From an uncultured Gemmatimonadota bacterium (GTDB lineage: Bacteria > JAAXHH01), in NCBI GenBank assembly GCA_951812955.1, contig OX638340.1, positions 3,616,001-3,680,000 on the forward strand: 64,000 bases of DNA, written 5' to 3'. Numbering within the stretch: position 1 is the first letter of the stretch; the number at the start of each line of letters is the position of its first letter. The position numbers and the translations under genes were made by a program. Positions 1 through 64,000 of this stretch are shown here, piece by piece. The notes under the pieces are model-generated. The model made no database searches. It saw only the letters and a program-made list of their open reading frames with translations, and was not told the DNA's origin.

Positions 1-1
1 G

Positions 2-1069
2 GTCCGTTTCCCCTCGGATGATACCGCCCTCGACCGGATCGAACGCTTCATGCAGCGGCTGGGGATACCCGTGGTGGCCTCCGTGGGCGGAGAGGTCGCC
101 GTGTACAGCGCCATGGCGCTGAGTTCACTTTCGGGCCTGGGCAACCTGTTCATCCCCATGGTCGTGGCCGCGCTGATCATCCTGAACACCATGATGAACG
201 CCGTCTATGAACGCTTCAGCGAAATCGGCGTATACAGCGCCGTGGGCCTGGCGCCGGCGCACATTGGCGCGTTGTTCATGGCCGAAGCCGCCATGTACGC
301 CGTGATCGGCGGCATGTCCGGCTACCTCATCGGGCAGACCGTTGCCCGCGGCATCACGGAATACGAGATGCTTGCGGGGTTGACGCTGAACTATTCCTCC
401 CTGTCCGCGGTGGCCTCGACGGCCATGGTCATGGTGGTGGTCATGCTCTCGACGATTTATCCAGCGCGCAAGGCCTCCCAGATGGCCGTTCCGGACGTCA
501 ACAGGCAGTGGTCCTTCCCCGATCCCGAAGGCGACGACTGGCGTTTCGAGTTTCCCTTTACCATCAGCCGCACGGAGACGCTCGGCCTGTGTGCTTATCT
601 GACCCGGTTCTTCGAGTCCTACGGCGAGAGTACGCTGGGGAGTTTCATGACGGACGAGGTGGGCCTGACGGGCAGGAATGGCGGCGCGACCGGCGCAGAC
701 GCGGACTCCGCATCGGGCGCGGCTACTGATTCCGCAGCCGGCGGGAACTTCGAATCGGCAGACGCCGCGGCCACGTACGAAATCACCATGAAGACTTGGC
801 TGGCCCCTTACGACACGGGAGTCAGCCAGCAGGTGACCCTTCACGCGTCGCCCGCCGAGGACGAACACGACCTGTACGCCGTGTGGGTGCACATCTATCG
901 CCTGAGCGGCGACGTGGATTCATGGCAACGACTCAACCGCCGCTTCCTGAACGTGCTACGCAAGCAGTTCCTGGTCTGGCGCACCGTGGACCAGGAGGTC
1001 AAAACGGTCTACGCGGGTGAGGGGCGGGAGATGATTGCATCCGTAGCGGGAGACGCGGTCGAAGCTTGA
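2..1069 (+). CDS. ABC-transporter permease, FtsX/MacB-like, C-terminal part (5' end outside window) with an extra ~190-aa soluble tail
   Basis: Frame is open from base 2, with no stop before the listed Met at 50. It has an FtsX-type block ERFSEIGVYSAVGLAPAHIGALFMAEAAMYAVIGGMSGYLIG and a last TM ending STIYPARKAS. I recognise no motif in the tail. Confidence 0.6.
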   Translation, partial: VRFPSDDTALDRIERFMQRLGIPVVASVGGEVAVYSAMALSSLSGLGNLFIPMVVAALIILNTMMNAVYERFSEIGVYSAVGLAPAHIGALFMAEAAMYAVIGGMSGYLIGQTVARGITEYEMLAGLTLNYSSLSAVASTAMVMVVVMLSTIYPARKASQMAVPDVNRQWSFPDPEGDDWRFEFPFTISRTETLGLCAYLTRFFESYGESTLGSFMTDEVGLTGRNGGATGADADSASGAATDSAAGGNFESADAAATYEITMKTWLAPYDTGVSQQVTLHASPAEDEHDLYAVWVHIYRLSGDVDSWQRLNRRFLNVLRKQFLVWRTVDQEVKTVYAGEGREMIASVAGDAVEA

Positions 1070-1182
1070 GCGTTCCCCGGTCCCGCCGGGCTCGCAAACG
1101 CGCCAGAGCGCTCCCCGTGGCTGCGGCGGTAGAGATATTGGTTTGAGCGCGGTCCTGATTGTCAGGCTGAAGGAGGAATTCC

Positions 1183-1653
1183 ATGGAAGGCGGCGGCAGC
1201 GAAGGCTCCTGGCTCAACACGCTCATGGGACAGAACGTTCGGGTTATGACGCCGGGATCCGCCACGGAGGATCGCGTGACGGTCATCGAGGCCGTCGAGC
1301 CGCCCCACAGCTCGCCGCCCGTCTTCACCCGCCACGCCTTCATCGAGATGTTCCTGGTCGTCAGAGGTGCCCTGACGTTTCAGTTTCTACACGAAAGCGC
1401 CTTTGTGATCGAAGCTGGCCAGATGGTGACCGTACCCGGCTACCGGCCCCATTCCTTCTGGAACGAGGGGGACGACCCGGCGGCGGTCATGCTGATCTGC
1501 ACGCCCGCGGGGTTGGACCGGTTCTTCGAGGCTTCCGATCGGCTGCTTCGGCGCATGCCGCCGGACACGACCGATCCCGATGAGTTGAAAGCGGAGATGG
1601 CACGCCTTCGGAAGGAGTTCGGGCTGGAACACGTGGCGCCGGCGCCGCGGTGA
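1183..1653 (+). CDS. Cupin-domain protein
   Basis: AGGAGG lies 6 nt upstream of the ATG. The 156-aa protein has a single cupin-like beta-barrel core (FIEMFLVVRGALTFQF...GQMVTVPGYRPHSFWNEG). Confidence 0.55.
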   Translation: MEGGGSEGSWLNTLMGQNVRVMTPGSATEDRVTVIEAVEPPHSSPPVFTRHAFIEMFLVVRGALTFQFLHESAFVIEAGQMVTVPGYRPHSFWNEGDDPAAVMLICTPAGLDRFFEASDRLLRRMPPDTTDPDELKAEMARLRKEFGLEHVAPAPR

Positions 1654-1968
1654 GGCTTGATTGTCTTAAGGAGGTAACGCTGTCGTTCAGATATACGTAA
1701 CTTCCCGAAAAGAACGTTACGGTGTCGACGAAACACCGTGGAATAGCACACGATTGAAGGATTTGATGTATCCTATAAACTGAGTTGACCCCGTTTAGTA
1801 CGTATGAATTTTTGTACAACGAGGAGTGTTCGACACAACTCCAAGAAATGTGAATCTGTCTACAAACTGGTAATCTTGGTTTTATGTGCACCGGGTAAAG
1901 TCAGTCCGCGTGGGTATGACAGCGTTTATCGGAAAGCTCGGTCGTATGAGGATCAAGGAGTTGGCGTG

Positions 1969-2768
1969 ATGGCGAGAGTCCGAAAGTCAACTGCAATTGA
2001 ACGATTGCAGAGGTTGGTTGATGAGGCTTCAGAGCTGGATATGGAGGATGATAGCTCTCAGGAAGTTCAAAAATGGATACAGGACGTTTATACCGCTTTT
2101 ATCAACATATTCGGTGAGGATAGTTCTCAGTTTTCACGACTTCCGCAAAGTCACAAAACAACCCCAAGTGGGGTTCGTGAATACCTGAGATCAATGGTTT
2201 CCTGCGTCGCGTCTAGTCTCGATGAGATCAAGTACTTTCGGGAGGATGAAACAGAAACTGTGAAACAACCCTCAGAACAGGGTGACTTAAAAGCACCAGA
2301 TAAGGATTGTTACGACCAGGGATCGGCGACAAAAAAGTCTTTGTCGTTCATGGTCACGACGAGGCCGTCCTGCAGGCGGTTGCGAGATTTCTAGAAAAGC
2401 TGAAACTCGAACCAGTAATCCTGCACGAACAGGCGAATCAAGGCCGCACGATCATAGAGAAATTTGAGGATCATTCGGATGCGAGTTTTGCCGTGGTTCT
2501 GCTGACACCTGACGACATAGGCGCGGCCGTTACGGATAAGGCCGATCTACGGCACCGAGCTCGTCAGAACGTAATTCTCGAACTCGGATTCTTCATTGGG
2601 AAGTTGGGTCGCAACAGGGTCTGTGCTCTGAAATCGCGTTGTGTCGAAAATCCGTCGGACGTCGATGGGATGGTCTATATCAACCTCGACGAGCCAGATG
2701 CATGGAAGACCGGACTCGTGCGGGAGTTAATGGCAGCTGGTTTCGCCATCGACGCTAACTGGGTTTAG
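1969..2768 (+). pseudogene. TIR-like (COG4271 / CAP12-Pycsar-effector-type) nucleotide-binding protein split into two overlapping frames (1969-2394 and 2307-2768); either frameshifted or -1 recoded
   Basis: ORF1 starts at ATG 1969 with AGGAG 8 nt upstream and encodes a helical N-domain. ORF2 in the -1 frame reads KKVFVVHGHDEAVLQAVARFLEKL...FAVVLLTPDD...RARQNVILELGFFIGKLGRNRVCAL, which is the TIR-like domain pattern. The frames overlap by 88 nt and can be joined at A AAA AAG (2331-2337) to give a protein of about 266 aa. Confidence 0.6.
2331..2337 (+). promoter_or_regulatory. Candidate -1 ribosomal frameshift heptamer A AAA AAG, or an A6 homopolymer indel site
   Basis: In the ORF1 frame the codons are acA AAA AAG. 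An SD-like AGGGA sits at 2318-2322. An imperfect hairpin TTGTCGT-N8-ACGACGA sits at 2341-2362. This layout resembles the E. coli dnaX signal. Confidence 0.3.
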
Positions 2769-2773
2769 CAGCC

Positions 2774-3079
2774 ATGAACGCACAGTTGTCGATTTCCAAA
2801 ACCGAATTGTCAGCCTATTGTAAAAATCATGGCATCCGACGATTAGCAATTTTCGGATCGGTGCTCCGGCCAGATTTTGGCCCGGAGAGCGATATCGACG
2901 TACTGGTCGAGTTCGCACCGAGTCACACTCCCGGTCTGCTGGGCATGGCCGGATTGGAGATTGAACTATCCGAATTGTTTGGCGGTCGGAAGGTGGACCT
3001 GCGGACTCCTGAGGAATTGAGTCGTTATTTTCGACAGAAGGTCATTGACACGGCAGAAGTTCTATATGTGCAGGGATGA
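2774..3079 (+). CDS. mntA: MntA-type minimal nucleotidyltransferase (antitoxin of the HepT/MntA type VII TA)
   Basis: It has the NTase motif LAIFGSVLRPDFGPESDIDVLVEF and is 101 aa long. It starts 5 nt after the TIR-like ORF stop. Confidence 0.8.
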   Translation: MNAQLSISKTELSAYCKNHGIRRLAIFGSVLRPDFGPESDIDVLVEFAPSHTPGLLGMAGLEIELSELFGGRKVDLRTPEELSRYFRQKVIDTAEVLYVQG

Positions 3080-3188
3080 CGAAATCCCATTACAGCACAT
3101 GTTGGACGCCGAGCGGGAGGCAGTGTGTTTTTCACGAGGACACAGTTGGTTGCAGCCGCTAAGTCAAGCCTACCATATCGCGCGTGAA
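3066..3188 (+). pseudogene. hepT: Truncated hepT (DUF86 RNase toxin) remnant, first ~40 codons only
   Basis: The ORF overlaps the mntA stop, as in intact pairs. It reads MCRDDEIPLQHMLDAEREAVCFSRGHS, which resembles HepT N-termini, then stops at 3188. The C-terminal Rx4HxY region is absent, and the vapC 3' end overlaps it. Confidence 0.5.
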
Positions 3189-3550
3189 TAGTAATCCAGG
3201 ATGGTGGTGTCCGAAGTCACGAGCAGGCATTTGTTCAATTTGGCCGTGGCCACGATCGTGCGGTCGACAGGATCCCGGTGATCCCAGTCCAGTTCGAGAT
3301 TCCCAATCCATGTCCGCACGTCCACTGGACGTACTTCAATCCGTTCGGTCCGTTCCAGATTTTATGCGAAGTCCTGAATGGACAGGGGCAACACAAGATC
3401 GGCCTTTTTCACCCTAACGCCGATCTCCCAGATCGAGATCGAACTGATGCACACGCGGTCGGCTTGTGTAATCGTCTGGTCGTCGATTTTGGACAGGCGT
3501 TCGGGATCCAGTGTCCAGAAAACAAGCGCGGACGTATCCAGTACGACCAT
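3170..3550 (-). pseudogene. vapC: PIN-domain toxin VapC interrupted by an in-frame TAA
   Basis: The N-part reads MVVLDTSALVFW...ISSISIWEI. A TAA lies at 3362-3364 (minus strand). The same frame then continues ...DWDHRDPVDRTIVATAKLNKCLLVTSDTTILDYY to a TAG at 3170-3172. Total is 127 codons including both stops. Confidence 0.7.
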
Positions 3551-3780
3551 TACGTTTCATCCCATTCGTCGATTGTCGGTGTGTCGATGTCTCCATGATA
3601 GACGATCTTTCCCCGCAGTCCATCGAAGATCCTGTCAACCGATTGCTTTGGCTTTATGGGTTTTACACTGAGAACTGGACTCCGGTTATGCGTTACGATC
3701 AGATCCTCGCCCGATTCCTCGATTTCTCGAAATACCCGAAGCATATTGGCCTTCAGCTTGCTCTTCGATTTGAACAGCAT
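3550..3780 (-). CDS. Phd/YefM-family antitoxin
   Basis: The 76-aa protein has KANMLRVFREIEESGEDLIVTHNRSPVLSV, typical of Phd/YefM. It has an ATGA-type overlap with the vapC start at 3550. Confidence 0.7.
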   Translation of the reverse strand: MLFKSKSKLKANMLRVFREIEESGEDLIVTHNRSPVLSVKPIKPKQSVDRIFDGLRGKIVYHGDIDTPTIDEWDET

Positions 3781-3950
3781 ATGGACTCCAGTCTGTTTAG
3801 TAAAAGACTATGGGCATGACCCTGGTTATATTCGAAGGATTTCCTATGAACCGTCAAGGATTTATCTCATTCTCGGCAACTTAGAAGTCGGATTCCGTGC
3901 GACTATTCCGACTGTATAGGTATGATGTTCAATTCAATGTGTAAGACAGG

Positions 3951-3979
3951 TTGACAATCGACGTCCCGACGTCTAATAT
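3951..3979 (+). promoter_or_regulatory. Sigma70-like promoter of the methyltransferase gene with two GACGTC palindromes in the spacer; predicts a leaderless mRNA
   Basis: TTGACA (3951-3956), a 17-nt spacer atcGACGTCccGACGTC, then TAATAT (3974-3979). The ATG at 3986 lies 7 nt after the -10 element. Confidence 0.5.
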
Positions 3980-3985
3980 TAAAAT

Positions 3986-5122
3986 ATGGCCACTAACACC
4001 GAAAGATACGCTCCTGGTCGAGTACGAGATGCGATAATCCGGGTGATGAGACTAACGACAGAAGGTTTGTCTGCTAAACAGATCGCAGCGAGAGTTGCAA
4101 AGATAGAGGGCCACATGCCTGAGTCCTCGATCAGGTCTTATCTTCGTCTGAACACTCCAGAGACATTTGTTCGTGAAAGGAGGGGGGTATACCGCCTTAA
4201 GGTAGATCATGACAGCAGTCTGCAACGAACGATGTTCAGGAGTCCACCTTGGCAGGAACCCTTCAAGTTTGGATCGGCTACATTGTTTCATAGTGAATGT
4301 TTGGATTGGCTGGACGCAAGAGATGACCAATCAATCCACGCGATAGTTACCGATCCACCTTACGGTCTGCAGGAATACACAGCGAAAGAGCAGACGAAAC
4401 TCCGAAATAGGAAGGGGGGGATCTGGAGGATTCCTCCTGCATTTGATGGCCACGTTCGTTCGCCGTTACCAAGATTCACTACTTTAACCGATGAACAAAA
4501 ACTTTATCTTCGGGAGTTTTTCTATATCTGGTCTCGTCTACTGATCCCCAAGTTGGTACCTGGCGCCAACGTGGTCGTTGCCTCCAATCCACTACTCTCC
4601 CACATTGTCGCCGGCGCTATAGCGGATTCGGGGCTTGAAAGACGCGGCGACATCGTCAGGCTTGTTATGACTATGCGTGGCGGTGATCGGCCAAAAGCGG
4701 CACATGATGAATTCAAGGACGTCAGTGTGCTCCCCAGATCAATGTGGGAGCCATGGCTGATATTCCGTAGGCCTGTGGAGGGAAGAGTACAGGACAACCT
4801 CAGAAAATGGAAAACGGGAGGGTTTCGACGGCCGACTGGACTCAAGCCATTCGGAGATGTTATTCAATCTTCCCCGACCAGAAAAAATGAGAAGGCGATA
4901 GCACCTCACCCCAGCCTTAAGCCACAATCCTTCTTACGACGCCTCGTGAGGGGTGTTCTTCCACTAGGTGAGGGTATAGTTGTCGATCCCTTTGCCGGCG
5001 CTGGCTCTACTCTCGCGGCCGCTGAAGCAGTTGGGTACGAGTCAATCGGAATAGAAAAGGATTCTCTGTACTTCAATATGGCCAAGGAAGCACTACAGCC
5101 ACTAGCCGAGCTCGAAGTGTAG
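3986..5122 (+). CDS. Beta-class DNA methyltransferase (N6-adenine or N4-cytosine) with an N-terminal winged-helix-like domain
   Basis: Motif IV is IVTDPPYG. Motif I, VVDPFAGAGSTLAAAE, lies near the C-terminus (order IV...I means beta class). The N-terminal ~80 aa, GLSAKQIAARVAKIEG...SIRSYL, look like an HTH. Confidence 0.85.
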   Translation: MATNTERYAPGRVRDAIIRVMRLTTEGLSAKQIAARVAKIEGHMPESSIRSYLRLNTPETFVRERRGVYRLKVDHDSSLQRTMFRSPPWQEPFKFGSATLFHSECLDWLDARDDQSIHAIVTDPPYGLQEYTAKEQTKLRNRKGGIWRIPPAFDGHVRSPLPRFTTLTDEQKLYLREFFYIWSRLLIPKLVPGANVVVASNPLLSHIVAGAIADSGLERRGDIVRLVMTMRGGDRPKAAHDEFKDVSVLPRSMWEPWLIFRRPVEGRVQDNLRKWKTGGFRRPTGLKPFGDVIQSSPTRKNEKAIAPHPSLKPQSFLRRLVRGVLPLGEGIVVDPFAGAGSTLAAAEAVGYESIGIEKDSLYFNMAKEALQPLAELEV

Positions 5123-5141
5123 GGACTGAAGGAATCCTCAA

Positions 5142-5672
5142 TTACCTGTCTAGGTAAATCCAGTTCTCGCGAAGTTTACTCACGCCAAAGCGGTCAAGTG
5201 TGGCAGTTCGTGTGCCGAGTTCCCCTCTCGGATTGCGTCTAAAGTCTTCGATGGTTACCCTAGATAGGTAGACTTCCCTAAACGTCATTGGAAGTCTTGA
5301 TGAAGAGGGTTCGGTTTTGTTATCGACCTCGTATACAAATACACACATCCACTGGTCGCGCGCGCCATGTGTATCGACCGCACCGCCTTTTTTCTTCGTG
5401 GTTTTGATTTCAAGACCCTGATCTCCCGACTTAACGGAGTTTTCTGCGTAAACTCCCTGAACGAGAAGGTCAGGATGGCCATTGAAGTAGTTGTTTTCAG
5501 TAAGCACCCTTGAATGTTTAGCCAGACTGGCCGTCAGCATGTCCGATAGCACACCAGACATGATAGCGGGTCTCAACATATCGTCAAGCCGTTCCAGTCC
5601 GCGGTCTACCAGATGAGAATTGACATCGTGGAAGAAATCATAAACGTCCTGCATTGCCGACTCGAAATCCAT
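5142..5672 (-). CDS. Putative type II restriction endonuclease (PD-(D/E)xK-like)
   Basis: It is convergent with the MTase and 19 nt apart. The candidate catalytic core is GHPDLLVQ...GLEIKTTKKK. Family not recognised. Confidence 0.45.
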   Translation of the reverse strand: MDFESAMQDVYDFFHDVNSHLVDRGLERLDDMLRPAIMSGVLSDMLTASLAKHSRVLTENNYFNGHPDLLVQGVYAENSVKSGDQGLEIKTTKKKGGAVDTHGARDQWMCVFVYEVDNKTEPSSSRLPMTFREVYLSRVTIEDFRRNPRGELGTRTATLDRFGVSKLRENWIYLDR

Positions 5673-5864
5673 AATGCGGAGCTGATATGGTAAAGTCGAG
5701 TCAGGATTGAATGATTCTCTTACTACGACATTTCTGGATTGTTTGATCCGTTCGTCTCCTTCATGTTATCTGAATGCATGTTTCAACAAAATGTGATTTA
5801 CTGTGAATTTGTAAACCACTACCTACAATATCATGACCTAGAATCTCATGAAAGTAAAATCAAT

Positions 5865-7019
5865 CTATTCCTCCACGGCCCGCAGATCCAGCGCCAGGTC
5901 GCGGAAGCTCCGCACGCGGTGTAGGGTGACCAGGTTGGTGTCGTGCTGGTTCTTGCCGCCGCGCGCGGTGCGGGCGACGACGAGTAGATCGTCTCCGGAG
6001 ATGACCTGCGAGGCGTAGCTGAAGGACTCCATAATGCTCCTGCTCATGGCCACGCATCCGGCCTGGAACCAGTTGAGGGCGTCCATGCTGTACATAAGCA
6101 TTAGGATACGCCGCTCGTTTCCCGGCGGTCCGCTGAAACCGATTCGCCGAAGGGGTTCCCGGTCCTGCCACGGGTTCGTGGACAGGGTCACCGTGGTCCA
6201 GTAGAGACCGCCTTTATCGTCGTGGACGATCTGAAACTTGCACTGGGCGCCCGGCATGGGGTGGAACTGGAGGAAACGGTAGTCGAGGTTCCGACCGTCG
6301 TCCTCGACCCGTCCGATTGATGCCAGGCTCGACGTCGTGTGGCCATCGACGATCGTGCGCATGACCATCCGGATCTCGCCGTCCACCAGCACGATGTTGC
6401 CCTCCAGGAAGCTGTCGGCCGGCACCTTGTCCTTCAGGCTTTCGGGATATTTCCGCTGCGAGAGCACATCGGGGATACCAGGAAACCGGACGTGATTGGA
6501 CATGCGCCAGGCCGCCGGATCCAGGAGGTCTCGCGCCAGGTCGCCGGCCACCACCAGCGACTTCCAGTCGAAACGGCTGGGCGCGTCGCAGGTCTCGAAG
6601 GCGCGGTAGGCATGCCCGTTGTGGATCAATACCGGCGTCGGTGCGCAGTGGTGCTTCCCTTCGAAGAGCGTGACCGGCCCTTCCCAGGTGAAGCCGCCGT
6701 CCCGGGAGCGGCCGATGACGATGTCCCGGCTTTTGCGCTTGTTTCCGATGAGATAGGCGTCGTCCCCGTAGGCCCAGACGGTCGCCCAGATGAAATCCTG
6801 GCACGACGCGAGGGTCCACGTTGCGCCGTCGTCGTCACTGACCAGTACCTCGGTCTGATCCGGCACGGATTCCTTGAGCGGACTGGGACGGAACCATTCG
6901 TAACTGGCCAGCAGGCGTCCCGAGCGCATCCGCGCGATCGACGGTGAACCGGCGTATACGTTCTCCGGGTCGGGTGACGAGGCCAGTACCTGGTAGTCTT
7001 TGGCGAGCATTCGATTCAT
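5865..7019 (-). CDS. BNR-repeat / sialidase-like beta-propeller protein, no signal peptide
   Basis: It has Asp-box motifs SDDDGATW and SRDGGFTW. The N-terminus is not hydrophobic. Confidence 0.6.
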   Translation of the reverse strand: MNRMLAKDYQVLASSPDPENVYAGSPSIARMRSGRLLASYEWFRPSPLKESVPDQTEVLVSDDDGATWTLASCQDFIWATVWAYGDDAYLIGNKRKSRDIVIGRSRDGGFTWEGPVTLFEGKHHCAPTPVLIHNGHAYRAFETCDAPSRFDWKSLVVAGDLARDLLDPAAWRMSNHVRFPGIPDVLSQRKYPESLKDKVPADSFLEGNIVLVDGEIRMVMRTIVDGHTTSSLASIGRVEDDGRNLDYRFLQFHPMPGAQCKFQIVHDDKGGLYWTTVTLSTNPWQDREPLRRIGFSGPPGNERRILMLMYSMDALNWFQAGCVAMSRSIMESFSYASQVISGDDLLVVARTARGGKNQHDTNLVTLHRVRSFRDLALDLRAVEE

Positions 7020-7286
7020 GTCTAACGACCTCCTGGTGATTGGGATGTAAAAACGATTCTACCCGGGTGCAACGCGCTTGTCAACGGGAAGGTACCCGCT
7101 GGATCCGCTCGAAATCGCGCTACCCGAATACGAGAGCGCGAGACCTTCCCATAGTTCTTTACACGCGGCGCCATATTGCCCTTGATCTGAATCGCCCCCG
7201 ACCTGTATCATAGAACCGATCACCAGGACAACCATTCCAGATACGAACATAGCGCATCGAACCGGGTCCGCCGGGAGGATACACTT

Positions 7287-8468
7287 ATGGCCGGAAAAAC
7301 CAACCTGTCCCGCAGAGACTTGCTGATCAAGGGAGGGCTCGCGACGGCCGGCATGGCGCTGCTGCCATCCCACGTACTGGCCCAGTTGGCCCAACTGGCG
7401 CGGGACGAGACGCCCGTGGACTGGATCGATGAATTCGGGCCGCCGCAAAGCCCCGATTTCGTCCTGCTGGACTGGAACGGACTCGAATCTTGGATTACGC
7501 CCGTAGACCAGTTCTTCTCGGCGAGCCACTATCCCGAGCCCACCGTGGCCGGAGAGGGCTACAGCCTGGAGGTTTCCGGCGCGGTAAGACAGAAGCTCAA
7601 TCTGAGCCTCGACGAAATCAAGTCCATGCCGAGCAAAGACGTTATCTTCACCCTCGAGTGCTCGGGTAACCGGGGCGTCCCCGTTTTCAGGGGCGGCGTG
7701 TACAACGCCCGGTGGACCGGCACGCCGCTGGCGCCGATCCTGGAACGGGCAGGGATGTGGGGGAACGGTATCGAGGTGGTTTTCTTCGGACACGATGAAG
7801 GGGTCGAGAACATCACGCCAATTCGAAGCGAACCGCTGGCGATGAAACAGAATTTCGCCCGGTCGCTGACCACGAAACAGGCGATGGATCCGGACATCCT
7901 GCTGGCCTATGAGGTTAACGGACAGACGCTGCCGCCGAAGCACGGATATCCCCTGCGGCTCATCGTACCCGGCTGGTACGGCATCACCCAGGTGAAGTGG
8001 CTGAAACGCATCGAGGTGCGCACTACCCGGTACATGGGCAGGTTCATTTCGCGGGATTACGTCACGGTCCGCGAGGAGACCCACAACGGGGAGACCGTAT
8101 GGCGCCAGGAATCTGTTGGAAAAGGCAGGATCAATTCCGTCACGGCACGGGTCACGCGGGTCGGTCCCCTGCACCGGATCTACGGCGCGGTATGGGGCGA
8201 ACCGCTCAGGGAGGTCCAGGTGCGCATCGATGACGGAGCATGGCAGACGGCCGAAATCATCGAGGGGCTGGACGCCGAACACGCCTGGAAGTTCTGGCGG
8301 TTGGACTGGGACAGGCCTTCAGCGGGCGAGCATACGATCACTTCACGGGGCGTAACGACGGGCGGCACGATACAGCCCGCGCCGGACGATCCCTACCTGG
8401 CCGGCAAGAAGACTTACTGGGAAAGTAACGGCCAGGTGACCCGGACTATTCAGATCTTCGAAAGCTAG
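7287..8468 (+). CDS. Sulfite-oxidase-family molybdopterin oxidoreductase (SorA/YedY-like), Tat-exported
   Basis: GGAGG lies 8 nt upstream. The Tat motif is SRRDLLIKGG. A Moco-Cys block FTLECSGNRG and YPLRLIVPGWYG are present, followed by a dimerisation-domain-like C-terminus. Confidence 0.75.
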   Translation: MAGKTNLSRRDLLIKGGLATAGMALLPSHVLAQLAQLARDETPVDWIDEFGPPQSPDFVLLDWNGLESWITPVDQFFSASHYPEPTVAGEGYSLEVSGAVRQKLNLSLDEIKSMPSKDVIFTLECSGNRGVPVFRGGVYNARWTGTPLAPILERAGMWGNGIEVVFFGHDEGVENITPIRSEPLAMKQNFARSLTTKQAMDPDILLAYEVNGQTLPPKHGYPLRLIVPGWYGITQVKWLKRIEVRTTRYMGRFISRDYVTVREETHNGETVWRQESVGKGRINSVTARVTRVGPLHRIYGAVWGEPLREVQVRIDDGAWQTAEIIEGLDAEHAWKFWRLDWDRPSAGEHTITSRGVTTGGTIQPAPDDPYLAGKKTYWESNGQVTRTIQIFES

Positions 8469-8485
8469 GGAACGAATCCCGATCC

Positions 8486-9598
8486 ATGGTCATCGATTCC
8501 CACGCTTACTGTTTTCCTCCGGGAGACGCGAAGGCCGGGTACGCGGACGCAGGTGAACACCTCCGTTGGATACAGGCCGAGCACGCGGTCCACCACCAGC
8601 CGGCCTGGCGGGTCCGTGACCGGGCCGCCGCGTCGTCAGATGCGATCGCTCCCGCTTCGCCCGGGGACTGGTCCACGCTTCCCGACGTGGATTTCCGCGT
8701 CGATCGGACCCATGGCCGGGTGGTGTGGACGATCGACGGCGAAGACTGCACCAAGCAGTTCTACCCGCCCCACCTGCGCAACCTGGAATACACCCCCGAC
8801 GGCCTGATCGCCGAGATGGACTATGCGGGCGTGGACGCCGCCCTGCTCCATACCAATCCCATGCTGAACCGGGACAGCGCGTTTCAGGCCGAATGTATCG
8901 CCGCATTTCCCGACCGGCTGTACTCCATGGCGCCCGTGGAAGAGTGGCGCATCGCGGCGGAACCGGACCGGGTGATCAATGAGATTGAACGGGCCGTGCG
9001 CGTTCGCGGGCTGCACGCCGTCAAGTTCAACGCCACGCTGGCATATCGCGAAAGTGACGAACGCTGGTGCGGTGGCGCCTACCGCCCCTTCTGGGATGCC
9101 GTGGCCACGCTGAAGGTCCCGGTTTTCTTTACCCTGGGCGCCGGACCCGTACTCGGCTACCACAGCGATCTGACGCAGGGCTACTTCAACGAACTCCGCG
9201 TGCTCATGGAATGGATGGACCGGTACCCGGATTCGGTCTGCAGTATCACCCACGGTTTCCCCTGGCGCATGTTTCTCGAAGGCGACCGTCTCGTCTTGCC
9301 TGAGGATCTGTGGAAACCCTACGAGAACCGCAATCTCAGCATGGAAGTCTGCTTTCCCGTGCGCATCGGCGACCTCTTCGACTTTCCCTACAGCGAGGCC
9401 CTACCGGCCCTGGAGGAGTTGGTTGGCCGGATCGGTAGCGACAGGCTGCTGTGGGGCACGGACATGCCCTTCCAGAACAGGTTCTGCACGTATCGGCAGT
9501 CCCGGGACTGGATCGAGAAGTACGCGGGTTTTCTCAGCGAAGCGGACCGTGCCGCGATTATGGGCGGCACCGCCGCGCGAATATTGGGTATTGCGTAG
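8486..9598 (+). CDS. Amidohydrolase-2 (metal-dependent hydrolase/decarboxylase) family protein
   Basis: The N-terminus is VIDSHAYCF and the C-terminus has LLWGTDMPF, matching the pattern of that family. Confidence 0.6.
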   Translation: MVIDSHAYCFPPGDAKAGYADAGEHLRWIQAEHAVHHQPAWRVRDRAAASSDAIAPASPGDWSTLPDVDFRVDRTHGRVVWTIDGEDCTKQFYPPHLRNLEYTPDGLIAEMDYAGVDAALLHTNPMLNRDSAFQAECIAAFPDRLYSMAPVEEWRIAAEPDRVINEIERAVRVRGLHAVKFNATLAYRESDERWCGGAYRPFWDAVATLKVPVFFTLGAGPVLGYHSDLTQGYFNELRVLMEWMDRYPDSVCSITHGFPWRMFLEGDRLVLPEDLWKPYENRNLSMEVCFPVRIGDLFDFPYSEALPALEELVGRIGSDRLLWGTDMPFQNRFCTYRQSRDWIEKYAGFLSEADRAAIMGGTAARILGIA

Positions 9599-9675
9599 CG
9601 AGCAGCTGACGCAGTGGGAATGTGACGTTCTCGAAAACTGTTAAAAGAATAGATAACTTTGTGATACTTTAAGTA

Positions 9676-9723
9676 CCCGGACCTGCACCCGCACCCGGCC
9701 CCGCACCCGGCCCCGAGCCCGCA
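9676..9723. repeat. GC-rich hexamer/dodecamer microsatellite (GCACCC/GGCCCC units) in the leader of the next gene
   Basis: The tract cccggacctgcacccgcacccggccccgcacccggccccgagcccgc is intergenic, 25 nt upstream of the 9748 start. Confidence 0.7.
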
Positions 9724-9747
9724 GGTTTACATAACCCGGAGGATTCC

Positions 9748-10734
9748 ATGCACGTCGGTACCCAGCAGTTTAGCACGGCGGACGAAGACCTGGAGTATCT
9801 CGCCCGCCACGGCGTCTTCAACAAGAACGAGAATAACATTACCTTCCACAGGGAATATGGATGGGACGTGGAGGAACTGGCGGCCAAGAAGGAGAAGTGC
9901 GCCCGGTTCGGCATCAACATGGAGATGGTGGCCCTGCCTATCGCCCAGTTCAACGTCGACGGCGGCCAGGTGCCCAATTACATGCTGGGGAAATACGAGG
10001 AAGGCGACAAGGAAATCGAACTGGTGTGCAACATGGTGCGCCAGGCCTCGGAAGCGGGCATCCCCGCGATCAAATACTACCTTTGCGAGATGGAGAACCA
10101 GCGCACCGAGAGCGATCCGCCCGGACGCGGAGGTTCGATCTACAGCACCTGGGACCTGGAGAAGGCGAAGGACCGGCCGCCGCGGTACGACGAACCCGTA
10201 ACGGCCGAGATGAATTGGGCCCGCATAACCTACTTCCTTGAACGGGTGATCCCCGTGGCGACCGAGTGCAAAGTCCGCATGGCCTGCCATCCCTGCGATC
10301 CGTGGCTGCCGCCCGGCTATCGCTGCGTGGACCGCGTGCTCGGCGGCTTCGACGGGTTCAAGCAATTCATTGAGATCTGTCCCAGTCCGTACCACGGCAT
10401 GAATCTATGCCTGGGTTGCATGGCTGAGAGTTCGCTCGACCCGCGCAACGAGGTGCCTGACATTATTCGATACCTGGGATCGCGGAACAAGATCTTCCTC
10501 TGCCATTTCCGAAACATCGTGGGCGGGAGGAACAAGTTCCAGGAAGTCTGGCCCGACGAGGGCGTCATGAACATGCACCGCAACATGCAAGCGCTCAAAG
10601 AAGTCGGCTACGATCACATGTGCGTGCCCGATCACGCGCCTGGGCACAAGGATCCGGACAGCTACCGGCAGGCCTTCGCCTACGAGTTCGGCTATATTCA
10701 GGCGATGATCCAGGCGGTGATGGACGAGGGGTAG
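9748..10734 (+). CDS. Mannonate-dehydratase (UxuA)-like / xylose-isomerase-like TIM-barrel protein
   Basis: GGAGG lies 6 nt upstream. The blocks IFLCHFRNIVG...FQEVWPDEGVMNM...LKEVGYDHMCVPDHAP resemble the UxuA C-terminal region. Confidence 0.55.
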   Translation: MHVGTQQFSTADEDLEYLARHGVFNKNENNITFHREYGWDVEELAAKKEKCARFGINMEMVALPIAQFNVDGGQVPNYMLGKYEEGDKEIELVCNMVRQASEAGIPAIKYYLCEMENQRTESDPPGRGGSIYSTWDLEKAKDRPPRYDEPVTAEMNWARITYFLERVIPVATECKVRMACHPCDPWLPPGYRCVDRVLGGFDGFKQFIEICPSPYHGMNLCLGCMAESSLDPRNEVPDIIRYLGSRNKIFLCHFRNIVGGRNKFQEVWPDEGVMNMHRNMQALKEVGYDHMCVPDHAPGHKDPDSYRQAFAYEFGYIQAMIQAVMDEG

Positions 10735-10813
10735 GGTGCTGTTTGGCCTGGCGCGGGCAATCGACATGAAGTGAGCCAAATTGCATGGCGGTCCTGTCTT
10801 CGACACGCCACGT

Positions 10814-12592
10814 TCAAATCTGCCACTCGATCAGTTGCTGGTCCTGTTTAAGGCGTGCACGCTGATGCTGGGCGGCAATGAAGATGTCTTCCAACCCGGG
10901 CGTATCGACTTCGAGCCCCGGCAGGGAGTACCGCGCTTCCATGAGAAACCGGTCCTCCTGCGGCGATTGGATCCATGCGTGCCGCCACCACTCCAACATG
11001 CGGCCTCTCGCGTCAGCCATGGCGATGGAGGAGGGCAGCCGGTCGCTCTTTCTGAGGTTGATGTTGCCGCGGGCCGGCAGCAGGTTCCAGAGATCGTTGT
11101 TGCGCCAGCGCGCCCACGGAAAACAGTGGTCGATGTGCGGAGCGGTTCGAATGCGCGACGCAGACCATACGCAGGTAAGCGCGAATCCGTCATCGCGCAA
11201 CTGCTTCGCCCGTTCCAGGGCAACGCTGGTGTCGTAGCGGCTCTCGGTCCATTCGAACGGGTCGTTTGATACCGTTTCAGCCCCGCGATCCCGAACCACA
11301 GCGGCAGATTGATCGGTGGGGGTCGTCCACCGCGCGGTGTTGCGCAGGCTTGCCGAGTCATCCCAATTTGTAGTCAGTTGCCGCCATTCCCTTACGATGA
11401 CCGGCTCCAGCCAGCAGGCGAACTGACCGAGTGACTGCCATAGCAATGCGGGAATCCTGAGGCGACCGAACTGCGTCAGATATTCGCGGGAGAGAACGAT
11501 GGGCCGGGCGGTCGCCTGCGCCCTGGTATATCCTGATTCGAACAACTGCCGGTTGCCGGAAGCTGGATAGGTGATGTAGCGTACAGGCATCCGCTCGATG
11601 TTTACGCAGGCGTCGTTTATAGCATGGGTAAGGATGACGGCCCGGTCCGAATCAAACCTGGCACCCAGCCGAAGGTCGGAAGGCGAGACGTTCCCGAGAC
11701 GGTAGAACGCATCCTTTGCCCAGCCGTATCCGCCCGGTCCCGATGGGCGTTGCGGCAGACGATGATGCAGGACCAGGGGAAGGTATTGCTTCAACCAGTA
11801 CAGACCGACAGCGCCGAAGGGGATTTCTACGTAGTCGTCCGTACGATTGATGACTAACCCCGGCGCCGTTTCAGCGAGTCGTACCAGGATCCGAAGCAGC
11901 CCCAGCTTGTAGGTCGAGGACTTGTTGTCATTCACGATCACGTGGCGCAGCAGCGGCAGGCTGCCGGTGCCATCGTCCGGCATAGAGAAAACCAGCGTTT
12001 CCCAATGTATGCCGGGTCGCGTCAGGTCCGGCTGCGTCGAGTGGTTGCGCAGCGCGATGGCTCGGCGGTTGGCAAAACCGATAAGTTCCTCTGCCGAAGT
12101 GTCATGAAATCCCCGGGCGACATTTTCCGCGGCATCTCCGCCGCGTCGCAGCGTGAATACCAGCAGTCCGGATGGATTGAGCAGCTCGGAAAGGATGCGG
12201 AAGGCCCGTTCCCGGACATTCTGCGCCACGTGCATCCACACAGCGCTCAGTAGAATCAGGTCGAACCGCCGACCGAGCGCACGCAGAACCCTTAGATCCG
12301 GTAGGGCATCATCCATCCAAACCACGCCTGGGTGGGAGCGTTCCGCAGCGAGGTTCCGCAACGCGCTCGGTTCCACTGCCACGACTTCCCATCCTCTGGC
12401 CGCGAGCCAGTTGGCATCGCGTCCCGAACCGGCGCCGATGTCGCAGGCGAATCCAGGTTCTTCACGCAGGTGGGTCGGAGCCCAGTCTTCATGGACGTCT
12501 GCAGCATCGACTCCGTCATACTGGGCGAAGAGAGCATCTGAATTGAGGTCGTAGTATCTGGTGCTGTTCATGCGGATAGGCAAGACTGGCAC
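10814..12592 (-). CDS. Fusion protein: class I SAM-dependent methyltransferase (N-terminus), uncharacterised middle region, HNH (His-Me finger) nuclease (C-terminus)
   Basis: The SAM motif I is ACDIGAGSGRDANWLAARGWEVVAVE, followed by LILLSAVWMH. The middle contains NKSSTYKLGLLRILVRL. The HNH core is HIDHCFPWARWRNNDLWNLLPARGNINLRKSD. Confidence 0.7.
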   Translation of the reverse strand: MPVLPIRMNSTRYYDLNSDALFAQYDGVDAADVHEDWAPTHLREEPGFACDIGAGSGRDANWLAARGWEVVAVEPSALRNLAAERSHPGVVWMDDALPDLRVLRALGRRFDLILLSAVWMHVAQNVRERAFRILSELLNPSGLLVFTLRRGGDAAENVARGFHDTSAEELIGFANRRAIALRNHSTQPDLTRPGIHWETLVFSMPDDGTGSLPLLRHVIVNDNKSSTYKLGLLRILVRLAETAPGLVINRTDDYVEIPFGAVGLYWLKQYLPLVLHHRLPQRPSGPGGYGWAKDAFYRLGNVSPSDLRLGARFDSDRAVILTHAINDACVNIERMPVRYITYPASGNRQLFESGYTRAQATARPIVLSREYLTQFGRLRIPALLWQSLGQFACWLEPVIVREWRQLTTNWDDSASLRNTARWTTPTDQSAAVVRDRGAETVSNDPFEWTESRYDTSVALERAKQLRDDGFALTCVWSASRIRTAPHIDHCFPWARWRNNDLWNLLPARGNINLRKSDRLPSSIAMADARGRMLEWWRHAWIQSPQEDRFLMEARYSLPGLEVDTPGLEDIFIAAQHQRARLKQDQQLIEWQI

Positions 12593-12866
12593 GGGTAGCC
12601 AGAATAGGCGTGCTTAGACAGATAAGCGTTTTCCCGCTTCATGCGGGCGGGCATTGATTCTTGCGGGTATCCTGCGCACGTACATGATAAAGGCGGGAAA
12701 ACGGTTGAATATCCCATGTCGAAGTCATTATCTATGATCATGCCATATTAGTCGGAAAACGGTAGATGTCAAGCAATCCAATGCGTCTGCTAACCGCGAC
12801 TGTCGCTTGTGTTTGCCTGCAGCGATGGCCTGACGTGTTCTGTGTACGCGCCAATCCCGACAGGAG

Positions 12867-13670
12867 ATGACTGTGATCTCAAAACGCATACTGCCCGGCG
12901 AGCGTCTCGACGACGCCTGGATGGAAGAAATACTCACGGACTTTTACAGGGACGGTTTCGCCCTTATACCGGGTGTGTTGACCCGGGATGAAATCGATGC
13001 CCTCCGCGAGGTGACGGACCGCTGCTTCAACGATCCCGTGCTGGCCGGCACTGATTACCTGAGCGGGCAGGGGGACGGATTCGTGCTCCGCAATACATTG
13101 GAACTGGACGCCGTATTCGTGGACATGCTGATTCGGGAGCCGATCCTGAGTCTGGCTGAAGCCGTCGTGGGAGAGGACTGTAAGTTCTGCGGGCAGAACG
13201 TGATCCGGAACGCGCCGGGCCAGGCCATTTCGCTGTGGCACGTGGACGACCGGGTGGAGTTCCCGTTGCCGGAAGACGTGCACCGCCACGACCCCCGCAT
13301 CCGCATGCCGGTGCAGTGGTTCACCATCCAGATGGCCCTGACAGATATCGATTCGGTGGAGGATGGTCCTACGCAGTTCGTGCCGGGCAGCCAGTATTCC
13401 GGCAGAGATCCCAACAGCCAGGAAAATCCGGAGTTCGAAGGCAGAGGACCGGTCTCTGCGTTATGCAAGGCGGGCGACGTCTACCTGCAGAACAACCAGT
13501 GCTGGCACCGGGGAGCGCCCGTCACATCGGATCAGATGCGCTATGTCTTCCAGTCCCAGTACGCCGCCCGTTGGGCCCACAGGCGGTTCAACGAGTATAA
13601 CCACGTACCTGTGCCGCCCACGGTTCTAAGCCGGGCCTCGGACAGGCTGCGTGGGGTGCTGGGTGCGTGA
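12867..13670 (+). CDS. PhyH-family Fe(II)/2OG dioxygenase (paralog 1)
   Basis: It has WHVDD (HxD), ALTDIDSVEDGPTQFVPGS and a distal CWHRG. A GTG at 12873 has better SD spacing (GGAG + 6 nt). Confidence 0.8.
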   Translation: MTVISKRILPGERLDDAWMEEILTDFYRDGFALIPGVLTRDEIDALREVTDRCFNDPVLAGTDYLSGQGDGFVLRNTLELDAVFVDMLIREPILSLAEAVVGEDCKFCGQNVIRNAPGQAISLWHVDDRVEFPLPEDVHRHDPRIRMPVQWFTIQMALTDIDSVEDGPTQFVPGSQYSGRDPNSQENPEFEGRGPVSALCKAGDVYLQNNQCWHRGAPVTSDQMRYVFQSQYAARWAHRRFNEYNHVPVPPTVLSRASDRLRGVLGA

Positions 13671-13760
13671 CGACATGTGCTCAGGTCGGCTTGGCTATTT
13701 AACGGGGCATCCGGCCGATTGCGCAGGCCGGTACCTGGCATGGCCTGATGTACGTCTTGA

Positions 13761-14966
13761 TTAGTGCACGATAGTATCGAACCGCGCGGGCAGCGCCACC
13801 TCGAGCAGCTCGAGGTCGTCGGAGCGGTCCGTGAGGGACGTTTTCGTGTGCGGCGGAATCACGTAGGCGTCTCCCGCCTCCAGCCGGTGTGCGCCCTGGT
13901 CATCCCCGTTCAGGGTCACCTCGCCTTCCATGACGAAGGTGAAGAGGATATCGCCAGTGTGGCTCGTGACCTGTTCCGCGCCTGACGGGCTTCCCTGTTC
14001 GCCTCCTCCGCCGGGGCCTGCGTATTCGCCGCTGATCGTGCCTCCTTGCGCGGAGCCATTCGAGCCGCTGTTCGCACGTGCGACCTGCACCGATGCTACG
14101 CCGCCCGTCGCCTCGCCGATCCCTGTTTCCCGGGCTTCGAATCCCGCTAGTCTCCAGGGTTTCCAGACCGCGTCTTTGAGCTGATGGCGGCAGAATGTCT
14201 GACCGCCGAAGACACGATCGGGGTTCAGCACTCCTGTCGGCAACTCGACCTCGTGGTCGATGGTGGTCACGTGGTCCGCGGGCACGCCGATTTCGATCAC
14301 CTGCAGGTTGTCGGAAGATTCGAGCACGCGATGCCGGATTTCCGGGGGTTGGATCACGCAGTCCCCCGCCTTGAGCATGAAAGGTGGCCCCTGGTCCTCG
14401 TAGACGAGCTTCACCTCGCCACGGTAACAGAAGATCAACTGGAATCCCACCGTATGATAGTGTACAACGTCGGGAACGGGACCGGCGTCGGGGATCCGGA
14501 TGTGGGAAGCAATGATGCTCCCACCCAGGCGGCCGGGCACCAGGTCGCGGTAGTGCATGCCGGCACGGCCGATTACCCAGGGCGTGTTGTCCTTCAGCCT
14601 CCGCACGAGGAAGGCGTGCTCCGTCGGCGGGATTTCCAGCGGCGGATCGGCCCGCACGATCTCGACCCGTGTGCCGTTCGGCGCGGTGAGTTCGGTCCGG
14701 CCGCCGGCCAGAACCGCCGGATCTCGACACAGGATTCGTATTGTGCCCGGCGGTTCGGACGCGCCCTGCTCCAGCCGGATGGTGAGCCCGTGGCCGGAAA
14801 GTACGGAAACTGACGGGTAGTCGGCGGGGTAGATCTTGTCCATACGGAAACCCAGGGTCTTCATGAAGAAGGCCAGGTCCGCGGACAAGTCCGAGGTCGG
14901 CAGCCGGATCTCGGCGCCCTGGATATTGTCCTCGCGGTTGGTCTGCTTGTCGTCATGCAATTGCAT
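13761..14966 (-). CDS. VOC/glyoxalase-like N-domain plus two cupin domains
   Basis: I chose the start at ATG 14966 (AAGGGAG 8 nt upstream, 13 nt after the upstream stop) rather than 15005. There are two cupin cores: DVVHYHTVGFQLIFCYRGE... and GDILFTFVMEGEVTL... Confidence 0.5.
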   Translation of the reverse strand: MQLHDDKQTNREDNIQGAEIRLPTSDLSADLAFFMKTLGFRMDKIYPADYPSVSVLSGHGLTIRLEQGASEPPGTIRILCRDPAVLAGGRTELTAPNGTRVEIVRADPPLEIPPTEHAFLVRRLKDNTPWVIGRAGMHYRDLVPGRLGGSIIASHIRIPDAGPVPDVVHYHTVGFQLIFCYRGEVKLVYEDQGPPFMLKAGDCVIQPPEIRHRVLESSDNLQVIEIGVPADHVTTIDHEVELPTGVLNPDRVFGGQTFCRHQLKDAVWKPWRLAGFEARETGIGEATGGVASVQVARANSGSNGSAQGGTISGEYAGPGGGGEQGSPSGAEQVTSHTGDILFTFVMEGEVTLNGDDQGAHRLEAGDAYVIPPHTKTSLTDRSDDLELLEVALPARFDTIVH

Positions 14967-14979
14967 ATCGCCAGCTCCC

Positions 14980-16101
14980 TTATCCTTCGAAACGATACTT
15001 CTCAACGACGTCCATGTTCAGCTCCGTACCCAGTCCGGGTTTCACGGGGAGCCGGAAATAGCCGCTTTCCACGACCGGCGGATCGGTCAGCAGGTCGTCG
15101 CGCCAGGGCGCGTCCCATTTTTCGTCCACGAACTCCAGCACCAGTGCGTTTGGGATATTGGCCATGACGTGAAGGCTCGCCGTCGTGGACACGGCGCTGT
15201 TCGGATTATGGGGCGAGACCTGCATGTAGTAGCTTTCCGCCATGGCGGCGATCTTCTTGGTCTCCATGATGCCGCCCGTGCGCACAACGTCGGGCATGAT
15301 CATGTCCACCGCCTGGGCGGCGATCAGGTCCCGGAAGCCGAAGCGCGTATACCGTCGTTCGCCCACGCAAACGGGCACGTTGACGGACGCGGTCACCCGG
15401 GCCAGGGCGTCGATGTTCTCCGGGTGGACCGGCTCCTCGTAGAACAGCAGGCCGATTTCCTCGAGCCGGTTGCCGATGCGGATCGCGGCGCTCGTGGTGT
15501 ACCGGCATCCCACGTCGGTACAGAGGTCCACCCCGTCGCCCACGGCCTCGCGGCACCGGCGCATGTGTTCCAGGGCCATCTTCTCTTCCTTCAGCGTGAC
15601 AGAGCGAGGCGAGTCAATGCGTTCCCCTTTGACCAGCGGATCCGAGGGGAAGTACGCCTTGATGGCGGTAACGCCCTTGGCGGCCAGTTCTGCGCACTCC
15701 TCCGGGTCGGAGGCATGGCTGTAGAACCGAATGCGGTTGCGGCACGGTCCGCCGATGAGATTGTAGATGGGCTGACCGGTGACCTTGCCCACGATGTCCC
15801 AGAGGGCGATCTCGATGCCGCTGATCGCCGCGATGACCGTACCAGTCTGCCCGATCTGCTCCAGGGCGTAGTACATACGGTGGTACAGGTACTCTATGTG
15901 GAACGGATCCTCGCCGATGATGAGCTTGCTCAGTTCGTCCACGGACTGTGCGATGATGGTGCCGCCCGGCCAGTTCGTCGCGTCCCCCAGGCCCACGACC
16001 CCCTCGTCCGTGTAGACCTGCACGAAGACCCACGGCGAGCCGATGTCCGTCGATTTGCGCCAGGACTCCACCAGGTGCACTTTCACATCGGTGATTTTCA
16101 T
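14980..16101 (-). CDS. Enolase-superfamily (mandelate racemase/muconate-lactonizing type) sugar-acid dehydratase-like enzyme
   Basis: MKITDVKVHLV...VFVQVYTDEGVVGLGDAT...AISGIEIALWDIVGKVTGQPIYNLIGG is the classic N-terminal capping-domain pattern. Confidence 0.85.
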   Translation of the reverse strand: MKITDVKVHLVESWRKSTDIGSPWVFVQVYTDEGVVGLGDATNWPGGTIIAQSVDELSKLIIGEDPFHIEYLYHRMYYALEQIGQTGTVIAAISGIEIALWDIVGKVTGQPIYNLIGGPCRNRIRFYSHASDPEECAELAAKGVTAIKAYFPSDPLVKGERIDSPRSVTLKEEKMALEHMRRCREAVGDGVDLCTDVGCRYTTSAAIRIGNRLEEIGLLFYEEPVHPENIDALARVTASVNVPVCVGERRYTRFGFRDLIAAQAVDMIMPDVVRTGGIMETKKIAAMAESYYMQVSPHNPNSAVSTTASLHVMANIPNALVLEFVDEKWDAPWRDDLLTDPPVVESGYFRLPVKPGLGTELNMDVVEKYRFEG

Positions 16102-16215
16102 GAGATGCCTTTGGACTCTTTCATACAGATTCCGGCCGATTTCGTCGCTGGGCGCGCCAGATCATCTCTCCTGACAGACCGCATCGTGCCCGAATTCGAT
16201 GTCAGCCTGCTGGCT

Positions 16216-17094
16216 TCAGTCCCGTCGCAGGTTGCTGAACTCCGGTTTCGGACCGCCCTCTTCACGGTCCCACTGCCACAGTTCCGTGTAGGGCGACTGG
16301 GCGTGGAAACCGAAGATGACCGGTCCGTCTTCGCCCGCCCGTTCGAGCACGTCCGGATTGACCACGCGGGGCATCTCGTACTCGCAACGGGTCCAACGCC
16401 TCCGCCAGGGGCTCAACACCGCATAGCGCGGCTGGTCGGTCTGGTTCTTCGTCGTACCATGCCAGGTATTCACGTCGAAGAGCACGAGCGATCCTTCCGG
16501 GGCGACGGCAGTCCGGGCGTTGCCATAGGCCGAATCGGGCACGTCGAGGTACTCGTACCGGTGGCTGCCCGGGACGAACTCCGTCGCGCCGTTGGTCTCG
16601 GTAAAGGGGCTCAGGCAGAAGATCGTGTTCAAGGCGATCGAGTGGCTCGTGATCCGCCGGCCCTCGTCGGCATCGGGCATGGATGCGTCCCGGTTGTGAC
16701 CGGTGATACCGCTGTCGGAATGCAGCCCGTGTCCGCCTTCACCGGGCATCACCACCGATCCGTACACGGCGCTCAAAAGCGCGTCGGGGCCCAGGAAGTG
16801 TCTCGTCAGCCTCAGATGGTCGGGAAGCTGGTAGAACCGTTCGAACACCCGCGCCTTGTTGAAGAGCCATTCGAAACTGCCCCGCTCGCGGTTGGGGTAA
16901 CGTGTTTCGAGTTCCCTTCGCGCTTCCGCGCATTCCTCTGCCGTCAACTGGTCCGTCAGGATGGTGTATCCCTCAACCTTCAGGTCCAGCACGTGGGCTT
17001 GAAAGGATTCGTCTGTCATAGGTTGATTCCGGCTCTCATGTGATGCTTGTTCGACCAGCGCAGGGTTTGGCGGATCAACGGCCGGTATGGCCAT
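16216..17094 (-). CDS. PhyH-family dioxygenase (paralog 2)
   Basis: It has GLHSDSG (HxD), CLSPFTETNGATEFVPGSH and a distal NTWHGTTKN. The start is uncertain (17094 or ATG 17019). Confidence 0.75.
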   Translation of the reverse strand: MAIPAVDPPNPALVEQASHESRNQPMTDESFQAHVLDLKVEGYTILTDQLTAEECAEARRELETRYPNRERGSFEWLFNKARVFERFYQLPDHLRLTRHFLGPDALLSAVYGSVVMPGEGGHGLHSDSGITGHNRDASMPDADEGRRITSHSIALNTIFCLSPFTETNGATEFVPGSHRYEYLDVPDSAYGNARTAVAPEGSLVLFDVNTWHGTTKNQTDQPRYAVLSPWRRRWTRCEYEMPRVVNPDVLERAGEDGPVIFGFHAQSPYTELWQWDREEGGPKPEFSNLRRD

Positions 17095-17120
17095 CGCCCG
17101 GTCCGCGGCGTCCGCTCGAA

Positions 17121-17936
17121 TCAGCGTCCGGCCAGGTCGTCTCCGAGGTCGGTTGCGTCCACTTTGCCTTTCTCCAGGCTCACGCCGACGACGAAGAGCT
17201 CGAGGTCATCGTCCGTATGGTTGTAGATTCCGTGAGCACTGCCCAGGTTATTCAGAATGGCGTCCCCGCGGACGACCTCCTCGGTCTCGCCGTCCACCGT
17301 GATCCGGCCCCGGCCGTTCATGATCATGTAGGCTTCGTCCACGATCTCGTGCCGGTGGTAGCCCACGGAAGTACCCGGCGGCAGTAGGATATGGCAGAGG
17401 TATTCGAAATTTGTCGTGAAATCCCGACTTCCCCATACCTCCCGGAAAAGCACTTCGCCCTTTCCACCGTGATGCCGCCGGGGCTTCAGTAAGGCGCGGT
17501 TGAACCGTCCCACGGGCAATCGATCAGCGGACTCCAGCTTGACCTCTATGCGCGGGTCGTCGAAATCCTCGCACATCGGGGTGCGGGTGGGGTCCACACA
17601 GTGGAAGTTGAAGAACCAGGTATCCTGGTCCGAGTGGTTGTAGATGCCGTGGGATTCACCCGAGCGGAGGGGCACCGCCGCGCCGCCGTCGACTTCGGTC
17701 GTGCGGCCGTTGTGGGTGAACTGCATGGCGTTGTCGATGGTGACGAAGATCTCTTCCGAGTGGATGTGCGTGTGTTGCCCGATGCCGCTGCCGGGCGGGA
17801 AGATGACAGAGTGGATGAACGACCAGGGAGACTTGAACGCCGTCGCATCGAACCCCGGGTTGAAATAGCTCGCCGCGGCGCCGCCGTGGCTGACGCCCAA
17901 TCTCATCTCTTCGCGCCTTGTATGGGTTATCCGCAT
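17121..17936 (-). CDS. Bicupin protein
   Basis: Two cupin metal motifs are present: GIGQHTHIHSEEIFVTIDN and SVGYHRHEIVDEAYMIMNGRG. Confidence 0.6.
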   Translation of the reverse strand: MRITHTRREEMRLGVSHGGAAASYFNPGFDATAFKSPWSFIHSVIFPPGSGIGQHTHIHSEEIFVTIDNAMQFTHNGRTTEVDGGAAVPLRSGESHGIYNHSDQDTWFFNFHCVDPTRTPMCEDFDDPRIEVKLESADRLPVGRFNRALLKPRRHHGGKGEVLFREVWGSRDFTTNFEYLCHILLPPGTSVGYHRHEIVDEAYMIMNGRGRITVDGETEEVVRGDAILNNLGSAHGIYNHTDDDLELFVVGVSLEKGKVDATDLGDDLAGR

Positions 17937-17993
17937 GCGGACCGCTCCGGACTCCCCGACGATGGCATCATCCGGGGTGTATCTGTACCAAAG

Positions 17994-18794
17994 CTAAAGG
18001 GCGACTTCCTCGACAGGCTGCGTGCCGGTCTCGTAGGCGGGCCGCCACCGGTCGTGGGCCATGGACTCCTCCTCGCTGAGCCCGCACAGCCAGTTCCAGG
18101 TGTGGATGCGGCGTCTCAGGTCCCGGTAGGATTCCACTCCACTCGTGTATGGCGCGGCCGGCCGGTCGCGGTACACGGGGATTTCTTCCGAATCGATGAG
18201 CCAGTCGCGCTGCGGCGGTGCATTGCGGAAGTAGGAGAATTTGATCATGCTGCGGGGCTTGTGATTGAGCTTCGGGCCCGCCCGGTGCCAGATGCCGTAC
18301 CGGGTGATGGCCACGGTGCCGGCCTTCACTACGAGCGAAAGCTGGCCCGTGAGATCGCCGTAGTGGGCGAGGGCGTCGCGGTTGACCGCCCGGCAGTGGG
18401 AACCGGGCAGGATCATGGTCGGCCCGTCTTCGATCCCCACGTCCTGCGGATAATAGTAGCACTGGAGTTCGTTGATCTCGTAACCCTGGCCGGAAATGCC
18501 GTCCGAATGCCAGTCCTGACCCGCGACGGGCTCGTTTATGAGGTGGTGATGGCCGCCCGTCGGCATCAGGAAGTTGGCACCGAGCAGCGAACGTATCACG
18601 CCTGCCAGCCGCGGATGGAGCAGGACTTCGCGGACGAAATCCGGTGAACCGACCAGTTCCTTCGCGCGGCCGACCTTGACGTTGCGGCACTGCGCGTTGA
18701 AACCGGGATCCACCATTTCTTCAAGCACCGCGTAACCCTTCGCCACGAAATCCATCACGTCGTCGTCGGTCATTGTCGGTCTGATCTCCGCCAT
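17994..18794 (-). CDS. PhyH-family dioxygenase (paralog 3)
   Basis: It has QDWHSDG (HxD), DVGIEDGPTMILPGSH and a distal GIWHRAG. Confidence 0.75.
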   Translation of the reverse strand: MAEIRPTMTDDDVMDFVAKGYAVLEEMVDPGFNAQCRNVKVGRAKELVGSPDFVREVLLHPRLAGVIRSLLGANFLMPTGGHHHLINEPVAGQDWHSDGISGQGYEINELQCYYYPQDVGIEDGPTMILPGSHCRAVNRDALAHYGDLTGQLSLVVKAGTVAITRYGIWHRAGPKLNHKPRSMIKFSYFRNAPPQRDWLIDSEEIPVYRDRPAAPYTSGVESYRDLRRRIHTWNWLCGLSEEESMAHDRWRPAYETGTQPVEEVAL

Positions 18795-18806
18795 CGCAGC
18801 GCCTCC

Positions 18807-19235
18807 TCAGTTCCACTTCTCGAGTATGAAATCGAAACCCACGTAGTCGTTTTCCAGGTCCTTGTACTCGTACAGCTTGGGGATGGGGTACTGCACCACG
18901 CGCCACCCGTCGGCAACGGCCTCCAGCACGGAGTCGTACGGCGGCTCGTCGCCCGGCAGTCTCAGCACGGGCTTCTCGCCGGGAACGAATACCACCCAGC
19001 CCACGATCCCGGACCGCATATTGGTCGACCGTGCGGTCAGGTACATGATCTTCGGCCGGGGCGGGTTTTCCAAGAACGATTCCAGCTTGTCCAGGTCCCG
19101 TTCTTCCAGTGCGCCGTTTTCGAGTTTCCCGCGGCTTTCAGCGATCCACTGCCTGATTTCCGATTGCATTTCGTGATGTCCCTTTGCCGAGTCTGACGTC
19201 GCGGACAATACAGATGCTAAAGGTGTAATGTACAA
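18807..19235 (-). CDS. Hypothetical protein, first gene of the minus-strand PhyH/cupin operon
   Basis: It is co-oriented with the next gene and 12 nt upstream of it. I recognise no motif. An internal ATG at 19169 (MQSEIRQW) is an alternative start. Confidence 0.4.
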   Translation of the reverse strand: MYITPLASVLSATSDSAKGHHEMQSEIRQWIAESRGKLENGALEERDLDKLESFLENPPRPKIMYLTARSTNMRSGIVGWVVFVPGEKPVLRLPGDEPPYDSVLEAVADGWRVVQYPIPKLYEYKDLENDYVGFDFILEKWN

Positions 19236-19533
19236 GGCGTTCTGATTATCGATGTCAGGAGTACGAATGCTCCTGCAATGGTACAGAGGCTACCGGTACC
19301 GTGTCAAGCAGGAATGAACCGTCTTTTTTGAAGGTGGTTTCGGCATGGAAGCCGCTGGTCTTGACAGCGTCCGGCACGCCGCTTAAGTTGCCTTCTGACG
19401 GTCATCGAAATGCGATCATCCAGGTCATTCAGTTCATTCCGACCAGCTGAACAGCGTGCGCAATTCGGGCAGAAACTTCCGGTCCGTCGATTTCCCGTTA
19501 CCAATTTCGATTCTCAGTTTAAAGGTATTCTAT

Positions 19534-20283
19534 ATGTCCCACGCGCAACCCCTGAATGCCCAGCAGATCGCCTACTTCAAGCTAAACGGCTACCTGGTCC
19601 TGAAGAACGTTTTCGACGAGGGAACCCTGGAGGCATGGCGGCGGCAGATCTGGCGGGCGCTCGATGGCTGCCTCGAAGATCCCGCGACCTGGCCCAGGGA
19701 AACGAGCGGTCTAGACGGGTACGATTACGATCCGCCCGAATCGGCCCTTGTGCACCATCCACAGATGATGGCGATCATCGACCAGCTCAGCGGGGGAACT
19801 TTCGTCGCTGGCGACGGCATTCCGATCATTCGGTGGCCCGATCCAGGAAAGTCCTGGGAAATGCCCCAAACGGGACATATCGATGCCTACGGGGGACGCT
19901 GGCTGCCCTTCATGATCGGCGCGACGACCTACCTGTACGACGTGGAACCCGGCGGCGGAGCCTTGATCTACTGGCCGGGAAGCCACCACGCCGCTCACCG
20001 GTACTTTCTCGAGCATCCCTCGCATGTCGACGGCAGCTTCCTGGAGATCGAGGGGTTTTCGTGGGACGTGTTCTGCGACAACCCGGCCACCGGCGGCCAG
20101 GAGTTTACCGCGAAGGCCGGCGACGTGGTGCTCTGGCATGCCTACCTGACCCACAACGGATCGGAAAATACCAGTCATTCGCCGCGCTTCGCCCTCTTCG
20201 CACGCTGGAACCATGAGAAACACCTGGAGCAGTCCTTCAGATACGAGATCCCCGAGGATCTGTGGAAGTATTGGGCGGTGTGA
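19534..20283 (+). CDS. PhyH-family dioxygenase (paralog 4)
   Basis: It begins MSHAQPLNAQQIAYFKLNGYLVLKNVF. It has TGHIDAYG (HxD), GGGALIYWPGSH and a distal YLTHNGSEN. The ORF-track N-extension from 19456 looks non-coding. Confidence 0.75.
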   Translation: MSHAQPLNAQQIAYFKLNGYLVLKNVFDEGTLEAWRRQIWRALDGCLEDPATWPRETSGLDGYDYDPPESALVHHPQMMAIIDQLSGGTFVAGDGIPIIRWPDPGKSWEMPQTGHIDAYGGRWLPFMIGATTYLYDVEPGGGALIYWPGSHHAAHRYFLEHPSHVDGSFLEIEGFSWDVFCDNPATGGQEFTAKAGDVVLWHAYLTHNGSENTSHSPRFALFARWNHEKHLEQSFRYEIPEDLWKYWAV

Positions 20284-20452
20284 GAGAGAACGCCTAAACT
20301 GCGGTTGTTTGATAGAAAACCGTCGTCTCGTGTAATGAGGCATACCTTAGAGCTGAAGATCCGTACAGAGATTCCCGGTTCAAGCCGGTTCGCTGTCTCG
20401 CCGTCGACAATATGATTTCGAGAACAGTCGCTGTTCCCCGACTATACTGTCA

Positions 20453-20863
20453 ATGAGCTCAGTACCGGAACCGGATCAAGAGGAAGATCTTATGGGGAAA
20501 ATCATGAATGATTCCGCGAGCGTATCCGTTTTCGAGGTCGTTGGCAACGCTCTTTGCGTTGCTTCCGACGACGGCCAGAGAGTACACGACCGACTTTCGA
20601 CTGCATTGAAGGATAGCCGCCATGTGAATCTTTCTTTTCGCAACGTGACATCGCTTACTTCGGCTTTTCTGAACACCGCGGTCGGCCAATTGTATGGAAC
20701 CTTCAGCGAAGATCATATACGTACGCAGTTGAACATCGAAGAAATGTCCCTGGATGATCTGGTGTTACTCGAGCGTGTGGTCGACACAGCGAAGCAATAC
20801 TTCAAAGACCCTCAAAGATTCGAACAAGCGCTTCGTGAGGAAATGGATGACTATGACGACTGA
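20453..20863 (+). CDS. STAS-like domain protein (DUF4325-type)
   Basis: The pattern GQRVHDRLSTALKDSRHVNLSFRNVTSLTSAFLNTAVGQLYG matches what I recall for DUF4325 (x-V-x-LDF-x-GV...SSF). It has an acidic C-terminus. Confidence 0.5.
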   Translation: MSSVPEPDQEEDLMGKIMNDSASVSVFEVVGNALCVASDDGQRVHDRLSTALKDSRHVNLSFRNVTSLTSAFLNTAVGQLYGTFSEDHIRTQLNIEEMSLDDLVLLERVVDTAKQYFKDPQRFEQALREEMDDYDD

Positions 20864-21395
20864 TTCCAAGGCGCTCGCGGTGAATGAACACGAATTCAGT
20901 CGTAGAGATAGGTTGTTTCTTGATACTAATATCTGGTTGTATCTATTCGGTCCGCATAAACCCAAGGCAAGAGCGATCGACACGTATTCAAGTGTGCTTA
21001 AGCGGATTCTGGATGCGGGTAGCAGAATCTATATCGACGTTCTGATCGTTTCAGAGTTCATCAACGCATGCGCCAGGTTGAATTGGCATCTTGCAACAAA
21101 CAGGAAAATTGGTTTCAAAGCATTTCGAAATTCGTCATCTTTCAAATCAGTCGCCAGGTCGGTGTCAAGCGACGCCGCGCGGGTTATGTCCCACTGCTTG
21201 CGTGTGGAAAGTGGATTCTCGGACATGGCCGCGACCGAATTGCTCAATGAATTTGTCACCGGAAAATGCGACTTCAACGATCAAGTTATCATAAGACTCT
21301 GTAAAAAAGAAGAACTAACCCTGATTACACACGACGCCGATTTCAAAGGCGCGGGGATTCCGATTTTGACAGCGAACCATCGTCTTCTGAACTAA
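20847..21395 (+). CDS. PIN-domain nuclease (VapC-like)
   Basis: It overlaps the upstream gene by 17 nt (or 11 nt if it starts at 20853). The acidic triad candidates are LFLDTNIWLYLF, VLIVSEFINA and LITHDADF. Confidence 0.65.
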   Translation: MTMTTDSKALAVNEHEFSRRDRLFLDTNIWLYLFGPHKPKARAIDTYSSVLKRILDAGSRIYIDVLIVSEFINACARLNWHLATNRKIGFKAFRNSSSFKSVARSVSSDAARVMSHCLRVESGFSDMAATELLNEFVTGKCDFNDQVIIRLCKKEELTLITHDADFKGAGIPILTANHRLLN

Positions 21396-21399
21396 TCCC

Positions 21400-22227
21400 A
21401 TGCCCGCCTACCCCCGCTACCTCACCAAAGCTCAATTGGAGCAGTTCTGGTCCGACGGCTACCTGGTTTTGAAAGGCACGCTGGATCAAGAAGTGGTAGA
21501 AAAAGCCCGCGAATTCCTGCTGGACCTGATCCCGCGGGACCTGGTCATCCCGGACCACTACCACGCGAACCACGGCCGGTTCAAGCCCCACCACCCCGAC
21601 GGGAATGGCAGCTTTTTTGAACCTGCGATGCTGCCCCTGATGCAGAACGAAGCACTTTACGGCGCTGCCGTGGATATACTGGAGACAGAATACATCCGGG
21701 TGTGGGACGGTTCGGCGGGGATAACGCTAAGAAACCGCGCCATGGAAGGACGGCTCCAGAACCTCCACCTCGACGCTGTACCGGGAGGGCCCGAAGACCT
21801 GAATGAGGGGTTCCTTCGCACGGGAATAGGTATCGGCGGATGTTATTACCTGAACAAGGTTGAAGGTGAGGGCGGCGGCATCCACGTGGTTCCCGGCGGG
21901 CCGAACCGGGTGAGGGATATCATGCTTAACGAACCGGACGGTCTGACGCGCAACAACGGCTGGGGTCATATCACCGATTTTTCGTCGTCCATGGAGGTAA
22001 CCGGTGATGCCGGCGATTTCGTGCTGATGCATCACCTGATGCCCCACTCGGCCAGCGCCAATCACAACGCCGCGCCACGGATCGCCCAGTTCACCCGTCT
22101 GCAGGCCCTGACGGACGATGACGCCCGCCTCGCTCCGGGTCCCGACCGACCCCTGGACCCCGCAGCGCTTGGCGCCCTGACACCCCTGGGACGCAAACTG
22201 TTCCGCCTGGCCCCGTGGATCGGGTAA
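21400..22227 (+). CDS. PhyH-family dioxygenase (paralog 5)
   Basis: It has LTKAQLEQFWSDGYLVLKG, NLHLDAV (HxD), GGGIHVVPGG and a distal LMPHSASAN. Confidence 0.7.
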   Translation: MPAYPRYLTKAQLEQFWSDGYLVLKGTLDQEVVEKAREFLLDLIPRDLVIPDHYHANHGRFKPHHPDGNGSFFEPAMLPLMQNEALYGAAVDILETEYIRVWDGSAGITLRNRAMEGRLQNLHLDAVPGGPEDLNEGFLRTGIGIGGCYYLNKVEGEGGGIHVVPGGPNRVRDIMLNEPDGLTRNNGWGHITDFSSSMEVTGDAGDFVLMHHLMPHSASANHNAAPRIAQFTRLQALTDDDARLAPGPDRPLDPAALGALTPLGRKLFRLAPWIG

Positions 22228-22242
22228 TTTGTAGTTCCGCAA

Positions 22243-24216
22243 TTGGAACGGACGTACTCCATGTCCTCTGAACCTCCCCGGTCCCGTGGCCCTTCGGCCA
22301 TATCCCTGCGGGCCGGGATCATCGGGCTCGCGCTCTCCGCCGTGGTGGCTTTCTGGGGCCAGTTCGCCGCCGATCACGCCGGTTACAACTATACCACCTA
22401 CGCCCATATCCCCTCGGCGCTGCTGATCCCCTTCCTGATCCTGATCCTGGGTCCCCACGTCCTGCTCAAGAGGCTGGCGCCCGGGTACGCCCTGACGACT
22501 TCCGAGCTGATCGTGATTTTCGTCATGGGCCTGATCGGTTCGATGGTGCCCGACTGGGGCATGACGAGATACCTGGTCTCCCTCATCACGGGGCCCTTCT
22601 ACCATGCGAGTCCCGAGAACCGCTGGGCGGAGACTTTTTTCGAGACCTTGCCCGGGTGGCTCGTGATCAGCGGCAAGACGGACGCGGTACGGGTTTTCTA
22701 CGAAGGCGCCGCGCCGGGTTACCGGATCCCGTGGATGGCCTGGATCTCGCCCCTGCTGTGGTGGATGTCGTGTTTCGCCGCCCTGATGTGGACGGGCGCA
22801 TGCATCGTGGTCATCCTGCGAAAGCAATGGGTCAGCCACGAAAGGCTGCGCTTTCCCCTGGGGGAGGTATCGCTCAACCTGATGGGCGTGGCGAAGGACC
22901 CGAACGAGCCGCCCATGGTCCGCACGACTGCCTTTCGTATCGGCGCCGGCCTGTCGCTGGCCGTCGTGTGCTGGAACATCGCCTCCTACTGGGACATCGT
23001 TACCCCTATCCCCATCATGGGGCCGGACCTGCTGTATCTGAAGGTCCATCCGTCGATACCGGATCTTCCCATCCGGCTGAATGTCTTCGTACTGTGTTTC
23101 GCTTTCTTCATAAACGCCGAGATCCTGTTCAGCCTGTGTTTCTTCCTGCTCTTCACCACGCTGCAGCGGGGGCTGATGAACATGCTCGGGATCACGGCGG
23201 CCACGACCATGTCTCCTACCGGGCTCGTGGGCACCCAGTCCATCGGTGCCCTGATCGCCCTGGTGGTGTGGGGATTGTGGATGGCCCGTCGTCACCTGGC
23301 CGGTGTGGCCCGGCGGGCGTTTCGAAAGGATCCGTCGATCGATGACAGCAGTGAGTTCTTCTCGTACCGGGTGGCGGTTTTCGGATTGATCTTCGGCATG
23401 CTCTACCTGCTGGCATGGCTTTACAGCATCGGCATGTCGCTGCCCGTCAGCCTTGTCCTCCTGGCCGTACTCTTCATCGTCTACATCGGAATGGCCCGGA
23501 TCGTTGCGGAGGCGGGTCTGGTCGCCATGGACCTGCCGGTAACAGCCAACAACTTCACCGGGGGCATTATCGGCGCCGACAACCTGGACCCGTCCTCGAT
23601 CACCGCTATGGGCATGACGAACGCCTTCGCCCGGAACTGGCGGACCTTTACGATGATCGGGCTGTCTCACGCCGCCTACCTGCAGCGCTGGATGGGGCCG
23701 TCCACCCGGCACCTCTTCCTCTGGATCTGCCTGGCCTTCGCCGTCAGTGTCGTAACTTCCCTCTACTACTACATCAGCGCGGGTTATGCAGTCGGCGCCG
23801 ATAATCTGCTGTCCAAGCCCGGCGACCTCGTACCCTTCTTCTACAACACGATCATGACGTGGAACAGCAGCGCAAGCAGTGTCTCGGAACTGGAACTGAT
23901 CTTCTTCGGGAACGGTATCGTCCTGTACATGCTGATGATCCTCGGACGCTTCATGTTTCTCTGGTGGCCGCTGCATCCCATCGGCCTGGTCGCCGTGGCC
24001 GCGGACACCGTGCGGTTCATGTTCCTACCCTTCCTGCTGGCCTGGCTCGTCCAGGTAATCCTGCTGCGCCTGGGTGGAGGAGCCCTTTACCGCAGAGCGC
24101 AGCCCCTGTTTCTCGGCATCCTGGTTGGATATGTCCTTGGGATGGCCCTCTCATTCCTGGTGGACAGCCTGTGGTTTCCGGCCGCACCGCACCAGTTCGA
24201 ATCCTTTATCAACTGA
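22243..24216 (+). CDS. Large polytopic membrane protein of uncharacterised family (paralog A), candidate transporter
   Basis: It is 657 aa with many hydrophobic segments throughout. It shares blocks with 28259-30250: RKQWVSHERLRFPL, WWPLHPIGL and LLRLGGGALYRRAQP. From memory it may be DUF6785/DUF6784-type; not verified. Confidence 0.7.
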   Translation: MERTYSMSSEPPRSRGPSAISLRAGIIGLALSAVVAFWGQFAADHAGYNYTTYAHIPSALLIPFLILILGPHVLLKRLAPGYALTTSELIVIFVMGLIGSMVPDWGMTRYLVSLITGPFYHASPENRWAETFFETLPGWLVISGKTDAVRVFYEGAAPGYRIPWMAWISPLLWWMSCFAALMWTGACIVVILRKQWVSHERLRFPLGEVSLNLMGVAKDPNEPPMVRTTAFRIGAGLSLAVVCWNIASYWDIVTPIPIMGPDLLYLKVHPSIPDLPIRLNVFVLCFAFFINAEILFSLCFFLLFTTLQRGLMNMLGITAATTMSPTGLVGTQSIGALIALVVWGLWMARRHLAGVARRAFRKDPSIDDSSEFFSYRVAVFGLIFGMLYLLAWLYSIGMSLPVSLVLLAVLFIVYIGMARIVAEAGLVAMDLPVTANNFTGGIIGADNLDPSSITAMGMTNAFARNWRTFTMIGLSHAAYLQRWMGPSTRHLFLWICLAFAVSVVTSLYYYISAGYAVGADNLLSKPGDLVPFFYNTIMTWNSSASSVSELELIFFGNGIVLYMLMILGRFMFLWWPLHPIGLVAVAADTVRFMFLPFLLAWLVQVILLRLGGGALYRRAQPLFLGILVGYVLGMALSFLVDSLWFPAAPHQFESFIN

Positions 24217-24310
24217 GTACTACCCTCATAAACTCACCAGAACACAGGATCGCGGAACCGTAAATGAAGCCCTGATATCGAAACCGTAAAAGAACGTCTG
24301 ACGAAAGTTC

Positions 24311-24368
24311 GCAATCATCCGAAACGGAAGCGAGACGCAATCATCCGAAACGGAAGCGAGACGCAACC
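24311..24368 (+). repeat. Perfect 26-nt tandem duplication (2 full copies plus a partial third) forming the 5' leader of the sulfatase gene
   Basis: gcaatcatccgaaacggaagcgagac occurs at 24311-24336 and 24337-24362. A third partial copy, gcaaCcatgg, contains the ATG at 24369. Confidence 0.9.
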
Positions 24369-25733
24369 ATGGCCACGAAATCCGGACGCCCCAATCTCCT
24401 GTTTATCATGGACGACCAGCACCGGCACGACTACCTGTCCGCGGCGGGAGCGACCTTCGTGCGCACGCCGAACCTGGACTGTTTGGCGGAACGCGGGGTC
24501 CGATTCAGCCAGTGCATAACCAACGCCCCGGTCTGCGCGCCCGCGCGCATCGGCCTGGCCAGCGGCTACCAGCCCGCGCGGCTGGGGTGCCTGGACAACA
24601 ACTGCTACCTGCCCCGCCATATCACGCCCTATTACGTCCGGCTTCGGGACGCGGGATACCGGGTCGGGTGCGTGGGGAAACTCGACCTGGCCAAGCCGGA
24701 TCCCTACAACGGCCGCCACGGCGACCGAGCCCGGGTGTTCGGTTGGGGTTTCACCCATCCCGTGGAATGCGAAGGCAAGATGCACGCGGGCATGGCGGAC
24801 CAGCCGCGGGGACCTTATGGATTCTGGCTTCAGGAGCAGGGACTCTTCGAACGCTTCCGGACGGATTACGCGGCCCGGGGAGCGCGGGGCTGGATCGAGG
24901 GTGCTTCCCATGATTCTATATTGCCTGAGGACGCTTTCGAGGATGCCTACATTGGCCGCCGCGCCGTGGAATGGATGGACACCGTCCCCGACGATTACCC
25001 GTGGCATCTCTTCGTCAGCTTCGTGGGGCCGCACGATCCCTTCGATCCGCCTACGTCATACGCGGAACGATACCGGGGCGCTGCCGTGCCGCCGGCAATA
25101 CGAAGCAACGAAGAGGGGAAGCCGTCCTGGGTCAACGCCCGTCGGCGCGACCTGTCCGAAGATGAAGTGGCAGTTACGCGCCGGCAGTATTGCGCGGTCA
25201 TCGAACTGATCGACGACCAGGTAGGCCGGATCATCGAAGCCGTAGAACGGCGGGGCATGGCGGAGGATACCATCGTCGTGTTCGCCAGCGACCACGGCGA
25301 AATGCTGGGCGACCATGGCCTGTACACCAAATCCGTTCCCTACGAGGTGGCCCTGCGCGTGCCGCTCATTGCCGCTGGACCAGGCATAGCGGGAGGGCGT
25401 ACTTCCGACGCCCTCGTGGAACTGATCGACGTCAATCCGACCCTGTGCGGTCTGGCGGGTCTGCCCGCCCAGGAAGGGCTCGACGCCAGCGACTTCAGCG
25501 CCGTGCTCACCGGGGATCGTTCGACCCACCGCGAGGAAGCGGCCAGCGCGCTTCGCGAATTCCGGCTCGTACGCACGGCGGATCACAAGCTTGTGGTGCA
25601 CCACACGGGTGAAACGGAGCTATACGACCTGAAAAACGATCCTGAAGAGCTTGAAAACGTGGCGGCCGATCGGCCCGATGCGGTCAACGCGCTGCGAAGG
25701 CGTCTGCAGCGGCGATTTCACTTCCCGCCCTAA
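24369..25733 (+). CDS. Formylglycine-dependent sulfatase, no signal peptide
   Basis: It has PNLLFIMDDQHRHD and the CxPxR signature VCAPARIGLASG. The catalytic domain begins at about residue 8. Confidence 0.85.
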   Translation: MATKSGRPNLLFIMDDQHRHDYLSAAGATFVRTPNLDCLAERGVRFSQCITNAPVCAPARIGLASGYQPARLGCLDNNCYLPRHITPYYVRLRDAGYRVGCVGKLDLAKPDPYNGRHGDRARVFGWGFTHPVECEGKMHAGMADQPRGPYGFWLQEQGLFERFRTDYAARGARGWIEGASHDSILPEDAFEDAYIGRRAVEWMDTVPDDYPWHLFVSFVGPHDPFDPPTSYAERYRGAAVPPAIRSNEEGKPSWVNARRRDLSEDEVAVTRRQYCAVIELIDDQVGRIIEAVERRGMAEDTIVVFASDHGEMLGDHGLYTKSVPYEVALRVPLIAAGPGIAGGRTSDALVELIDVNPTLCGLAGLPAQEGLDASDFSAVLTGDRSTHREEAASALREFRLVRTADHKLVVHHTGETELYDLKNDPEELENVAADRPDAVNALRRRLQRRFHFPP

Positions 25734-25787
25734 CGCCGGCGATTTCACTTCCCGCCGTGACCCTCCGTGACCATGCCGGACATGCCG

Positions 25788-26624
25788 TCAAGACCGGCCG
25801 TAAGGCGCGCCATCGGGCGAGGCATGTTGCGGTGAGACGATCTGGCGTCGTTCGGGCGTAAGACGGTCCAGCAGTTCGGGCGAGGGCTGGTACCCGTGGC
25901 GGAAATTGCCCCAGGAAGGTCCGTACCGGTAGACCACGATACGGCGCGTTCCCGCGTTTCGCCGGGTGGCCGAACCGTGGGAGATGCCATCCACGAACAA
26001 CAGGGCGTCGCCGGCCTCCATAAACAGTTCCGCGGAACCGGTAATGCCCTCCACGGAAGCGCCCTTGGGCTTCATGGCGTGCCGGGCGAATTCTGGGTGG
26101 ATGAAGTTGGATTTGTGACTGCCCGGGATGACCATGGTGGCGCCGTCCCCGGGACCGATGTCGGTCAGGGCCATGAGCACATTGACCTGCCCGCACATGA
26201 ACCGGCCGCCGTGGTAGCGGAAGCCGTTGCGCATGATGGGCGGGTATCCCCCGGAATGCAGCCCGATCGCCTCTCCCGGCTCCCGGAAATTTGCGAAGTT
26301 CTCGTCGATGAACAGCGGGCCGTGTGCGTAGTCGAAGGTACCCTCCCCGCCCACGAAATGCTTGACCCGGTCGAACCACGAAGGATGGTCGATCAGGGCT
26401 TCGAACGGGGCGCCCGCTTCGTAAATCTGCTGGAGGTTCAGGCCGTCCACGGTGCCGTAGGTATGGGCGTTGACGAATCCGTGCCATTCGCCCGGCGACA
26501 GGGCCGGGAATTCGTCCAGGGAGGCGTTCAGTTCCGCCACTTCCGCCCTCGACAGGGCCTGCTTCAGATGGAGGAATCCGTTCAGGTCGAAGAGATAGAC
26601 ATCCAGGTCGTCAAGATTGCTCAT
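25788..26624 (-). CDS. PhyH-family protein (paralog 6) with H-S-G in place of the HxD iron ligands
   Basis: The start is ATG 26624 (MSNLDDLDVYLFDLNGFLHLK). It has GLHSGGY (codons at 26250-26258), ALTDIGPGDGATMVIPGSH and a distal DGISHGSATR. Confidence 0.65.
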   Translation of the reverse strand: MSNLDDLDVYLFDLNGFLHLKQALSRAEVAELNASLDEFPALSPGEWHGFVNAHTYGTVDGLNLQQIYEAGAPFEALIDHPSWFDRVKHFVGGEGTFDYAHGPLFIDENFANFREPGEAIGLHSGGYPPIMRNGFRYHGGRFMCGQVNVLMALTDIGPGDGATMVIPGSHKSNFIHPEFARHAMKPKGASVEGITGSAELFMEAGDALLFVDGISHGSATRRNAGTRRIVVYRYGPSWGNFRHGYQPSPELLDRLTPERRQIVSPQHASPDGAPYGRS

Positions 26625-26808
26625 GGGATTGTACCGTTTCTCCAGGGAAATCCTGTTGATTTGTCCCGCCCGATTCGTTACTCTCTTGATCGGCAATATA
26701 TCTCGCCAACCAGCGATACACAACCCAATTGCACTGGGAACCGCGCGAGACGCCGGCCGGATCCATTCCATCCCGAAATATCCGCGTAGACAGGACGAGG
26801 TAACCTGA

Positions 26809-28182
26809 ATGAAGGCCGTTTCACAGCCCAACGTGCTGATTGTGCTGAGTGATCAACTGCGGCGGCAGGCCCTGTCCACCTACGGCGATCCGAACATCGT
26901 CACGCCTCACGTCGACGACCTGGCCGGCCGGGGTGTTCGATTCGAGAACGCCAGTTCTACCTGTCCCATCTGCGTCCCTTTCCGTTTCACTTTCATGACG
27001 GGGCTGTACGCCCATGACCGGAAGGTACCTGGTATCGAGTACAGGATGTCTCCCGCGGAACGCACCCTGGCCGACGAGTTCAACGAGGCGGGGTACGAAA
27101 CGATCTATACGGGCAAATGGCATCTCGACGGAGGTCACGGCCGCATGGGGTCCGCCCGGCAGTGCGGGCGGATGCCCGTGAAGAAGGCCTACCGGGGCCG
27201 CTGGCAGAAGTGGATGGGTTTCGAACTCAGAAACGGCCCCTTCGATACCTTTTATTTCGAAGACGACGACCCGACGCCAAAACCGGTAGAAGGATACCAG
27301 ACCGACGGGCTTTTCGAGCTCGCCATGGACTACCTCGAGACCCGGGATCCGTCCCGTCCCTTCTGCATGGTGGTTTCCGTCGAGCCGCCCCACGATCCTT
27401 TCGAGGCCCCGGAGGCGATGCAGCGCACCTGGGAGGCGATGGACATCGTGCTTCCGCCCAACGTCGACGCGGCCGACGCCGAGGCCATGGAACGGATCAT
27501 GCTCAACCGGAAGCGGTATTACGCCATGGTGGAAAACCTGGACTGGAACATGGGGCGCCTCGGCGCATTTCTGCTGCGAACCGGCCTCCACGGCGAGACC
27601 GTGGTCGTGTTTCTTTCGGATCACGGAGAACTCGGCGGCGCCCATGGACTCCGGGGAAAGCAGTGGCCTTACGAGGAGTCGACGGGAATCCCCCTGATCG
27701 TGGCGGATCCACGGCACCCGGACCGGGCCGGTGCCTTGATCGAAGATCCGGTCTCCACCGAGGACCTGTTCCCCACCATACTCGGTCTGGCCGGGCTGCG
27801 ACCACGGGACGCCCTTCCCGGCGAAAACCTTGCACCGTTGATACACGGCAACACCGGACGGCTGGAGCGGGAAGGCGTGATGCTCGAGTTCGTGGCTGAA
27901 CTGCGTCAGGGCATGGCCTTCTACGACCAGGTCTGGCGTGGGTACCGATCCGCTCGGTACAAGTATACCGTGTGCGGGGACAACCTCGGCGGCGCCGGGC
28001 CGTGGCAGTTCTTCGATCTGGCGGAGGATCCCTGGGAACAGCGAAATCTCATTGACGATCCCGCTTTCCGGCCGGAGATCACGCGTCACCATGGCCTTCT
28101 CCTGGACAGGATGAAGGAGACCGACGACCACTTCGTACTCCTACCCGCCTTCGGAATGGAAGGATTGAATACCTGGGATTGA
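26809..28182 (+). CDS. Formylglycine-dependent sulfatase, no signal peptide
   Basis: It has PNVLIVLSDQLRR and the CxPxR signature CVPFRFTFMTG. The domain starts at about residue 7. Confidence 0.85.
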   Translation: MKAVSQPNVLIVLSDQLRRQALSTYGDPNIVTPHVDDLAGRGVRFENASSTCPICVPFRFTFMTGLYAHDRKVPGIEYRMSPAERTLADEFNEAGYETIYTGKWHLDGGHGRMGSARQCGRMPVKKAYRGRWQKWMGFELRNGPFDTFYFEDDDPTPKPVEGYQTDGLFELAMDYLETRDPSRPFCMVVSVEPPHDPFEAPEAMQRTWEAMDIVLPPNVDAADAEAMERIMLNRKRYYAMVENLDWNMGRLGAFLLRTGLHGETVVVFLSDHGELGGAHGLRGKQWPYEESTGIPLIVADPRHPDRAGALIEDPVSTEDLFPTILGLAGLRPRDALPGENLAPLIHGNTGRLEREGVMLEFVAELRQGMAFYDQVWRGYRSARYKYTVCGDNLGGAGPWQFFDLAEDPWEQRNLIDDPAFRPEITRHHGLLLDRMKETDDHFVLLPAFGMEGLNTWD

Positions 28183-28258
28183 ACCCCGCGATCCTCGCTA
28201 AGCACCGCACAGGATCCGTCGGCGGCTGTGTCTGAATCCAGAGGAAATCGAAGCATAC

Positions 28259-30250
28259 ATGTCCCAAACCAGCGAGACGACGCCACAGACCGGCGAAACC
28301 GGAAGCGGTGGCGCGGCTAAAACACTGACGACCGGTCTCACCCGCAGGGCCCTGCTGATCGGCATCTTTCTGTCTGTCCTGCTGAACATCTGGACGATTC
28401 ACGCGGGCTACATCAGCCAGTCGTCGTTCATCAGCCTGACCCACCTGCCCGTTTCCGCCCTGTTCCCCTTCCTGCTGGTGCTGCTGGGGCTCAATCCGCT
28501 GTTGAAAGTCTTCTGGCCGTCCAGGGTACTGCACCGCAATGAACTGATAATCGTGTTCTTCCTGGTCTTTACCGCGTCGACCATTCCCGCGTGGCCCTTC
28601 AGTTCCTACTGGATCAGCGGTATCACGGGGCCGTACTATAACGCCACCACGGAGAACCAGTGGGCGGAGCTCTTCTTCCAGTATCTGCCCTCCTGGCTGA
28701 TCGTCCAGGACGAGCAGCGCGCCCTCTCGTGGTTTTTCGAAGGCATCCCTGACAGCCGCCCCCCGGTCTTCGGCATCATTCGCAATGCCTGGACCGTACC
28801 GATGTTCTGGTGGGTCACCTTCTTCCTCGCCATCTTCGTGGTCGGCGCGTCGGCCATGGTCATGCTTCGCAAACAGTGGGTGGAACACGAGCGGCTGTCC
28901 TTCCCGCTCGCCCAGATTCCGCTGATCCTGGTCGAAGAGGAGAAGGGCCGCGCGTTGCCCGCCGTGATGCAATCGAAGCTGTTCTGGTACGCTTTCGGCA
29001 TCACGTTGTTTATTTTCCTCTGGAACATCGTCGGTTTCTTCAACTGGGTCAGCGCCATCCCCATTGGGCCGCTGCACAACTTCCCCGTTGTGATCGCCCG
29101 GGCGTTTCCCGCTATTCCCGTCAAGTTCAATTTCCTGGTTGCGGGCGTTGGATACTTCACGAACCTGAACGTCCTTTTCAGCATATGGGTGTTCTTCGTC
29201 ATCATGACCATTCAGCAGGGCATCATGACCCGCCTCGGCGTGCCCAATGCCTTCGCGGTCGTCAAGTCGCAGCATTCCGGCGGGTTTCTCGTGTTTGCTC
29301 TGTACGCTTTGTGGGCGGCGCGGCGGCACCTGAAGGACGTCGTGATGAAAGCACTGGGCAAGGCGCCCCACGTGGATGATTCGAAGGAGTTCTTTTCCTA
29401 CCGGATGGCCGCGCTGGGCGTCCTGGGTGGCGTTACCTACATCGTGTGCTGGCTTTATGCCACGGGCATGTCCCTCGGAATCATCGCCTTCATGATGGGG
29501 TCGTTGCTGATCATGTTCGTGGGCGTGACGCGCATCGTGGCGGAAACGGGCATCGTGTTCCTTGACCTGCCCTTCGAGACCCACGACTTCACGGTGGCCG
29601 TCATCGGTTCGGGGAGTATCAGTACGCGGGATCTGACAAACCTCGCCATAGCCAATTCCTACGCCCGCAACTGGCGGACGCTCGGCATGTGTTCCATGGG
29701 GCATATCGCCAAGGTCGACGACGAGATGGGCGGTACGGGTAAAGGATCCTTCAAGACGATCACGGCCGTTCTCGCCCTGAGTATAGTCGTGTCGTTGATA
29801 TTCACGATTTACCTGGGATATAACCACGGAGGGGCTTCGCAGTTCTTCGAGCCTGCGTTCACCAACGGGACCAAGCTACCTTACGACAACCTGGTCAAAT
29901 GGATCAATAACAGGGAGGCGATCACCGGGACCGAGTTCTGGTTCATGGTCTTCGGAGGTGTGATTACCACACTGCTGATCCAGGCTCACCACCGGTTCAC
30001 CTGGTGGTCGCTGCACCCCATCGGATTCACCGTTGTGCTGACGCCGGGCATGGCCAGTTCGGCTTTCTCGCTGTTTGTGGTCTGGTGCGTGAAGGCCCTG
30101 CTCCTGAAGATCGGGGGCATCCAGCTGTACAGAAAGGCCGTACCCGCTGTCATGGGCATGCTCGTTGCGTTCGTACTTGGCGTGTTTCTTTCGTACGTGG
30201 CCGACGTCGCCTGGTTTCCCAGGGCAGGCCATCCCGTTCAGAACTGGTAA
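28259..30250 (+). CDS. Large polytopic membrane protein of uncharacterised family (paralog B)
   Basis: It is 663 aa and collinear with 22243-24216. Shared blocks are RKQWVEHERLSFPL, WWSLHPIGF and LLKIGGIQLYRKAVP. Confidence 0.7.
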   Translation: MSQTSETTPQTGETGSGGAAKTLTTGLTRRALLIGIFLSVLLNIWTIHAGYISQSSFISLTHLPVSALFPFLLVLLGLNPLLKVFWPSRVLHRNELIIVFFLVFTASTIPAWPFSSYWISGITGPYYNATTENQWAELFFQYLPSWLIVQDEQRALSWFFEGIPDSRPPVFGIIRNAWTVPMFWWVTFFLAIFVVGASAMVMLRKQWVEHERLSFPLAQIPLILVEEEKGRALPAVMQSKLFWYAFGITLFIFLWNIVGFFNWVSAIPIGPLHNFPVVIARAFPAIPVKFNFLVAGVGYFTNLNVLFSIWVFFVIMTIQQGIMTRLGVPNAFAVVKSQHSGGFLVFALYALWAARRHLKDVVMKALGKAPHVDDSKEFFSYRMAALGVLGGVTYIVCWLYATGMSLGIIAFMMGSLLIMFVGVTRIVAETGIVFLDLPFETHDFTVAVIGSGSISTRDLTNLAIANSYARNWRTLGMCSMGHIAKVDDEMGGTGKGSFKTITAVLALSIVVSLIFTIYLGYNHGGASQFFEPAFTNGTKLPYDNLVKWINNREAITGTEFWFMVFGGVITTLLIQAHHRFTWWSLHPIGFTVVLTPGMASSAFSLFVVWCVKALLLKIGGIQLYRKAVPAVMGMLVAFVLGVFLSYVADVAWFPRAGHPVQNW

Positions 30251-30283
30251 TCTTGCTGCGTCCTGCTGATCTCCAGCAGGCGC

Positions 30284-30688
30284 GTGGGAGCGTTGAAAAT
30301 GTCGGAAGAACAGGATCCCCAGGAAATACTCGACCGCATCCTGGAAAACGACGGCCGATATCCCAGGAGGGCCTACCTCTTCGTCCTTGAGGCGGTTTCG
30401 TATACGGTGGAGAAACTGTCAGAACGCAGGCACATATCGGGGAAGGAACTTTCCATGGGCATCAGGGATCTCGCCCTCGAAAGGTTCGGCATCGCGGCGA
30501 AACTGGTGTTCGAAGAGTGGAACCTCACCAGAACCCGTCACTTCGGCGACATCGTCTTCAATCTGGTCAACGAGGGGTTACTGCGGAAAACCGAAGAGGA
30601 CGACATCGAGGATTTCGACGAGGTGTTCGACTTCACCACCGCGTTCGAAACCGAGTTCCGGATCACCGTGGAATCGAAGGACGGCTGA
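30284..30688 (+). CDS. Small conserved hypothetical, resembles the Minf_1886 family (Planctomycetes/Verrucomicrobia-type)
   Basis: The blocks YPRRAYLFVLEAVSYTV...RHISGKELSMGIRDLALERFG...FGDIVFNLVNEGLLRKTEEDDIEDF match my recollection of that family. ATG 30299 is an alternative start. Confidence 0.4.
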   Translation: MGALKMSEEQDPQEILDRILENDGRYPRRAYLFVLEAVSYTVEKLSERRHISGKELSMGIRDLALERFGIAAKLVFEEWNLTRTRHFGDIVFNLVNEGLLRKTEEDDIEDFDEVFDFTTAFETEFRITVESKDG

Positions 30689-30797
30689 TCACCGTTCCCC
30701 ATGGTGTTGTTTCGGTCTGCTTCGGCATCATCCCCCGGGCCTGAATTAGATGGGGCCTTCAGGCCTCAGCGGAATCCCTGACGCCAGATCTTTGGCC

Positions 30798-32717
30798 TTA
30801 TGCCCTCCGGACCGTGCGCTGCCGTCTCCCGAAAGTAGGTTTCGGCGCCTGAGTTTGCGATTCGGACCCGCTTTGGGTATTCGAACCTTCGTCCCGGGAA
30901 TCCGAGCTTGTCTCCGATTGAATGGATGGTTCGTTCACGGCTTCGGGCTTGTCTCCGGCAGCCTTCGCGGTCCTGGATCCGGGCTTGTCTCCGGCAGCCT
31001 TCCTGGTCCTGGATCCGGGCTTGTTTCCGGCAGCCTTCCTGGTCCTGGATCTGGGCTTGTTTACGGTCGCCTTCACGTCCTTGGTCTCGGGTTCATCTCC
31101 GGCAGCCTTTGCGTCCTTAGCCTCGGGCTCGTTTTCGGCAATCTTCACGGCCTTGGTCTCGGGTTCATCTCCGGCAGCCTTTGCGTCCTTGGCCTCGGGC
31201 TCATTTCCGGCAGCCTTCGCGGTCTTGGTTTCGGACTCATTTCCGGCAGTCTTAGCGGTCTTGGTTTCAGACTCATTGGCCACCGCGGTCTCACCGCCGG
31301 ATTCCTCGGCGGTTTCAGCAATGACTGGTTGCGTTTCCACAGTTTCCGGCGAATCGTCCTTTTTCGGTGCAGCATCCTTGCCTCTTCGGGTTCTGCCGGT
31401 CCTGCTCCCTTGACCGTTACCTCTGGAGGCGCGGCTTTTCTTACCGTCGCCTTTTTCCCCGGCCGCGGATGTGTCGCGGTCGCTTCCATCATCGGGCGTG
31501 AGGGCTTTCTCTTCCTGCTGTACGGTTTCATCCTGCGTGTTCGTTTCGTCGGCCGCGGAGGAAGGTGCACCGTTCGTCTGCTGTCGCGTGCCGCGCCGGC
31601 CTCCTGACTGTCGGGGCTTGCCCGATGAGCGCTTTGAACGGCTCGTGCCGGATCTCGCGGATGAACGGGAAGCGGACGGTTTCGCTTCGGCCGCCACCGT
31701 CTCGTCGCCGGTGTCTCCGTTGGCCGCGGGGGGCAGGGAACGGAAGTTGAGCCGGCCGGAAGCGGTCGGCACGGATTTAAGCTTGTTGATCAGTCGCTTC
31801 GGAAAGACCATGCGGGCCGTGATCAGCGGATTCCCCCACTGGCTGACGCGGAGTCCGCCCCCCAGGCTGACCAGGGCGTAGGCCGTATCGTAATCCAGTC
31901 CCTTGTCCTGCGAGATCCATTTCACCATCTCGGTGATCGCCAGTCTGGCAGCCTGGTCGACCGAGGACGCGGAAGTAATGGTGACCCATTCGCCCTTCGA
32001 TTCGACCCGGGGCCAGGAAAACCGGCCGCCGGGTTGCGTGTCCACCCGGAGCGTGACCTCGGCCGCGACTTCCACGCCCGATCCGGAAATCTGTCCGTCG
32101 CCCATGCAGGCCTTTACATCGCCCAGCGACAGCAGGGCGCCGTTGACCTGGACGGGAAGGTAGACCCTGGACCCGGTCGTGATCTCCAATGTGTCCATGT
32201 TGCCGCCGTGTCTGCCGGGGTAGACGGTTTCGATCTCCCCGTGCTTCGTGGCCACGCCAAGGACGCCGATCACCGGGCGCACCGGAAGGGCAAGCCGGTC
32301 GTCCAGCTTGACTTGATTGTCGTCTACTTCCAGGACACGTACATTGTGATTCTGGATGTCCTGCCCGGGGACGCCCGCTTCCGAACGGACGGCGAACACG
32401 CCGGTATCCGACGTTTTGATCTCCTTCACCTGAATGGAAAGCACGTCGCCGATATGGGCTTCTTCTATGCATATGGGACCGGATACGGGAATACCGTCGG
32501 ACTTGTCAACGTCACCATGGGTTCGGGGTTCTTCCGTAAGGAGACCCCGGAAACAGTCCTGTGTTTCCACGACGACGGTCTCACCGCGGTTCACAGTAAT
32601 GGCGGGTGAGACGTTCGGGCCGAATACCTGGTGTAACTGGTCTCTGGTTACCCGTCTGGTCAGGACTGCTTGCTCGTTCTTGGACGTCCGCGACGTCCTG
32701 GATGATCTGCGAAACAA
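30798..32717 (-). CDS. Acetamidase/formamidase-family domain fused to a ~300-aa low-complexity K/E/A/T/S-rich tandem-repeat tail
   Basis: The N-terminal ~330 aa have GPICIEEAHIGDVLSIQV...GRHGGNMDTLEI...LSLGDVKACMGDGQISGSGVE. The C-terminal half consists of repeats such as AAGDKPGSRTRK and AAGDEPETK. Confidence 0.7.
   Translation of the reverse strand: MFRRSSRTSRTSKNEQAVLTRRVTRDQLHQVFGPNVSPAITVNRGETVVVETQDCFRGLLTEEPRTHGDVDKSDGIPVSGPICIEEAHIGDVLSIQVKEIKTSDTGVFAVRSEAGVPGQDIQNHNVRVLEVDDNQVKLDDRLALPVRPVIGVLGVATKHGEIETVYPGRHGGNMDTLEITTGSRVYLPVQVNGALLSLGDVKACMGDGQISGSGVEVAAEVTLRVDTQPGGRFSWPRVESKGEWVTITSASSVDQAARLAITEMVKWISQDKGLDYDTAYALVSLGGGLRVSQWGNPLITARMVFPKRLINKLKSVPTASGRLNFRSLPPAANGDTGDETVAAEAKPSASRSSARSGTSRSKRSSGKPRQSGGRRGTRQQTNGAPSSAADETNTQDETVQQEEKALTPDDGSDRDTSAAGEKGDGKKSRASRGNGQGSRTGRTRRGKDAAPKKDDSPETVETQPVIAETAEESGGETAVANESETKTAKTAGNESETKTAKAAGNEPEAKDAKAAGDEPETKAVKIAENEPEAKDAKAAGDEPETKDVKATVNKPRSRTRKAAGNKPGSRTRKAAGDKPGSRTAKAAGDKPEAVNEPSIQSETSSDSRDEGSNTQSGSESQTQAPKPTFGRRQRTVRRA
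30945..31304. repeat. About 10 tandem copies of a 36-nt (12-codon) unit inside the 30798-32717 CDS
   Basis: Units start at 30945, 30981, 31017, 31053 and so on, for example gggcttgtctccggcagccttcctggtcctggatcc. They are contiguous with no spacers. Confidence 0.9.
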
Positions 32718-32765
32718 AATAGTATTACCTCTCTTGGATGGGTTGGTGAATCCAACTGGAGCGGC

Positions 32766-33785
32766 TCAACCGAAGAGCTCATCTCCATATGCGAATATGG
32801 CGGGCGTACCTCCCGTGTGCAGGAAGACGATGGTGTCGTCTGGCTGGAAGCGCCCTTCCCTGATGTGTATGGCCAGGCCGTCCATGGCCTTGGCCGTGTA
32901 TACCGGGTCGAGTACGATGCCCTCGGTCCGCGCCACCAGGCGCATGGTCTCGAGGCTGGTGCGCGACGGTTCGCCGAAATCCGGTTTGGCGTATTCGCAC
33001 GTGACATCGAAATCTTCCGGCGTGAACGTTTGTTTCAGTCCGATGACCGAGGCGCATTCGTTGGCCACGGGTGCGAGACGTTCCTGCATTTCCCGGTCGT
33101 CCCCCACCCAGTAGTTGAGCCCGACGGCCTTGAAGCAGGCGGATACGGCGCGCAGTCCGACCACCAGGCCGACGATGGTATAGGTCATGGAACTCGTGTA
33201 GATTGCCTTGGGCGCAATGCCCCGCTGTGCCAGTTGCTCGCACAGTTCCAGGGTGGCGTCCACATAGGCCACGGCGCGCAGGATCGCACCGTCGCTGCTC
33301 GTGTCGTAGGGTTTCGATCCCTTTGTTTCCAGCTCCTTCATCTGCTTTTTCAACTCGTCCTTCACGGTCAGGGGAAAGACGTACTTGATCTGGTCCGCCA
33401 TGAGGTGGTTGAGCAGCAGGTTGCCGGAAACGGGGTAGGATCTATGGTCCCGCGGGATGACCACGATGGACTTCATGCCGAGCCGTGCGGCGGCGGCAGC
33501 GGTCTGCGCGGACTGGTTGGACTGGGAATCGGACCCGTGGAGCAGGCAGTCGCAACCCCTGTCGAGGGCTGGACCCAGCGAGTAGGTGAACTGGCGGGCC
33601 TTGTTTCCGCCCATGGCCAGTCCGGTCATGTCATCGCGTTTGACGAGAATTCGGGGGCCCCCAAGGGCTTTCCCGAGGCGAGGACAGTCCTGTAGCGGAG
33701 TGGGCAGGTGGGCCACCGGCGCTCGGGTGAACCTGCCCAGCAGGTGACGCAGTTTCTGCGCGGCGTCACGGTCGTACAACTTCAA
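32766..33785 (-). CDS. PLP-dependent ACC deaminase / D-cysteine desulfhydrase family protein
   Basis: It has ILVKRDDMTGLAMGGNKARQF, the fold-type II PLP lysine motif. Confidence 0.75.
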   Translation of the reverse strand: MKLYDRDAAQKLRHLLGRFTRAPVAHLPTPLQDCPRLGKALGGPRILVKRDDMTGLAMGGNKARQFTYSLGPALDRGCDCLLHGSDSQSNQSAQTAAAAARLGMKSIVVIPRDHRSYPVSGNLLLNHLMADQIKYVFPLTVKDELKKQMKELETKGSKPYDTSSDGAILRAVAYVDATLELCEQLAQRGIAPKAIYTSSMTYTIVGLVVGLRAVSACFKAVGLNYWVGDDREMQERLAPVANECASVIGLKQTFTPEDFDVTCEYAKPDFGEPSRTSLETMRLVARTEGIVLDPVYTAKAMDGLAIHIREGRFQPDDTIVFLHTGGTPAIFAYGDELFG

Positions 33786-33845
33786 TATGACTGCTCCAAC
33801 AGGCGGTACGCGGGACCTCCGCTTGGAAAGGTCCGTCGCGTTCGC

Positions 33846-35618
33846 CTAATGACCGAATGCAGCGCCCTCGATCCGGGGGTCCGGCGCACCCAGGCGATAG
33901 CCTGTGTCGGGGTCCACCATGATACTGTGGCCGTCACCCTGGCGGTAGGATCCACCGCCGAATCCGCGGCTGCTGAGCTCATGGCCCTTGGCCTGCAGTG
34001 CGTCCGCTGTCTCGCGCCCCACTCCGCCTTCCAACCGAAGGAAGTCCGGAAACCACTGGTGGTGTACACGCGGCGCGTCGACCGCTTCCTGGATGTTCAT
34101 GCCGTGATCGACGACATTCAGGATCAGCTGCATAGTCGTATTTATGATAGTGCGTCCTCCGGGGCTGCCCACGACCAGGTACAGATCGCCGTTACGCGTA
34201 ACGATGGTCGGCGACATCGAACTCAGCATACGCTTGTTCGGTTCGATGATATTCGGCGGCGTGCCGATCTGTCCGGTGGTTCTCGTGATCCCCGGCTGAG
34301 GATTGAAATCGCCCATCTCATTATTCGTGATCATGCCCGTTCCCGCGATGACGATGTGGGAGCCGTACCCGCCTTCGAGCGTGTAGGTGTTCGATACGCC
34401 GTTACCCCACTGGTCGACAACGGAGTAGTGCGTGGTCTGGTCGCTCTCGCTCGGCATCGTCAAATCGGGTCCCAGTTCTTCGCTGGGCGTGGCGAAGAAG
34501 GGATCGATCGTGGACCGGAGCTCTGCCGCGTACTCCTTCGTCGTTAAGTGTTCCGGTATCTCGACGAAGTCCGCGTCTCCAAGGTGCCGGGCACGGTCGG
34601 CGTAAGCCCGGCGCATCGCTTCGGCCATGATATGTAGTGTATTGGAGGAGTTATGGCCCATCCGGCCCAGGTCGTAACCTTCAAGCATGTTGAGCATAAG
34701 CGACATGGTGATGCCGCCGGAGCTCGGAGGGGGCATGGAAATGATCTCGTATTCCCCCCGATACTTGTTTCTAACGGGTTCCCGAATGATCGCCTGGTAG
34801 TTCGCCAGGTCGGTCCGGTCGATCATCCCTCCCCCGGCTTTCATATCCTTTTCAATCAATTCGGCGGTCACACCCTTGTAGAATCCGTCGTGGCCGTCCC
34901 GGGCGATGTGCTTCAGGGTTTCCGCCAGGTCTTTCTGAACCCACCGGTCGCCTGCCTGCCAGGCCTCGCCGTCGCTCCGGAGCATGGCCGCCTTGCTAGC
35001 CGGGATCTGATTGAATATGACCGTTCGGCTGTTCAATCCCCGGGCGATGCGCTCTGTCAGAATGAACCCGTTTTCGGCGAGATCGATGGCGGGCTGGATG
35101 ACTTCCGCCATGGACATGGTGCCGTATTTCTCCAGGGCCAGGGCGAATCCGGCCACTGTACCCGGCACGCCGATGGCCAGGTGGTGTATGCGGTTGGTCG
35201 GAGGATGGTAGGTTGAACCGTCGCGGCGGGTGAGGGTGATGTTCGGGTTCACCGCGCGGTTGCCGTCTTCATCCAGGTACATCCGGGCATGGGCCTTGCC
35301 CGGCGCTTTCTCGCGGTAGTCGACCGCCACGGCCGTTCCGTCGGCCATGCGTATGATCATGAACCCGCCGCCGCCGATGTTGCCGGCGGATGGGTGGGTC
35401 ACCGCCAGGGCCAGTCCGAGCCCCACGGCGGCGTCTACGGCGTTACCGCCCTTCTTCAGGATGTCCGCGGCGATCTGTGTGGCCAGAGGTTCCACCGCGA
35501 CCGCCATGCCTTTCTTGCCGACGACCGGCTTGCGGGACGCCGCATTGGCATCATAGATCGATAAGGCCGAGATAAACAGGCCGCATATTGCGACCAGGAT
35601 TGTCAGGCGATGCTTCAT
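33846..35618 (-). CDS. ggt: Gamma-glutamyltranspeptidase, secreted
   Basis: The start at ATG 35618 gives the signal peptide MKHRLTILVAICGLFISALSIYDANA. It has PSAGNIGGGGFM and the autoprocessing site DQTTHYSVVD. Confidence 0.9.
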   Translation of the reverse strand: MKHRLTILVAICGLFISALSIYDANAASRKPVVGKKGMAVAVEPLATQIAADILKKGGNAVDAAVGLGLALAVTHPSAGNIGGGGFMIIRMADGTAVAVDYREKAPGKAHARMYLDEDGNRAVNPNITLTRRDGSTYHPPTNRIHHLAIGVPGTVAGFALALEKYGTMSMAEVIQPAIDLAENGFILTERIARGLNSRTVIFNQIPASKAAMLRSDGEAWQAGDRWVQKDLAETLKHIARDGHDGFYKGVTAELIEKDMKAGGGMIDRTDLANYQAIIREPVRNKYRGEYEIISMPPPSSGGITMSLMLNMLEGYDLGRMGHNSSNTLHIMAEAMRRAYADRARHLGDADFVEIPEHLTTKEYAAELRSTIDPFFATPSEELGPDLTMPSESDQTTHYSVVDQWGNGVSNTYTLEGGYGSHIVIAGTGMITNNEMGDFNPQPGITRTTGQIGTPPNIIEPNKRMLSSMSPTIVTRNGDLYLVVGSPGGRTIINTTMQLILNVVDHGMNIQEAVDAPRVHHQWFPDFLRLEGGVGRETADALQAKGHELSSRGFGGGSYRQGDGHSIMVDPDTGYRLGAPDPRIEGAAFGH

Positions 35619-35958
35619 TGATCTTATCCTCTGTTCCGCTGTTAGGTACTTAGGGAAGCTTCGAGTTTGATGCGAACTTCGGAGTTTACTACACTTCACC
35701 ACTGGATTTCATGCCTGCCCTTCACACTCGCCTGGAAAGCAGGCACAGGCAATTAAGGCGGGGTTCCCGGTCAAGTCAAGGTCTATATGTTCTAATTTGC
35801 CGAAGAACGATCACTATAAATGTACGCCGTACTGCCTTTTTGCCTTCAGTTTTTCTCTGTTGATCGGCCCGGCTCACCATCGTATATTCGAACGATGTTT
35901 CAAACACAGAAAAACGACGGCTGAACTCATCCGCGAGACCCATCCACAGGTGCCCTTC

Positions 35959-37104
35959 ATGCGTAAACACTACCGTTTGATGATCCCAGGTCCCATCGAA
36001 ATAAGCCCCGACGTGGCGGCCCACATGGGCGATCCGATCACCGCCCACTACGGAGATCGCTGGGTGGAGATCTGGCGCAAGACCATTTCCAATCTTCAGC
36101 GCGTCATCGGGACGGAAGGCGATGTTTTCGTACTCGTGGGATCGGGTCACACGGCCAACGACGTGGTCGTGAACAGCCTGTTCAATCCCGGCGACCGGAT
36201 TCTGACCCTCGACAATGGCCTGTTCGGCCGGCGTCTGGATGATCTCGCCAGGGCGTTCGGCCTTGATTCCGTGGTGTTGGAGAAGCCCTGGGGCGTTCCC
36301 TTCGAAGCTTCCGACATCCACGAAGCGGCCGCGGCCAATCCCGGCCTGAAGGCGGTATTCATGGTGCACGGGGAAACTTCAACTGGCGTGGCCAACCCGG
36401 TACGCGAGCTGGCCGCCGCCGCGAAGGAACACGGCATGCTCGTCCTGGCGGACACGATCGCGTCCCTGGGCGGAGAGCAGTACCTGATGGACGCCTGGGA
36501 CATCGACGTCACGGTCTGCGCCTCTCAGAAGGCACTTGGCGCGCCGCCGGGCCTGGCCCTCGTGGCCGTGAGCGACCGGGCATGGGACGTCATGAAAGAC
36601 CGGCGCGAGCCCCGCGGATTCATGGGCGATCTTCAGAACCTGCGCCATTTCGCCGTTACTCAGGCCGACGTCCATCCCCATCCAGGCACCATGCCCGTCA
36701 ACAACTTCGTCGCCCTGGAGAAGAGCACCGCTTCGATCCTGGAGGAAGGTCTCGAGGCGACCTGGACCCGCCACAGAAAGATCGCCCGCGTGGTGCGGGA
36801 AGGGGTCCGCGCCATGGGACTGAAGATCATGGCCGAGGAACGGGCCGCCTGCGTCAACATGACGGTTATCCTTTCGGAAGACCGGTTCAAACCCGTCGCT
36901 TTTTCCGATTTCATGAAGGCCGAGTACGGCATGCACGTCGGCCTGGGCCTGGGTGACTACGTGAATCGGTCGATCCGAGTGGGCCACATGGCGCACAACG
37001 CCAACCTGGAGGCCGTAACGCCGTTCCTGGTCGGCCTGGAACAATACCTGCGCCGGCAGGGCTTCGACGTGGCGCGCGGAGCGTGTCTGGCCGGCCTTGA
37101 CTGA
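35959..37104 (+). CDS. Class V aminotransferase (alanine-glyoxylate / serine-pyruvate type)
   Basis: The start is ATG 35959 (MRKHYRLMIPGPIEISPDV). It has HGETSTGV and the PLP lysine block VCASQKALGAPPG. Confidence 0.8.
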   Translation: MRKHYRLMIPGPIEISPDVAAHMGDPITAHYGDRWVEIWRKTISNLQRVIGTEGDVFVLVGSGHTANDVVVNSLFNPGDRILTLDNGLFGRRLDDLARAFGLDSVVLEKPWGVPFEASDIHEAAAANPGLKAVFMVHGETSTGVANPVRELAAAAKEHGMLVLADTIASLGGEQYLMDAWDIDVTVCASQKALGAPPGLALVAVSDRAWDVMKDRREPRGFMGDLQNLRHFAVTQADVHPHPGTMPVNNFVALEKSTASILEEGLEATWTRHRKIARVVREGVRAMGLKIMAEERAACVNMTVILSEDRFKPVAFSDFMKAEYGMHVGLGLGDYVNRSIRVGHMAHNANLEAVTPFLVGLEQYLRRQGFDVARGACLAGLD

Positions 37105-37153
37105 GCTGCCGGCCTTGACTGAACTGCCGGTCTGGACTGCCGGCCTGGACCGA
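37087..37153 (+). repeat. 18-nt tandem repeat (about 4 decaying copies) that reiterates the last codons and stop of the aminotransferase gene
   Basis: The copies are ctggccggccttgactga (37087-37104, including the stop), gctgccggccttgactga (37105-37122), actgccggtctggactg and ccggcctggaccga. Confidence 0.8.
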
Positions 37154-37237
37154 CCTCTGGGGCCTGGAAAGAATGCCTCTGGTCGGCTTGTACTGATTCT
37201 ACTTCAATCTCCACCGACGATTCGGGAGAAACCGATC

Positions 37238-37564
37238 ATGATCTACGAAGAACGCATCTATAAAATCATGCCTGGCCGCGTGCCGGACATCCTGGACCGG
37301 TTCACCAACCACGCCCTGCCCCTCTTCGAGAAGCACGGCATGAAGCTGGTGGGCTTCTGGCAGACCGTGATCGGACCCAGCAACCACGAACTCACCTACC
37401 TGCTGGCCTTTGAGGACGCGAACCACCGCGACCGCACCTGGGCGGCGTTCATGGCCGATCCCGCCTGGATCAAGGCCAAGGCCGAAAGCGAAACGAACGG
37501 TCCGCTGGTGGCGGACGTGGCCAACCGGCTCCTCGCGCCGGTTCCTTTCTCTCCCCTGAAATAG
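37238..37564 (+). CDS. NIPSNAP-family protein
   Basis: MIYEERIYKIMPGRVPDILDRFTNHALPLFEKHGMKLVGFW is the typical NIPSNAP pattern. The ORF-track extension from 37097 covers the repeat and looks non-coding. Confidence 0.6.
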   Translation: MIYEERIYKIMPGRVPDILDRFTNHALPLFEKHGMKLVGFWQTVIGPSNHELTYLLAFEDANHRDRTWAAFMADPAWIKAKAESETNGPLVADVANRLLAPVPFSPLK

Positions 37565-37582
37565 ACTGTCCCTTTCGGATTC

Positions 37583-39658
37583 ATGGTAAAATCCCCAAGA
37601 CTCAAAAAAGAACTCGGTTTCTTCGAAGTGTACGCCGTGGCGACGGGCACGACGCTGAGCGCAGGCTTCTTCCTGTTGCCCGGCCTGGCCGCGATGGAAG
37701 CCGGTCCGTCCCTCGTGCTGGCCTATCTCCTGGCGACCCTCCCCCTCATTCCGGCCATGCTGTGCATCGTGGAACTGGCCACAGCCATGCCCCGTGCCGG
37801 CGGCGTGTATTACTTCATCGACCGCTCTCTGGGTCCTTACGTCGGACTGATTACCGGTGTCGGAACCTGGCTTGCGCTCATCCTCAAGGTCACCTTCGCC
37901 CTTGTGGGAATGGGCGCCTATATTGCCCTGTTCTTCCCCGGCCTGCCGCAGAAACCCCTAGCCATTGTCCTGGCCGCTGGCCTCGGCGCGGTGAACTATT
38001 TCGGTGCCCGGAAGAGCGGCCGTCTACAGATCTACCTGGTGTTGGGCCTGTTGCTCCTCCTGGCCGGCTTTATTGGTGGTGGAGTACCGGCATTGGAATC
38101 TGCTGCTTTCGAGGGACTCTTCGACGTCGAGGTTACTACGCTCATGGGGACGGCCGGTATGGTCTACATCAGCTACGTGGGCGTAACCAAGGTCGCAAGC
38201 CTTTCGGAAGAAATCGAAAAACCGGAGAAGACCCTTCCCCTGGGCGTGTTCCTTGCCCTGGCCACCTCCGTCCTGGTATATGGTCTCGGCACGGCTATTA
38301 TGGTGGGTGTGATTCCCATCGAACGCCTTTCGGGCGACCTTACGCCGGCGGCAACTGCGGCCGAAATACTGTATGGCTGGTGGGGAAGCCTGTTCATCTC
38401 GGTCGCGGCCCTGCTCGCTTTCGTCTCCGTGGCGAACGCAGGCATCCTGAGCGCTTCGCGCTATCCGCTGGCGATGAGCAGGGACCAGTTGCTGCCCGGC
38501 AGAATCAGCCACGTAACTTCCCAGGGCGTGCCGGTCATCTCGCTGCTGCTTACCGTAGCAAGCATCCTCGTCATCCTGGTGGCCCTGGACCCCGTGGGCA
38601 TCGCCAAGCTGGCTAGCGCCTTTCAACTGGTCGTCTTCGCGTTCGTGTGCCTCGCGGTCGTCGTGATGCGGGAGAGCAGAATCGTCGAGTACGACCCGGG
38701 ATACCGATCGCCCTGGTACCCCTGGATGCACATCGCGGGCATGGTCCTGCCCTTCTTCGTGGTCTGGCAGATGGGTTGGCCCGCCATACTGTTCATCGCC
38801 GGGTTCATTGTCGCCGGGACCCTGTGGTATTTCTACTACGCACGGTTCCGGGCCGACCGCAATGGCGCCATCTACCACATCTTCGAACGGTTGGGTCGCC
38901 TGCGACATAAGGGCCTGGATTCGGAGATGCGGGATATCCTGAAGGAAAAGGGTCTCCGGGACGAAGACCCTTTCGAAGACATGATCACGCGATGCCAGGC
39001 CGTCGATCTGGAGCATGAAATCGAATTCGGGCGGGTTGCCAATGAGGCGGCAGAGAGGTTGTCGGCCCGTATCGGGCTTTCAGTCAATGATATCAGCGAT
39101 CGATTCATGCAAGGGACCCGTGCAGGCGGAACGCCCGTGGCAAAAGGCGTGATGCTGCGCCATTTTCGAATACCGGATCTCGCCCTGCCTGAGCTGGTGC
39201 TCGTCCGTTCGTTCGAGGGCGCACGTGTGAACTACCAGAACCCCGTGACCGGCTTGCAGGATTCAGACGAGATTCATGCGTTTTTCTTTCTGGTCAGCCC
39301 CTTGGAAAACCCCGCGTTGCACCTGCGCATGCTGGCCAGGATTGCGAATCGGGCCGATGACGAGAACTTCGGCCAGGTGTGGATCGCCGCGGTCGATGAG
39401 CACTCCCTTCGCGACATATTTCTGCGTCATGATCGGTACCTTACCGTCCCGGTCCTCCCCCAATCGCCCGCAAGCGTCCTGATTGGAAAGCGAATCTCGG
39501 AGATAGATATCCCCGAAGGATGTCGAATCGTGTGGATACGCCACTTCGATGAGGTTATCATCCCCAGGGGCGATACCGTGATCCAATCCGGCACGCTGCT
39601 GACCGTTATCGGAGAGCCCAACGACGTGAACGTTTTCCGACGAAAGTACCACGCCTAG
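37583..39658 (+). CDS. APC-superfamily amino-acid permease fused to cytoplasmic regulatory domains (PTS EIIA-2-like and TrkA-C/RCK_C-like)
   Basis: The N-terminus has FFEVYAVATGTTLSAGFFLLPG...ELATAMPRAGGVYYF plus about 12 hydrophobic segments. The C-terminus has HAFFFLVSP...HLRMLARIA and IGKRISEIDIPEGCRIVWIRH...GTLLTVIGEP. Confidence 0.75.
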   Translation: MVKSPRLKKELGFFEVYAVATGTTLSAGFFLLPGLAAMEAGPSLVLAYLLATLPLIPAMLCIVELATAMPRAGGVYYFIDRSLGPYVGLITGVGTWLALILKVTFALVGMGAYIALFFPGLPQKPLAIVLAAGLGAVNYFGARKSGRLQIYLVLGLLLLLAGFIGGGVPALESAAFEGLFDVEVTTLMGTAGMVYISYVGVTKVASLSEEIEKPEKTLPLGVFLALATSVLVYGLGTAIMVGVIPIERLSGDLTPAATAAEILYGWWGSLFISVAALLAFVSVANAGILSASRYPLAMSRDQLLPGRISHVTSQGVPVISLLLTVASILVILVALDPVGIAKLASAFQLVVFAFVCLAVVVMRESRIVEYDPGYRSPWYPWMHIAGMVLPFFVVWQMGWPAILFIAGFIVAGTLWYFYYARFRADRNGAIYHIFERLGRLRHKGLDSEMRDILKEKGLRDEDPFEDMITRCQAVDLEHEIEFGRVANEAAERLSARIGLSVNDISDRFMQGTRAGGTPVAKGVMLRHFRIPDLALPELVLVRSFEGARVNYQNPVTGLQDSDEIHAFFFLVSPLENPALHLRMLARIANRADDENFGQVWIAAVDEHSLRDIFLRHDRYLTVPVLPQSPASVLIGKRISEIDIPEGCRIVWIRHFDEVIIPRGDTVIQSGTLLTVIGEPNDVNVFRRKYHA

Positions 39659-39729
39659 GGCTCGTAGCTGGCAGCCACATCGCGCATGTCGGCGTCGGCG
39701 ATGCCCGCTTCCCGGCGCATGTGCCACGC

Positions 39730-40680
39730 CTAGGGCACGTAGGGCGTCCCTGTCCGGTGCAGTTCCTTGGTTACCGCCATCTGACACGTCACGTAGGCGT
39801 GCACATCCGCGTTGCCGCGGCGGTTCAGCAGGCCGGCGGAGTAGCCCGGGCGGGCATCCGCGATGGTGCCCACGATGAGGTTTGCGTATTCCACGGTAGT
39901 CTCGTACCGGTCCGCGATGAGGGCGTTCATCTCGCTCCAGGCGATCTTGACGGCTTCCTCCCAGTTGTAGCCCTGTCCGCTGGTCAGGTATTCCTCCCGC
40001 GACTCCACGATCCGGGTTTTCTCCACGACCGGCGCACTGCACGGAAACCCCTGCGATTTATCCACCTTCATCGTGATCGTCGAATCGATTTCCACGCCCG
40101 TGCCGGTCAACTCGCCGTCCCCCATCCGCGCATGCACGTCGCCCAGGGTGAGCAGTCCCCCCGGTTTCTGGGCGCGGATGTGCACCGTGCTCCCCGGTTG
40201 GATCGCATTGAAATCCATGTTGCCGCCCGTATCGATCTGGTGGGGAGCTACCGATTCCAGCTGTACGACGCCGATCATGGGCCGGACCGGCACTACGAAG
40301 TCGGGTGGGAAATGAACGAGTCCGTCTCGCACCGGCGCGATCAGTCGCAGGCTGCCCCAGTGCGGTCCGCCGTTGCGGTAGAAGCCGTAGGGACCGACTT
40401 CCATGTCGATGATCTCCACGGACACCCAGTCCCCGGCCTCGATACCCTCGATGAAAAAGGGGCCACACGGACGCGAATGCCGATAGGGGTCCACGTCCAT
40501 GACCGCCCCGGCCCGCAGGTCCTTCTTGGCGAGGTAGTCCTGGTCGTGTCCCCCGTAGGTCTCCACCTGGACCGTCTCTCCAGGCTGGAGCACGCCCCGG
40601 TTTACACGGTATGCCGGGTCTTCGGGGCCGGACAGGTAAGGGGTGCGGGTGAATCGGCGCATGAGATACTCCTTCCTCAC
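39730..40680 (-). CDS. Acetamidase/formamidase-family protein (no tail)
   Basis: GPFFIEGIEAGDWVSVEI...TGGNMDFNAI...LTLGDVHARMGDGELTGTGVE is paralogous to the N-domain of 30798-32717. Confidence 0.75.
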   Translation of the reverse strand: MRKEYLMRRFTRTPYLSGPEDPAYRVNRGVLQPGETVQVETYGGHDQDYLAKKDLRAGAVMDVDPYRHSRPCGPFFIEGIEAGDWVSVEIIDMEVGPYGFYRNGGPHWGSLRLIAPVRDGLVHFPPDFVVPVRPMIGVVQLESVAPHQIDTGGNMDFNAIQPGSTVHIRAQKPGGLLTLGDVHARMGDGELTGTGVEIDSTITMKVDKSQGFPCSAPVVEKTRIVESREEYLTSGQGYNWEEAVKIAWSEMNALIADRYETTVEYANLIVGTIADARPGYSAGLLNRRGNADVHAYVTCQMAVTKELHRTGTPYVP

Positions 40681-40859
40681 TGGGCTGACAGATTATGGAG
40701 TAATAGAAATCATTCTGTATTGCCTTGATGTGTTTTTTGTCACCTTCGGGCGATTGTGCGTTATATTCCGGATTGTATTCGTTCCTTCGACCCCTTACAA
40801 GCCCAAAAACAGCGCCAATGCGCGACCAAATACGCGCTGCGCGCTGCGGAGAACTGCCC

Positions 40860-41711
40860 ATGCGACTGACGGAACAGCAACATGCGTTTGTGGATACCTT
40901 CGGCTACCTCGGTTTTCCTGGGTTATTGAAAGACCGGATCGACGAGATCATCGACGCCTTCGAGTCCGTGTGGACCGAGCGCGGCGGCGGGCACGACGGA
41001 AGGCCCCACGACGGTACGGCGCGGTCCTGCATCGTGCCCTTCATCGATCAGCATCCGGTGCTGTCCTCGCTCATAGACGATCCTCGGGTCAACGGCATCT
41101 TCAGCAGCCTCCTGGGCGATGATTTCGTCTACCTGGGCAGCGACGGCAATTTCTACGTCAGCGATACCAACTGGCATTCCGACACGGACTGGTCGGGCAA
41201 GATGCGTGGCAAGCCGCCCCGCATCTACTTCAAGATGGCCTTCTATCTCGATCCCCTGACGCGGGATTCGGGTGCGCTTCGGGTGATTCCGGGCAGCCAC
41301 CGGTACGGCGACGCCTATGCCGAAGCGCTGGAAACCCGGATCAGGAAGTCGGGGGAAAACTGGGGCGTCGAGGGCTGGGAGGTGCCCGCGGTGGCGCTCG
41401 AGACGCAACCGGGCGACGTCGTCGTATTCAACCAGAACACCAAGCACAGCGCCTGGGGAGGAAGCGACCGGCGCAGGATGTTCACGATCAATTGTACGGC
41501 GCGTTTCGCCGAGAAGGATATGCAACTACTGAAGAACGAGATCGCCGCGGGCGCCCGGTTCTGGCTCGACAGCGTCTACGGCGAAGCCATGCTGGAGACG
41601 GCCGGTCCGGCGCGCATGAAGCACCTGGAGCAGCCCCTGGCCCACCAGGACCACCTGGCGGAGGAAGTGCGGAAGGCTAAACTGCGGATGGCGGAGCCGT
41701 CGAGGGGTTAA
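40860..41711 (+). CDS. PhyH-family dioxygenase (paralog 7)
   Basis: The start is ATG 40860 (MRLTEQQHAFVDTFGYLGFPGLL). It has NWHSDTD (HxD) and DSGALRVIPGSH. It is a close paralog of 53932-54720. Confidence 0.7.
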   Translation: MRLTEQQHAFVDTFGYLGFPGLLKDRIDEIIDAFESVWTERGGGHDGRPHDGTARSCIVPFIDQHPVLSSLIDDPRVNGIFSSLLGDDFVYLGSDGNFYVSDTNWHSDTDWSGKMRGKPPRIYFKMAFYLDPLTRDSGALRVIPGSHRYGDAYAEALETRIRKSGENWGVEGWEVPAVALETQPGDVVVFNQNTKHSAWGGSDRRRMFTINCTARFAEKDMQLLKNEIAAGARFWLDSVYGEAMLETAGPARMKHLEQPLAHQDHLAEEVRKAKLRMAEPSRG

Positions 41712-42712
41712 CGCCAGGTCTGACGGGCGCGGACTTCGGAGAGGAACCGCTTCGCGTTGCCTGAGAAATGGTCCTCGATCTCCCGCGCGGTCAGACCCAG
41801 CATGTCCGCCACCTGTTTTTCCTGCCTGAGCTGCTCGTAGATGACCAGCGTCGCCCTGGAATCGCAGTGGGGCGTCGTTTCCGTCGTGCCCTCGTAGTAG
41901 GTCCACGCACGCCCGTAGGTCACGTACTTGCCGCGTGCGCATCCCGCCACAACGTTGTCCGAGCCAAACATGACGCGCGAGCGGTCCTCGTGTTTCATCA
42001 GCAGGTATTGGGTGTACAGGTCGTTCACGGCCGAGGTGTCGTACCAGATATTGGGCAGGCCGGTCAGGAACTGGATCGCCCGCTCCATCATGAAGCAGTT
42101 GAAGGCCCTTGCGCAGTGGGCAAGGATCCACTGGGCGCGGGGATACCGCTTCGTGTAATCTGCGAGGTCCCGCTGGTTGTCGGGGTCCGCCGGTCCTTCG
42201 GGCTTGGACATGTGCATCGTGATGGCAAGCCCCATGTCGTGGGCCACCTCGATGAAGGATTCGGGCAGAAAATCGCGGATGCGGCAGTAGGTGGGATCCG
42301 GGGCGAAGGTCCGGTACGGCTTCAGGCCCAGGAAGCCGTGTCTTTTTACCTGCGCGGCCACGTATTCCGGCGTCATGTCGGGCGTGACCATCATGTTGAT
42401 CCCCGATACGGGATCCTGCTTCATCTCCTCGGCCATCCAGTCGTTATGCCCTTCCGTGTCGATCCCCCCCGGGATCGGTGTACCGAGGACCAGGTAGTGC
42501 ATCTCGCGGCCGGGATACATTTTATTCGCCCAGTCCAGGTGGTCCTGGTAGTCGATTTCAAGGCGGAGCCCGGAGGGGTCCGGGTCCAGTCTTCCCCTGT
42601 GCCGCTCAGACCACATGTGGACGTGCATGTCGTAGACGGTGTCCGGTACGTAATCGGCCAGTTCTTCGTCCCATATGCCCCGATCGAATTCCTGGTAGTC
42701 CGGCGCTCGCAT
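41708..42712 (-). CDS. Amidohydrolase-2 family protein
   Basis: The start is ATG 42712, with GAGGAGA 5 nt upstream. It has VYDMHVHMW, AITMHMSKP, ILAHCARAF and VMFGSDN. Confidence 0.65.
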   Translation of the reverse strand: MRAPDYQEFDRGIWDEELADYVPDTVYDMHVHMWSERHRGRLDPDPSGLRLEIDYQDHLDWANKMYPGREMHYLVLGTPIPGGIDTEGHNDWMAEEMKQDPVSGINMMVTPDMTPEYVAAQVKRHGFLGLKPYRTFAPDPTYCRIRDFLPESFIEVAHDMGLAITMHMSKPEGPADPDNQRDLADYTKRYPRAQWILAHCARAFNCFMMERAIQFLTGLPNIWYDTSAVNDLYTQYLLMKHEDRSRVMFGSDNVVAGCARGKYVTYGRAWTYYEGTTETTPHCDSRATLVIYEQLRQEKQVADMLGLTAREIEDHFSGNAKRFLSEVRARQTWR

Positions 42713-42936
42713 GTTGTCTCCTCGAGTTTTGGTCGGATCGCGCGGATTTACGCTTCTCGGGCACAACGTCCGGTATGCTTTGTGTGAACCCGAGCCATAC
42801 ATTAGTGGAACACCCATTTTAGTAGAAGTGGGCCGGAGTTTCAAGGCAAAAGAGTCTTTGACAACACCTCGTCCCGTCCACTTATTGCCCACGAGATCAA
42901 CTCCCTTAAATACCGCCATCTACGTTGGAGGCTATC

Positions 42937-44097
42937 ATGGCTGAAACACACGAAATGGACCGGCGGAATTTCCTGCGTAACACCGTCCTGGGCGGCGCGG
43001 GTGTTTCGCTGATCGGCACGCCGGTATGGGAAGCCGCGGCCCAAATGGTCAACGAACCCCAGATGCCGGCAGTAAACGGTGTCGGACTCGATGATCCCCT
43101 GCTGGTCCAGCTCAGCATCAATGAGAATCCCCTCGGCGCTTCGCACCGCGCCATCGAGGCGGTCGCGAGCAAGATGTTCGGCATGAACCGGTATACCATG
43201 CACAACGAGCTCGAGGAAGCCCTCGCCGACTTTCACGGCGTCGATCCCGAGTCGGTCTTCATGGGCGTCGGTTCATCGGAAATCCTGTTGACGGCGACGC
43301 TGGCGGCCTTCTGGGATCAGCCAGGCAATACGGTGACGGCCTTTCCATCCTATCGTTCCATACCGAGGACGACCGAGGAACTCGGACAGGCGGTCAAGAA
43401 AGTGCCCCTGACCGGAGACTGGCAGATGGACCTGTCCGCCATGGCTGCGGCGGTCGATGACCAGACCCGGATCGTCAGTATCTGCAATCCCAACAACCCA
43501 ACGGGCCAGATACTCGATGCCTCGGCGCTGGAGCAGACGATCAGGGCGATGCCGAAGGACGTAATCGTCTGCGTCGACGAAGCCTATATTCAGTTCGTGG
43601 ACGATCCGGACTACCCGTCGATGATTCCGTTGACGAAGGACGTCGAGAACCTGCTGATCTCCCGCACGTTCTCTAAGGCGTATGGACTGGGTGGCATGCG
43701 TGTCGGTTATGGCGTCGCGCACCCGTCGCTGTTGGAGAAAATGCAGCGGTTCAGCATCGGAATGCTCAACAAGAACACCCTATCGACCGTTGCGGCCCTC
43801 GCCGCGCTGGGAGACCAGGAGCACGTGAGGCGTTCGGCAGCGCTTGCACGGGAAGGCAAAGCGTATCTCTACGAAGAGCTCGAAGGCATGGGATACAGCC
43901 CCTTGCGCACGCAGACCATCTTCGTCACCGTCGAGGTCGGCCCCAACGTGCAGACTCTCATAGATCGCCTCTGGGAGAAGAAGGTCCAGGTCCGTCAGGC
44001 TTTCGACATGGAAGGCTTCATGCGGATTTCAGTCGGCCTGCCCCGGGAGAACGAAGCCTTTATCTCCGCCTTCAAGCGGGAACGCAGCGCGTTGTAG
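42937..44097 (+). CDS. Class I/II (HisC-like) PLP aminotransferase with a twin-arginine signal
   Basis: GGAGG lies 6 nt before ATG 42937. The Tat motif is DRRNFLRNTVLGGAG...AAAQ. It has LSINENPLG and a PLP block SRTFSKAYGLGGMRVGY. Confidence 0.7.
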   Translation: MAETHEMDRRNFLRNTVLGGAGVSLIGTPVWEAAAQMVNEPQMPAVNGVGLDDPLLVQLSINENPLGASHRAIEAVASKMFGMNRYTMHNELEEALADFHGVDPESVFMGVGSSEILLTATLAAFWDQPGNTVTAFPSYRSIPRTTEELGQAVKKVPLTGDWQMDLSAMAAAVDDQTRIVSICNPNNPTGQILDASALEQTIRAMPKDVIVCVDEAYIQFVDDPDYPSMIPLTKDVENLLISRTFSKAYGLGGMRVGYGVAHPSLLEKMQRFSIGMLNKNTLSTVAALAALGDQEHVRRSAALAREGKAYLYEELEGMGYSPLRTQTIFVTVEVGPNVQTLIDRLWEKKVQVRQAFDMEGFMRISVGLPRENEAFISAFKRERSAL

Positions 44098-44165
44098 ACA
44101 ACAGTCATTCAGGCAACAGGACCGGAGCGCGTCTTAGGCGCGTTACAGAAAGGTATTTCAATCCG

Positions 44166-44930
44166 ATGAATTACCCGAACACGCTCAAGCGGCGCATCCG
44201 CGACGGCGAACTGCTGCTGGGTACGGTCCTGACCGCCCATAATTCGTTTGACGCCTCGGTGGTCTGCGGTTCGGATATCGACTTCCTCTGGATCGATACC
44301 GAGCACTCCGCGAGTGCCGTAGAAGACCTGGGCATGGTGCCGGTGATCGCCCGCCAGCGGGACGTGGCGCCCATGATCCGGATCGCGTGGAATGATCCCG
44401 CCTTGATCAAGAAGGCCTACGATATCGGTGCCGTGGCGGTCATGATCCCCCAGGTCAACACGGCCGAGGAGGCGGAGCACGCGGTTCGGCACGCCCGGTA
44501 CGCTCCCGAAGGACAGCGCGGGATTTCCCCCTACTGGGCGATGATGGCGGGACTGGACTTCAAGCACGTAGTTAAAACGGCCAACGCGGAGACCGTCACC
44601 GTGCTGCAGATCGAAAGCGTCGAAGCCCTGGATAACCTGGACGAAATCAAGCAGGTGGAAGGAATCGACGTCCTCTTTCTCGGTCCCACGGACCTGTCCG
44701 CGACGATGGGCGTGATCGCTGAGACCGAATCACCCGAGGTACAGGGCGCTATGCGCGAGTTTCCCGGCCGGCTGGAAGGTTCCGGGATCATGGCGGGGAC
44801 GACGCTGGCCGATTTGCAGGATATCCAGCAGAAAATTGAATGGGGTTACCGATTCATCAACGTGGGCAGCCCCATGGGTTACGGTATGCAGGTGCTGAAG
44901 GACAACCTGGATGCGCTGCGGAGTGGATGA
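44166..44930 (+). CDS. HpcH/HpaI-family 2-keto-3-deoxy-acid aldolase
   Basis: It has DFLWIDTEHSA, PMIRIAWNDPALIKKAYDIGAVAVMIPQVNTAEEA and RYAPEGQRG. Confidence 0.8.
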   Translation: MNYPNTLKRRIRDGELLLGTVLTAHNSFDASVVCGSDIDFLWIDTEHSASAVEDLGMVPVIARQRDVAPMIRIAWNDPALIKKAYDIGAVAVMIPQVNTAEEAEHAVRHARYAPEGQRGISPYWAMMAGLDFKHVVKTANAETVTVLQIESVEALDNLDEIKQVEGIDVLFLGPTDLSATMGVIAETESPEVQGAMREFPGRLEGSGIMAGTTLADLQDIQQKIEWGYRFINVGSPMGYGMQVLKDNLDALRSG

Positions 44931-44934
44931 GCGG

Positions 44935-45741
44935 ATGATCAACGAAGAACAGGTCCGGAAATTCCAGGAAATGGGATGGCTGGTGGTGGAGGGCGTCTAC
45001 ACCCACGAGGAAGCCGACGAGGTGGCGCGACTGGCACTGCAGACGGCGGATTCCATGGATGTAGAGGAATCCATGGCCGGCTATCTGCTGGACCGTTCCG
45101 AATCGGGAGAATCCGCGCCCCGGAAGATCGACAGTCCCTACCTGCGGAATCCGCTATTTCGCGATTTTGCCCTGGATGGCAGGCTTCGGGAGATACTCCG
45201 GCGAATCACCGGCGAAGAACCCCTGCTCAAGAGCGACCAGCTTTTCATGAAACCGCCGCGGTTCGGATCGGAGAAACCTTACCACCACGACAATTTCTAC
45301 TTCCGTTGCACGCCGGGCGGCCACGTGATCACGGCCTGGATCGCCCTCGACGACGTGGACGAGGAGAACGGCTGCCTTCGATACATCTCCGGTTCGCACA
45401 AGAAGGGGATCATCGAGCACGTGGAGGTCCCCGGCCAGCCCTACAACCTGGCTCCTCCGGACGACTTGATCGATTGGGAGAACGAGGCCTCAGCGCCGGT
45501 GCGCAAGGGCGGCGTGGTCTTCCACCACTCGGAGACCCTCCACTCGTCGCGTCGCAATACGTCAGATCGATGGCGGCGCGGCTACGCGACGCATTGGGTT
45601 ACCGCTGCGGTGACCAGCGAGACCGACAACCTGGACGGCGCATATTTTCAAAGCGACGAGTACGCGGAGTACGTGCGGGCCGTGGACCGGACGAAGGATG
45701 ACGCGGCGCAAGTTGGTACCGCCGATTCGGGAGGGGCCTGA
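44935..45741 (+). CDS. PhyH-family dioxygenase (paralog 8)
   Basis: It starts 4 nt after the aldolase stop. It has PYHHDNFYF (HxD), AWIALDDVDEENGCLRYISGSH and a distal FHHSETLHSS. Confidence 0.8.
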   Translation: MINEEQVRKFQEMGWLVVEGVYTHEEADEVARLALQTADSMDVEESMAGYLLDRSESGESAPRKIDSPYLRNPLFRDFALDGRLREILRRITGEEPLLKSDQLFMKPPRFGSEKPYHHDNFYFRCTPGGHVITAWIALDDVDEENGCLRYISGSHKKGIIEHVEVPGQPYNLAPPDDLIDWENEASAPVRKGGVVFHHSETLHSSRRNTSDRWRRGYATHWVTAAVTSETDNLDGAYFQSDEYAEYVRAVDRTKDDAAQVGTADSGGA

Positions 45742-45743
45742 CT

Positions 45744-46427
45744 TTGACGACGGCAACGGTGGCCGGAACTATCACCGATCTCATGTGGTCGGAGACGGCT
45801 TCGATCTACGACGCGATCCTCGCGCACCCTTTTATCAAGGGACTAACCTCCGGGGATCTCGACCGGTCTGCTTTCGAGTTCTACACCGTGCAGGACGCGC
45901 TCTACCTGAAGGACTACGCCCGGGCCCTGAGCCTTGCCGCCGTGAAAGCGCCGGATGAGGAGACCATCATCCTCTTCAACGAGCATTCGAAGGGCTGTCT
46001 CGTGGAAGAGCGGGCCATGCAGAAGAACTTCTTCGACGTCTTCGGCCTTTCGGCGGAACAGGTGTGGGCGACGCCCAAGGCACCCGCTTGCCAGGCCTAT
46101 ACGAGCTACCTGCTATCGGTAGCCTACGCCCGGCCCTTCCACGAGGTCGTGGCCGTGGTGCTTCCCTGTTACTGGATCTACTGGGAGGTGGGCAAGGCGC
46201 TGGCCGAGAAGGGATCGCCCGATCCCATGTACCAGCAGTGGATCGACACCTACGCAGGCGAGGAGTTCGCCGAGGCCGTCGTGGCCGTCCTCGAAATCAC
46301 GAACCGGGTCGCACGGGGACTTCCGGATGTGGATCGAGCAGCCATGCTACATCATTACGTCACGACCAGCCGGTACGAGTGGATGTTCTGGGACATGGGG
46401 TATCGGAAGGAAGCCTGGCCGGTGTGA
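45744..46427 (+). CDS. tenA: TenA / thiaminase II family (aminopyrimidine aminohydrolase)
   Basis: It has HPFIKGLTSGDLDRSAFEFYTVQDALYL and VLPCYWIYWEVG. It starts with TTG at 45744; ATG 45783 is an alternative. Confidence 0.75.
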   Translation: MTTATVAGTITDLMWSETASIYDAILAHPFIKGLTSGDLDRSAFEFYTVQDALYLKDYARALSLAAVKAPDEETIILFNEHSKGCLVEERAMQKNFFDVFGLSAEQVWATPKAPACQAYTSYLLSVAYARPFHEVVAVVLPCYWIYWEVGKALAEKGSPDPMYQQWIDTYAGEEFAEAVVAVLEITNRVARGLPDVDRAAMLHHYVTTSRYEWMFWDMGYRKEAWPV

Positions 46428-46462
46428 GGAGGGCACCACGCCGGTGTCTATGGACCCAGTTA

Positions 46463-47245
46463 CTACGCTCGATCGTCGTCGCTAATCAGGTTACGCAGGA
46501 TGTCCACCAGCGCCCGTCCGGGTGCCTTCTCAGCGTATCCAGCAGATTCAAATCCCCGTTGTCCATTTCTCCGCACCTCAATCTCGCCCCACGGGACAAA
46601 GAACCCCTCTTTCAACCGGACTTCCACCAGGTCGCCGATGTCGTACAGCGTCGAGGTGTTGTTGTTAACTAGCCGGTTCGACCGGGTAATGGCCATGCCT
46701 TCTTCTCCTGAACCATCGATATCGTAGAACACCAGCAGGTCGGCCACCGTGGCGGCCACCCCGCGAAACAGGGCGTTGTTCTGAAGCGATACGATGAAGT
46801 TGGCCCCCCTGTCGGCGTCGATATCCGGGTGGATGTATAGACCGGCTCTGGTATTGGTCCAGATCCCGCGGGCGGCCCGTCGTACACGCTGGACAGCCGG
46901 GTCAGTGGATGATCCGTTTCCCGTTCGACTGGAGGCGCCGGTCCGGGCATGCTCTCTCCGTTCATGGGCAGTCTGCGAGGAAGTACGGTAACGAGGCGGC
47001 TGTTGCCGTTGGGAGGACGCCCTGGAAGACGAAGGCATCCGCAGCTTTTCCGGATTTCGGACGAGCCACTGGTAGGCCTCATTGATCTCCGTGAACTTGG
47101 CCGTGGCGCGGTCTTTCACACGGTCGGGCACCTTGTCCGGGTGCCAGATCAGCGCCAGCTCCCGGTACGACTTCTTCACGTCGTCAATAGACGCGCCTGG
47201 AGCGAGGTCGAGCGAATGAAGCGCCCTGTTCGTGGTATCGTCCAT
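46463..47245 (-). CDS. J-domain (DnaJ-like) protein with an uncharacterised C-terminal domain
   Basis: The J-domain has SIDDVKKSYRELALIWHPDKV...FTEINEAYQWL. It is followed by an S/R-rich linker and an unknown ~110-aa domain. Confidence 0.7.
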   Translation of the reverse strand: MDDTTNRALHSLDLAPGASIDDVKKSYRELALIWHPDKVPDRVKDRATAKFTEINEAYQWLVRNPEKLRMPSSSRASSQRQQPPRYRTSSQTAHERREHARTGASSRTGNGSSTDPAVQRVRRAARGIWTNTRAGLYIHPDIDADRGANFIVSLQNNALFRGVAATVADLLVFYDIDGSGEEGMAITRSNRLVNNNTSTLYDIGDLVEVRLKEGFFVPWGEIEVRRNGQRGFESAGYAEKAPGRALVDILRNLISDDDRA

Positions 47246-47375
47246 ACAGGGTTATTTAACCGATACAAAGGGTTGTCTCAAGGTTTTTGTGCCGGTATAT
47301 TCACCTCGTAGATTTTTCTGACCAGTGTGACCACTCTTTCGATTCAATATTCGTTCTTATGAACAAGGTCTAGAC

Positions 47376-48209
47376 ATGCCCATTACCGACGCCCTGCCCG
47401 ATATGAAGCGGGAACTTCGTTTTTTTCCGGCAAGATCCGAAAATCCGAAAGCGCTTTCCCGTGAACAGATCGACTTCTTCAACACGAACGGGTATCTGTG
47501 CCCCCTCGATGTATTTACGCCGCGGGAAGCCGAAGCGAACCGCCTGTATTTCGAGGACCTGATGGCCCGTGCAGAGAAGGAAGGGTACAACAGCTACTCC
47601 ATCAACGGCTGGCATCGGCATTGCGAGGGCATCTACAACCTGGCCATGAACGAGAGGATTCTGGACTACGCGGAGGACCTGGTCGGCGAGACGTTGATCT
47701 GCGAGATGACCCACTATTTCTGCAAGATGCCGGGCGACGTGCAGCGGGTGAGCTGGCACCAGGACGCCTCCTACTGGCCTCTGACCCCGAGCAAAGTGGT
47801 GACGATCTGGCTGGCCATAGACGACGTGGACGGGGAAAACGGACCCATGACGGTCATCCCCGGTTCACACCTTCACGGACAAATCCCCTTCGAGAACAGC
47901 ACGAAAGCCGAACGCAACGTGCTGGGACAGTCCGTCCACGACCCGCTCAGGTGGGGTGGCGATCCCGTGCCCTTTACCATGAAGGCGGGCCAGATCTCCA
48001 TGCACACCGACCTGCTGCTGCACGGTTCCGAGCCGAATGTTTCCGACCGCCGCCGCTGCGGACTGACGATACGGTATCTGCCGCCGGACGTCCGGGGCCG
48101 CTACCCGGAATACCACAGGGCCATCATCTGCCGAGGCAGCGATCCCTCGGGTTATTGGAGACCCATACCCCGCCCGACGGGCGACCAGATTCCTCCACGC
48201 AATCGCTAG
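47376..48209 (+). CDS. PhyH-family dioxygenase (paralog 9)
   Basis: It has SWHQDASYW (HxD), WLAIDDVDGENGPMTVIPGSH and a distal LLLHGSEPN. Confidence 0.8.
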   Translation: MPITDALPDMKRELRFFPARSENPKALSREQIDFFNTNGYLCPLDVFTPREAEANRLYFEDLMARAEKEGYNSYSINGWHRHCEGIYNLAMNERILDYAEDLVGETLICEMTHYFCKMPGDVQRVSWHQDASYWPLTPSKVVTIWLAIDDVDGENGPMTVIPGSHLHGQIPFENSTKAERNVLGQSVHDPLRWGGDPVPFTMKAGQISMHTDLLLHGSEPNVSDRRRCGLTIRYLPPDVRGRYPEYHRAIICRGSDPSGYWRPIPRPTGDQIPPRNR

Positions 48210-48298
48210 TATCTACATTGTATCGACGGCGCATTGTCGGTATCTACGGCAAGAGTGGTATCAACGCCGCAATTGTGGTATCTACGGCGCAATAGTAC
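48209..48298. repeat. Five degenerate ~19-20-nt direct repeats (core GTATCNACGGCGCAATTGTG) between convergent genes
   Basis: Copies start at 48209, 48220, 48240, 48258 and 48278. The first copy abuts the PhyH stop codon (48207-48209). Confidence 0.75.
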
Positions 48299-48335
48299 TC
48301 AAATTCAGCTATCCGCGCCGACTTAGAGACCAAAT

Positions 48336-49226
48336 CTATGCCGAAAGCGGCCTGCAGTTTTTACACGGCCGGCATCCGCCGTTCGTTGCGTCCTCCGTAC
48401 TGCTGAATTCAAGGCGGTGCTCCCGCTTGATGCGCCGCGCATCACGGCAGGTGGGGTAACAGTAAATTCCTGTAGTTCGGCTTCCGATGTAGCGTACACC
48501 CCGCTGCTTCCAATTAGCGAGATCTTCCCTCGGTATTCCTTCCCGTTCCAGCAGCGTCCATTTCATTTCCGGACCGTAGTAGTAGTTTCCCACGCCCCCG
48601 GTCGAGGGTACAAGCCGGTGGCAGGGCACCAGGAAGGGAACGGGATTCCGGGCCATGACCGTTCCAACGGCACGGACCGCCTTCGGTCTGCCCACCTCCC
48701 GGGCCAGCCAGGCATAGGGACGGACCTCTCCAGACGGTATCCTGGCCAGGTGTACCAGCACGGTCTGTTCGAATTCGGTAAGTCCCTCAAGGGTAACCGG
48801 TGGCTGAGCGATCTTTTCTCCTCTTATGGCCCGTCTGACTGCCAGGGCGTAGGTTTCCGGCAAGGAACCACGTACTACGGAACGCCCGAGCCTGTCTTTG
48901 TAAAATGACTCGAAGGCGCCGTCCTCCGCCACGTCGAGTTTAACCGCGGATATGCCCTTTGGCGTGAAACCTACGTGCGCCGGCCCGAAATCCGTGTCGA
49001 TGACATCGTACCGATCTGCAATCCTGATCATAACTTCCTCCATGAGCCCCGCGGGGGCGGTCAGTATCAGTTTGGGAGATGCCGCTGCGAGATGCCCCAT
49101 GAATGCGGCCTCTTCGCGGCATGCGGCACACACTTCCAGGTGTTCCACCACGGCCCGGCTCGCCTTATCGTACGCCTCGCCGGTTCTGATTTGATCCAGT
49201 TGCTGTCTTGCTTCGTTACAGTCCAC
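48336..49226 (-). CDS. Cytoplasmic zinc anti-sigma (zf-HC2) domain fused to O6-alkylguanine-DNA alkyltransferase (Ogt/MGMT) and a C-terminal Ada-type Zn-finger
   Basis: The GTG start at 49226 overlaps the sigma stop (GTGGACTGTAA). The ZAS motif is HLEVCAAC. The MGMT block is TEFEQTVLVHLARIPSGEVRPY...AVGTVMARNPVPFLVPCHRLV. The Ada-like block is YCYPTCRDARRIKREHRLEF...GGCRPCKNCRP. No hydrophobic TM segment is present. Confidence 0.75.
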   Translation of the reverse strand: MDCNEARQQLDQIRTGEAYDKASRAVVEHLEVCAACREEAAFMGHLAAASPKLILTAPAGLMEEVMIRIADRYDVIDTDFGPAHVGFTPKGISAVKLDVAEDGAFESFYKDRLGRSVVRGSLPETYALAVRRAIRGEKIAQPPVTLEGLTEFEQTVLVHLARIPSGEVRPYAWLAREVGRPKAVRAVGTVMARNPVPFLVPCHRLVPSTGGVGNYYYGPEMKWTLLEREGIPREDLANWKQRGVRYIGSRTTGIYCYPTCRDARRIKREHRLEFSSTEDATNGGCRPCKNCRPLSA

Positions 49227-49770
49227 TGGGGTCGTCCTCCATGATTTTGCGAAGTCTGCGTAGCGCCCGGTACACCTTGCCCCGCAGCGCCGATTCCGAC
49301 GAACCGGTGACTGCCGCGATATCCGCATAGGTGTATTGCTCGATGAATCGCAGAATGATCAATTCCCGGCTTTCTCTGCCCAGTCTTTCGAGAGCCTTCC
49401 GGATCGCCCTGGCCTGGTCGTTTTGGGGGACGAAGGCCTGCTCTTGAAGGTCGTCCTTCATCCGCTCTACCGCGCCTGTCATGCGTTTGCGCGACCTCAG
49501 CCTGTTCAACGCCAGGTTCCGCACGATGCGGTACAGCCAGGGACGGATTTCGAGCGTCCGGCACCGCTCCGAGTCGTACTTACCGGAGAGTGTTTCGTAG
49601 GCCTTGACAAAGGCTTCCTGCGTAACGTCGAGGGCATCGTCCGAACCACCGAGCATGTGGAAGGCGTAGGTGAAGAGTCTGTCCTTGTATGCCGCCACCA
49701 GGTTTGCCACCGCGCCTCTGTTGCCGCGATGGATTTCCAGCGCGATGCATCGTCCCTCTTCCTGCGTCAT
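49216..49770 (-). CDS. ECF-type sigma-70 family RNA polymerase sigma factor
   Basis: Region 2 has DALDVTQEAFVKAY...WLYRIVRNLALN. Region 4 has ELIILRFIEQYTYADIAAVTGSSESALRGKVYRALRRL. AAGGA lies 6 nt upstream of the ATG. Confidence 0.85.
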   Translation of the reverse strand: MTQEEGRCIALEIHRGNRGAVANLVAAYKDRLFTYAFHMLGGSDDALDVTQEAFVKAYETLSGKYDSERCRTLEIRPWLYRIVRNLALNRLRSRKRMTGAVERMKDDLQEQAFVPQNDQARAIRKALERLGRESRELIILRFIEQYTYADIAAVTGSSESALRGKVYRALRRLRKIMEDDPSGL

Positions 49771-49972
49771 GCAAAGTCCTTTGTTGTCCTGACTACCGTC
49801 CCAGTCACAGATAAAACACCGTCGAGGCGGATTACGTTCGGATCAAAACGAATTCGAGTATCCTTCTTGACAGCTTCTTTGCTGTTTCTTTCCTTACCAA
49901 TAAGATCCTTGTTTTCTTATCTTACTGCACATCAGTCGCAATTCGGCGAAATTCATTGTCCCATCTACGCCA

Positions 49973-50170
49973 ATGCCTCGAAAAGTCAGAGAGCTGATTA
50001 AGGATTTGGTAGATGCGGGATTTGTTGAAACAGGTGGGAAAGGCAGCCATAGGAAATTCACACATGTACGAGTATCGAAAATCGTGGTCCTATCTGGCCA
50101 CCTTGGAGACGATTCGAAAAGCTATCAGGAACAGGCCATTAACGTAGCAATCAAGGAGTCACAGAAATGA
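49973..50170 (+). CDS. hicA: HicA mRNA-interferase toxin
   Basis: The 65-aa protein has RKVRELIKDLVDAGFVETGGKGSHRKFTH, the HicA signature. Confidence 0.8.
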   Translation: MPRKVRELIKDLVDAGFVETGGKGSHRKFTHVRVSKIVVLSGHLGDDSKSYQEQAINVAIKESQK

Positions 50171-50406
50171 AGACGAGTGCTCAATATGTGAAGATAGTGG
50201 AATGGTCAGAAGAGGATCAGTGTTTCGTCGGCAGCTGTCCCGGCCTGCTCTACGGTGGGTGTCATGGTGATAACGAACAGGAAGTGTTCTCCGAGTTATG
50301 CCGGATCGTAGAGGAAACCATAAATTTGTATAGACGAGACGGCCGGTCCCTTCCTTCACCGACATCGGGAAAAGACTACGCCAATAAAATGCTGGATATC
50401 GTCTGA
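50167..50406 (+). CDS. hicB: HicB-family antitoxin
   Basis: It has an ATGA overlap with hicA. YVKIVEWSEEDQCFVGSCPGL...GDNEQEV matches the HicB/UPF0150 N-domain pattern. Confidence 0.7.
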   Translation: MKTSAQYVKIVEWSEEDQCFVGSCPGLLYGGCHGDNEQEVFSELCRIVEETINLYRRDGRSLPSPTSGKDYANKMLDIV

Positions 50407-50424
50407 TTTGCCTGCAGCTTCTGC

Positions 50425-52215
50425 CTACCCGCCTCCCCCTAGCACCCTCTCCCAGAATCCGGACGATCCAGAGTTCCGATTCCCATCCTCGGCGATGTAG
50501 ATCGTGAAGGCCGTGTTCCCGATCTGCTCGCCCCGCCAGGACCGGAATCCCCTGCGGTTCGGTTCGAGGGCGTCTCCCCGGATGTCCGATTTCCATATCT
50601 GGTTCATCGTTGGGTACCACACGAACAGACCGCCGACCTCCTCCACCAGGATCCGCTCGGCCTGCCGGTAGACGTCCATGCGCTTTCCGTGGTCACCGAC
50701 CACGCCGCCCGCCTGGACCACGAGCCGGTCGAAGAGATCGTGTTTCCAGGCGTGTCGGCCGGAGGATAGCCACAGGTTCATCAGGCTGCTGGGATCGATG
50801 AAGTCGGCCCCGAAACGGACAAGGCCCAGGGGAAGCTGGTGGCTGTTGATCGCGTCCATGAAGATCTTGACCTCCATGTTCCGCACCACCAGTTCGATCC
50901 CCAGGTTCTGCTTGATCATGGCTTGGATCGCCTCGCCCGCCTCGTGTACCGGACGCACGTCGCGCCGGACCCACATTTCCACCCGCGGGAATCCCTTACC
51001 GTCCGGATAACCCGCTTCGGCCAGCAGCTTGCGGCCCAGTGCGGGGTCGTATCGCTGGATGGGCTTCAGCGCTTCCGTCGCATCTGCCGGGAAACCGGGC
51101 GGCAGCATGGAGTAGGCCGGTGTCGCGAAGCCCTGCAGTGCGGAATTGCAGACGGCGTTCCGGTCGATGGAGTGGCTGAAGGCCTGGCGGACCTTGAGGT
51201 TGTTGAAGGGCGGGTTGTACGTGTCCATCGTGAGGTAGTAGGTGGCGAAGTCGGTGTATGAGTGCAGTTCGCCGTTCAGCTTCGGATCGGTCTTAATCCG
51301 GGCGAGCTCCGCGTTGTTTGTGATGAGGGCGAAGTCGATCTCGTCCGCCTCGTAGGAGGCGAGCAGGGGCGGCGGTGTCGACGCGTTGTACAACTTGGCT
51401 ATAATCGTTTCCAGGTAGGGGCGCGCGGCGCCGTGGTACCTCGGATTGGCCTTGAGCACGACGCGGTCGGCCTTGGTCCATTCCTCCAGGTAGAACGGTC
51501 CGCTGGCGATGGAAGTCTCTGAGCTGGTGGACCAGGTGTCGCCGTGCTTCTCGACCGCCTGGCGGGGAGAGACCCAGCTGTCGACCATCAGGTCAGGCAT
51601 GTAGGCGCAGGGTTCGTCGGTCTCGATCAGCAGGGTGTAATCGTCGATCGCGTGCACACCGAGCGAGTCGAGGGGAAGCTCCCGGCCGACTACCCTGCTC
51701 CAGTTTTTGATCGGCCGGTAGTACCACTCCACGTCGTAGGCGTTTTCCGGGTCGGCCCCGCGACGCAGGGTGAAGACCCAGTCGTGGGCGGTCAGCGGTT
51801 TGCCGTCGGAAAACTCCAGGTCGTCGCGGAGATAGAAGTACCAGCCCAGTCCGTCGGCAGTGGGCTCCCAGCTGTTCGCCGCCGCCGGGATCAGGTTGAA
51901 ATCCTTGTCAAATCGAATAAGCGGTTCCGCGATGATCCGGTGGCCGTAGGTGCCCTTGTAGATCGTGCGGAACCATTCCATGTAGGTGTTGTCGAGCTGG
52001 AACAGGCGGACGTACTGCTCCGAAGGAGGCGCCGCGTCGGGGGGCAGCGTAACGCCCGCGGAATTAACGTAGCGCGCGGACTGCCCGGACTGCCCGGACT
52101 GCCCGAACTGCCCGGATGTCCCTGACTGCCGGTCGACTGCCAGGACATGCAGGATCCCTGCCGCGGTGGCGCAGCAAACCAGGATGATAGCAATAGCGCG
52201 GGCAGTTGAGATCAT
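50425..52215 (-). CDS. ABC-transporter substrate-binding protein, family 5 (peptide/opine/nickel type), with no cognate permease or ATPase in the window
   Basis: It has an N-terminal signal anchor. AANSWEPTADGLGWYFYLRDDLEFSDGKPLTAHDWVFTLRR is the SBP_bac_5 pattern. A 9-nt repeat encodes (SGQ)n after the signal anchor. Confidence 0.8.
   Translation of the reverse strand: MISTARAIAIILVCCATAAGILHVLAVDRQSGTSGQFGQSGQSGQSARYVNSAGVTLPPDAAPPSEQYVRLFQLDNTYMEWFRTIYKGTYGHRIIAEPLIRFDKDFNLIPAAANSWEPTADGLGWYFYLRDDLEFSDGKPLTAHDWVFTLRRGADPENAYDVEWYYRPIKNWSRVVGRELPLDSLGVHAIDDYTLLIETDEPCAYMPDLMVDSWVSPRQAVEKHGDTWSTSSETSIASGPFYLEEWTKADRVVLKANPRYHGAARPYLETIIAKLYNASTPPPLLASYEADEIDFALITNNAELARIKTDPKLNGELHSYTDFATYYLTMDTYNPPFNNLKVRQAFSHSIDRNAVCNSALQGFATPAYSMLPPGFPADATEALKPIQRYDPALGRKLLAEAGYPDGKGFPRVEMWVRRDVRPVHEAGEAIQAMIKQNLGIELVVRNMEVKIFMDAINSHQLPLGLVRFGADFIDPSSLMNLWLSSGRHAWKHDLFDRLVVQAGGVVGDHGKRMDVYRQAERILVEEVGGLFVWYPTMNQIWKSDIRGDALEPNRRGFRSWRGEQIGNTAFTIYIAEDGNRNSGSSGFWERVLGGGG
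52078..52122. repeat. 9-nt in-frame tandem repeat (ggactgccc, 3 perfect plus 2 degenerate copies) in the SBP gene
   Basis: The tract is ggactgccc ggactgccc ggactgccc gaactgccc ggatgtccc. It encodes GTSGQFGQSGQSGQS on the minus strand. Confidence 0.85.
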
Positions 52216-52385
52216 GGAGGGACCATCCGTTGGTCACAATGGCCACAATCGTCACTATAGAAGGATTGCAACGTACCTTATCCCCTTTCCTACCCCGCGT
52301 CAAGTATATGACGGTGATTCGGCTTGACCCCCATCGGGCGGTCTTTATTTTGCACGTGGACCTCAACAGGCCGGTGAATCACCCC

Positions 52386-52886
52386 ATGGATTCCTTCCTC
52401 ATATCTCAGGCGCTCGCCGCCGTCGCATTCACCTGCGGCGTGATCTCCTTCCAATACAAGAAGCGACGCAACGTGTTGCTCTGGTTGAGCGCCTCGGCGC
52501 TGACCAATGCGTGCCACTTCTTCGTGCTTGGCAGAAACGGCGCGGGAACCCTGTACGTCGTGATGGGCGTGCGTGTCTTCACGGCGGCTTTCACGACCGA
52601 CCAGCGCCTGATGTACGTTTTCATGGCGCTGATCGTGGCCGGATTCTTCGTGTCCTATGAACGGCCACTGGACATACTGGCGCTTTTCGGATCGCTACTG
52701 CCGACCTACGGGAACTTTCAGAAATCCGACCGCAAGATACGGCTGATCTACATGGCCTGCGCGCTGATCTGGATGATCCACAACTACATCGCCGGCAGTC
52801 CGGTCGCCGTCCTCATGGAAACCACGTTCCTGGTCAGCAACCTGGTCGGATACTACCGGATTTACCGGTTCGCGCTAAAGGCCTGA
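52386..52886 (+). CDS. YgjV-like inner-membrane protein
   Basis: The start is ATG 52386 (MDSFLISQALAAVAFTCGVISFQYKKRR). It has about five hydrophobic helices and IWMIHNYIAGSP, which resembles the YgjV family. Confidence 0.5.
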   Translation: MDSFLISQALAAVAFTCGVISFQYKKRRNVLLWLSASALTNACHFFVLGRNGAGTLYVVMGVRVFTAAFTTDQRLMYVFMALIVAGFFVSYERPLDILALFGSLLPTYGNFQKSDRKIRLIYMACALIWMIHNYIAGSPVAVLMETTFLVSNLVGYYRIYRFALKA

Positions 52887-52946
52887 TCAGGCACACCCGA
52901 TTCACACTGAAGCCTGATAGTAGTTGCCCAGTTGGTCTTTGCGGGA

Positions 52947-53900
52947 TTACCCGTACATCCGGATCGGGGTGGGCTCGGTGGGACGGTTCTTTCGGGGCGG
53001 ACGCTGCGTAGTGACCTTCAGCGCCTCCTCCCAGCCCCGGCTCCACGTGTTGTAGTCCGCTAGCACGAATTCGGGATGGCGCTGGCTGCGGACGATGAAG
53101 TTGGGGTAGAAGGATCGTCCCGTGGGCAGGCCGGTCTGCTGATACCGCAGGTCGAGACTCCACCGGATCGATCCCGATCGGTTGGGGATGGACCGGTGCG
53201 GGATCAGCTTGTGCATGAGCAGCACGTCGCCCTTCTTCATCGGCAAAGACAGGACCTTGCCTTCGGGCAACCCGCTTTCTTCGATGCCGAATCCTTCGCT
53301 CCAGTATACGGTGCCGCGGTGGTGTACGCGGGGGATGATCTGCAGGCATCCGTTCTCTTCGTCGGTATCGCACAGGGGCAGCCAGACGGTGAGAATAAAG
53401 ACCGGATCGGCGTCTTCTTGGTGCACCTGCGCGTCCTGGTGCCAGGGCGCCACATTTTCTTTGACACGCGCAGCCAGGGCGTTCTCGTCGCCGCTGCCGT
53501 TGCCGCCACTATCGCCACTGGCCACGGCCTCCGGCAACTTCGCCCGCAGATGCTGTATGGGGCTGCACGTGATTTCGGGTCCGACGAGAGACCCCACCAG
53601 GTTCAGCATCCGGTCGTTACCGAGAAATCGGAATACCGCTTCGGCACGCATGTGCATGATGTCGATATCGTCATAGATCGAGGGGTTTTCCCGGGTGATC
53701 AGGGCCAGCCGTCGCTCGAAGGGTTCTCCCTCGTGAAGTTCGGTAATTCGTCCTTCTTCATGGAGACTGCGCGCCCGTCCGTCCACGAACGCTTCGATCC
53801 CGGCGATGACGGGATCCAGATCATCACCGGTGAGCGCTCCCTTTACGATGACGTATCCTTCATCTACAAAATGCTGAAACTGATCCTGTGTGAGTGCCAT
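52947..53900 (-). CDS. PhyH-family dioxygenase (paralog 10)
   Basis: It has LTQDQFQHFVDEGYVIVKG, PWHQDAQ (HxD), WLPLCDTDEENGCLQIIP and a distal LIPHRSIPN. Confidence 0.8.
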   Translation of the reverse strand: MALTQDQFQHFVDEGYVIVKGALTGDDLDPVIAGIEAFVDGRARSLHEEGRITELHEGEPFERRLALITRENPSIYDDIDIMHMRAEAVFRFLGNDRMLNLVGSLVGPEITCSPIQHLRAKLPEAVASGDSGGNGSGDENALAARVKENVAPWHQDAQVHQEDADPVFILTVWLPLCDTDEENGCLQIIPRVHHRGTVYWSEGFGIEESGLPEGKVLSLPMKKGDVLLMHKLIPHRSIPNRSGSIRWSLDLRYQQTGLPTGRSFYPNFIVRSQRHPEFVLADYNTWSRGWEEALKVTTQRPPRKNRPTEPTPIRMYG

Positions 53901-53931
53901 GTTATTGTATTCCCCGGTCCGTGTAGTTTGT

Positions 53932-54720
53932 TCAAGCCGCTTTCGGGATGTGAGAGATCAAGTTCTGCAGGTGCCGTAGTCGTTCGGGCGTGGCCGTGGA
54001 AACCAGGGGGCCGTTCTCCCTGCCAAAAACTTCCCGCGTCGTATAGCCGTGTTGACGGATGATCTTCTTGTACGCCTCGAGCGCAGGGCCTTCCGTATGA
54101 TGACCTGTAAATACGATCGTGAACATGCGCCGCCTTGTCCCCCCGCCCCACGCGCTGTGCTTGGTGGAATGATTGAACACGGCCAGGTCGCCGGGTTGGG
54201 TCTCGACGGCGACTGCGGGAACCTCGCTGCCGTGGAGCCCACCCCACCCTCCCTTCCTGCCCGTAAGGTGTTCGTGGACCGATTCCGCGTAGCCTTCGCC
54301 GAACCGGTGGCTACCCGGGATGACCCGGAGCGCTCCCGTGTCCCTCGTCATGGGATCCAGGTAGATCGCCATCTTGAAGAACCGGATCGGTTCGGGCCAC
54401 TGGGTGTCGGAGTGCCATCGCGTGTCGCCCACATACAGATTGCCGTCGCTGTTCCAGTACTGGTATTGATCGCCCAGCAGGCCGGCTGCGATGCCGTGTA
54501 TGCGGGGATCGTCCAGCAGCGTGCACAGGTAGGGATCATGGTTGATAAACGGCACGATGGCCAGCCGCTCCACGCCTGCGTGGTCGTCGCTCCCGTTTTT
54601 TTTCAGCAGCCCATCGAAAGCCGCTGCTATTTCATCGATCCTGTCGTTGAGCAGACCGGGAAAGTGTAGATACCCGAAGGTATCCATGAATTCCTTCTGG
54701 TGTGATTCAAGTTGAAACAT
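53932..54720 (-). CDS. PhyH-family dioxygenase (paralog 11)
   Basis: It has RWHSDTQ (HxD) and DTGALRVIPGSH. It is collinear with 40860-41711. Confidence 0.75.
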   Translation of the reverse strand: MFQLESHQKEFMDTFGYLHFPGLLNDRIDEIAAAFDGLLKKNGSDDHAGVERLAIVPFINHDPYLCTLLDDPRIHGIAAGLLGDQYQYWNSDGNLYVGDTRWHSDTQWPEPIRFFKMAIYLDPMTRDTGALRVIPGSHRFGEGYAESVHEHLTGRKGGWGGLHGSEVPAVAVETQPGDLAVFNHSTKHSAWGGGTRRRMFTIVFTGHHTEGPALEAYKKIIRQHGYTTREVFGRENGPLVSTATPERLRHLQNLISHIPKAA

Positions 54721-54787
54721 CGTAGTTCCTCATATTCGCCAGATGTCCATTGGCGCCAGCCGACAGGCTTCTTTACCTCGGGATCCG

Positions 54788-55867
54788 TCAGTATTCTTCG
54801 AGCACGGATCCCTCGATGCCCCGTGTTCCATCTTCATAAACATAATAGTAAACGACCAGCACCCGTCCATCATTCAATTCGAGCGACCAGGGATACCCGC
54901 AGTCCGGTTCCAGGGAATCGGCGCGCACGACGATTTCCGGCGCGGTATCCAGGTCGCCGGCTTCGGGATCGAGGACACGCGCCAGGCATCCCATCTGTCC
55001 TTCCCACCGGGTTCCCACCGTGGCCAGGATGCGGCCGTCCCGCAGCCCGAGCAGGTGTCCGGGACATCCCCGCATCGTCGTCGACCGCCATGGGGACCAG
55101 GTCTCGCCTCCGTCATCCGAATGGACTTCCACCAGGTGCACGTCCTGTCCTGGTGGTTGGTTCGGATGACAACGGAAGAGTACCAGGATACGGCCGGACG
55201 GCGTCATGTGGATCGCCGGTTCGCTGAAATGAGCGACGTCGTCCACGGCAATGCGCCCGGCATAAGTCCAGGTATGTCCGCCATCGGTCGACGATTGCAT
55301 CATGCCGAAAAAGGGTGGCCTGCCTTCTGGATGATCCGTCGCCTTGCCAGGTAGCAGAAGACGCCCGTCCGGCATCTCCAGCAAACCGCTCCGGCAGACC
55401 CCGGAGTGCGACGCGGGATGGCCGTTCACGGCGTCCGGCATTGGTGGAAAGCTTTCGGGATGTGTCCAGGTCGTCCCATCGTCCAGCGATCGTACGTTGA
55501 AACCCACTCCCGGGCGGGACACCCAGGTATGCTTGGAGACCTCCGGCGGATCGGCGGGTAACAAATCCACCGTGCTGGCGTGCAGGAAGATTTCACCGGA
55601 TGAAAGGGGATGGGTGCCGAAATCGACCACGCCGCCGAAGGGGTAGGCCGTTACCAGTTCAACCGGCCCCCAGGACTGCCCTTCATCTTCGGACCGGCAG
55701 GCCCGCACGTCGAAGAGGGGATGGCTGTGGTGACTGAATCCCGTGGCGGGTGACCGGTGAAATAACGTCAGCAGGTCACCGCCGGGTGTCCGGATAATGT
55801 TCGGATGGGCGCCGTACCAGCCCTCATCGCGGTAGATCGTAATATGATCCGCTACGCGCCAGCTCAT
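54788..55867 (-). CDS. BNR-repeat / sialidase-like beta-propeller protein, no signal peptide
   Basis: It has four Asp-boxes: SEDEGQSW, SLDDGTTW, STDGGHTW and SDDGGETW. Confidence 0.7.
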   Translation of the reverse strand: MSWRVADHITIYRDEGWYGAHPNIIRTPGGDLLTLFHRSPATGFSHHSHPLFDVRACRSEDEGQSWGPVELVTAYPFGGVVDFGTHPLSSGEIFLHASTVDLLPADPPEVSKHTWVSRPGVGFNVRSLDDGTTWTHPESFPPMPDAVNGHPASHSGVCRSGLLEMPDGRLLLPGKATDHPEGRPPFFGMMQSSTDGGHTWTYAGRIAVDDVAHFSEPAIHMTPSGRILVLFRCHPNQPPGQDVHLVEVHSDDGGETWSPWRSTTMRGCPGHLLGLRDGRILATVGTRWEGQMGCLARVLDPEAGDLDTAPEIVVRADSLEPDCGYPWSLELNDGRVLVVYYYVYEDGTRGIEGSVLEEY

Positions 55868-56020
55868 GTGGACTCAGTCCTTCCGGTGTTCGATCCAATT
55901 TGTTCACGTTGGATTGAATTTCAACGAAATCGACGATGGATTCAAGCACAAACCTGTGGCAGCCTTGCGGAAAACGAAAATATGGTCAGATTTCTCGACA
56001 AATCCGGACTGGCGGTTCCG

Positions 56021-56088
56021 TCTCAGGTGGACATCGCGGCAAGCCGCCTGCATGCGTCTGTCTCAGGTGGACATCGCGGCAAGCCGCC
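56021..56088. repeat. 28-nt direct duplication with a 40-nt period that reiterates the 3' end and stop codon of the kinase-like gene
   Basis: tctcaggtggacatcgcggcaagccgcc occurs at 56021-56048 and 56061-56088. The second copy holds the real stop (56063-56065, minus strand). Confidence 0.9.
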
Positions 56089-56791
56089 GGAGCGCGTCGG
56101 GCGCTCGTCCAGTTTCAATATGCCTCAGGATCATGCCGCCACCAGTTTCGGCGCTCATTTCGGATGTATCGATCTCGAGGTCATAGATGCCGGGTTTATG
56201 TACTTCCCGGTCCCAGATCCGTACGAGATCCGGGACAGGCGCGTCGGCCGGTATATCCTCTCCCCTGTGCCAGGTTTCCCTGCGGCGTCGCCACACTTCG
56301 TCAACCGGGCACCGCACGCCTACGAAATACACCCGCAGTCCGTTCAGCCGCTTCGCGCAGTCGTAGAGGATACCGCTCACGGTAGCGTAATCATCATGAT
56401 GCGCGACGTCAGAAACCACGTTCAGGCCCTTGCGAAGCTGGACTGCGATGGAATCGTAGAGCGCTTCGTACATGTTGGGTATCAACGGTTCGAGGTCGGG
56501 CCGTTCGCCGCCTGGCCGGTTCACGATAGCGGCGGGCCGCAGCCCGATCCCTGGGCGAAACCGCGGCGGCGTGATATCTATGAATCGATCGGCGCCGAGG
56601 TTCATCCATGGCTCCCGCGACATCTGCTGGATGGCGGACGCGATACTGGATTTCCCGGATCTGGGCGCTCCGTTGAGTATCACGGCTGTGCCTTGTACGG
56701 TCGTGGAATCAGGCAAGGCGCTCATCTCCTTAATGACGTGCCGCAACACTCCCGAAAGCAACCCCTGTCGCCCTGCTGGAAACAGGTCCAT
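56063..56791 (-). CDS. Chloramphenicol-phosphotransferase-like (CPT family) P-loop kinase
   Basis: The P-loop block is AVILNGAPRSGKSSIASAIQ. The start is uncertain among 56902, 56791 and 56725. Confidence 0.6.
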   Translation of the reverse strand: MDLFPAGRQGLLSGVLRHVIKEMSALPDSTTVQGTAVILNGAPRSGKSSIASAIQQMSREPWMNLGADRFIDITPPRFRPGIGLRPAAIVNRPGGERPDLEPLIPNMYEALYDSIAVQLRKGLNVVSDVAHHDDYATVSGILYDCAKRLNGLRVYFVGVRCPVDEVWRRRRETWHRGEDIPADAPVPDLVRIWDREVHKPGIYDLEIDTSEMSAETGGGMILRHIETGRAPDALRRLAAMST

Positions 56792-56912
56792 CGGCGTCCC
56801 TGTTTCGTTGTGGATTCTCCGGAATATAGGACTTATCTTCGATGAGAGGAATTGGTATTTATCTTCTACGGCCGCGCTGTACAGGTATCCTTGTAACGGC
56901 AATTATCAGCCA

Positions 56913-58283
56913 ATGACGACTCGACTAATAACGGGCAACTACGAACTCAACGCGAGAATCACCGGCGCAGGTTCGGCGCCGGCTGCGACCATCCGTTTTT
57001 CCGGAGGCGAACAGGCAAACGCTGTCCTGGAAATCGACGGCCGTGGCTTTCGCGTAGTCCGGCGGGCCGGGAGAGCTTGCACCGTGCTGAAGGACTATAC
57101 CGGCGGGGGACCGCCCCCCTGGGAGGTACGCGTGCTGAAGAAGGGCAACTTCTTCCGTTTCCGCGTAAACGGAAACACGGGCTGGATCCGGGGCCCAACG
57201 GGCGAATGGGTCGGATTGTACGATCCATGGGAGAACACGCTGGTTCTGGAGGGGTCCGGGGGATGCGGATACGAATCCTGCACGGTCACGACGCTGCCCT
57301 GGCTGAGCCAGATGACGGAACCGGTCATTTCCCTGGGCCCGGCGGGCAGTCACTACGAAAAGCAGATCATTCCAGGCGCGAACATTGAAATAGACGGGCG
57401 CTACTACATGTACTGCATGGCGGGCATGGAAGGCGACCAGGAAGGGTCCTCGCGGCGTACCATCGCCGTGGCGGAAAGCACAAATCTTATAACGTGGAAA
57501 GTGCACCCTTCGCCCGTCCTTTCCCATGCGGACGCGCCGGGAGACAATATCTACGTGAACGGCGCGGTCGTCACGCCCGAGGGGCAGGTTGCCATCATGT
57601 ACGCCGTGCAGCAGTATCCGTCCTGGATCGGATTCATGATCGCCTTGGCCGATGATCCACTGGGCCCATTCACGCCCTTCGCGGGAGATCCCGTCTACCG
57701 GCATTTCAACGACGCCGCACACGAATTCGACCTGCGGCGGGTGGACCATCCGGATTACCGTTACATCATGTTCTACGCGGGTTACACGCCGCGGCAATCG
57801 GGGGGCTGGCCGGGCGGAGACCGGGGCTACCTGCTTTACAGCGACGACCTCGTGGACTGGCGCGAGGACGCGACCAATCCCGTATTCGGTCCGGAGACGA
57901 GGGACGACTGGGACGCCGTGCACGTCCGGCCACGGTCGCTCGATCGTATCGGCGACACGTGGTATCTCTGGTACGAAGGGTGCAACGCATGGACGCCGCC
58001 GGGCACGGCAGGGCGGGAACAGTGGTGCGATTCGGTCGGACTCGCCCGTTCGGCGGACCTTGAAAACTGGTCATACTATCCCCGAAATCCAGCGCTGCCG
58101 GCACTGGGAATCGGAGCTGAGCGTTTCGACAATACCTGGACCGGCTGGCCTCGCATGGTCGTAAAAGACGAGGTAGGATACGTGTTCTACACAGGAAACG
58201 CCCAGGTTGGCCTCAGAACGATTCCGATCCGTCGCCTGGTGGACTGGGAGTCCGAAGGCGGGGAGACGCTTCGGATGTTTTAG
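56913..58283 (+). CDS. Beta-propeller glycoside-hydrolase-like protein (GH43/GH130-type fold) with an N-terminal jelly-roll-like domain, no signal peptide
   Basis: The start is ATG 56913. The blocks YYMYCMAG...IAVAES.NLITW, YIMFYAG...YLLYSDDLVDW and WYLWYEG are the pattern of 5-bladed propeller GHs. The family call is tentative. Confidence 0.45.
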   Translation: MTTRLITGNYELNARITGAGSAPAATIRFSGGEQANAVLEIDGRGFRVVRRAGRACTVLKDYTGGGPPPWEVRVLKKGNFFRFRVNGNTGWIRGPTGEWVGLYDPWENTLVLEGSGGCGYESCTVTTLPWLSQMTEPVISLGPAGSHYEKQIIPGANIEIDGRYYMYCMAGMEGDQEGSSRRTIAVAESTNLITWKVHPSPVLSHADAPGDNIYVNGAVVTPEGQVAIMYAVQQYPSWIGFMIALADDPLGPFTPFAGDPVYRHFNDAAHEFDLRRVDHPDYRYIMFYAGYTPRQSGGWPGGDRGYLLYSDDLVDWREDATNPVFGPETRDDWDAVHVRPRSLDRIGDTWYLWYEGCNAWTPPGTAGREQWCDSVGLARSADLENWSYYPRNPALPALGIGAERFDNTWTGWPRMVVKDEVGYVFYTGNAQVGLRTIPIRRLVDWESEGGETLRMF

Positions 58284-59116
58284 GCGGGTTTTCCTGGGTC
58301 GTTCGGGGAAGATGGCTCGCGCGGGGCGGACGGGGCGCGCGGGGCGGACGGGGCGCGCGGGGCGGACGGGGCGGCCGCCCGCATCTTCCGCGCCTGGTAC
58401 CGGCGCGCCAGGTAAACCGGCAGGTACACCGCGAAGAACATGACAAGCGCCACGGCGTCGAGGATGGGGATGTACCACGGCCACGGCGCGAAGAAGAAAG
58501 GCGACACCGTACCCCAGGGCGGCTTCGAGAGGTACATGTAGTTCGACCCCAGGAGCAGATTGACGATACCCACGGCCATGGCGAATACATTCAGGGCTAT
58601 AAAGGCGCGAAAGAGTCCGGCCAGCGTGGGCCGCATGCCCAGGCCCCAGGTGGCGTAAAGGACGCCCACCACGATACCGGAGTGGACGATGAAGTACTGG
58701 AAGAAACGCCACGAAGGGAAACCGGCATCCATGGCACCCGGCGTGATCACGGCGTTGGCGGAACCGACCAGGCCCCAGAAGTAGGCGATCTCGTAGGTCC
58801 GCCGGCTGCGGAACAACAGGGTAGCGGCCGTGACCAGATTCGCGACACCGCAGATATGCAGCGGCAGGTGATTCCGTATGAAGTAGTCCAGGCCGAACTG
58901 CAGGAGGCGCTGTCCCCCGGCCGAGACTTCATTGATCAACAGCATGGCGGCGAGCAGGTAGCCGATGGCGGCGGCCACACGGCCGTCCGGGTTTCTTCGC
59001 GCCAACTTAGATAGCACGACGGCGAAGATCAGGGTCAGGCCCATCACCACGAGGTGCGGGGTCCCGAATGTCTGGAATTGGGATGGGTTCATGATGTAGA
59101 ATGGGTGAGGTGGCAT
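58280..59116 (-). CDS. Polytopic membrane protein (TIGR02206/YwaF-like) with a C-terminal (APSAPR)3 repeat
   Basis: It has seven or more hydrophobic segments and HLPLHICGV. Its stop overlaps the convergent gene's stop. The start is uncertain (59116 or 59092). Confidence 0.45.
   Translation of the reverse strand: MPPHPFYIMNPSQFQTFGTPHLVVMGLTLIFAVVLSKLARRNPDGRVAAAIGYLLAAMLLINEVSAGGQRLLQFGLDYFIRNHLPLHICGVANLVTAATLLFRSRRTYEIAYFWGLVGSANAVITPGAMDAGFPSWRFFQYFIVHSGIVVGVLYATWGLGMRPTLAGLFRAFIALNVFAMAVGIVNLLLGSNYMYLSKPPWGTVSPFFFAPWPWYIPILDAVALVMFFAVYLPVYLARRYQARKMRAAAPSAPRAPSAPRAPSAPREPSSPNDPGKPA
58318..58371. repeat. Three perfect 18-nt in-frame tandem copies
   Basis: cgcgcggggcggacgggg is present three times and encodes APSAPRAPSAPRAPSAPR on the minus strand. 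Confidence 0.9.
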
Positions 59117-59248
59117 TGCCCGATCTACCGAAGATACATCGCGAAGCATTCCGGTCAAGGCGGCGGGCTGATCAGGCCGGTGCCGCCCCCGGCGATGGAT
59201 CCGGCTTTTCCGGCAGGCATCCATAACCTGAAGAGATGACCATACTCC

Positions 59249-62053
59249 ATGATTACGTTGTTTAAAAACGGACTACCACAGTCACAGATCGTGCTGTCCC
59301 CTTCGTCCGGACCGGCAGAACGGCGTGCCGCTCTCGAGTTCCAGCGCATCGCGAAATGCATGTGCGGTGTTGAACTGCCCATACATAAGGTGTCGGACGG
59401 ACAATCTCCAGCCGGCGCCGATGGATCTCCAGCCGGCGCCGATGGATCAGATCCCGTCCCCGGAGACGCCTCAGGTCGGGTATACATCGGGTGGGCGCCT
59501 CAGGATCTCGCCATCAATCTCTCCGAAACCGCCCTGGGCTACGACGGTTATGTCATCCTGTGCGCCGGCAACATACTGGTGCTGACAGGACGAAAGCCCT
59601 ACTCGGCGCTTTATGCCGCGTACCGCCTGTTCGAAGAACATCTTGGCTGCGGTTTCTTCGAAGAAGGCGAGCAGATTCCCCGGACGGATACCGTCTCGAT
59701 TGGCGAACTGACGGACTACCGCAAGCCCCGGTTCAAGTGGCGGATGTATTTTGCGAACATGCAGGATGCCTACAGCGGCATGCGCTGGTGGACCTGGGAG
59801 GAGTTCAAACCCTGGATCGACTACCTGGTCAAGAAACGGTTCAACATCCTCGAGAGCGGCAACATCGCGGACTGTTGCGGCATCGGCGCGCTGGCGGCCA
59901 ACCGGCTGGGCGTACCGGTGGAACTGACCGACTGGCAGAAAGCGCGCATCGCGTTGCTGCGGCGCGTCTTCGACTATGCCCGGGAGGCCGGAATCCGGAT
60001 CCGGTACCGCATGCAGCTTCACGTGGGCACGCCCGCGGTCAATCCCGGTTTTTCTCCCTACGCTGACGGCCGACAACTCCAGGAATTCGTGGACGGGTAC
60101 GAGGCCATGACCGGCGCGAAGATCCGCGTGGCGCCCCTGGAGTGGTGCGGCGAGTCCGAGATCGTCCTCGACCCGCGGGACCCGGTGACCCGGCGGTTCA
60201 CAACCGCCGTGGTGGAGTCTTACGGACAAGCGCTGGGTACGGACCATCTCTACAGCCTGTGGCTGCCCACGGAGGAGACCTGGGTGGAGGATGACCCGGA
60301 CCGGGCCGCGGAACTGACCCGCGCGTCCGTCGACGGCATGATCCAGGCCATCCGGGAAGGCGACCCGGACGCGGTGCTGTTCAGCCCACGGGTGTGCACG
60401 GACAATCCCACGGCGGCCGCACAGGCGCAGGCGGTCCGGGACGCAGGCCTGCCCGTGATCGGCAACATGTTCCTCAACCACGGCGGCCGCATGTACGACT
60501 TCCTGCGGTGCGACTACTACTGGGGCCTGCCGTGGTCCACGGGCATGTGCGGCCAGTGCGGCCGGGAGACCAACCCCAACGGCGATATCGAAACGGCGAT
60601 CAACAATGCCCGGTCGCTGGCGGATCACCCAAAGGCGCGGAACCTCCAGGGCTTCATGGTGTCGACCGAAACCAACCATCGGAACGTCATGACCATGGAT
60701 CTCTACGCGGAGCTGTCGTGGAATCCAGCGGACCTGGATCCCGACGACTACATCGAACGGTGGAACCGCAGGAGATACGGACCGGCGGCCGAAGGCACCC
60801 GTCCAGCCGTCCGGATATTCGCCGAAACGATCATGGCCTACTTCGACCCGTGCACCCACAACGGTCCGCTTTACCGAAACTGGGACGGCACCCTGCTGCC
60901 CGGTCTCACTTCCGGGTCCGTCAAACGGCTCATCGGATTCCTGCCGTCCCTACACGAGATGCTCGAGATCCTGCTTTCCCCGTACGATAAACTCGGAGAT
61001 TCCCCCATGTACCGCTTCGACCTGGTGGATATCGGACGCACCTACCTGGCGGGCATCTTCAACCATCGCCTGGCTGACGCGCGCAAGGCCTTTCGCGCCG
61101 GGGACAGGGAAAGGTTCGAGCGAATGGCCGGGGAGACGGAGCAGGTAATGCTCGCCATGGCCCGGTACTGCAGTGCCCATGAGCAGTTCAGGCTGAAGAC
61201 CCACGACGAATGGGCGGCGCGGTGGCCCGAGATCGTGCCCGGCCACGCCAACGGCGAAAGCAACTGGATCACCTTCACCGCGCTGATTTCCCTGGAAAAC
61301 TGGCAGGTGCTGCTGGACTACCTGCCGGAAGATTTCGCCGAGATGATCGTCCACTATTTCCTCCCCCGCGTGCGGCAGTACATCGACCGGATGCGGACGA
61401 TGATGGACCGGGGCGAGGATATTTCGGAACGGCTGGTGGACCGGGATTCAGACGTGGATCTGCCGTCCCGCGTGGCGAATTGGTCGACGCCCCAGGGCAA
61501 CACGCCCTGGTCGCCCTACGGGGACACCTGCGAGCCCGAGTTGACCGAAGAGGACGAAGCACTCGCCCTTAGGCTCATCAAGGCCGGATCCGTAAGCGGC
61601 AGCTACGACTATTATGAGGGTCCACTCGATACGCTCGTCCGCGAGATGCTGGACGAGTTCCCGTCCCCCGGGGACATCGAGGAGATCCTCGCGGAGGAAG
61701 ACTACGCGCCGCCGAGTAACCGGCTGGTATTGCACGGCGTCCCCGGTGAGACGATCGAGGGCTTCAACGTGCCCGGTTTCGTGGAAAGGGTCGAGGTCCC
61801 GCGAGAACTCCAGAATCTCATCGCGGTGCGCGAGGTACGCAGGGAGTACAATATCGCCCGGGGTGAGATCGCCCTGTACCAGGTGACCGTACCGCCGGAG
61901 GTCGAACTGACCCGCCTCGAAGACGTATCCGCTTCCTCGGACGGCCACGATGTTGCGGTATTCACCTTCCAGGAGGGAGCAACTGATTACAAGGTATGGT
62001 TCGACAGCGGGACGGACCTGGACGTGGCCTCTTTGGTAGTGAAACGGATTTAG
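59249..62053 (+). CDS. Alpha-N-acetylglucosaminidase (NAGLU, GH89)-like protein with an extra C-terminal region, no signal peptide
   Basis: FKWRMYFANMQDAYSGMRWWTWEEFKPWIDYLVKKRFNILE resembles the start of the GH89 TIM barrel. The protein is 934 aa. A 21-nt duplication lies near the N-terminus. Confidence 0.5.
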   Translation: MITLFKNGLPQSQIVLSPSSGPAERRAALEFQRIAKCMCGVELPIHKVSDGQSPAGADGSPAGADGSDPVPGDASGRVYIGWAPQDLAINLSETALGYDGYVILCAGNILVLTGRKPYSALYAAYRLFEEHLGCGFFEEGEQIPRTDTVSIGELTDYRKPRFKWRMYFANMQDAYSGMRWWTWEEFKPWIDYLVKKRFNILESGNIADCCGIGALAANRLGVPVELTDWQKARIALLRRVFDYAREAGIRIRYRMQLHVGTPAVNPGFSPYADGRQLQEFVDGYEAMTGAKIRVAPLEWCGESEIVLDPRDPVTRRFTTAVVESYGQALGTDHLYSLWLPTEETWVEDDPDRAAELTRASVDGMIQAIREGDPDAVLFSPRVCTDNPTAAAQAQAVRDAGLPVIGNMFLNHGGRMYDFLRCDYYWGLPWSTGMCGQCGRETNPNGDIETAINNARSLADHPKARNLQGFMVSTETNHRNVMTMDLYAELSWNPADLDPDDYIERWNRRRYGPAAEGTRPAVRIFAETIMAYFDPCTHNGPLYRNWDGTLLPGLTSGSVKRLIGFLPSLHEMLEILLSPYDKLGDSPMYRFDLVDIGRTYLAGIFNHRLADARKAFRAGDRERFERMAGETEQVMLAMARYCSAHEQFRLKTHDEWAARWPEIVPGHANGESNWITFTALISLENWQVLLDYLPEDFAEMIVHYFLPRVRQYIDRMRTMMDRGEDISERLVDRDSDVDLPSRVANWSTPQGNTPWSPYGDTCEPELTEEDEALALRLIKAGSVSGSYDYYEGPLDTLVREMLDEFPSPGDIEEILAEEDYAPPSNRLVLHGVPGETIEGFNVPGFVERVEVPRELQNLIAVREVRREYNIARGEIALYQVTVPPEVELTRLEDVSASSDGHDVAVFTFQEGATDYKVWFDSGTDLDVASLVVKRI
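59405..59446 (+). repeat. Perfect 21-nt in-frame tandem duplication
   Basis: tctccagccggcgccgatgga is present twice and encodes SPAGADG SPAGADG. Confidence 0.9.
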
Positions 62054-62195
62054 CGCGGGCCGCATATAACGCCAGCGGTTTGTATGACGCGTAACGGCGG
62101 AGTTTCCTTTTGACAGCCGCTGACCTCGCCGCTTAACATTGCATAGGGTTTAGCATACCGTCTGCACCGCGGAACATTGTCCGGAGCATCGACCT

Positions 62196-63002
62196 ATGAT
62201 GCCTGCACCGGAAGACTACGACCTCGACCTCAAAGTAGCGGAACTCAAGATCAATGGGTTTACGGCCTTTGAAGATCTCATTCCGCCAGAGAAGATCGAC
62301 CGGATTCGTGAGGCGTTCCTGCCCAGACTGAACCGGCTCAGGGATCGCGAGAAAGGCGGGATTCATCCGGAAGAGCGGGGTGAGGTGAGCACGGGAAAGG
62401 GGCGCCAGCAGTTCATCAACCGCTTTACGATGCACGTGCCCTGGGAGACTCCTTTCTCCGATCCGGATATCTACGAGAACCCGGTCGTGCTGGCCTTTCT
62501 CGAGAGATACTGGGGCGCGGACGATTTTCAAATCACCTGCTATCATTCCAACAACCCCTACCCAGGCAGTGAATTTCAACCGTGGCACCGGGACATCCAC
62601 CTGATCACGCCCCACGTGGGCCTGCCGGTCTGTCCCCACTTCGGCATCAAGTTTCCCCTCGTGGACACGAACGAGGAAAACGGCAGCTTCGAGGTCATGC
62701 CCGGCACCCAGTACCTGGCGGACCCGGAAATGGAGAAGGCGTACGACGAGATCCTGTGCAACGGCCATTTCCCGGGCGCGCACCGGATGAACCTGAAGAA
62801 AGGGACCATGTGGGTGCAGGACCCAAGAACCCTGCACCGGGGTACGCCGAACCGGTCCGATCACGCCCGCATGGAACTGGTCATCTGCTATTCCCGGCCG
62901 TGGTTCCGTCCGTCGACCGTAGAGATATCGCAGGCGGAATATGACAAACTATCTGAACGCGGCCGGGCAATGCTGACACGCAGCATCATCACGGCGTCCT
63001 GA
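62196..63002 (+). CDS. PhyH-family dioxygenase (paralog 12)
   Basis: It has PWHRDIH (HxD), PLVDTNEENGSFEVMPGT and a distal RTLHRGTPN. Confidence 0.75.
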   Translation: MMPAPEDYDLDLKVAELKINGFTAFEDLIPPEKIDRIREAFLPRLNRLRDREKGGIHPEERGEVSTGKGRQQFINRFTMHVPWETPFSDPDIYENPVVLAFLERYWGADDFQITCYHSNNPYPGSEFQPWHRDIHLITPHVGLPVCPHFGIKFPLVDTNEENGSFEVMPGTQYLADPEMEKAYDEILCNGHFPGAHRMNLKKGTMWVQDPRTLHRGTPNRSDHARMELVICYSRPWFRPSTVEISQAEYDKLSERGRAMLTRSIITAS

Positions 63003-63044
63003 CCCCTTTCATCTGCCTACCGCGATCTGTATGAGGAGCAGCCC

Positions 63045-63839
63045 ATGTTGACCGAGGCCCAGATCGCCCATTTCCAGACCTTCGGATTCCTGGTCATACG
63101 ACAGGCCTTCACGCGTTCGGAGGTGGAGGCACTGATCCGGGAGGCCGATGCGGCTTACGCGGCGAAATCGGACCGCGAAAAAGACGGCTCGTCTTCGATG
63201 TGGACATCTGAGTTAGTAGAGGAACGCCCGGCCTTGATGAAGCTGATGGAGGACGACCGGATCTACCTGTCCATAGGCGGACTCCTGGGCCGGGATTTCA
63301 TCTGGAACGGGTCCGAAATCATGTGGGGGATCGACCCGACGCTGGCCGATCACACCTGGCATTTCGATGGCCATAAGACCTCGCGGAATCTCGACTATCC
63401 GCGGACCAAGGTCATGCTGTACCTCGATCCCCAGCGGAGGGACACCGGCGCGCTGCGCGTCATCCCCGGTTCCCATCGGGATCCTCTTCACAAAGCGCTG
63501 TTCCCCCTTCAGGACGCCCACCTGGGCGGAGACCCCAACCCTTACGGCGTCGAGGGACCGCAGATTCCCGCCTGCGCCATCGAAACGGATCCGGGCGACA
63601 TCGTCTTCTTCAACCAGTGGCTGTATCACGCGGTGTACGGCAAGGAGGGAAAACGGAGGGTCATCGTCCTCAAGTTCGGACCCCGGCCACGGACGCACGC
63701 CCATCTGGCCATGCTGCGGGACGGCGCACCTGCCGGGTTTGCGCCACATCCGGCTTTAAGCAACAGCAAGCGTCTCCGTATCAGGCGACTGGCCGAGGCG
63801 TGCTCCGAACTCGAAGCGCAGGTTGAAAAACTGGATTGA
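63045..63839 (+). CDS. PhyH-family dioxygenase (paralog 13)
   Basis: It has LTEAQIAHFQTFGFLVIRQAF, TWHFDGH (HxD), DTGALRVIPGSH and a distal WLYHAVYG. Confidence 0.8.
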   Translation: MLTEAQIAHFQTFGFLVIRQAFTRSEVEALIREADAAYAAKSDREKDGSSSMWTSELVEERPALMKLMEDDRIYLSIGGLLGRDFIWNGSEIMWGIDPTLADHTWHFDGHKTSRNLDYPRTKVMLYLDPQRRDTGALRVIPGSHRDPLHKALFPLQDAHLGGDPNPYGVEGPQIPACAIETDPGDIVFFNQWLYHAVYGKEGKRRVIVLKFGPRPRTHAHLAMLRDGAPAGFAPHPALSNSKRLRIRRLAEACSELEAQVEKLD

Positions 63840-63858
63840 AGCGCGGACCGGCCGGCGG

Positions 63859-64000
63859 TCACACCGGCTGCCGGATCCTGGCCACTACGCCCCGCCACCA
63901 GTTCCGGAGGTCTTCGAAGGCGCTGTAGACCAGGGGCAGCGCGACCATGGCGCCAATAGTGGAGAAGATCAGGCCGCCCATAACGGATCGCCCCATGGGA
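63859..64000 (-). CDS. 3' end of an RND-type efflux transporter gene (partial, continues beyond the window)
   Basis: The minus-strand frame reads ...MGRSVMGGLIFSTIGAMVALPLVYSAFEDLRNWW...* with its stop at 63859-63861. It resembles the last TM helix of AcrB/CzcA-type proteins. Only 47 codons are visible. Confidence 0.35.
   Translation of the reverse strand, partial: PMGRSVMGGLIFSTIGAMVALPLVYSAFEDLRNWWRGVVARIRQPV

Follow-up and report, generated by a model that had tools for sequence, protein, structure and literature searches.

Three probably separately acquired cassettes and their toxin-first erosion at a defence and toxin–antitoxin hotspot of an uncultured sponge-symbiont clade

Toxin–antitoxin (TA) cassettes of Photorhabdus occupy "spots", small permissive intervals between conserved genes, where they are gained repeatedly and lost by full deletion or by pseudogenisation of the toxin. 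Loss of the antitoxin only is very rare there, as 185 toxin-only, 186 both-gene and 8 antitoxin-only pseudogenisations were counted (Belot et al. 2026, Mol Biol Evol, PMC13617665). Similar features are found in the stretch described here, though its host belongs to an uncultured sponge-symbiont clade, no recombinase was seen, and TA genes are mixed with defence genes (TIR, restriction-modification (R-M) and others), which is uncommon in Photorhabdus. Its mntA-hepT pair resembles the type VII HepT/MntA system of Shewanella oneidensis (SO_3166/SO_3165; Yao et al. 2020, PMC7641770) in that an upstream mntA overlaps hepT, MntA carries GSX10DXD, and intact orthologous HepTs carry Rx4HxY (RNRLVHAYF). 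Unlike that system, the hepT found here is reduced to ~26 codons, and the pair comes last in a three-gene unit that starts with a TIR gene. The latter is similar to the PDC-S35 and CAP12-Pycsar TIR effectors (PF10137), since both of its split halves align to one PDC-S35 profile. PDC candidates derive from "guilt-by-embedding" (Payne et al. 2024, bioRxiv 10.1101/2024.01.29.577857), and relatives of this gene in L048, L130 and L132 lie in just this way inside an R-M operon, between its mod-like and res-like genes. PDC-S35 is a single-gene candidate in PADLOC, whereas the subfamily here is tightly linked to mntA-hepT; as neither a cyclase nor a CD-NTase lies nearby, the gene does not belong to a CBASS or Pycsar system. 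As in type II VapBC systems, the start of the toxin gene overlaps the antitoxin stop by 4 nt in the phd-vapC pair, the toxin has a PIN domain whose acidic residues are conserved, and a palindromic operator overlapping the promoter is seen in the orthologues, but the toxin gene contains a nonsense codon here and the antitoxin is weakly Phd/YefM-like, under the Pfam threshold. Lastly, like type II R-M systems and orphan methyltransferases, a convergent methyltransferase/nuclease pair travels as two linked genes and turns up in unrelated contexts, although its putative nuclease belongs to an unannotated family.

The analysed window comprises 64 kb of DNA, in which the stretch at 1654–5864 is distinct in composition. 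Its G+C content was 0.489 compared with 0.608 in the remaining window (z = −7.95, sliding 4.2-kb windows), and the lowest value among the other 4.2-kb windows was 0.569. GC3 ranged from 0.43 to 0.68 in the island genes and from 0.79 to 0.83 in the flanking genes. Both profiles bear out the AT-richness noted in the original prediction, and the DNA is foreign in composition, in line with the horizontal acquisition that it proposed. The stretch is flanked by two core genes, a cupin gene (1183–1653) and a BNR/sialidase-like gene (5865–7019). At the left border, a non-coding spacer (1654–1968) extends from the cupin stop codon to the TIR start; comparison with the sister genome L004 showed that positions 1654–1767 are highly divergent and that a near-identical island tract begins at ~1768–1812. 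At the right border, an AT-rich spacer (5748–5864, G+C ~0.40) reaches the stop codon of the BNR-like gene. A renewed search gave the same outcome as the earlier one: no recombinase ORF (integrase, transposase) was found, the 64-kb window contains no tRNA, and the only flanking direct repeats were short chance ones. The stretch was hence not assigned to the integrase-mediated mobile genomic islands, for which an integrase or transposase, a tRNA/att site and flanking repeats were sought.

The site was compared across ~30 related genomes (loci labelled L001 etc.) of a clade of sponge- and coral-associated bacteria (MAG labels Latescibacterota or Gemmatimonadota). This located the empty site, which the original prediction had proposed to define by synteny, in L018 and L020, where nothing is inserted between the BNR-like and cupin genes. 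Only phd-vapC is present in L007, L008, L009, L011, L013 and L017, while other cargo of the site includes an SLFN/AlbA_2 protein, HicAB, OLD-like and AAA_13 ATPases, and an Mrr-helicase-MTase fusion. Such variation shows the site to be a hotspot, which had been offered as the alternative reading. We consider it probable that 1654–5864 is cargo of a clade-wide hotspot and consists of three separately acquired cassettes, which undergo toxin-first erosion once resident. The phd-vapC cassette, which is 62–77% identical across the clade and adjoins the BNR-like gene in most of it, would be the oldest resident. The second would be TIR(PDC-S35)-mntA-hepT, a recurrent three-gene unit that was also found in unrelated genomes and is located here on the cupin side. 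The R-M pair would be a highly mobile convergent cassette inserted between the BNR-like gene and phd. GC3 was 0.68 for vapC, 0.43–0.58 for the TIR gene, and 0.49–0.52 for the R-M genes. The first choice of the original prediction, a single old island that was acquired once horizontally and decays as a unit, appears quite improbable against these data. The uniformly low G+C across 1654–5864 is consistent with it, as is the four-part layout shared with L004 and L031, and with L010 except for an intact hepT. However, phd-vapC stands alone in the six genomes listed above, and mntA-hepT, the TIR gene and the R-M pair vary independently (L014, L016, L015, L001). GC3 and cross-clade identity also differ sharply between the cassettes, and the R-M pair and the TIR-mntA-hepT unit are each self-contained in unrelated contexts, so that three cassettes of differing phylogenetic distributions and ages replace the single island.

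The PDC-S35-type gene (1969–2768, + strand) encodes an N-terminal helical domain and a CAP12/Pycsar-type TIR domain, and is split by a 1-nt deletion. Its zero-frame ORF (1969–2394) corresponds to positions 4–103 of the 264 positions of the PADLOC PDC-S35 profile, while the −1 frame (TIR frame, 2337–2768) matches PF10137 (4e-40) and PDC-S35 positions 118–260. Since the two pieces align to separate parts of the profile, they represent one split gene. A complete gene is a single ORF of ~265 aa with the N-terminal domain and a C-terminal PF10137, and over 100 homologues consist of one uninterrupted ORF of 265–271 aa; the halves lie in different frames here. At the frameshift site (2331–2337, + strand), where L004 reads ACC AAA AAA GTC, the window lacks one C between 2330 and 2331, directly 5′ of an A6 run of unchanged length. 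Among the related loci, L004, L031 and L032 carry an intact gene; one nucleotide is deleted from the L010 copy and an internal segment from the L006 copy. The frameshift is private to the window and occurs in none of the six independent assemblies that carry the vapC TAA and the hepT truncation; it would be either very recent or an assembly error. As the gene is in frame in these six sister-lineage assemblies, whose island is 99.6% identical, the lesion is no evidence of old decay. The split predicted originally was thus confirmed by the profile, but not its reading as old decay. The deletion left a slippery heptamer, A_AAA_AAG, at 2331–2337 in phase with the zero frame, where a −1 slip would restore exactly the full L004 protein, and the allele is possibly leaky. 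This raises the idea of a functional switch, in which programmed −1 ribosomal frameshifting or A-tract phase variation would keep a suicidal effector at a low or reversible level of expression, and the diverged L010 orthologue likewise requires a −1 shift at the same A6 tract. Such a switch is nevertheless highly improbable, given the in-frame homologues and sister assemblies described above. Moreover, L031 and L032 are in frame without an A-tract, the stability of the downstream hairpin does not exceed that of shuffled sequence (z = 0.12), and the A-run length is equal in all three sequences, which argues against simple tract slippage.

An intact mntA (2774–3079, + strand) follows, encoding a type VII antitoxin nucleotidyltransferase of 101 aa. 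The protein matched PF18765 (2.7e-11) and PF01909 (5.4e-11), scored 39.5 bits with the NCBIfam MntA model, under its cutoff of 60, and contains the GSX10DXD motif of the MNT/Pol-beta nucleotidyltransferase fold in the form GS-VLRPDFGPES-DID. The hepT remnant (3066–3143, + strand) retains ~26 codons after the ATG at 3066 and was recognized by a HepT HMM built from orthologues (E = 1e-7), while its nominal ORF runs on to a TAG at 3189–3191 through unrelated sequence, the antisense of vapC. Hence the original description of an intact mntA beside a shortened hepT was correct, except that only these ~26 of its approximately 40 codons are hepT. The region of the Rx4HxY motif of HEPN RNases is deleted in the window; it reads RNRL[VT]HAYF in L006, L014 and L032, and RNRLVHANF in L010. 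The deletion junction was mapped to 3144–3172 against L010 and L014, and homology resumes at the vapC stop codon. Compared with these two loci, ~350 bp are gone, namely hepT from codon ~27 to its end (the 3′ three-quarters) and the hepT-vapC spacer, which indicates truncation by a simple deletion. An earlier suggestion was that phd-vapC had replaced the rest of hepT, that is, had been inserted into it and overwritten it in a process of serial cassette overwriting. The 3′ end of vapC indeed abuts the hepT stump ORF and nominally overlaps it (3170–3191). However, phd-vapC holds the same place and orientation by the BNR-like gene in 17 loci, including those that carry no mntA or hepT, as an ancestral resident of the site would. 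In L010 and L014, complete hepT and vapC are convergent neighbours separated by a spacer, from which the window differs by a clean deletion, and the same arrangement is seen in L016 with an eroded hepT. Overwriting is thereby refuted as far as such alignments allow, and we regard it as extremely improbable. Loss of hepT by deletion was also observed elsewhere, as L016 has an internal deletion and a stop codon, L031 lost the start codon together with a larger internal segment, and L132, which lies outside the hotspot, has an internal deletion too. The mntA gene is intact in all eight hotspot loci carrying it.

On the opposite strand, vapC (3170–3550, −) is a PIN-domain pseudogene with an in-frame TAA at 3362–3364. 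When this stop was masked, a PIN domain match of 7e-15 was obtained; the TAA is codon 63, which is GAA or AAA (Glu/Lys) in 16 orthologues, all intact, and this vapC lacks the uninterrupted PIN domain of VapBC toxins. Its partner (3550–3780, −) is an intact ORF for a Phd/YefM-like antitoxin of 76 aa, of which the stop codon overlaps the vapC start (ATGA). An interrupted vapC next to an intact phd-like ORF had been predicted and was found, with the TAA shared by six assemblies. In other genomes, vapC carries E42V, S113P and D114N (L006, where phd is deleted) or D114N (L001), or is left as a 3′ remnant only (L003). We take the positions changed in L006 and L001 to be catalytic, from general knowledge of PIN domains. 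The Phd/YefM assignment is weak: PF02604 matched 10 of 10 orthologues, but under the gathering score (E = 0.046 for the window, 3.4e-5 at best), and a PDB profile search with the phd-like protein gave no match. The promoter/operator region (3801–3859, −) contains a −35-like TTGACG within 3843–3859, and the tandem palindrome ATGACyATAGTCAT is present only as a degenerate copy at 3801–3831. The operator and promoter of phd are eroded in the window.

The disruptions could in principle be artefacts of sequencing or assembly, with the toxin genes really intact. This is doubtful for the lesions as a whole, although the TIR lesion, a 1-nt indel beside a homopolymer that is missing from six other assemblies of the nearly identical island, has the character of such an error. 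In contrast, the vapC TAA and the hepT deletion are real, because they recur identically in six independent assemblies (NCBI, JGI, Logan, ENA), and a ~350-bp deletion and a transversion are atypical error types. If the TIR frameshift is an assembly error, then of the four killer genes only hepT and vapC are inactivated in this genome. Among the disruptions noted originally, those of hepT and vapC stand, and that of TIR may not; the R-M pair, described as intact from the start, is so. The island differs from L004 at ~17 positions in 4.1 kb (0.4%), with sharp transitions to flanks that differ by 3–6% on both sides. Cargo would most likely enter the site, and pass between lineages, by homologous recombination in the conserved flanks; we infer this from one pairwise comparison, and mosaic assembly of co-existing MAG strains could mimic such an exchange. 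The earliest lesions, in either order, would be the deletion in hepT and the nonsense mutation in vapC, which the sister lineage shares. The whole island would then have been exchanged or swept between the two lineages, followed by the 1-nt TIR deletion in this genome alone, be it real or an assembly error.

Counted over the clade, hepT and TIR were each destroyed three times, vapC was disabled on several occasions, and the putative restriction endonuclease (REase) was lost once, while no catalytically intact toxin without its partner was found among the related genomes. The toxin-first decay proposed earlier thus recurs independently in related genomes, with killer genes lost before their partners. 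Since a cell that loses the antidote first dies, surviving mutations hit the killer gene, and resident cassettes would erode in the sole viable order, the killer gene before the antidote. Such erosion is supported here, yet it is already documented, and the stretch provides a clear example of a known pattern. Most likely, the antitoxin genes left behind are remnants that drift, and were not recruited as anti-addiction genes. It is unlikely that selection maintains the orphan MntA and Phd to counter newly arriving HepT or VapC elements, in an anti-addiction or anti-toxin immunity role. Both ORFs are intact, and hepT was lost independently at least four times, each time leaving mntA intact with its GSX10DXD, but intact ORFs are also expected after recent toxin loss, and the 64-kb window contains no further hepT or mntA. 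Furthermore, private substitutions at otherwise invariant sites number 8 in the window MntA (6 orthologues compared; 0–5 in other MntAs) and 6 in the window Phd (9 orthologues compared; 0–3 in other Phds), and the control region of phd is eroded as described above. Both proteins look relaxed on these small counts, and the activity of every gene here is deduced from its sequence.

The R-M pair had been predicted to be intact, and both ORFs are, though only the methyltransferase (MTase) was identified by profile. This beta-class N6/N4 DNA methyltransferase (3986–5122, + strand; 378 aa) has DPPY preceding FxGxG, here FAGAG, and matched PF01555 (2.1e-16) and PADLOC MTase_II (1.8e-100). A promoter-like TTGACA-17-TAATAT (3951–3979, +) ends 7 nt ahead of its ATG. 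The putative REase (5142–5747, −) comprises an ATG-started ORF (5142–5672, 176 aa) and 25 further conserved open codons upstream, which have no canonical start in the clade; at their upstream end, an ATC (5745–5747) stands 8 nt after a Shine-Dalgarno AAGGAG (5756–5761). The protein had no match in Pfam, NCBIfam, PADLOC or PDB sequences, and its AlphaFold model (pLDDT 47) was too low in confidence for use. Its assignment relies on the HPDL...EIK motif (PD...E-x-K-like), which is invariant in 25 homologues, and from the convergent pairing with the MTase, which is conserved in unrelated contexts. In L015, the REase was deleted and the MTase kept, the R-M equivalent of toxin-first loss. REase identity was 79–91% even in MAGs labelled Chloroflexi or Dehalococcoidia.

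The island at 1654–5864 had a G+C content of 0.489 versus 0.608 for the remaining window, and none of 539 other 4.2-kb windows fell below 0.569 (z ~ −8 for the island), so the low-G+C island of the original prediction was upheld by the sliding-window check. GC3 was 0.43–0.68 for the island genes versus 0.79–0.83 for the flanking permease, cupin, BNR-like, sulfite-oxidase-like and amidohydrolase genes. Every lesion listed in that prediction was found to be present, and the reported lack of an integrase or transposase, tRNA and flanking repeats was reproduced: there was no recombinase ORF in 1654–5864, no tRNA in the 64-kb window, and direct or inverted repeats at the borders were limited to short chance matches. 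When species-representative genomes were scanned with the BNR-like core protein (gene at 5865–7019), 30 loci were obtained (L-numbers below stand for these and for loci added from further searches), approximately 20 of which belonged to close-kin sponge or coral MAGs labelled Latescibacterota or Gemmatimonadetes with flanking genes identical in type. The window proteins were mapped onto these loci to score the content between the BNR-like gene and the cupin core gene (1183–1653). This interval was empty (72–155 bp) in L018 and L020, held phd-vapC alone in L007, L008, L009, L011, L013 and L017, phd-vapC with mntA and an intact or broken hepT in L014 and L016, and the methyltransferase (MTase) gene with phd-vapC in L015, where the putative restriction nuclease (REase) was deleted and the MTase retained. 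The window-type set was found in the sister lineage L004, in L010 (with hepT intact) and in L031, a locus added subsequently. Alternative cargo consisted of IS3 transposases in L012 and, in further genomes, a Schlafen/AlbA_2-HATPase protein, HicA/HicB, OLD-like and AAA_13 ATPases, or a 1477-aa Mrr-helicase-MTase fusion. Judged by gene content, the BNR-cupin interval is a hotspot that is highly variable among related genomes. The empty, phd-vapC-only and mixed-cargo states favor the alternative first proposed, a cassette hotspot, over a single old island, as the cassettes number three and each varies by itself among loci. The island hence consists of three cassettes (phd-vapC, TIR-mntA-hepT and the R-M pair), neither four nor one. 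Among the hotspot variants, a HicB-like 70-aa gene was located at L001:13951-14163, L003:11430-11642, L005:12707-12919 and L002:11399-11725, and a HicA toxin gene (PF07927) stood beside it only in L025 (L025:5722-6173). The HicB-like gene without HicA may be a further surviving antitoxin.

The phd-vapC cassette was the commonest occupant and adjoined the BNR-like gene in constant orientation wherever present. It was taken as the oldest resident because it is the most widespread occupant, and the GC3 of vapC (0.68) was the nearest to the host value. The vapC gene (3170–3550, minus strand) encodes a PIN domain and, as expected from the first reading, was interrupted by an in-frame TAA at 3362–3364, while the 76-aa ORF of the upstream Phd-like antitoxin (3550–3780) was open and intact. 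Sixteen intact vapC orthologues encoded 126 residues with Glu or Lys at the position of the TAA. Lesions of other kinds were observed in L006 (E42V, S113P and D114N, with phd lost), L001 (D114N) and L003 (3′ fragment only); from general knowledge of PIN domains, the positions changed in L006 and L001 are presumably catalytic. The orthologous promoters (L007:11180-11260 and its equivalents in L005, L009, L013, L014, L016, L025 and L031) exhibited TTGACA and two tandem palindromes, ATGACyATAGTCAT, over the −10 region, which presumably constitute an autoregulatory operator. The corresponding region of the window (3801–3859) carried private substitutions in both palindrome copies. In the Phd-like protein of the window, 6 positions that do not vary among nine orthologues carried private substitutions (0–3 in the others), and MntA showed 8 private substitutions (0–5 in the others). 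These counts are small, and at the sequence level they point to relaxed constraint rather than recruitment of the antitoxins as anti-addiction modules.

HepT/MntA is known as a type VII TA system (PMC7641770). In the window mntA (2774–3079) was intact and hepT was cut, as predicted, though the stump retained approximately 26 HepT-like codons from ATG 3066 (E 1e-7 with an HMM built from orthologues), not approximately 40. No further copy of hepT or mntA was found in the 64-kb window. Complete HepT proteins of 118–120 aa were identified in L010, L014, L006 and L032, with the motif RNRL[VT]HAYF in L006, L014 and L032 and RNRLVHANF in L010. When aligned to L010 and L014, the window was short of approximately 350 bp, from about hepT codon 27 to the vapC stop codon. 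This rejects the proposal that phd-vapC had replaced the rest of hepT; the alignment instead shows hepT and vapC as convergent genes with a plain deletion between them. The loss of hepT had occurred independently in three more genomes, by a stop codon and internal deletion in L016, by an ATG to ATA change and a larger internal deletion in L031, and by an internal deletion in L132, which lies outside the hotspot. The mntA gene was intact at each of the eight hotspot loci in which it occurs. HepT was lost independently at least four times, and each time MntA remained intact.

The original prediction had left room for read errors at 3362–3364 and 2331–2336. An exact-match look-up of the nuclease recovered contigs from NCBI, three JGI metagenomes, Logan and ENA, and all six contigs covering these sites shared the hepT deletion and the in-frame TAA of vapC, which indicates that both lesions are real and shared. 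The doubt was dispelled for the vapC stop and kept for the TIR frameshift, which was replicated in none of the six: the window reads GCGACAAAAAAG within 2320–2345, and the other assemblies read GCGACCAAAAAAG with the gene in frame (6/6). The split itself was as predicted (1969–2768). The ORF at 1969–2394 aligned to positions 4–103 of the 264 in the PADLOC candidate profile PDC-S35, and the −1 frame extending to 2768 matched both PF10137 (CAP12/Pycsar TIR, 4e-40) and PDC-S35 positions 118–260, so that the two frames represent one TIR gene. Over 100 homologues each consist of a single ORF of 265–271 aa with the junction ...TKKVFVVHGH, and the lesion consists of one missing C (ACC AAA AAA GTC to ACA AAA AAG TC). 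The gene is intact in L004, L031 and L032, has an internal deletion in L006, and in L010 suffered an independent 1-nt loss at the A-tract that it shares with the window. The frameshift is private to the window and reflects either an error of assembly or a mutation that arose very recently; a lone single-base frameshift in one assembly should not be counted as evidence of decay unless it is replicated. Programmed −1 frameshifting was also weighed for this gene, since the loss of C leaves A_AAA_AAG in phase, a −1 slip would rebuild the L004 protein, and L010 requires a matching −1 shift. This reading was downgraded: the family is in frame, including L031, L032 and the six sister assemblies, and the structure downstream of the slip site is not stable (z = 0.12). 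The evidence thus speaks against it, and the window allele may be leaky without any support for design. The database TIR proteins P0060 and P0062 (L031:6001-6447; L032:6001-6447), called at 148 aa, were considered as extra frameshift cases and dismissed, because the gene-caller had picked an internal ATG and the full ORF of 267–269 aa is open. Short "TIR-only" database proteins can hence be annotation artefacts rather than truncations.

The TIR gene forms one unit with mntA-hepT, and the distance from its stop to the mntA start is 5 nt in the window, while the two overlap elsewhere. PADLOC lists TIR (PDC-S35) and MntA (PDC-S09) as separate single-gene candidates of putative function, which were defined by their embedding in other defence systems (bioRxiv 10.1101/2024.01.29.577857); a literature search on "PDC-S35" gave no match. 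At least six contexts, unrelated to one another, contained a trio with stop/start overlaps. Three trios lay inside type III-like R-M systems, with the mod-like gene on one side and the res-like gene on the other, namely L048:1461-8262 and L130:443-6810, between genes for an 846–853-aa N6_N4 MTase and a 932–937-aa ResIII protein, and L132:613-6840, nested likewise; this matches the embedding by which the PDC candidates were defined. A fourth was unnested (L131:3001-4458, Paracoccaceae), and in L049:315-4771 (Rhodospirillales) an insert of approximately 3 kb with an IS1595 transposase splits mntA from hepT. Such recurrence, together with the survival of MntA after every HepT loss, argues for an integrated three-gene defence module rather than a TIR gene placed by chance beside a TA pair. 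Against this, a metagenome scan with custom MntA and HepT HMMs found neither gene downstream of more distant PDC-S35 members at any of 51 informative loci, which indicates that the linkage is specific to a subfamily; the positive control of this search succeeded. Moreover, no TIR gene accompanies the mntA of L014 and L016, whether hepT is present or not. An integrated module was judged improbable. If it did exist, the TIR effector would be a further target of MntA, which would restrain or regulate it, and the "orphan" MntA would be no orphan. The unit offers a modest lead for experiments.

The third cassette was intact as predicted, with the N6/N4 MTase (3986–5122) and the convergent 176-aa putative nuclease ORF (5142–5672) both uninterrupted, subject to a caveat concerning the nuclease start codon. 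Upstream of ATG 5672 (within 5673–5761, minus strand) lie 25 open codons whose protein sequence is conserved among six lineages; in most of these lineages stops interrupt both other frames, and of the codons that differ, about half are synonymous. Most homologues begin at a Met approximately 24 residues earlier, but ATG, GTG and TTG are absent from this stretch in five of the six lineages, which instead show ATC located 7–8 nt past AAGGAG or GGGAGG. This arrangement, with a conserved Shine-Dalgarno sequence, was seen in the window and in the matching region of L001, L004, L010 and L031; in the window AAGGAG (5756–5761) lies 8 nt before ATC 5745–5747. It is a reasonable inference from this arrangement that the nuclease starts at AUC, which would give weak translation and low expression. 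Sequence and profile searches of the nuclease against HMM libraries and the PDB gave no match, and an AlphaFold model built from a shallow alignment (79–100% identity) reached a pLDDT of 47. The invariant motif HPDL...E[IV]K is consistent with a PD-(D/E)xK nuclease. Family members 79–91% identical occur in MAGs labelled Chloroflexi, Dehalococcoidia and Gemmatimonadetes, many from sponges, and in all contexts examined the gene is convergent with a 378–382-aa MTase gene amid unrelated housekeeping genes. The pair is hence a self-contained cassette, and these identities imply that it probably spread very recently between phyla. Database members of this unannotated family (window 5142–5672; P0121–P0240) number in the thousands. 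This very widely shared family is another modest lead for experiments.

Comparison with L004 showed approximately 17 differing positions over 1770–5880 (0.4%; 99.6% identity), whereas at least 5 kb on each side diverged by 3–6% (94–97% identity), with sharp transitions. The simplest reading of this contrast would be that the two lineages recently exchanged the entire cargo through recombination within the conserved flanks; the contrast would also fit a gene-specific sweep. Recombination in the flanks would also account for the lack of mobility genes. The same contrast could come from mosaic assembly of co-existing strains, which is a caveat to an exchange.

The predicted order of decay, in which the killer gene is lost first and its partner kept, was recovered from independent losses of hepT, vapC, TIR and REase genes among the related genomes, and no catalytically intact toxin without its partner was found in the genomes compared. 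A single chromosomal spot in approximately 30 related uncultured genomes serves as a compact natural experiment, in which four kinds of killer (HEPN RNase, PIN RNase, TIR effector and restriction nuclease) were inactivated repeatedly and independently, always with the protective partner kept. In Photorhabdus, TA pseudogenisations in high-turnover spots comprised 185 toxin-only, 186 both-gene and 8 antitoxin-only cases (Belot et al. 2026, PMC13617665); the same pattern is now seen in sponge symbionts, where it reaches beyond TA systems to defence genes. The present locus is an ordinary eroding accessory-gene spot that is unusually well replicated. Sponge symbionts are reported to be enriched in R-M and TA genes (PMC5649159, PMC8163846). 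Counts of "defence systems" or "TA systems" in the MAGs of sponge symbionts will include many dead or half-dead cassettes.

A second low-G+C dip (~0.52–0.54) was observed at 20453–21395 of the window. It holds a DUF4325/STAS-like gene (20453–20863) and a PIN-domain gene (20754–21395), the true start of which is probably an internal ATG, between two PhyH-family paralogues (19456–20283 and 21400–22227). This looks like another TA-like pair, seemingly intact.

What the first reader, a model, noticed from the sequence alone, without database searches (positions are those of the whole stretch)
1969..2768. TIR-like effector gene split exactly at a dnaX-type A AAA AAG slippery heptamer
Seen:
- ORF1 (1969-2394) encodes a helical N-domain.
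- ORF2, in the -1 frame, encodes a full TIR-like domain (VFVVHGHDEA...LLTPDD...ELGFFIGKLGR). Its only possible own start is a TTG at 2307, directly after a stop.
- In the ORF1 frame the overlap contains acA AAA AAG (2331-2337).
- An SD-like AGGGA lies 8 nt upstream (2318-2322).
- A stem TTGTCGT/ACGACGA lies 3 nt downstream (2341-2362).

Established: A AAA AAG with an upstream SD and a downstream hairpin is the E. coli dnaX -1 frameshift signal. COG4271-type proteins usually have an N-terminal sensor or helical part fused to the C-terminal TIR-like domain. Such domains act as effectors in Pycsar/CBASS-type defence.

Inference, three possibilities:
(i) Programmed -1 frameshifting gives a short N-domain protein plus a ~266-aa fusion in a set ratio.
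(ii) It is a phase-variable or decayed gene with an A6/A7 indel.
(iii) It is a homopolymer sequencing error.
Basis: partly seen in the sequence, partly recalled or inferred. Interest (0 to 1): 0.6.

Follow-up and report, generated by a model that had tools for sequence, protein, structure and literature searches.

The report
One-base deletion splits TIR-like defence gene
The "slippery" frameshift signal is a by-product of a single missing base in a gene that every close relative carries as one uninterrupted reading frame, so this is an ordinary broken (or mis-assembled) gene copy and not an evolved recoding device.

Summary
ORF1 (1969-2394) and ORF2 (2307-2768, -1 frame) overlap at A AAA AAG (2331-2337), and ORF2 encodes a CAP12/PycTIR-type TIR-like domain.

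- 112 of the 120 best protein hits are single polypeptides of about 265-290 aa covering at least 98% of the conceptual fusion.
- Four close relatives (91-99% nucleotide identity, same gene order) read ...GSATKKVFVVHG... in one frame. Their junctions are ACC AAA AAG GTC, ACC AAA AAA GTC (twice) and ACA AAA AAA GTC. The window has AC-A AAA AA-G TC, exactly one base shorter.
- More distant orthologs have no A-run at this position.
- The SD-like AGGGA, the hairpin and TTG 2307 are all present unchanged in an intact allele.
- The hairpin is weak (-9.7 kcal/mol, z -1.4) and starts 1 nt after the heptamer.

This is the only coding indel in about 12 kb compared with an independent 98%-identical assembly. 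The adjacent PIN gene carries a shared nonsense codon and HepT is a stub, so the island is decaying.

Best reading: a recent genuine one-base deletion (about 0.5) or an isolated long-read assembly error (about 0.4). Evolved recoding is about 0.03. The intact protein matches PADLOC candidate PDC-S35. Interest is low.

The parts
1955..1960 (+). Shine-Dalgarno AAGGAG of the gene, 8 nt before ATG 1969
   Evidence: Read directly. The N-terminus MARVRK is conserved in orthologs.
1969..2337 (+). 5' part of the gene (codons 1-123): three-helix N-domain plus disordered linker, in ORF1 frame
   Evidence: It is 100% identical to residues 1-123 of the intact 266-aa protein of L084.
2329..2337 (+). Site of the missing base. 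Thr-Lys-Lys codons read ACA AAA AAG-TC here; relatives have ACC AAA AAG GTC, ACC AAA AAA GTC or ACA AAA AAA GTC. The A AAA AAG heptamer (2331-2337) results from the loss.
   Evidence: Pairwise alignments with L001, L004, L084/L086 and L085.
2337..2768 (+). 3' part of the gene in the -1 frame: CAP12/PycTIR-type TIR-like domain, stop TAG 2766-2768
   Evidence: PF10137, E 1.3e-39. Closest solved structures are the TIR domains of Cap12 (TIR-STING; 7un8, 9lmq) by fold and by sequence profile, and PycTIR 8jsj by sequence profile only.
2338..2394 (+). Out-of-frame 18-codon tail of ORF1 (SLSFMVTTRPSCRRLRDF) ending at TAG 2392-2394
   Evidence: No homolog carries this tail.
2307..2309 (+). TTG, the only possible own start of ORF2. 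AAGGA abuts it with no spacer. The same TTG is present in the intact allele of L084.
2318..2322 (+). SD-like AGGGA (Gln-Gly-Ser codons), 8 nt upstream of the heptamer; identical in intact alleles
2339..2364 (+). Weak 9-bp hairpin within the codons for the conserved FVVHGHDE motif, starting 1 nt after the heptamer
   Evidence: -9.7 kcal/mol, z -1.39. The sequence is identical in the intact L001, L004 and L084 alleles.
2774..3079 (+). Downstream neighbour: MNT-type nucleotidyltransferase (antitoxin-like), intact
   Evidence: Pfam PF18765/PF01909; PADLOC PDC-S09.
3066..3143 (+). 26-codon remnant of a HepT toxin gene
   Evidence: tblastn with the 118-aa HepT of L003: 65% identity over residues 1-26 only.
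3170..3550 (-). PIN-domain (VapC-like) gene with in-frame TAA at codon 63 (3362-3364); L001 has GAA there
   Evidence: The same TAA is present in L004 and L084/L086.

Best explanation
The locus is one gene, not two. It normally encodes a 266-aa protein: a three-helix N-domain, a disordered linker and a C-terminal CAP12/PycTIR-type TIR-like domain. This architecture matches the untested single-gene phage-defence candidate PDC-S35.

In this sequence one base is missing from the Thr-Lys-Lys codons at the end of the linker. Either a C was lost from ACC AAA AAA, or an A was lost from the A7 run of ACA AAA AAA. That loss throws the TIR-like domain into the -1 frame.

The loss automatically leaves ACA AAA AAG, so the dnaX-like heptamer is a by-product of the deletion and not a selected signal.

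Most likely this is a genuine, very recent loss-of-function or strongly hypomorphic allele in a low-GC3 defence/toxin-antitoxin island that is already decaying. Standard decoding would give a 141-aa N-domain fragment. Any full-length protein would come only from adventitious, unselected -1 slippage at the A-run, probably at a low level (inferred).

Shown: the one-base difference, the single-frame orthologs, and the decay of the neighbouring genes. Inferred: that the deletion is biological and not an assembly error, and all expression consequences.
For: Single-frame orthologs:
- 112 of the 120 best protein hits are about 265-290 aa and cover at least 98% of the conceptual fusion.
- The PADLOC PDC-S35 profile is matched end to end (residues 7-264, E 1.9e-80).

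Four syntenic close relatives are uninterrupted and one base longer at the junction:
- L084/L086: 98-99% nucleotide identity, and its protein is 100% identical to the predicted trans-frame product.
- L004, Gemmatimonadetes bacterium APA_bin_41: 98%.
- L085.
- L001: 91%.

The A-run is not conserved:
- More distant orthologs have ACG AAA GTC, AAG AAG GTC, AAC AAG GTT and similar.

Recency:
- The repaired gene differs from L084 by only one synonymous change outside the junction, so there is no further decay and the event is very recent.

Assembly quality:
- Over about 12 kb aligned to L086 this is the only indel inside a coding region, and all 20 other homopolymers of 5 or more bases agree in length.
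- 22 of the 24 runs of 6 or more bases in the window lie inside ORFs; every one except the junction run itself sits in an ORF it does not break, including G7, C7, T7 and T8.
- Coding density is 92%.

Island decay is real:
- The PIN nonsense codon GAA->TAA is shared by three independent assemblies.
- HepT is reduced to 26 codons.
- Island GC3 is about 0.5 against 0.8 for core genes.
Against: - The frameshifted ORF2 protein is recorded on only one contig, a 3.81-Mb contig that is presumably the source of the window. Its size suggests a long-read assembly, and in those the residual errors are homopolymer indels.
- The other five cluster members are intact.
- Another chromosome-scale MAG (L015) shows the same kind of one-base loss in its own A7 run at the same position. 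That fits either a mutational hotspot or a recurrent artefact.
- No reads are available to decide.
Confidence: 0.5

Rival explanations
1. Sequencing or assembly artefact. The real genome carries the intact 266-aa gene, and the consensus dropped one base at the C/A-run boundary (CCAAAAAA or CAAAAAAA).
For: - The exact ORF2 product is known from a single 3,813,436-bp contig, while the other five proteins in its 90% cluster are full length.
- The gene shows no other defect and differs by one synonymous site from an intact allele.
- L015, another chromosome-scale MAG, has the same type of A7->A6 loss.
- From my own knowledge: homopolymer length is the dominant residual error of long-read consensus.
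Against: - No other coding indel in about 12 kb against an independent assembly, and all other homopolymers of 5 or more bases agree.
- Runs of 7 and 8 elsewhere in the window sit in intact ORFs.
- A run of 6-7 is short for a consensus error at the coverage needed to close a 3.8-Mb contig (my own knowledge).
- Neighbouring genes carry real, shared inactivating mutations, so decay is expected here.
Confidence: 0.4
2. Evolved programmed -1 ribosomal frameshifting of the dnaX type. It would produce a fixed ratio of a short N-domain protein and the full-length TIR fusion.
For: - The heptamer A AAA AAG is in the correct phase.
- AGGGA lies 8 nt upstream and a hairpin lies downstream.
- The trans-frame product would be identical to the intact ortholog.
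- The break is at a domain boundary.
Against: - The two-frame arrangement is absent from all close relatives and from 112 of the 120 best homologs.
- The heptamer is not conserved.
- AGGGA, the hairpin and TTG 2307 are unchanged in an intact allele (the AGGGA and hairpin in all four), so they were not selected for shifting.
- The hairpin is no better than shuffled sequence and has a 1-nt spacer.
- There is no Rfam match, including to the DnaX element, even at E 10.
- Core genes use AAG for 67% of Lys codons. This suggests a tRNA-Lys(CUU), which would blunt AAG slipperiness according to PMC5009743.
Confidence: 0.03
3. Genuine on/off phase variation of a costly TIR effector through slipped-strand mispairing in the A-run. 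The window would capture the OFF state. Alternatively, a two-protein arrangement with ORF2 translated on its own from TTG 2307.
For: - The junction is unusually variable among near-identical genomes: four spellings in five genomes.
- L015 has an independent break at the same run.
- From my own knowledge: defence genes are often phase-variable.
Against: - The tract is only 6-7 nt and is interrupted in many relatives.
- Only one of the six proteins in the 90% cluster is the truncated (OFF) form.
- The variation among intact alleles is synonymous substitution, not length change.
- TTG 2307 has no spaced SD and also exists in the intact L084 allele.
- In the motif scan of the fetched loci, 72 of 80 TIR-like domains have at least 100 in-frame codons upstream.
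Confidence: 0.05

Closest known systems
PADLOC phage-defence candidate PDC-S35 (single-gene candidate from the guilt-by-embedding screen, bioRxiv 10.1101/2024.01.29.577857)
   Same: The repaired 266-aa protein matches profile PDLC05005 from end to end (residues 7-264 against profile 4-260 of 264, E 1.9e-80). It sits in an island with toxin-antitoxin and restriction-modification genes.
   Different: PDC systems are untested predictions, so the function is not established. The copy in this window is interrupted by a one-base frameshift.
TIR domains of CBASS Cap12 (TIR-STING; PDB 7un8, 9lmq) and Pycsar PycTIR (PDB 8jsj); Pfam PF10137
   Same: The C-terminal domain belongs to PF10137 (135 bits against a cut-off of 24.7). 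The Cap12 TIR-STING chains are its closest solved structures by fold and by sequence profile; PycTIR 8jsj is matched by sequence profile only.
   Different: - There is no STING, SAVED or cNMP-binding sensor domain. The N-domain is a three-helix bundle with no Pfam match.
- No Pfam match to a cyclase or CD-NTase was found among the ORFs of the first ~8 kb that were scanned, nor among the called genes of the syntenic loci; the FtsX/peptidase and oxidoreductase genes were named only through those loci.
- NCBIfam Cap12 models score 34 bits against a cut-off of 450.
E. coli dnaX -1 programmed frameshift site
   Same: The same heptamer A AAA AAG in the same phase. There is a partial SD-like AGGGA upstream and a hairpin downstream.
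   Different: - Not conserved: orthologs are single-frame.
- The hairpin is weak and has a 1-nt spacer (from my own knowledge, dnaX has a stable stem about 6 nt away).
- All flanking elements pre-exist in intact alleles.
- No Rfam DnaX match.
- The host probably has a second tRNA-Lys (inferred from codon usage).
Indels with compensatory or adventitious frameshifting ('problem' or 'savior' indels; Atkins et al. 2016, PMC5009743)
   Same: A one-base indel inside a homopolymeric run leaves a shift-prone sequence. A small fraction of ribosomes or RNA polymerases could restore the frame there.
   Different: No expression data exist here, and there is no evidence that a low-level product is selected.

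Membership tests
dnaX-type programmed -1 ribosomal frameshift signal | X XXY YYZ slippery heptamer in the zero-frame phase | tested here: met
   ACA AAA AAG in the ORF1 frame, 2331-2337.
dnaX-type programmed -1 ribosomal frameshift signal | Two-frame gene organisation and heptamer conserved among orthologs | tested here: not met
   Four close relatives and 112 of the 120 best homologs are single-frame. The junction codons vary and in most orthologs lack an A-run.
dnaX-type programmed -1 ribosomal frameshift signal | Stable downstream stem-loop or pseudoknot at about 5-8 nt spacing | tested here: not met
   A 9-bp stem with two G-U pairs, -9.7 kcal/mol, z -1.39, starting 1 nt after the heptamer. 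No Rfam hit at E up to 10.
dnaX-type programmed -1 ribosomal frameshift signal | Upstream internal Shine-Dalgarno stimulator | tested here: inconclusive
   AGGGA lies 8 nt upstream. It is the Gln-Gly-Ser coding sequence and is identical in intact alleles.
dnaX-type programmed -1 ribosomal frameshift signal | Host decodes AAA and AAG with a single tRNA-Lys(UUU), the basis of AAG slipperiness | not testable with these tools
   There is no tRNA gene in the window. Core-gene Lys codons are AAG 214 to AAA 106, which hints at a CUU isoacceptor. The principle comes from PMC5009743.
dnaX-type programmed -1 ribosomal frameshift signal | Measured frameshift product | not testable with these tools
   Needs a reporter assay or proteomics.
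Pfam PF10137 CAP12/Pycsar-effector TIR domain | Score above the gathering threshold over the full domain | tested here: met
   135.3 bits against 24.7, profile positions 1-118 of 119, residues 123-241 of the repaired protein.
PADLOC PDC-S35 candidate | Full-length match to the family profile as a single polypeptide | tested here: met
   PDLC05005, E 1.9e-80, residues 7-264.
CBASS Cap12 / Pycsar PycTIR effector | Operon partner cyclase (CD-NTase or PycC) and a nucleotide-sensing domain fused to the TIR | tested here: not met
   - Neighbours (by direct Pfam scan or, for the first and last, by the syntenic loci) are an FtsX/peptidase gene, a cupin, MNT, PIN, a methyltransferase, unknown ORFs and a molybdopterin oxidoreductase.
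- NCBIfam Cap12 scores 34 bits against a cut-off of 450.
- The N-domain is a three-helix bundle with no family match.
Phase-variable contingency gene | Long simple-sequence tract with length-variable ON and OFF alleles in the population | tested here: inconclusive
   The tract is 5-7 A. One OFF protein among the six cluster members, plus an independent OFF allele in L015. No read-level data.

The most novel reading that the evidence does not exclude
The one-base deletion is real, and the resulting A AAA AAG, with the pre-existing SD-like motif and hairpin, supports an appreciable level of -1 slippage. The strain would then make mostly a free N-domain plus a small dose of full-length TIR effector. 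This would be a 'savior indel' that tunes down a potentially self-toxic defence protein. The independent A7->A6 break at the same Lys-Lys position in L015 would then reflect recurrent use of this hotspot.
Probability: 0.06. Interest if true: 0.45.

Novelty: already known. Interest (0 to 1): 0.1.

Why it matters
It matters mainly as a caution for recoding scans. A one-base loss inside Lys-Lys codons (AAA AAA or AAA AAG) automatically creates a textbook A AAA AAG or A AAA AAA heptamer. Lys-rich interdomain linkers put such breaks at domain boundaries, so they mimic a designed two-product gene.

For annotation, 1969-2768 should be treated as one frameshifted gene, either a pseudogene or an assembly error. 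It is a member of the untested PDC-S35 / PF10137 TIR-like candidate defence family.

The locus adds a small data point on the decay of a toxin-antitoxin and defence island in a Gemmatimonadota lineage.

Tried and rejected
- Exact-protein look-ups of ORF1 (141 and 196 aa versions) and ORF2 to locate the source contig and its sample found nothing. The cluster table does show ORF2 on one 3.81-Mb contig.
- Look-ups of two other window proteins, meant to extend the comparison with the related 201-kb scaffold, failed. Re-fetching around the MNT gene with 10-kb flanks worked instead.
- A GC3 frame plot to detect other frameshifts was too noisy to use. I replaced it with a homopolymer/ORF survey and a direct alignment.
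- The suspected second split gene at 20453-21395 is two separate genes, DUF4325 and PIN.
- The 148-aa 'TIR-only' homologs P0060 and P0062 looked like further split alleles. They are gene-caller choices of an internal ATG within intact full-length ORFs.
- The idea that TTG 2307 arose as a compensatory start was rejected, because intact L084 has the same TTG.
- The idea that 'FIGKLGR' upstream (about 1925-1945) is a remnant of a second TIR gene was rejected. The peptide is not conserved in relatives, and the region behaves as a conserved non-coding leader.
- A literature search for PDC-S35 returned nothing. The Rfam scan was empty. There are no tRNA genes in the window.

Full report
**1. The observation**

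Reading the window confirms every stated feature.
- ORF1 starts at ATG 1969, with AAGGAG 8 nt upstream, and ends at TAG 2392-2394.
- ORF2 is open from TTG 2307 to TAG 2766-2768 in the -1 frame. A TAA lies two codons before the TTG.
- ORF1 reads GCG ACA AAA AAG TCT, so A AAA AAG (2331-2337) is in the canonical phase.
- AGGGA is at 2318-2322.
- A stem forms at 2339-2347/2356-2364.

Joined by a -1 shift at the heptamer, the two ORFs give a 266-aa protein. Residues 123-241 of that protein match Pfam PF10137 (CAP12/Pycsar effector TIR domain) at E 1.3e-39, starting at the Val after Lys-Lys.

An AlphaFold2 model built on 57 homologs (mean pLDDT 79.5) shows three N-terminal helices (6-90), a disordered linker (93-119) and the TIR-like fold from residue 121. 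The break is therefore at the very end of the interdomain linker.

**2. What the orthologs show**

A search with the conceptual fusion returned thousands of hits. Among the best 120, 112 are single proteins of about 265-290 aa covering at least 98% of the query.

The closest hit, P0001 (96% identity), reads ...DQGSATKKVFVVHGHDEA... in one frame. That is exactly the predicted trans-frame peptide. Its contig L001 has the same gene order: FtsX/peptidase, cupin, this gene, MNT, PIN. At the junction it has GAC AAAAAAA GTC, which is A7, where the window has A6.

Three still closer relatives were found. All are intact.

| Locus | Source | Identity to window | Junction |
|---|---|---|---|
| L084/L086 | 201-kb ENA scaffold | 98-99% nt; protein 100% identical to the conceptual fusion | ACC AAA AAG GTC |
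| L004 | GTDB representative 'Gemmatimonadetes bacterium APA_bin_41' | 98% | ACC AAA AAA GTC |
| L085 | MKWU01003041.1 | not computed for the gene; 94% over the 1.5-kb overlap, which ends inside the gene | ACC AAA AAA GTC |

The window, GAC AAAAAA GTC, is one base shorter than every one of them. It can be derived by a single deletion from the L004 spelling (loss of C) or from the L001 spelling (loss of A).

More distant orthologs have no A-run here, for example ACG AAA GTC, AAG AAG GTC and AAC AAG GTT. The two 148-aa 'TIR-only' hits are gene-caller choices of an internal ATG inside intact full-length ORFs.

In the 90%-identity cluster, five members are full length. Only the 153-aa ORF2 product is truncated, and it is seen on a single 3.81-Mb contig.

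**3. The supposed stimulators**

The AGGGA, the hairpin sequence and the TTG at 2307 are all present unchanged in an intact allele (the AGGGA and hairpin in all four). They encode Gln-Gly-Ser, the conserved FVVHGHDE motif and Asp-Cys. They cannot have been selected for frameshifting or for independent initiation.

- The hairpin is -9.7 kcal/mol and is indistinguishable from shuffled sequence (z -1.39). It starts 1 nt after the heptamer.
- In a longer context the A-run itself is drawn into an alternative pairing, and z is -1.06.
- Rfam, which should include the DnaX frameshift element (my own knowledge), gives no match even at E 10.
- The TTG has AAGGA directly abutting it, so there is no usable spacing.
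- The high slipperiness of A AAA AAG in E. coli depends on its single tRNA-Lys. About half of bacteria have a second, AAG-cognate tRNA (PMC5009743).
- The window holds no tRNA gene. Its core genes use AAG for two thirds of Lys codons (214 to 106), which suggests a CUU isoacceptor (inference).

**4. Real mutation or assembly error?**

*Evidence that the assembly is generally sound*
- Against L086 (about 12 kb aligned, 97.7% identity), the junction is the only indel inside a coding region. The others are intergenic. All 20 other homopolymers of 5 or more bases agree in length.
- In the whole window, 24 runs of 6 or more bases exist, and 22 lie within ORFs; apart from the junction run itself none breaks its ORF, including runs of 7 and 8.
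- Coding density is 92%.
- A suspected second split at 20.4-21.4 kb is two separate genes.

*Evidence that the island is genuinely decaying*
- The adjacent PIN gene has GAA->TAA at codon 63. The same change is in the window, L004 and L086, so it is real.
- HepT downstream of MNT is reduced to 26 codons.
- The island has GC3 of about 0.5 against about 0.8 for core genes.
- The family's nearly invariant Trp91 is Arg in this clade.

*Evidence pointing toward an artefact*
- The repaired gene differs from L084 by a single synonymous change outside the junction. The event is therefore either extremely recent or not real.
- The only record of the allele is a chromosome-scale contig. From my own knowledge, such contigs typically come from long reads, whose residual errors are homopolymer indels.
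- A second chromosome-scale MAG (L015, 70% protein identity) has an independent one-base loss in its own A7 run (AGC AAA AAA [A]TC) at the same Lys-Lys position. This is compatible with a mutational hotspot or with a recurrent artefact.

I put a genuine deletion at about 0.5, or 0.55 counting a phase-variable reading, and an artefact at about 0.4. Only reads can decide.

**5. What the gene is**

The repaired protein matches PADLOC's PDC-S35 profile end to end (E 1.9e-80). PDC systems are 145 untested phage-defence candidates predicted by genetic embedding (bioRxiv 10.1101/2024.01.29.577857).

The TIR-like domain is closest to the TIR domains of CBASS Cap12 (TIR-STING; 7un8, 9lmq) and Pycsar PycTIR (8jsj). 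The protein is not a member of those systems:
- It has no nucleotide-sensor domain.
- No Pfam match to a cyclase was found among the scanned nearby ORFs or the called genes of the syntenic loci.
- NCBIfam Cap12 scores 34 bits against a cut-off of 450.

By analogy, the intact protein is probably an NAD+-consuming abortive-infection effector whose helical N-domain controls assembly or activation (inference).

In this window, standard decoding would yield only a 141-aa N-domain fragment with an 18-residue nonsense tail. Any full-length product would arise from unselected slippage at the A-run. That is the 'compensatory/adventitious' class described by Atkins et al..

**6. Verdict**

The dnaX-like appearance is a by-product of losing one base inside Thr-Lys-Lys codons at a linker.

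This is an ordinary frameshifted copy, or a mis-assembly, of a catalogued candidate defence gene. Interest is low. The residual novel possibility, a dosage-reducing 'savior' indel read through by slippage, is about 6% likely.

Noticed in passing
window 3170-3550 (-): The PIN-domain (VapC-like) gene has an in-frame TAA at codon 63 (3362-3364), where L001 has GAA (Glu). The same nonsense codon is in L004 and L084/L086, so it is a real, shared pseudogenising mutation. Its 76-aa partner (3550-3780, -) is intact.
   Followed up: yes
window 3066-3143 (+): Only the first 26 codons of a HepT toxin gene remain downstream of the intact MNT gene (2774-3079). L003 has the complete 118-aa HepT. L001 and L084 also lack a called HepT.
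   Followed up: partly
window 3820-5872: A cassette holds a Type II N6/N4 DNA methyltransferase (3986-5122) and an unannotatable 176-aa ORF (5142-5672, -), possibly its endonuclease. It is absent from L001 but present in L002 and L084/L086, so it is an insertion/deletion polymorphism within the island.
   Followed up: partly
window ~1700-5800: This is a low-GC3 island (GC3 about 0.5 against about 0.8 for flanking core genes), probably horizontally acquired. It sits between an FtsX/peptidase M28 gene plus a cupin gene on one side and, on the other, an unannotated 384-aa ORF followed by a molybdopterin oxidoreductase. The atypical composition may explain why gene callers chose an internal ATG (148-aa calls) for intact orthologs in L002 and L003.
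   Followed up: partly
L015 3300-3420 (OZ245326.1): An ortholog at 70% identity, in another chromosome-scale MAG, is broken by an independent one-base loss in its own A7 run (AGC AAA AAA [A]TC) at the same Lys-Lys position. Whether this is a hotspot or a recurrent assembly artefact is unresolved.
   Followed up: partly
window 1860-1968: The roughly 110-nt leader upstream of ATG 1969 is conserved at the nucleotide level. It is near-identical in L084, L004 and L001 and partially conserved in L005 (74% protein identity). One non-coding frame happens to spell FIGKLGR, the motif of the TIR-like domain. That peptide is not conserved in relatives, so it is probably fortuitous. The reason for the leader's conservation (promoter or 5'UTR element?) is unexplained.
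   Followed up: partly
window 2239-2241 (codon 91): Trp91 is nearly invariant in the family (at least 90% of 57 sequences). It is Arg (CGG/CGT) in the window, L004 and L084, but Trp in L001. This may be a sign of relaxed constraint on the N-domain in this clade before the frameshift.
   Followed up: no
window 20453-24263: A second lower-GC3 patch holds a DUF4325 (STAS-like) gene, a PIN-domain gene, and a 749-aa ORF (21727-23976, -) with no Pfam match. It may be another defence or toxin-antitoxin islet.
   Followed up: partly
window 9688-9699: A 12-nt length difference against L086 lies in an intergenic CCCGCA/CCCGGC repeat between the genes at 8486-9598 and 9748-10734.
   Followed up: no

What the first reader, a model, noticed from the sequence alone, without database searches (positions are those of the whole stretch)
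10814..12592. Stand-alone 592-aa fusion of a small-molecule-type SAM methyltransferase with an HNH nuclease
Seen:
- The N-terminal ~200 aa have class I SAM-MTase motifs (DIGAGSGRDANWLA...VVAVE...LILLSAVWMH) but no DNA-MTase (D/N/S)PP(Y/F) motif.
- A ~250-aa middle region contains NKSSTYKLGLLRILVRL, a possible winged-helix or DNA-recognition module.
- The C-terminus has a complete His-Me finger (HIDHCF...NDLWNLLP...NINLRKSD).
- The gene is monocistronic, convergent with the uxuA-like gene and divergent from a PhyH gene. Its G+C is host-like.

Inference: this may be a single-polypeptide modification-sensing or self-regulating nuclease, such as a type IV-like restriction or defence enzyme whose activity is gated by SAM binding or auto-methylation. 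I cannot place it in a described system.
Basis: partly seen in the sequence, partly recalled or inferred. Interest (0 to 1): 0.6.

Follow-up and report, generated by a model that had tools for sequence, protein, structure and literature searches.

The report
Uncharacterised methyltransferase–winged-helix–HNH nuclease gene
This gene encodes a member of a widespread but unstudied family of single-protein DNA-cutting enzymes that carry a small-molecule-type methyltransferase domain. It most likely acts as a mobile anti-invader (restriction-like) nuclease whose SAM-binding domain does something other than classical DNA protection.

Summary
Window 10814-12592(-) is a real 592-aa ORF, probably 585 aa starting at the ATG at 12571. 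It has three modules:
- an N-terminal class-I SAM methyltransferase of the small-molecule type;
- a ~270-aa middle module with winged-helix folds;
- a Cas9-type (HNH_4) His-Me nuclease with every catalytic residue invariant.

The fusion is conserved in relatives from at least 488 species representatives across many phyla, and all are annotated generically. No partner gene is universal. In 30 of 86 loci, restriction-type genes lie within 7 kb: SauUSI-like type IV enzymes (often operonic), Dcm/Vsr, HNH_2 proteins and WYL regulators. Elsewhere, as in this window, the gene sits alone among housekeeping genes.

New findings:
- The MTase domain was recruited from a ~200-aa stand-alone family that also occurs on plasmids and in one phage.
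- No member has a DNA-MTase (D/N/S)PP(Y/F/W) motif.
- At least four lineages have eroded SAM loops but an intact HNH, which argues against a classical self-protecting R-M enzyme.

Verdict: a probable stand-alone restriction-like defence nuclease, a new variant of wH-HNH enzymes. Its mechanism is unproven.

The parts
10814..12592 (-). Whole ORF as listed (592 aa, GTG start, stop codon included). The probable true CDS is 10814-12571 (585 aa, ATG).
   Evidence: ORF; most homologs start at M8; sequence of the start region
11984..12565 (-). N-terminal class-I SAM-dependent methyltransferase domain of the small-molecule type (aa ~10-203).
   Evidence: Pfam Methyltransf_23/12/11/25. Nearest solved relatives are TehB-like proteins. 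The Foldseek top 50 are all small-molecule MTases. The whole domain is homologous to ~200-aa stand-alone MTases.
12416..12448 (-). SAM-binding motif I, ACDIGAGSGRD (aa 49-59).
   Evidence: Invariant or nearly invariant. Eroded in a few lineages.
11183..11983 (-). Middle DNA-binding-type module with winged-helix folds (aa ~204-470). It includes the conserved PDDGTG...NDxKSSTYKLxLLR stretch.
11267..11356 (-). Lineage-specific, low-confidence (probably disordered) insert in the linker before the HNH (aa 413-442).
   Evidence: Present only in the closest relatives (alignment). pLDDT <50.
10817..11182 (-). C-terminal HNH (His-Me finger) nuclease domain of the Cas9/HNH_4 type plus a helical tail (aa ~471-592).
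11033..11137 (-). Core HNH motif HIDHCFPWARWRNNDLWNLLPARGNINLRKSDRLP (aa 486-520). Catalytic residues are D488, H489, N503 and N512.
   Evidence: Invariant in 53 sequences. These align with SpCas9 D839, H840, N854 and N863.
12745..12772 (-). Promoter-like site TTGACA-16-TAATAT upstream of the gene, in the 274-bp divergent intergenic region (12593-12866).
   Evidence: It is a single consensus match, and the count is not above the shuffled expectation.

Best explanation
The gene encodes a member of a widespread, horizontally mobile, uncharacterised family of single-polypeptide nucleases.

**Shown**
- The protein joins three modules: (i) a SAM-binding class-I methyltransferase domain recruited intact from a ~200-aa stand-alone small-molecule-type MTase family; (ii) a ~270-aa module with winged-helix folds; (iii) a Cas9-type HNH nuclease with a complete active site.
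- It has no obligatory partner gene.
- Its distribution is patchy across many phyla, and it occurs on plasmids.

**Inferred**
- It is a stand-alone restriction-like (most likely type-IV-like or otherwise DNA-feature-dependent) anti-invader nuclease.
- The winged-helix module selects the DNA target and the HNH cuts it.
- The MTase domain is a SAM-dependent accessory module that senses a ligand, licenses cleavage, or methylates something other than a DNA base. It is not a classical protective DNA methylase.
For: - **Architecture and motif conservation:**
- **MTase is of the small-molecule type:** NCBIfam and PDB sequence hits are TehB, CpaM and daptide MTase. The Foldseek top 50 are all small-molecule MTases. 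0 of 278 members have [DNS]PP[YFW].
- **Shared pocket with the stand-alone family:** Y14, Y25, R58, the W92-x-x-D95-x-L97-P98 stretch (WxDDxLP), M120, R149 and W197 are conserved in both.
- **The MTase can decay while the nuclease persists:** at least four lineages (the P0375/P0379/P0380 clade, P0178, P0197, P0151) have lost the glycine-rich SAM loop but keep a perfect HNH motif. A nuclease that needed the methylase for self-protection would not tolerate this.
- **Breadth and mobility:** at least 488 species representatives hold a relative, from Gamma-, Alpha-, Beta- and Deltaproteobacteria, Acidobacteriota, Nitrospirota, Bacteroidota/Rhodothermota, Negativicutes and Melainabacteria. Nine plasmids carry a full-length copy.
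- **Neighbourhoods:** no universal partner exists. SauUSI-like type IV REases occur in 13 of 86 loci. In 5 of these they lie on the same strand, overlapping or within 10 bp of the gene. Dcm occurs in 9 loci, Vsr in 4, HNH_2 in 5 and WYL in 4, so 30 of 86 loci have at least one. Individual loci also hold McrBC, Mrr, TIR, Zorya-like genes, toxin-antitoxin pairs and transposases.
Against: - No experiment exists for any member.
- In an unbiased sample of nearest neighbours, 7 of 10 were ordinary non-defence genes. The window gene itself lies between metabolic genes, so the defence-island signal is partial.
- Some SauUSI-like and Dcm linkages come from related genera (Halieaceae, Marinobacter) and are not all independent.
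- The MTase motifs are strongly conserved in about 95% of members, so catalysis probably matters. Its substrate is unknown, and a non-canonical DNA methylation cannot be excluded.
- The lineages with eroded SAM loops could be decaying genes.
- PADLOC (2023) has no model for the family.
Confidence: 0.5

Rival explanations
1. Single-chain restriction-modification enzyme (type IIG/IIC-like). The MTase domain, guided by the winged-helix module as its target-recognition domain, puts a non-canonical methyl mark on host DNA. The HNH cuts unmarked DNA.
For: - MTase-nuclease fusions in one chain are the rule for type IIG enzymes (established knowledge).
- SAM motifs are conserved in about 95% of members.
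- There is no separate cognate MTase nearby.
Against: - 0 of 278 members have (D/N/S)PP(Y/F/W), and there is no C5-MTase signature.
- All sequence and fold neighbours are small-molecule MTases.
- The same domain exists as a 200-aa stand-alone protein without any DNA-binding part.
- Several lineages have lost the SAM loop yet keep an intact HNH, which would be lethal for an R-M enzyme.
Confidence: 0.12
2. Metabolic guard causing abortive infection. The MTase-like domain monitors SAM (or SAH, or a small methyl acceptor). When a phage SAM lyase or other counter-defence depletes SAM, the HNH is released and degrades DNA.
For: - SAM-binding residues are invariant in most members.
- The domain can decay to a non-catalytic scaffold.
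- The gene often sits next to SAM-dependent or modification-related defences.
- Phage SAM lyases that defeat R-M and BREX are established knowledge.
Against: - There is no direct evidence.
- Non-SAM pocket residues shared with the stand-alone enzymes suggest real catalysis on a substrate rather than mere SAM sensing.
- Lineages without a SAM loop could not sense SAM.
Confidence: 0.12
3. Phosphorothioate-linked enzyme. The middle module is a divergent sulfur-binding-domain-like reader of PT-DNA. The TehB/TPMT-like MTase acts on the PT sulfur or a PT-pathway intermediate. The HNH cuts PT-modified DNA, or DNA lacking PT.
For: - The fused gene is in an apparent operon with a true SBD-HNH (SprMcrA SBD, E 1e-9) plus a PAPS-reductase-like gene in L005 and L040. 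In L022 it lies 72 bp from sspD/sspC/sspA-like genes.
- Stand-alone homologs of the MTase domain lie divergently next to sspABCD-like operons on two sphingomonad plasmids.
- The nearest named MTase relatives (TehB, TPMT) methylate chalcogen or thiol nucleophiles.
Against: - hhalign of the middle module against an SBD profile is not significant (probability 0.2%). The tentative register puts Y-G, not the pocket Y-P, opposite the SBD sulfur-pocket motif.
- Only 3 of 86 loci have PT genes nearby, about what any defence-island gene might show.
- The two plasmids are related to each other.
- The other stand-alone MTase contexts examined have no PT genes.
- TehB and TPMT similarity is below the curated cut-offs.
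Confidence: 0.07
4. Non-defence role. The protein is a DNA-repair or housekeeping nuclease, or a selfish homing-type HNH element, that happens to carry a metabolic MTase domain.
For: - Many loci, including the window, have only housekeeping neighbours.
- G+C is host-like.
- Close relatives are syntenic, which suggests stable inheritance in this lineage.
Against: - The distribution is patchy across distant phyla with high sequence similarity.
- The gene is present on plasmids and beside transposases.
- It shows recurrent tight linkage to type IV restriction genes.
- It has no intron or intein context, no repeats, and no significant relatives of the wH-HNH part among viral structures.
Confidence: 0.12

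Closest known systems
wHTH(SBD)-[SRA]-HNH type IV restriction endonucleases (ScoMcrA, SprMcrA; also the wH-nuclease fusions of the DpnI/HhiV4I kind)
   Same: - Single polypeptide with an N-terminal winged-helix-type DNA reader followed by a C-terminal HNH nuclease.
- Stand-alone gene in mobile or defence contexts.
- True SBD-HNH genes are sometimes operonic neighbours.
   Different: - The HNH here is Cas9-type HNH_4, not HNH_2.
- There is no SRA domain.
- There is no significant profile similarity to the SBD, and the sulfur-pocket Y/L-P motif is not matched.
- An extra ~200-aa SAM MTase domain sits at the N-terminus, which none of these enzymes has.
Type IIG / IIC single-chain restriction-modification enzymes (e.g. 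the MmeI or BcgI kind)
   Same: A methyltransferase domain and a nuclease in one polypeptide, together with a DNA-recognition module.
   Different: - Those use gamma-class N6-adenine DNA MTases with an NPPY motif and PD-(D/E)XK nucleases.
- Here the MTase is of the small-molecule type without (D/N/S)PP(Y/F/W), and the nuclease is an HNH.
- The SAM loop can be lost without loss of the nuclease.
TehB / stand-alone ~200-aa class-I MTases (TehB, CpaM, daptide MTase and unnamed relatives such as phage phi458 Orf3)
   Same: - The N-terminal domain is homologous over its whole length to unnamed stand-alone MTases (33-43% identity).
- It shares SAM-binding-half similarity with TehB.
   Different: - Scores lie far below the curated TehB, CpaM and daptide cut-offs (27-30 bits against 175-218).
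- Those proteins have no DNA-binding or nuclease parts.
Cas9 / IscB HNH domain
   Different: There is no RuvC domain, no guide-RNA apparatus and no CRISPR context. Only the ~60-120-aa nuclease domain is shared.

Membership tests
Class I (Rossmann-fold) SAM-dependent methyltransferase | Glycine-rich motif I (D/E-x-G-x-G-x-G) after strand 1, and an acidic residue at the end of strand 2 | tested here: met
   D51-I-G-A-G-S-G57 and E74 are present in the window protein and invariant or nearly invariant in 53 homologs. 263 of 278 members pass a strict regex.
Class I (Rossmann-fold) SAM-dependent methyltransferase | Pfam family models matched above the gathering score, and the fold predicted | tested here: met
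   Methyltransf_23 scores 45.3 bits (cut-off 27), and Methyltransf_12, _11 and _25 also pass. The AF2 model has pLDDT >90 over aa 10-200. 889 Foldseek PDB hits have E <= 0.001 and the 50 listed are all MTases.
Class I (Rossmann-fold) SAM-dependent methyltransferase | Methyl-transfer activity and identity of the acceptor | not testable with these tools
   This needs 3H-SAM or LC-MS assays.
DNA amino-methyltransferases (N6A/N4C) and C5-cytosine methyltransferases | Catalytic (D/N/S)PP(Y/F/W) motif after strand 4, or the PC/ENV motifs of C5 MTases | tested here: not met
   0 of 278 full-length members have [DNS]PP[YFW]. There are no Pfam hits to N6_Mtase, N6_N4_Mtase, MethyltransfD12 or DNA_methylase. 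The Foldseek top 50 contain no nucleic-acid MTase.
HNH / His-Me finger nuclease, HNH_4 (Cas9-type) subfamily | Catalytic D-H dyad on strand 1, with Asn residues on the following strand and helix (beta-beta-alpha-metal core) | tested here: met
   D488-H489, N503 and N512 (plus K515 and D517) are invariant in 53 sequences. They align to SpCas9 D839-H840, N854 and N863. Strand-strand-helix is predicted at aa 486-515.
HNH / His-Me finger nuclease, HNH_4 (Cas9-type) subfamily | Family model matched above the curated cut-off | tested here: met
HNH / His-Me finger nuclease, HNH_4 (Cas9-type) subfamily | Metal-dependent DNA cleavage | not testable with these tools
   This needs a biochemical assay.
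Sulfur-binding domain (SBD, PF26340) of PT-dependent restriction enzymes | Fold similarity to solved SBDs | tested here: inconclusive
Sulfur-binding domain (SBD, PF26340) of PT-dependent restriction enzymes | Sequence or profile homology to the SBD family | tested here: not met
   hhalign of the middle-module profile against an SBD profile built from 16 sequences gives probability 0.2% and E 0.28.
Sulfur-binding domain (SBD, PF26340) of PT-dependent restriction enzymes | Sulfur pocket: a central Pro preceded by Tyr or Leu on helix A4 (Sco Y164-P165-x-x-A168; Hga L75-P76-x-x-H79), plus H/R-K on helix A2 (PMC10602919) | tested here: not met
   In the only (non-significant) register found, the SBD E-Y-P-F-W aligns to G-Y289-G290-W/F, with no proline. 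A structural superposition could not be made with these tools.
Type IV (modification-dependent) restriction enzyme | Cleaves only modified DNA and has no cognate protective methylase | not testable with these tools
   Only circumstantial evidence is available: tight linkage to SauUSI-like, SBD-HNH and McrBC genes in some loci, and tolerance of MTase-loop erosion.
Type IIG/IIC single-chain R-M enzyme | Gamma-class N6A DNA MTase with NPPY and a TRD fused to a nuclease, with methylation protecting self DNA | tested here: not met
   There is no NPPY-type motif. The MTase is of the small-molecule type. Lineages without a SAM loop keep the nuclease.
TehB tellurite-resistance methyltransferase | NCBIfam equivalog model matched above its cut-off | tested here: not met
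   NF008405 scores 27.4 bits against a cut-off of 218. Pfam TehB scores 19.8 against 20.4, and only the SAM-binding half aligns.
MADS (methylation-associated defence system), mad2 | Type-I-like N6-adenine MTase inside an 8-gene mad1-8 operon, with mad6-8 mandatory | tested here: not met
   Only a 110-aa Rossmann stretch matches the PADLOC mad2 model (37.8 bits). There is no mad operon in the window or in any locus. System definition is from bioRxiv 10.1101/2023.03.30.534895.
Defence-island gene (operational criterion) | Homologs are preferentially flanked by known defence genes | tested here: inconclusive
   30 of 86 loci have a recurrent restriction-type neighbour within 7 kb, and 6 of 6 Pfam-annotated distant loci have several defence genes. 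However, an unbiased sample of nearest neighbours gave 7 of 10 ordinary non-defence genes. No genome-wide background was computed.

The most novel reading that the evidence does not exclude
The family couples a reader of phosphorothioate (or another backbone or soft-nucleophile) DNA modification to a TehB/TPMT-like methyltransferase. That methyltransferase alkylates the modification itself, for example by S-methylating the PT sulfur to give a labile phosphotriester, and the HNH completes cleavage. This would be a previously unknown enzymatic methylation of the DNA backbone used in inter-genome conflict.

The reading is not excluded by the following:
- SBD-like fold hits;
- operonic SBD-HNH and PAPS-reductase neighbours in L005 and L040, and ssp-like genes beside the fused gene in L022;
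- ssp-like operons beside the stand-alone MTase on two plasmids.

It is not supported by profile comparison, and it rests on few loci.
Probability: 0.05. Interest if true: 0.9.

Novelty: new variant of a known kind. Interest (0 to 1): 0.55.

Why it matters
If it is a working defence nuclease, it would be a compact single-gene system present in hundreds of bacterial species across many phyla. Current defence-annotation resources miss it and genome pipelines label it merely "class I SAM-dependent methyltransferase".

Its unusual feature is a small-molecule-type SAM enzyme wired to a Cas9-type HNH through a DNA-binding module. This could reveal a new way of controlling a nuclease: by SAM or metabolite sensing, by licensing, or by an unconventional methylation. 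The fact that the SAM loop can decay while the nuclease persists offers a natural experiment on what the domain does.

A practical benefit would be better annotation. There may also be a new modification- or context-dependent nuclease reagent.

Tried and rejected
- **MADS membership.** The PADLOC mad2 hit is only Rossmann-fold similarity. mad2 is a type-I-like N6 MTase in an 8-gene operon. Rejected.
- **Split-gene or MTase-less subfamily.** Short representatives of ~370-420 aa carrying only wH + HNH looked like a separate architecture. For the one short form that was followed up (P0138), the nearest relatives are all full-length fusions on short contigs. They are most likely fragments or miscalled starts.
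- **HNH_2 neighbour cluster.** The HNH_2 neighbours are not all SBD proteins. Only those in L005 and L040 carry an SBD, while L014 and L017 have a different N-terminus.
- **A conserved partner gene.** Clustering of 1067 neighbour ORFs from 86 loci found none.
- **Libraries with nothing informative.** Pfam on the middle module, PHROGs, the viral structure library and NCBIfam on the stand-alone MTases and their small membrane-like partner.
- **Unavailable resource.** The AFDB50 fold library was not available.
- **Literature.** Searches for the fusion, for MTase-HNH terms and for S-methylation of phosphorothioate DNA found no description. Papers on Dnd, BREX and Domainator do not mention it.
- **Coverage limit.** Only the best 150 of 1180 hits of the exhaustive search were visible, so rare alternative architectures of the middle module may have been missed.
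Full report
**1. The observation**

In an alignment with 39 homologs most proteins begin at the window's Met-8. The real start is therefore probably the ATG at 12571, giving 585 aa.

The gene is convergent with a UxuA-like gene (9748-10734, +) and divergent from a PhyH-family gene (12867-13670, +). The 274-bp upstream spacer holds a single TTGACA-16-TAATAT match at 12772-12745. G+C is 0.59-0.63, like the surrounding genes.

High-GC DNA gives many spurious long ORFs. This one is real, because it matches Pfam families above their cut-offs and has thousands of homologs.

**2. Anatomy**

*N-terminal domain (aa ~10-203).*
- Pfam Methyltransf_23/12/11/25 match with E down to 1e-11.
- The nearest named relatives are all small-molecule or peptide methylases, and all lie far below family cut-offs. 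By sequence these are TehB, daptide MTase, CpaM and UbiG (NCBIfam), and TehB-like chains in the PDB.
- With the full AF2 model (pLDDT >90 over the domain), the 50 best Foldseek PDB hits are all small-molecule MTases: RdmB/DnrK, NodS, UbiG, phosphoethanolamine N-MTase, TehB, ChlM and bacillithiol MTase. None is a nucleic-acid MTase.
- None of 278 full-length family members has a (D/N/S)PP(Y/F/W) motif.

*C-terminal domain.*
- Pfam HNH_4 is matched: marginally in the window protein (23.4 bits against a cut-off of 22), and in 27 of 27 aligned members.
- A family profile aligns it to the Cas9 HNH. D488-H489, N503 and N512 fall on SpCas9 D839-H840, N854 and N863.
- These residues, plus K515 and D517, are invariant in 53 sequences down to 31% identity.

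*Middle module (~270 aa).*
- It matches no Pfam family.
- A dedicated AF2 model of aa 200-592 is confident (pLDDT 82.5, pTM 0.82).
- Residues 413-442 form a lineage-specific, low-confidence insert.

**3. The family**

The three-module architecture is conserved in all full-length hits, down to 56% identity among the 120 listed for the window protein and to about 31-40% in a second set.

An exhaustive search with the non-MTase part found 684 clusters (at 50% identity) with E <= 1e-10. The 150 listed are overwhelmingly ~560-590-aa fusions. Shorter entries carry wH + HNH only. For the one followed up (P0138), the nearest relatives are full-length fusions on short contigs, so the short entries are most likely fragments.

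A scan of one genome per species found relatives in at least 488 species representatives. They span Gamma-, Alpha-, Beta- and Deltaproteobacteria, Acidobacteriota, Nitrospirota, Bacteroidota/Rhodothermota, Negativicutes and Melainabacteria. Nine plasmids carry a full-length copy.

All source names are generic: "class I SAM-dependent methyltransferase" or "HNH endonuclease". PADLOC gives only a 110-aa Rossmann match to mad2. mad2 is a type-I-like N6 MTase of an 8-gene operon, so that hit is not relevant.

**4. Genomic context**

Close relatives are syntenic with the window. More distant homologs sit in very different places, many of them defence-like:
- a ScoMcrA-like SBD-HNH and toxin-antitoxin pairs (L005);
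- TIR, NOV_C and transposases (L006);
- Zorya-like EH_Signature/SNF2, a SauUSI-like enzyme and Mrr (L008);
- NERD and radical-SAM genes (L009);
- Mrr, DUF3427 and a large N6 MTase (L012);
- McrBC and VapBC (L101).

I clustered 1067 ORFs lying within 7 kb of the gene in 86 loci. No neighbour is universal, so the gene is a stand-alone unit. The recurrent neighbours are these:

| Neighbour | Loci (of 86) | Note |
|---|---|---|
| PLD-SF2 helicase-DUF3427 protein | 13 | Matches PADLOC "type IV methyl-directed restriction enzyme" at E 6e-199 |
| Dcm | 9 | |
| HNH_2 proteins | 5 | |
| Vsr | 4 | |
| WYL-WCX regulators | 4 | |

The PLD-helicase protein lies on the same strand, overlapping or within 10 bp of the gene, in L015, L016, L019, L024 and L025.

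Altogether 30 of 86 loci have at least one of these. Some come from related genera, so they are not all independent.

As a counterweight, I took an unbiased sample of the nearest large neighbour in ten diverse loci. Seven were ordinary non-defence genes, one had no Pfam match, one was a transposase and one a Schlafen-type helicase. The gene is therefore often a solitary insertion among housekeeping genes, as it is in this window. Here the nearest defence-type genes are a CAP12-type TIR ORF and an N6/N4 DNA MTase, 6-8 kb away.

**5. Origin and behaviour of the MTase domain**

tblastn against plasmids and phages showed that the N-terminal domain has full-length stand-alone homologs of ~200 aa, at 33-43% identity. 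They occur on many replicons and in Escherichia phage phi458.

Fused and stand-alone forms share SAM motifs and also family-specific positions: Y14, Y25, R58, the W92-x-x-D95-x-L97-P98 stretch (WxDDxLP), M120, R149 and W197. The domain was therefore recruited with its pocket intact.

In phi458 and in two sphingomonad plasmids, the stand-alone gene overlaps an upstream gene for a small hydrophobic protein. These small proteins are homologous to one another (E 1e-9).

At least four lineages of the fusion have lost the glycine-rich SAM loop while the HNH motif is perfectly intact (the P0375/P0379/P0380 clade, P0178, P0197 and P0151). A nuclease that depended on its own methylase for self-protection should not survive this. 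I take it as the strongest available argument against a classical R-M mechanism and for an accessory role of the domain. The alternative is that those genes are decaying.

**6. The phosphorothioate lead**

Three independent hints point to phosphorothioate (PT) DNA:
- The SBD fold hits.
- The fused gene lies in an apparent operon with a true SBD-HNH (SprMcrA SBD, E 1e-9) and a PAPS-reductase-like gene in L005 and L040. In L022 it lies 72 bp from sspD-, sspC- and sspA-like genes.
- The stand-alone MTase, with its small hydrophobic partner, sits divergently next to sspABCD-like operons on two plasmids.

Against this:
- hhalign between the middle-module profile and an SBD profile is not significant (probability 0.2%). 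The tentative register puts Y-G opposite the SBD pocket's Y-P. The pocket definition is from PMC10602919.
- Only 3 of 86 loci show PT genes.
- The two plasmids are related to each other.
- The other five stand-alone MTase contexts examined show no PT genes.

I therefore keep PT involvement as a low-probability rival (0.07), though an interesting one. Its most novel form, S-methylation of the PT sulfur, is my novel case (0.05). No paper on such chemistry was found.

**7. Mechanism: what is shown and what is inferred**

*Shown:*
- the three-module architecture;
- intact SAM-binding and HNH motifs in most members;
- the small-molecule-type MTase;
- no obligatory partner gene;
- a mobile, patchy distribution;
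- frequent but not universal linkage to restriction genes, especially type IV.

*Inferred (confidence 0.5):* the protein is a stand-alone restriction-like defence nuclease. The winged-helix module chooses the DNA, the HNH cuts it, and the MTase domain is a SAM-dependent accessory that senses, licenses, or carries out a non-canonical methylation. It is not a protective DNA methylase.

*Rivals:*
- single-chain R-M with a novel DNA methylase (0.12);
- a SAM or metabolite guard that triggers abortive infection (0.12);
- a PT-linked enzyme (0.07);
- a non-defence or selfish role (0.12).

**8. Comparison with known systems**

The protein works most like the wH(SBD)-HNH type IV enzymes: a reader plus an HNH in one chain. 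It fails the membership tests for the SBD, uses HNH_4 rather than HNH_2, and carries an extra MTase domain. It resembles type IIG enzymes only in joining an MTase and a nuclease, and it lacks their defining DNA-MTase motif. It is not TehB and not MADS. Only the nuclease domain is shared with Cas9.

I found no description of this fusion in Pfam, NCBIfam, PADLOC or PHROGs, or in the searchable literature. Subscription-only papers and defence catalogues released after 2023 could not be checked.

**9. Verdict**

The family is an uncharacterised, probably defence-related new variant of the wH-HNH nuclease theme.

Interest is 0.55. The function is plausible rather than astonishing. The family is large and unannotated, and its small-molecule-type MTase domain poses a clear, testable mechanistic question.

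Noticed in passing
window 2307-2768 (+), with overlapping ORF 1804-2394 (+): A 153-aa ORF matches the CAP12/Pycsar effector TIR domain (PF10137, E 4e-40). This is a likely defence effector, 8 kb from the gene under study. The upstream 196-aa ORF has no Pfam match.
   Followed up: partly
window 3986-5122 (+) and 5000-6000: A 378-aa N6/N4 DNA methyltransferase (PF01555) lies next to a stretch where G+C falls to 0.49, against ~0.62 elsewhere. This suggests a recently acquired patch. In close relatives the same side carries PIN/antitoxin and SLFN_AlbA_2 + HATPase_c_4 genes (L001-L004).
   Followed up: partly
window 12867-18794: A dense cluster of PhyH-family dioxygenase paralogs (12867-13670, 16216-17094, 17994-18794), cupins (13761-15005, 17121-17936) and an MR_MLE enolase-superfamily gene (14980-16101). 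It looks like a catabolic island, and the MTase-HNH gene sits at its edge.
   Followed up: no
L093 2336-3519 (Escherichia phage phi458 Orf2-Orf3); L094 5579-6609; L096 7528-8600: A two-gene module recurs: a small hydrophobic (membrane-like) protein plus a ~200-aa stand-alone homolog of the MTase domain, overlapping by a few bases. In a temperate coliphage it lies just after the integrase. On two sphingomonad plasmids it lies divergently next to sspABCD-like phosphorothioation operons. The small proteins are homologous (E 1e-9), and no curated family matches them.
   Followed up: partly
L005 8001-11352; L040 9797-13078: An apparent three-gene operon: MTase-wH-HNH, then SBD-HNH_2 (SprMcrA-like), then a PAPS-reductase-like protein of 250-287 aa. 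The first two genes overlap and the third overlaps or follows within ~60 bp, all on one strand. In L040 the first gene is truncated (468-aa ORF; the match to the query ends at about aa 519). A DndC/SspD-like protein beside a PT-dependent nuclease, without the rest of dnd/ssp, is unexplained.
   Followed up: partly
L022 11857-17508: sspD-like (280 aa) and sspC-like (1127 aa) genes on one strand, with a divergent cysteine-desulfurase gene and no detectable sspB (DUF4007). They start 72 bp from the end of the MTase-HNH gene. This may be a variant PT-modification module.
   Followed up: no
proteins P0375, P0379, P0380 (also P0178, P0197, P0151): Family members whose N-terminal domain keeps the Rossmann-like strands but has lost the GxGxG SAM loop (for example VLVINPPIDYLNGQ), while the wH and HNH parts are intact. 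They look like natural pseudo-methyltransferase variants.
   Followed up: partly
L008 9680-13252; L012 9925-11825; L009 6737-7537: Nucleases fused to a Top1-type zinc ribbon (Mrr_cat + NA-iREase1 + Zn_ribbon_Top1, or NERD + Zn_ribbon_Top1) recur beside the gene, together with DUF3427 proteins. In L008 a NUDIX gene overlaps the 3' end of the MTase-HNH gene.
   Followed up: no
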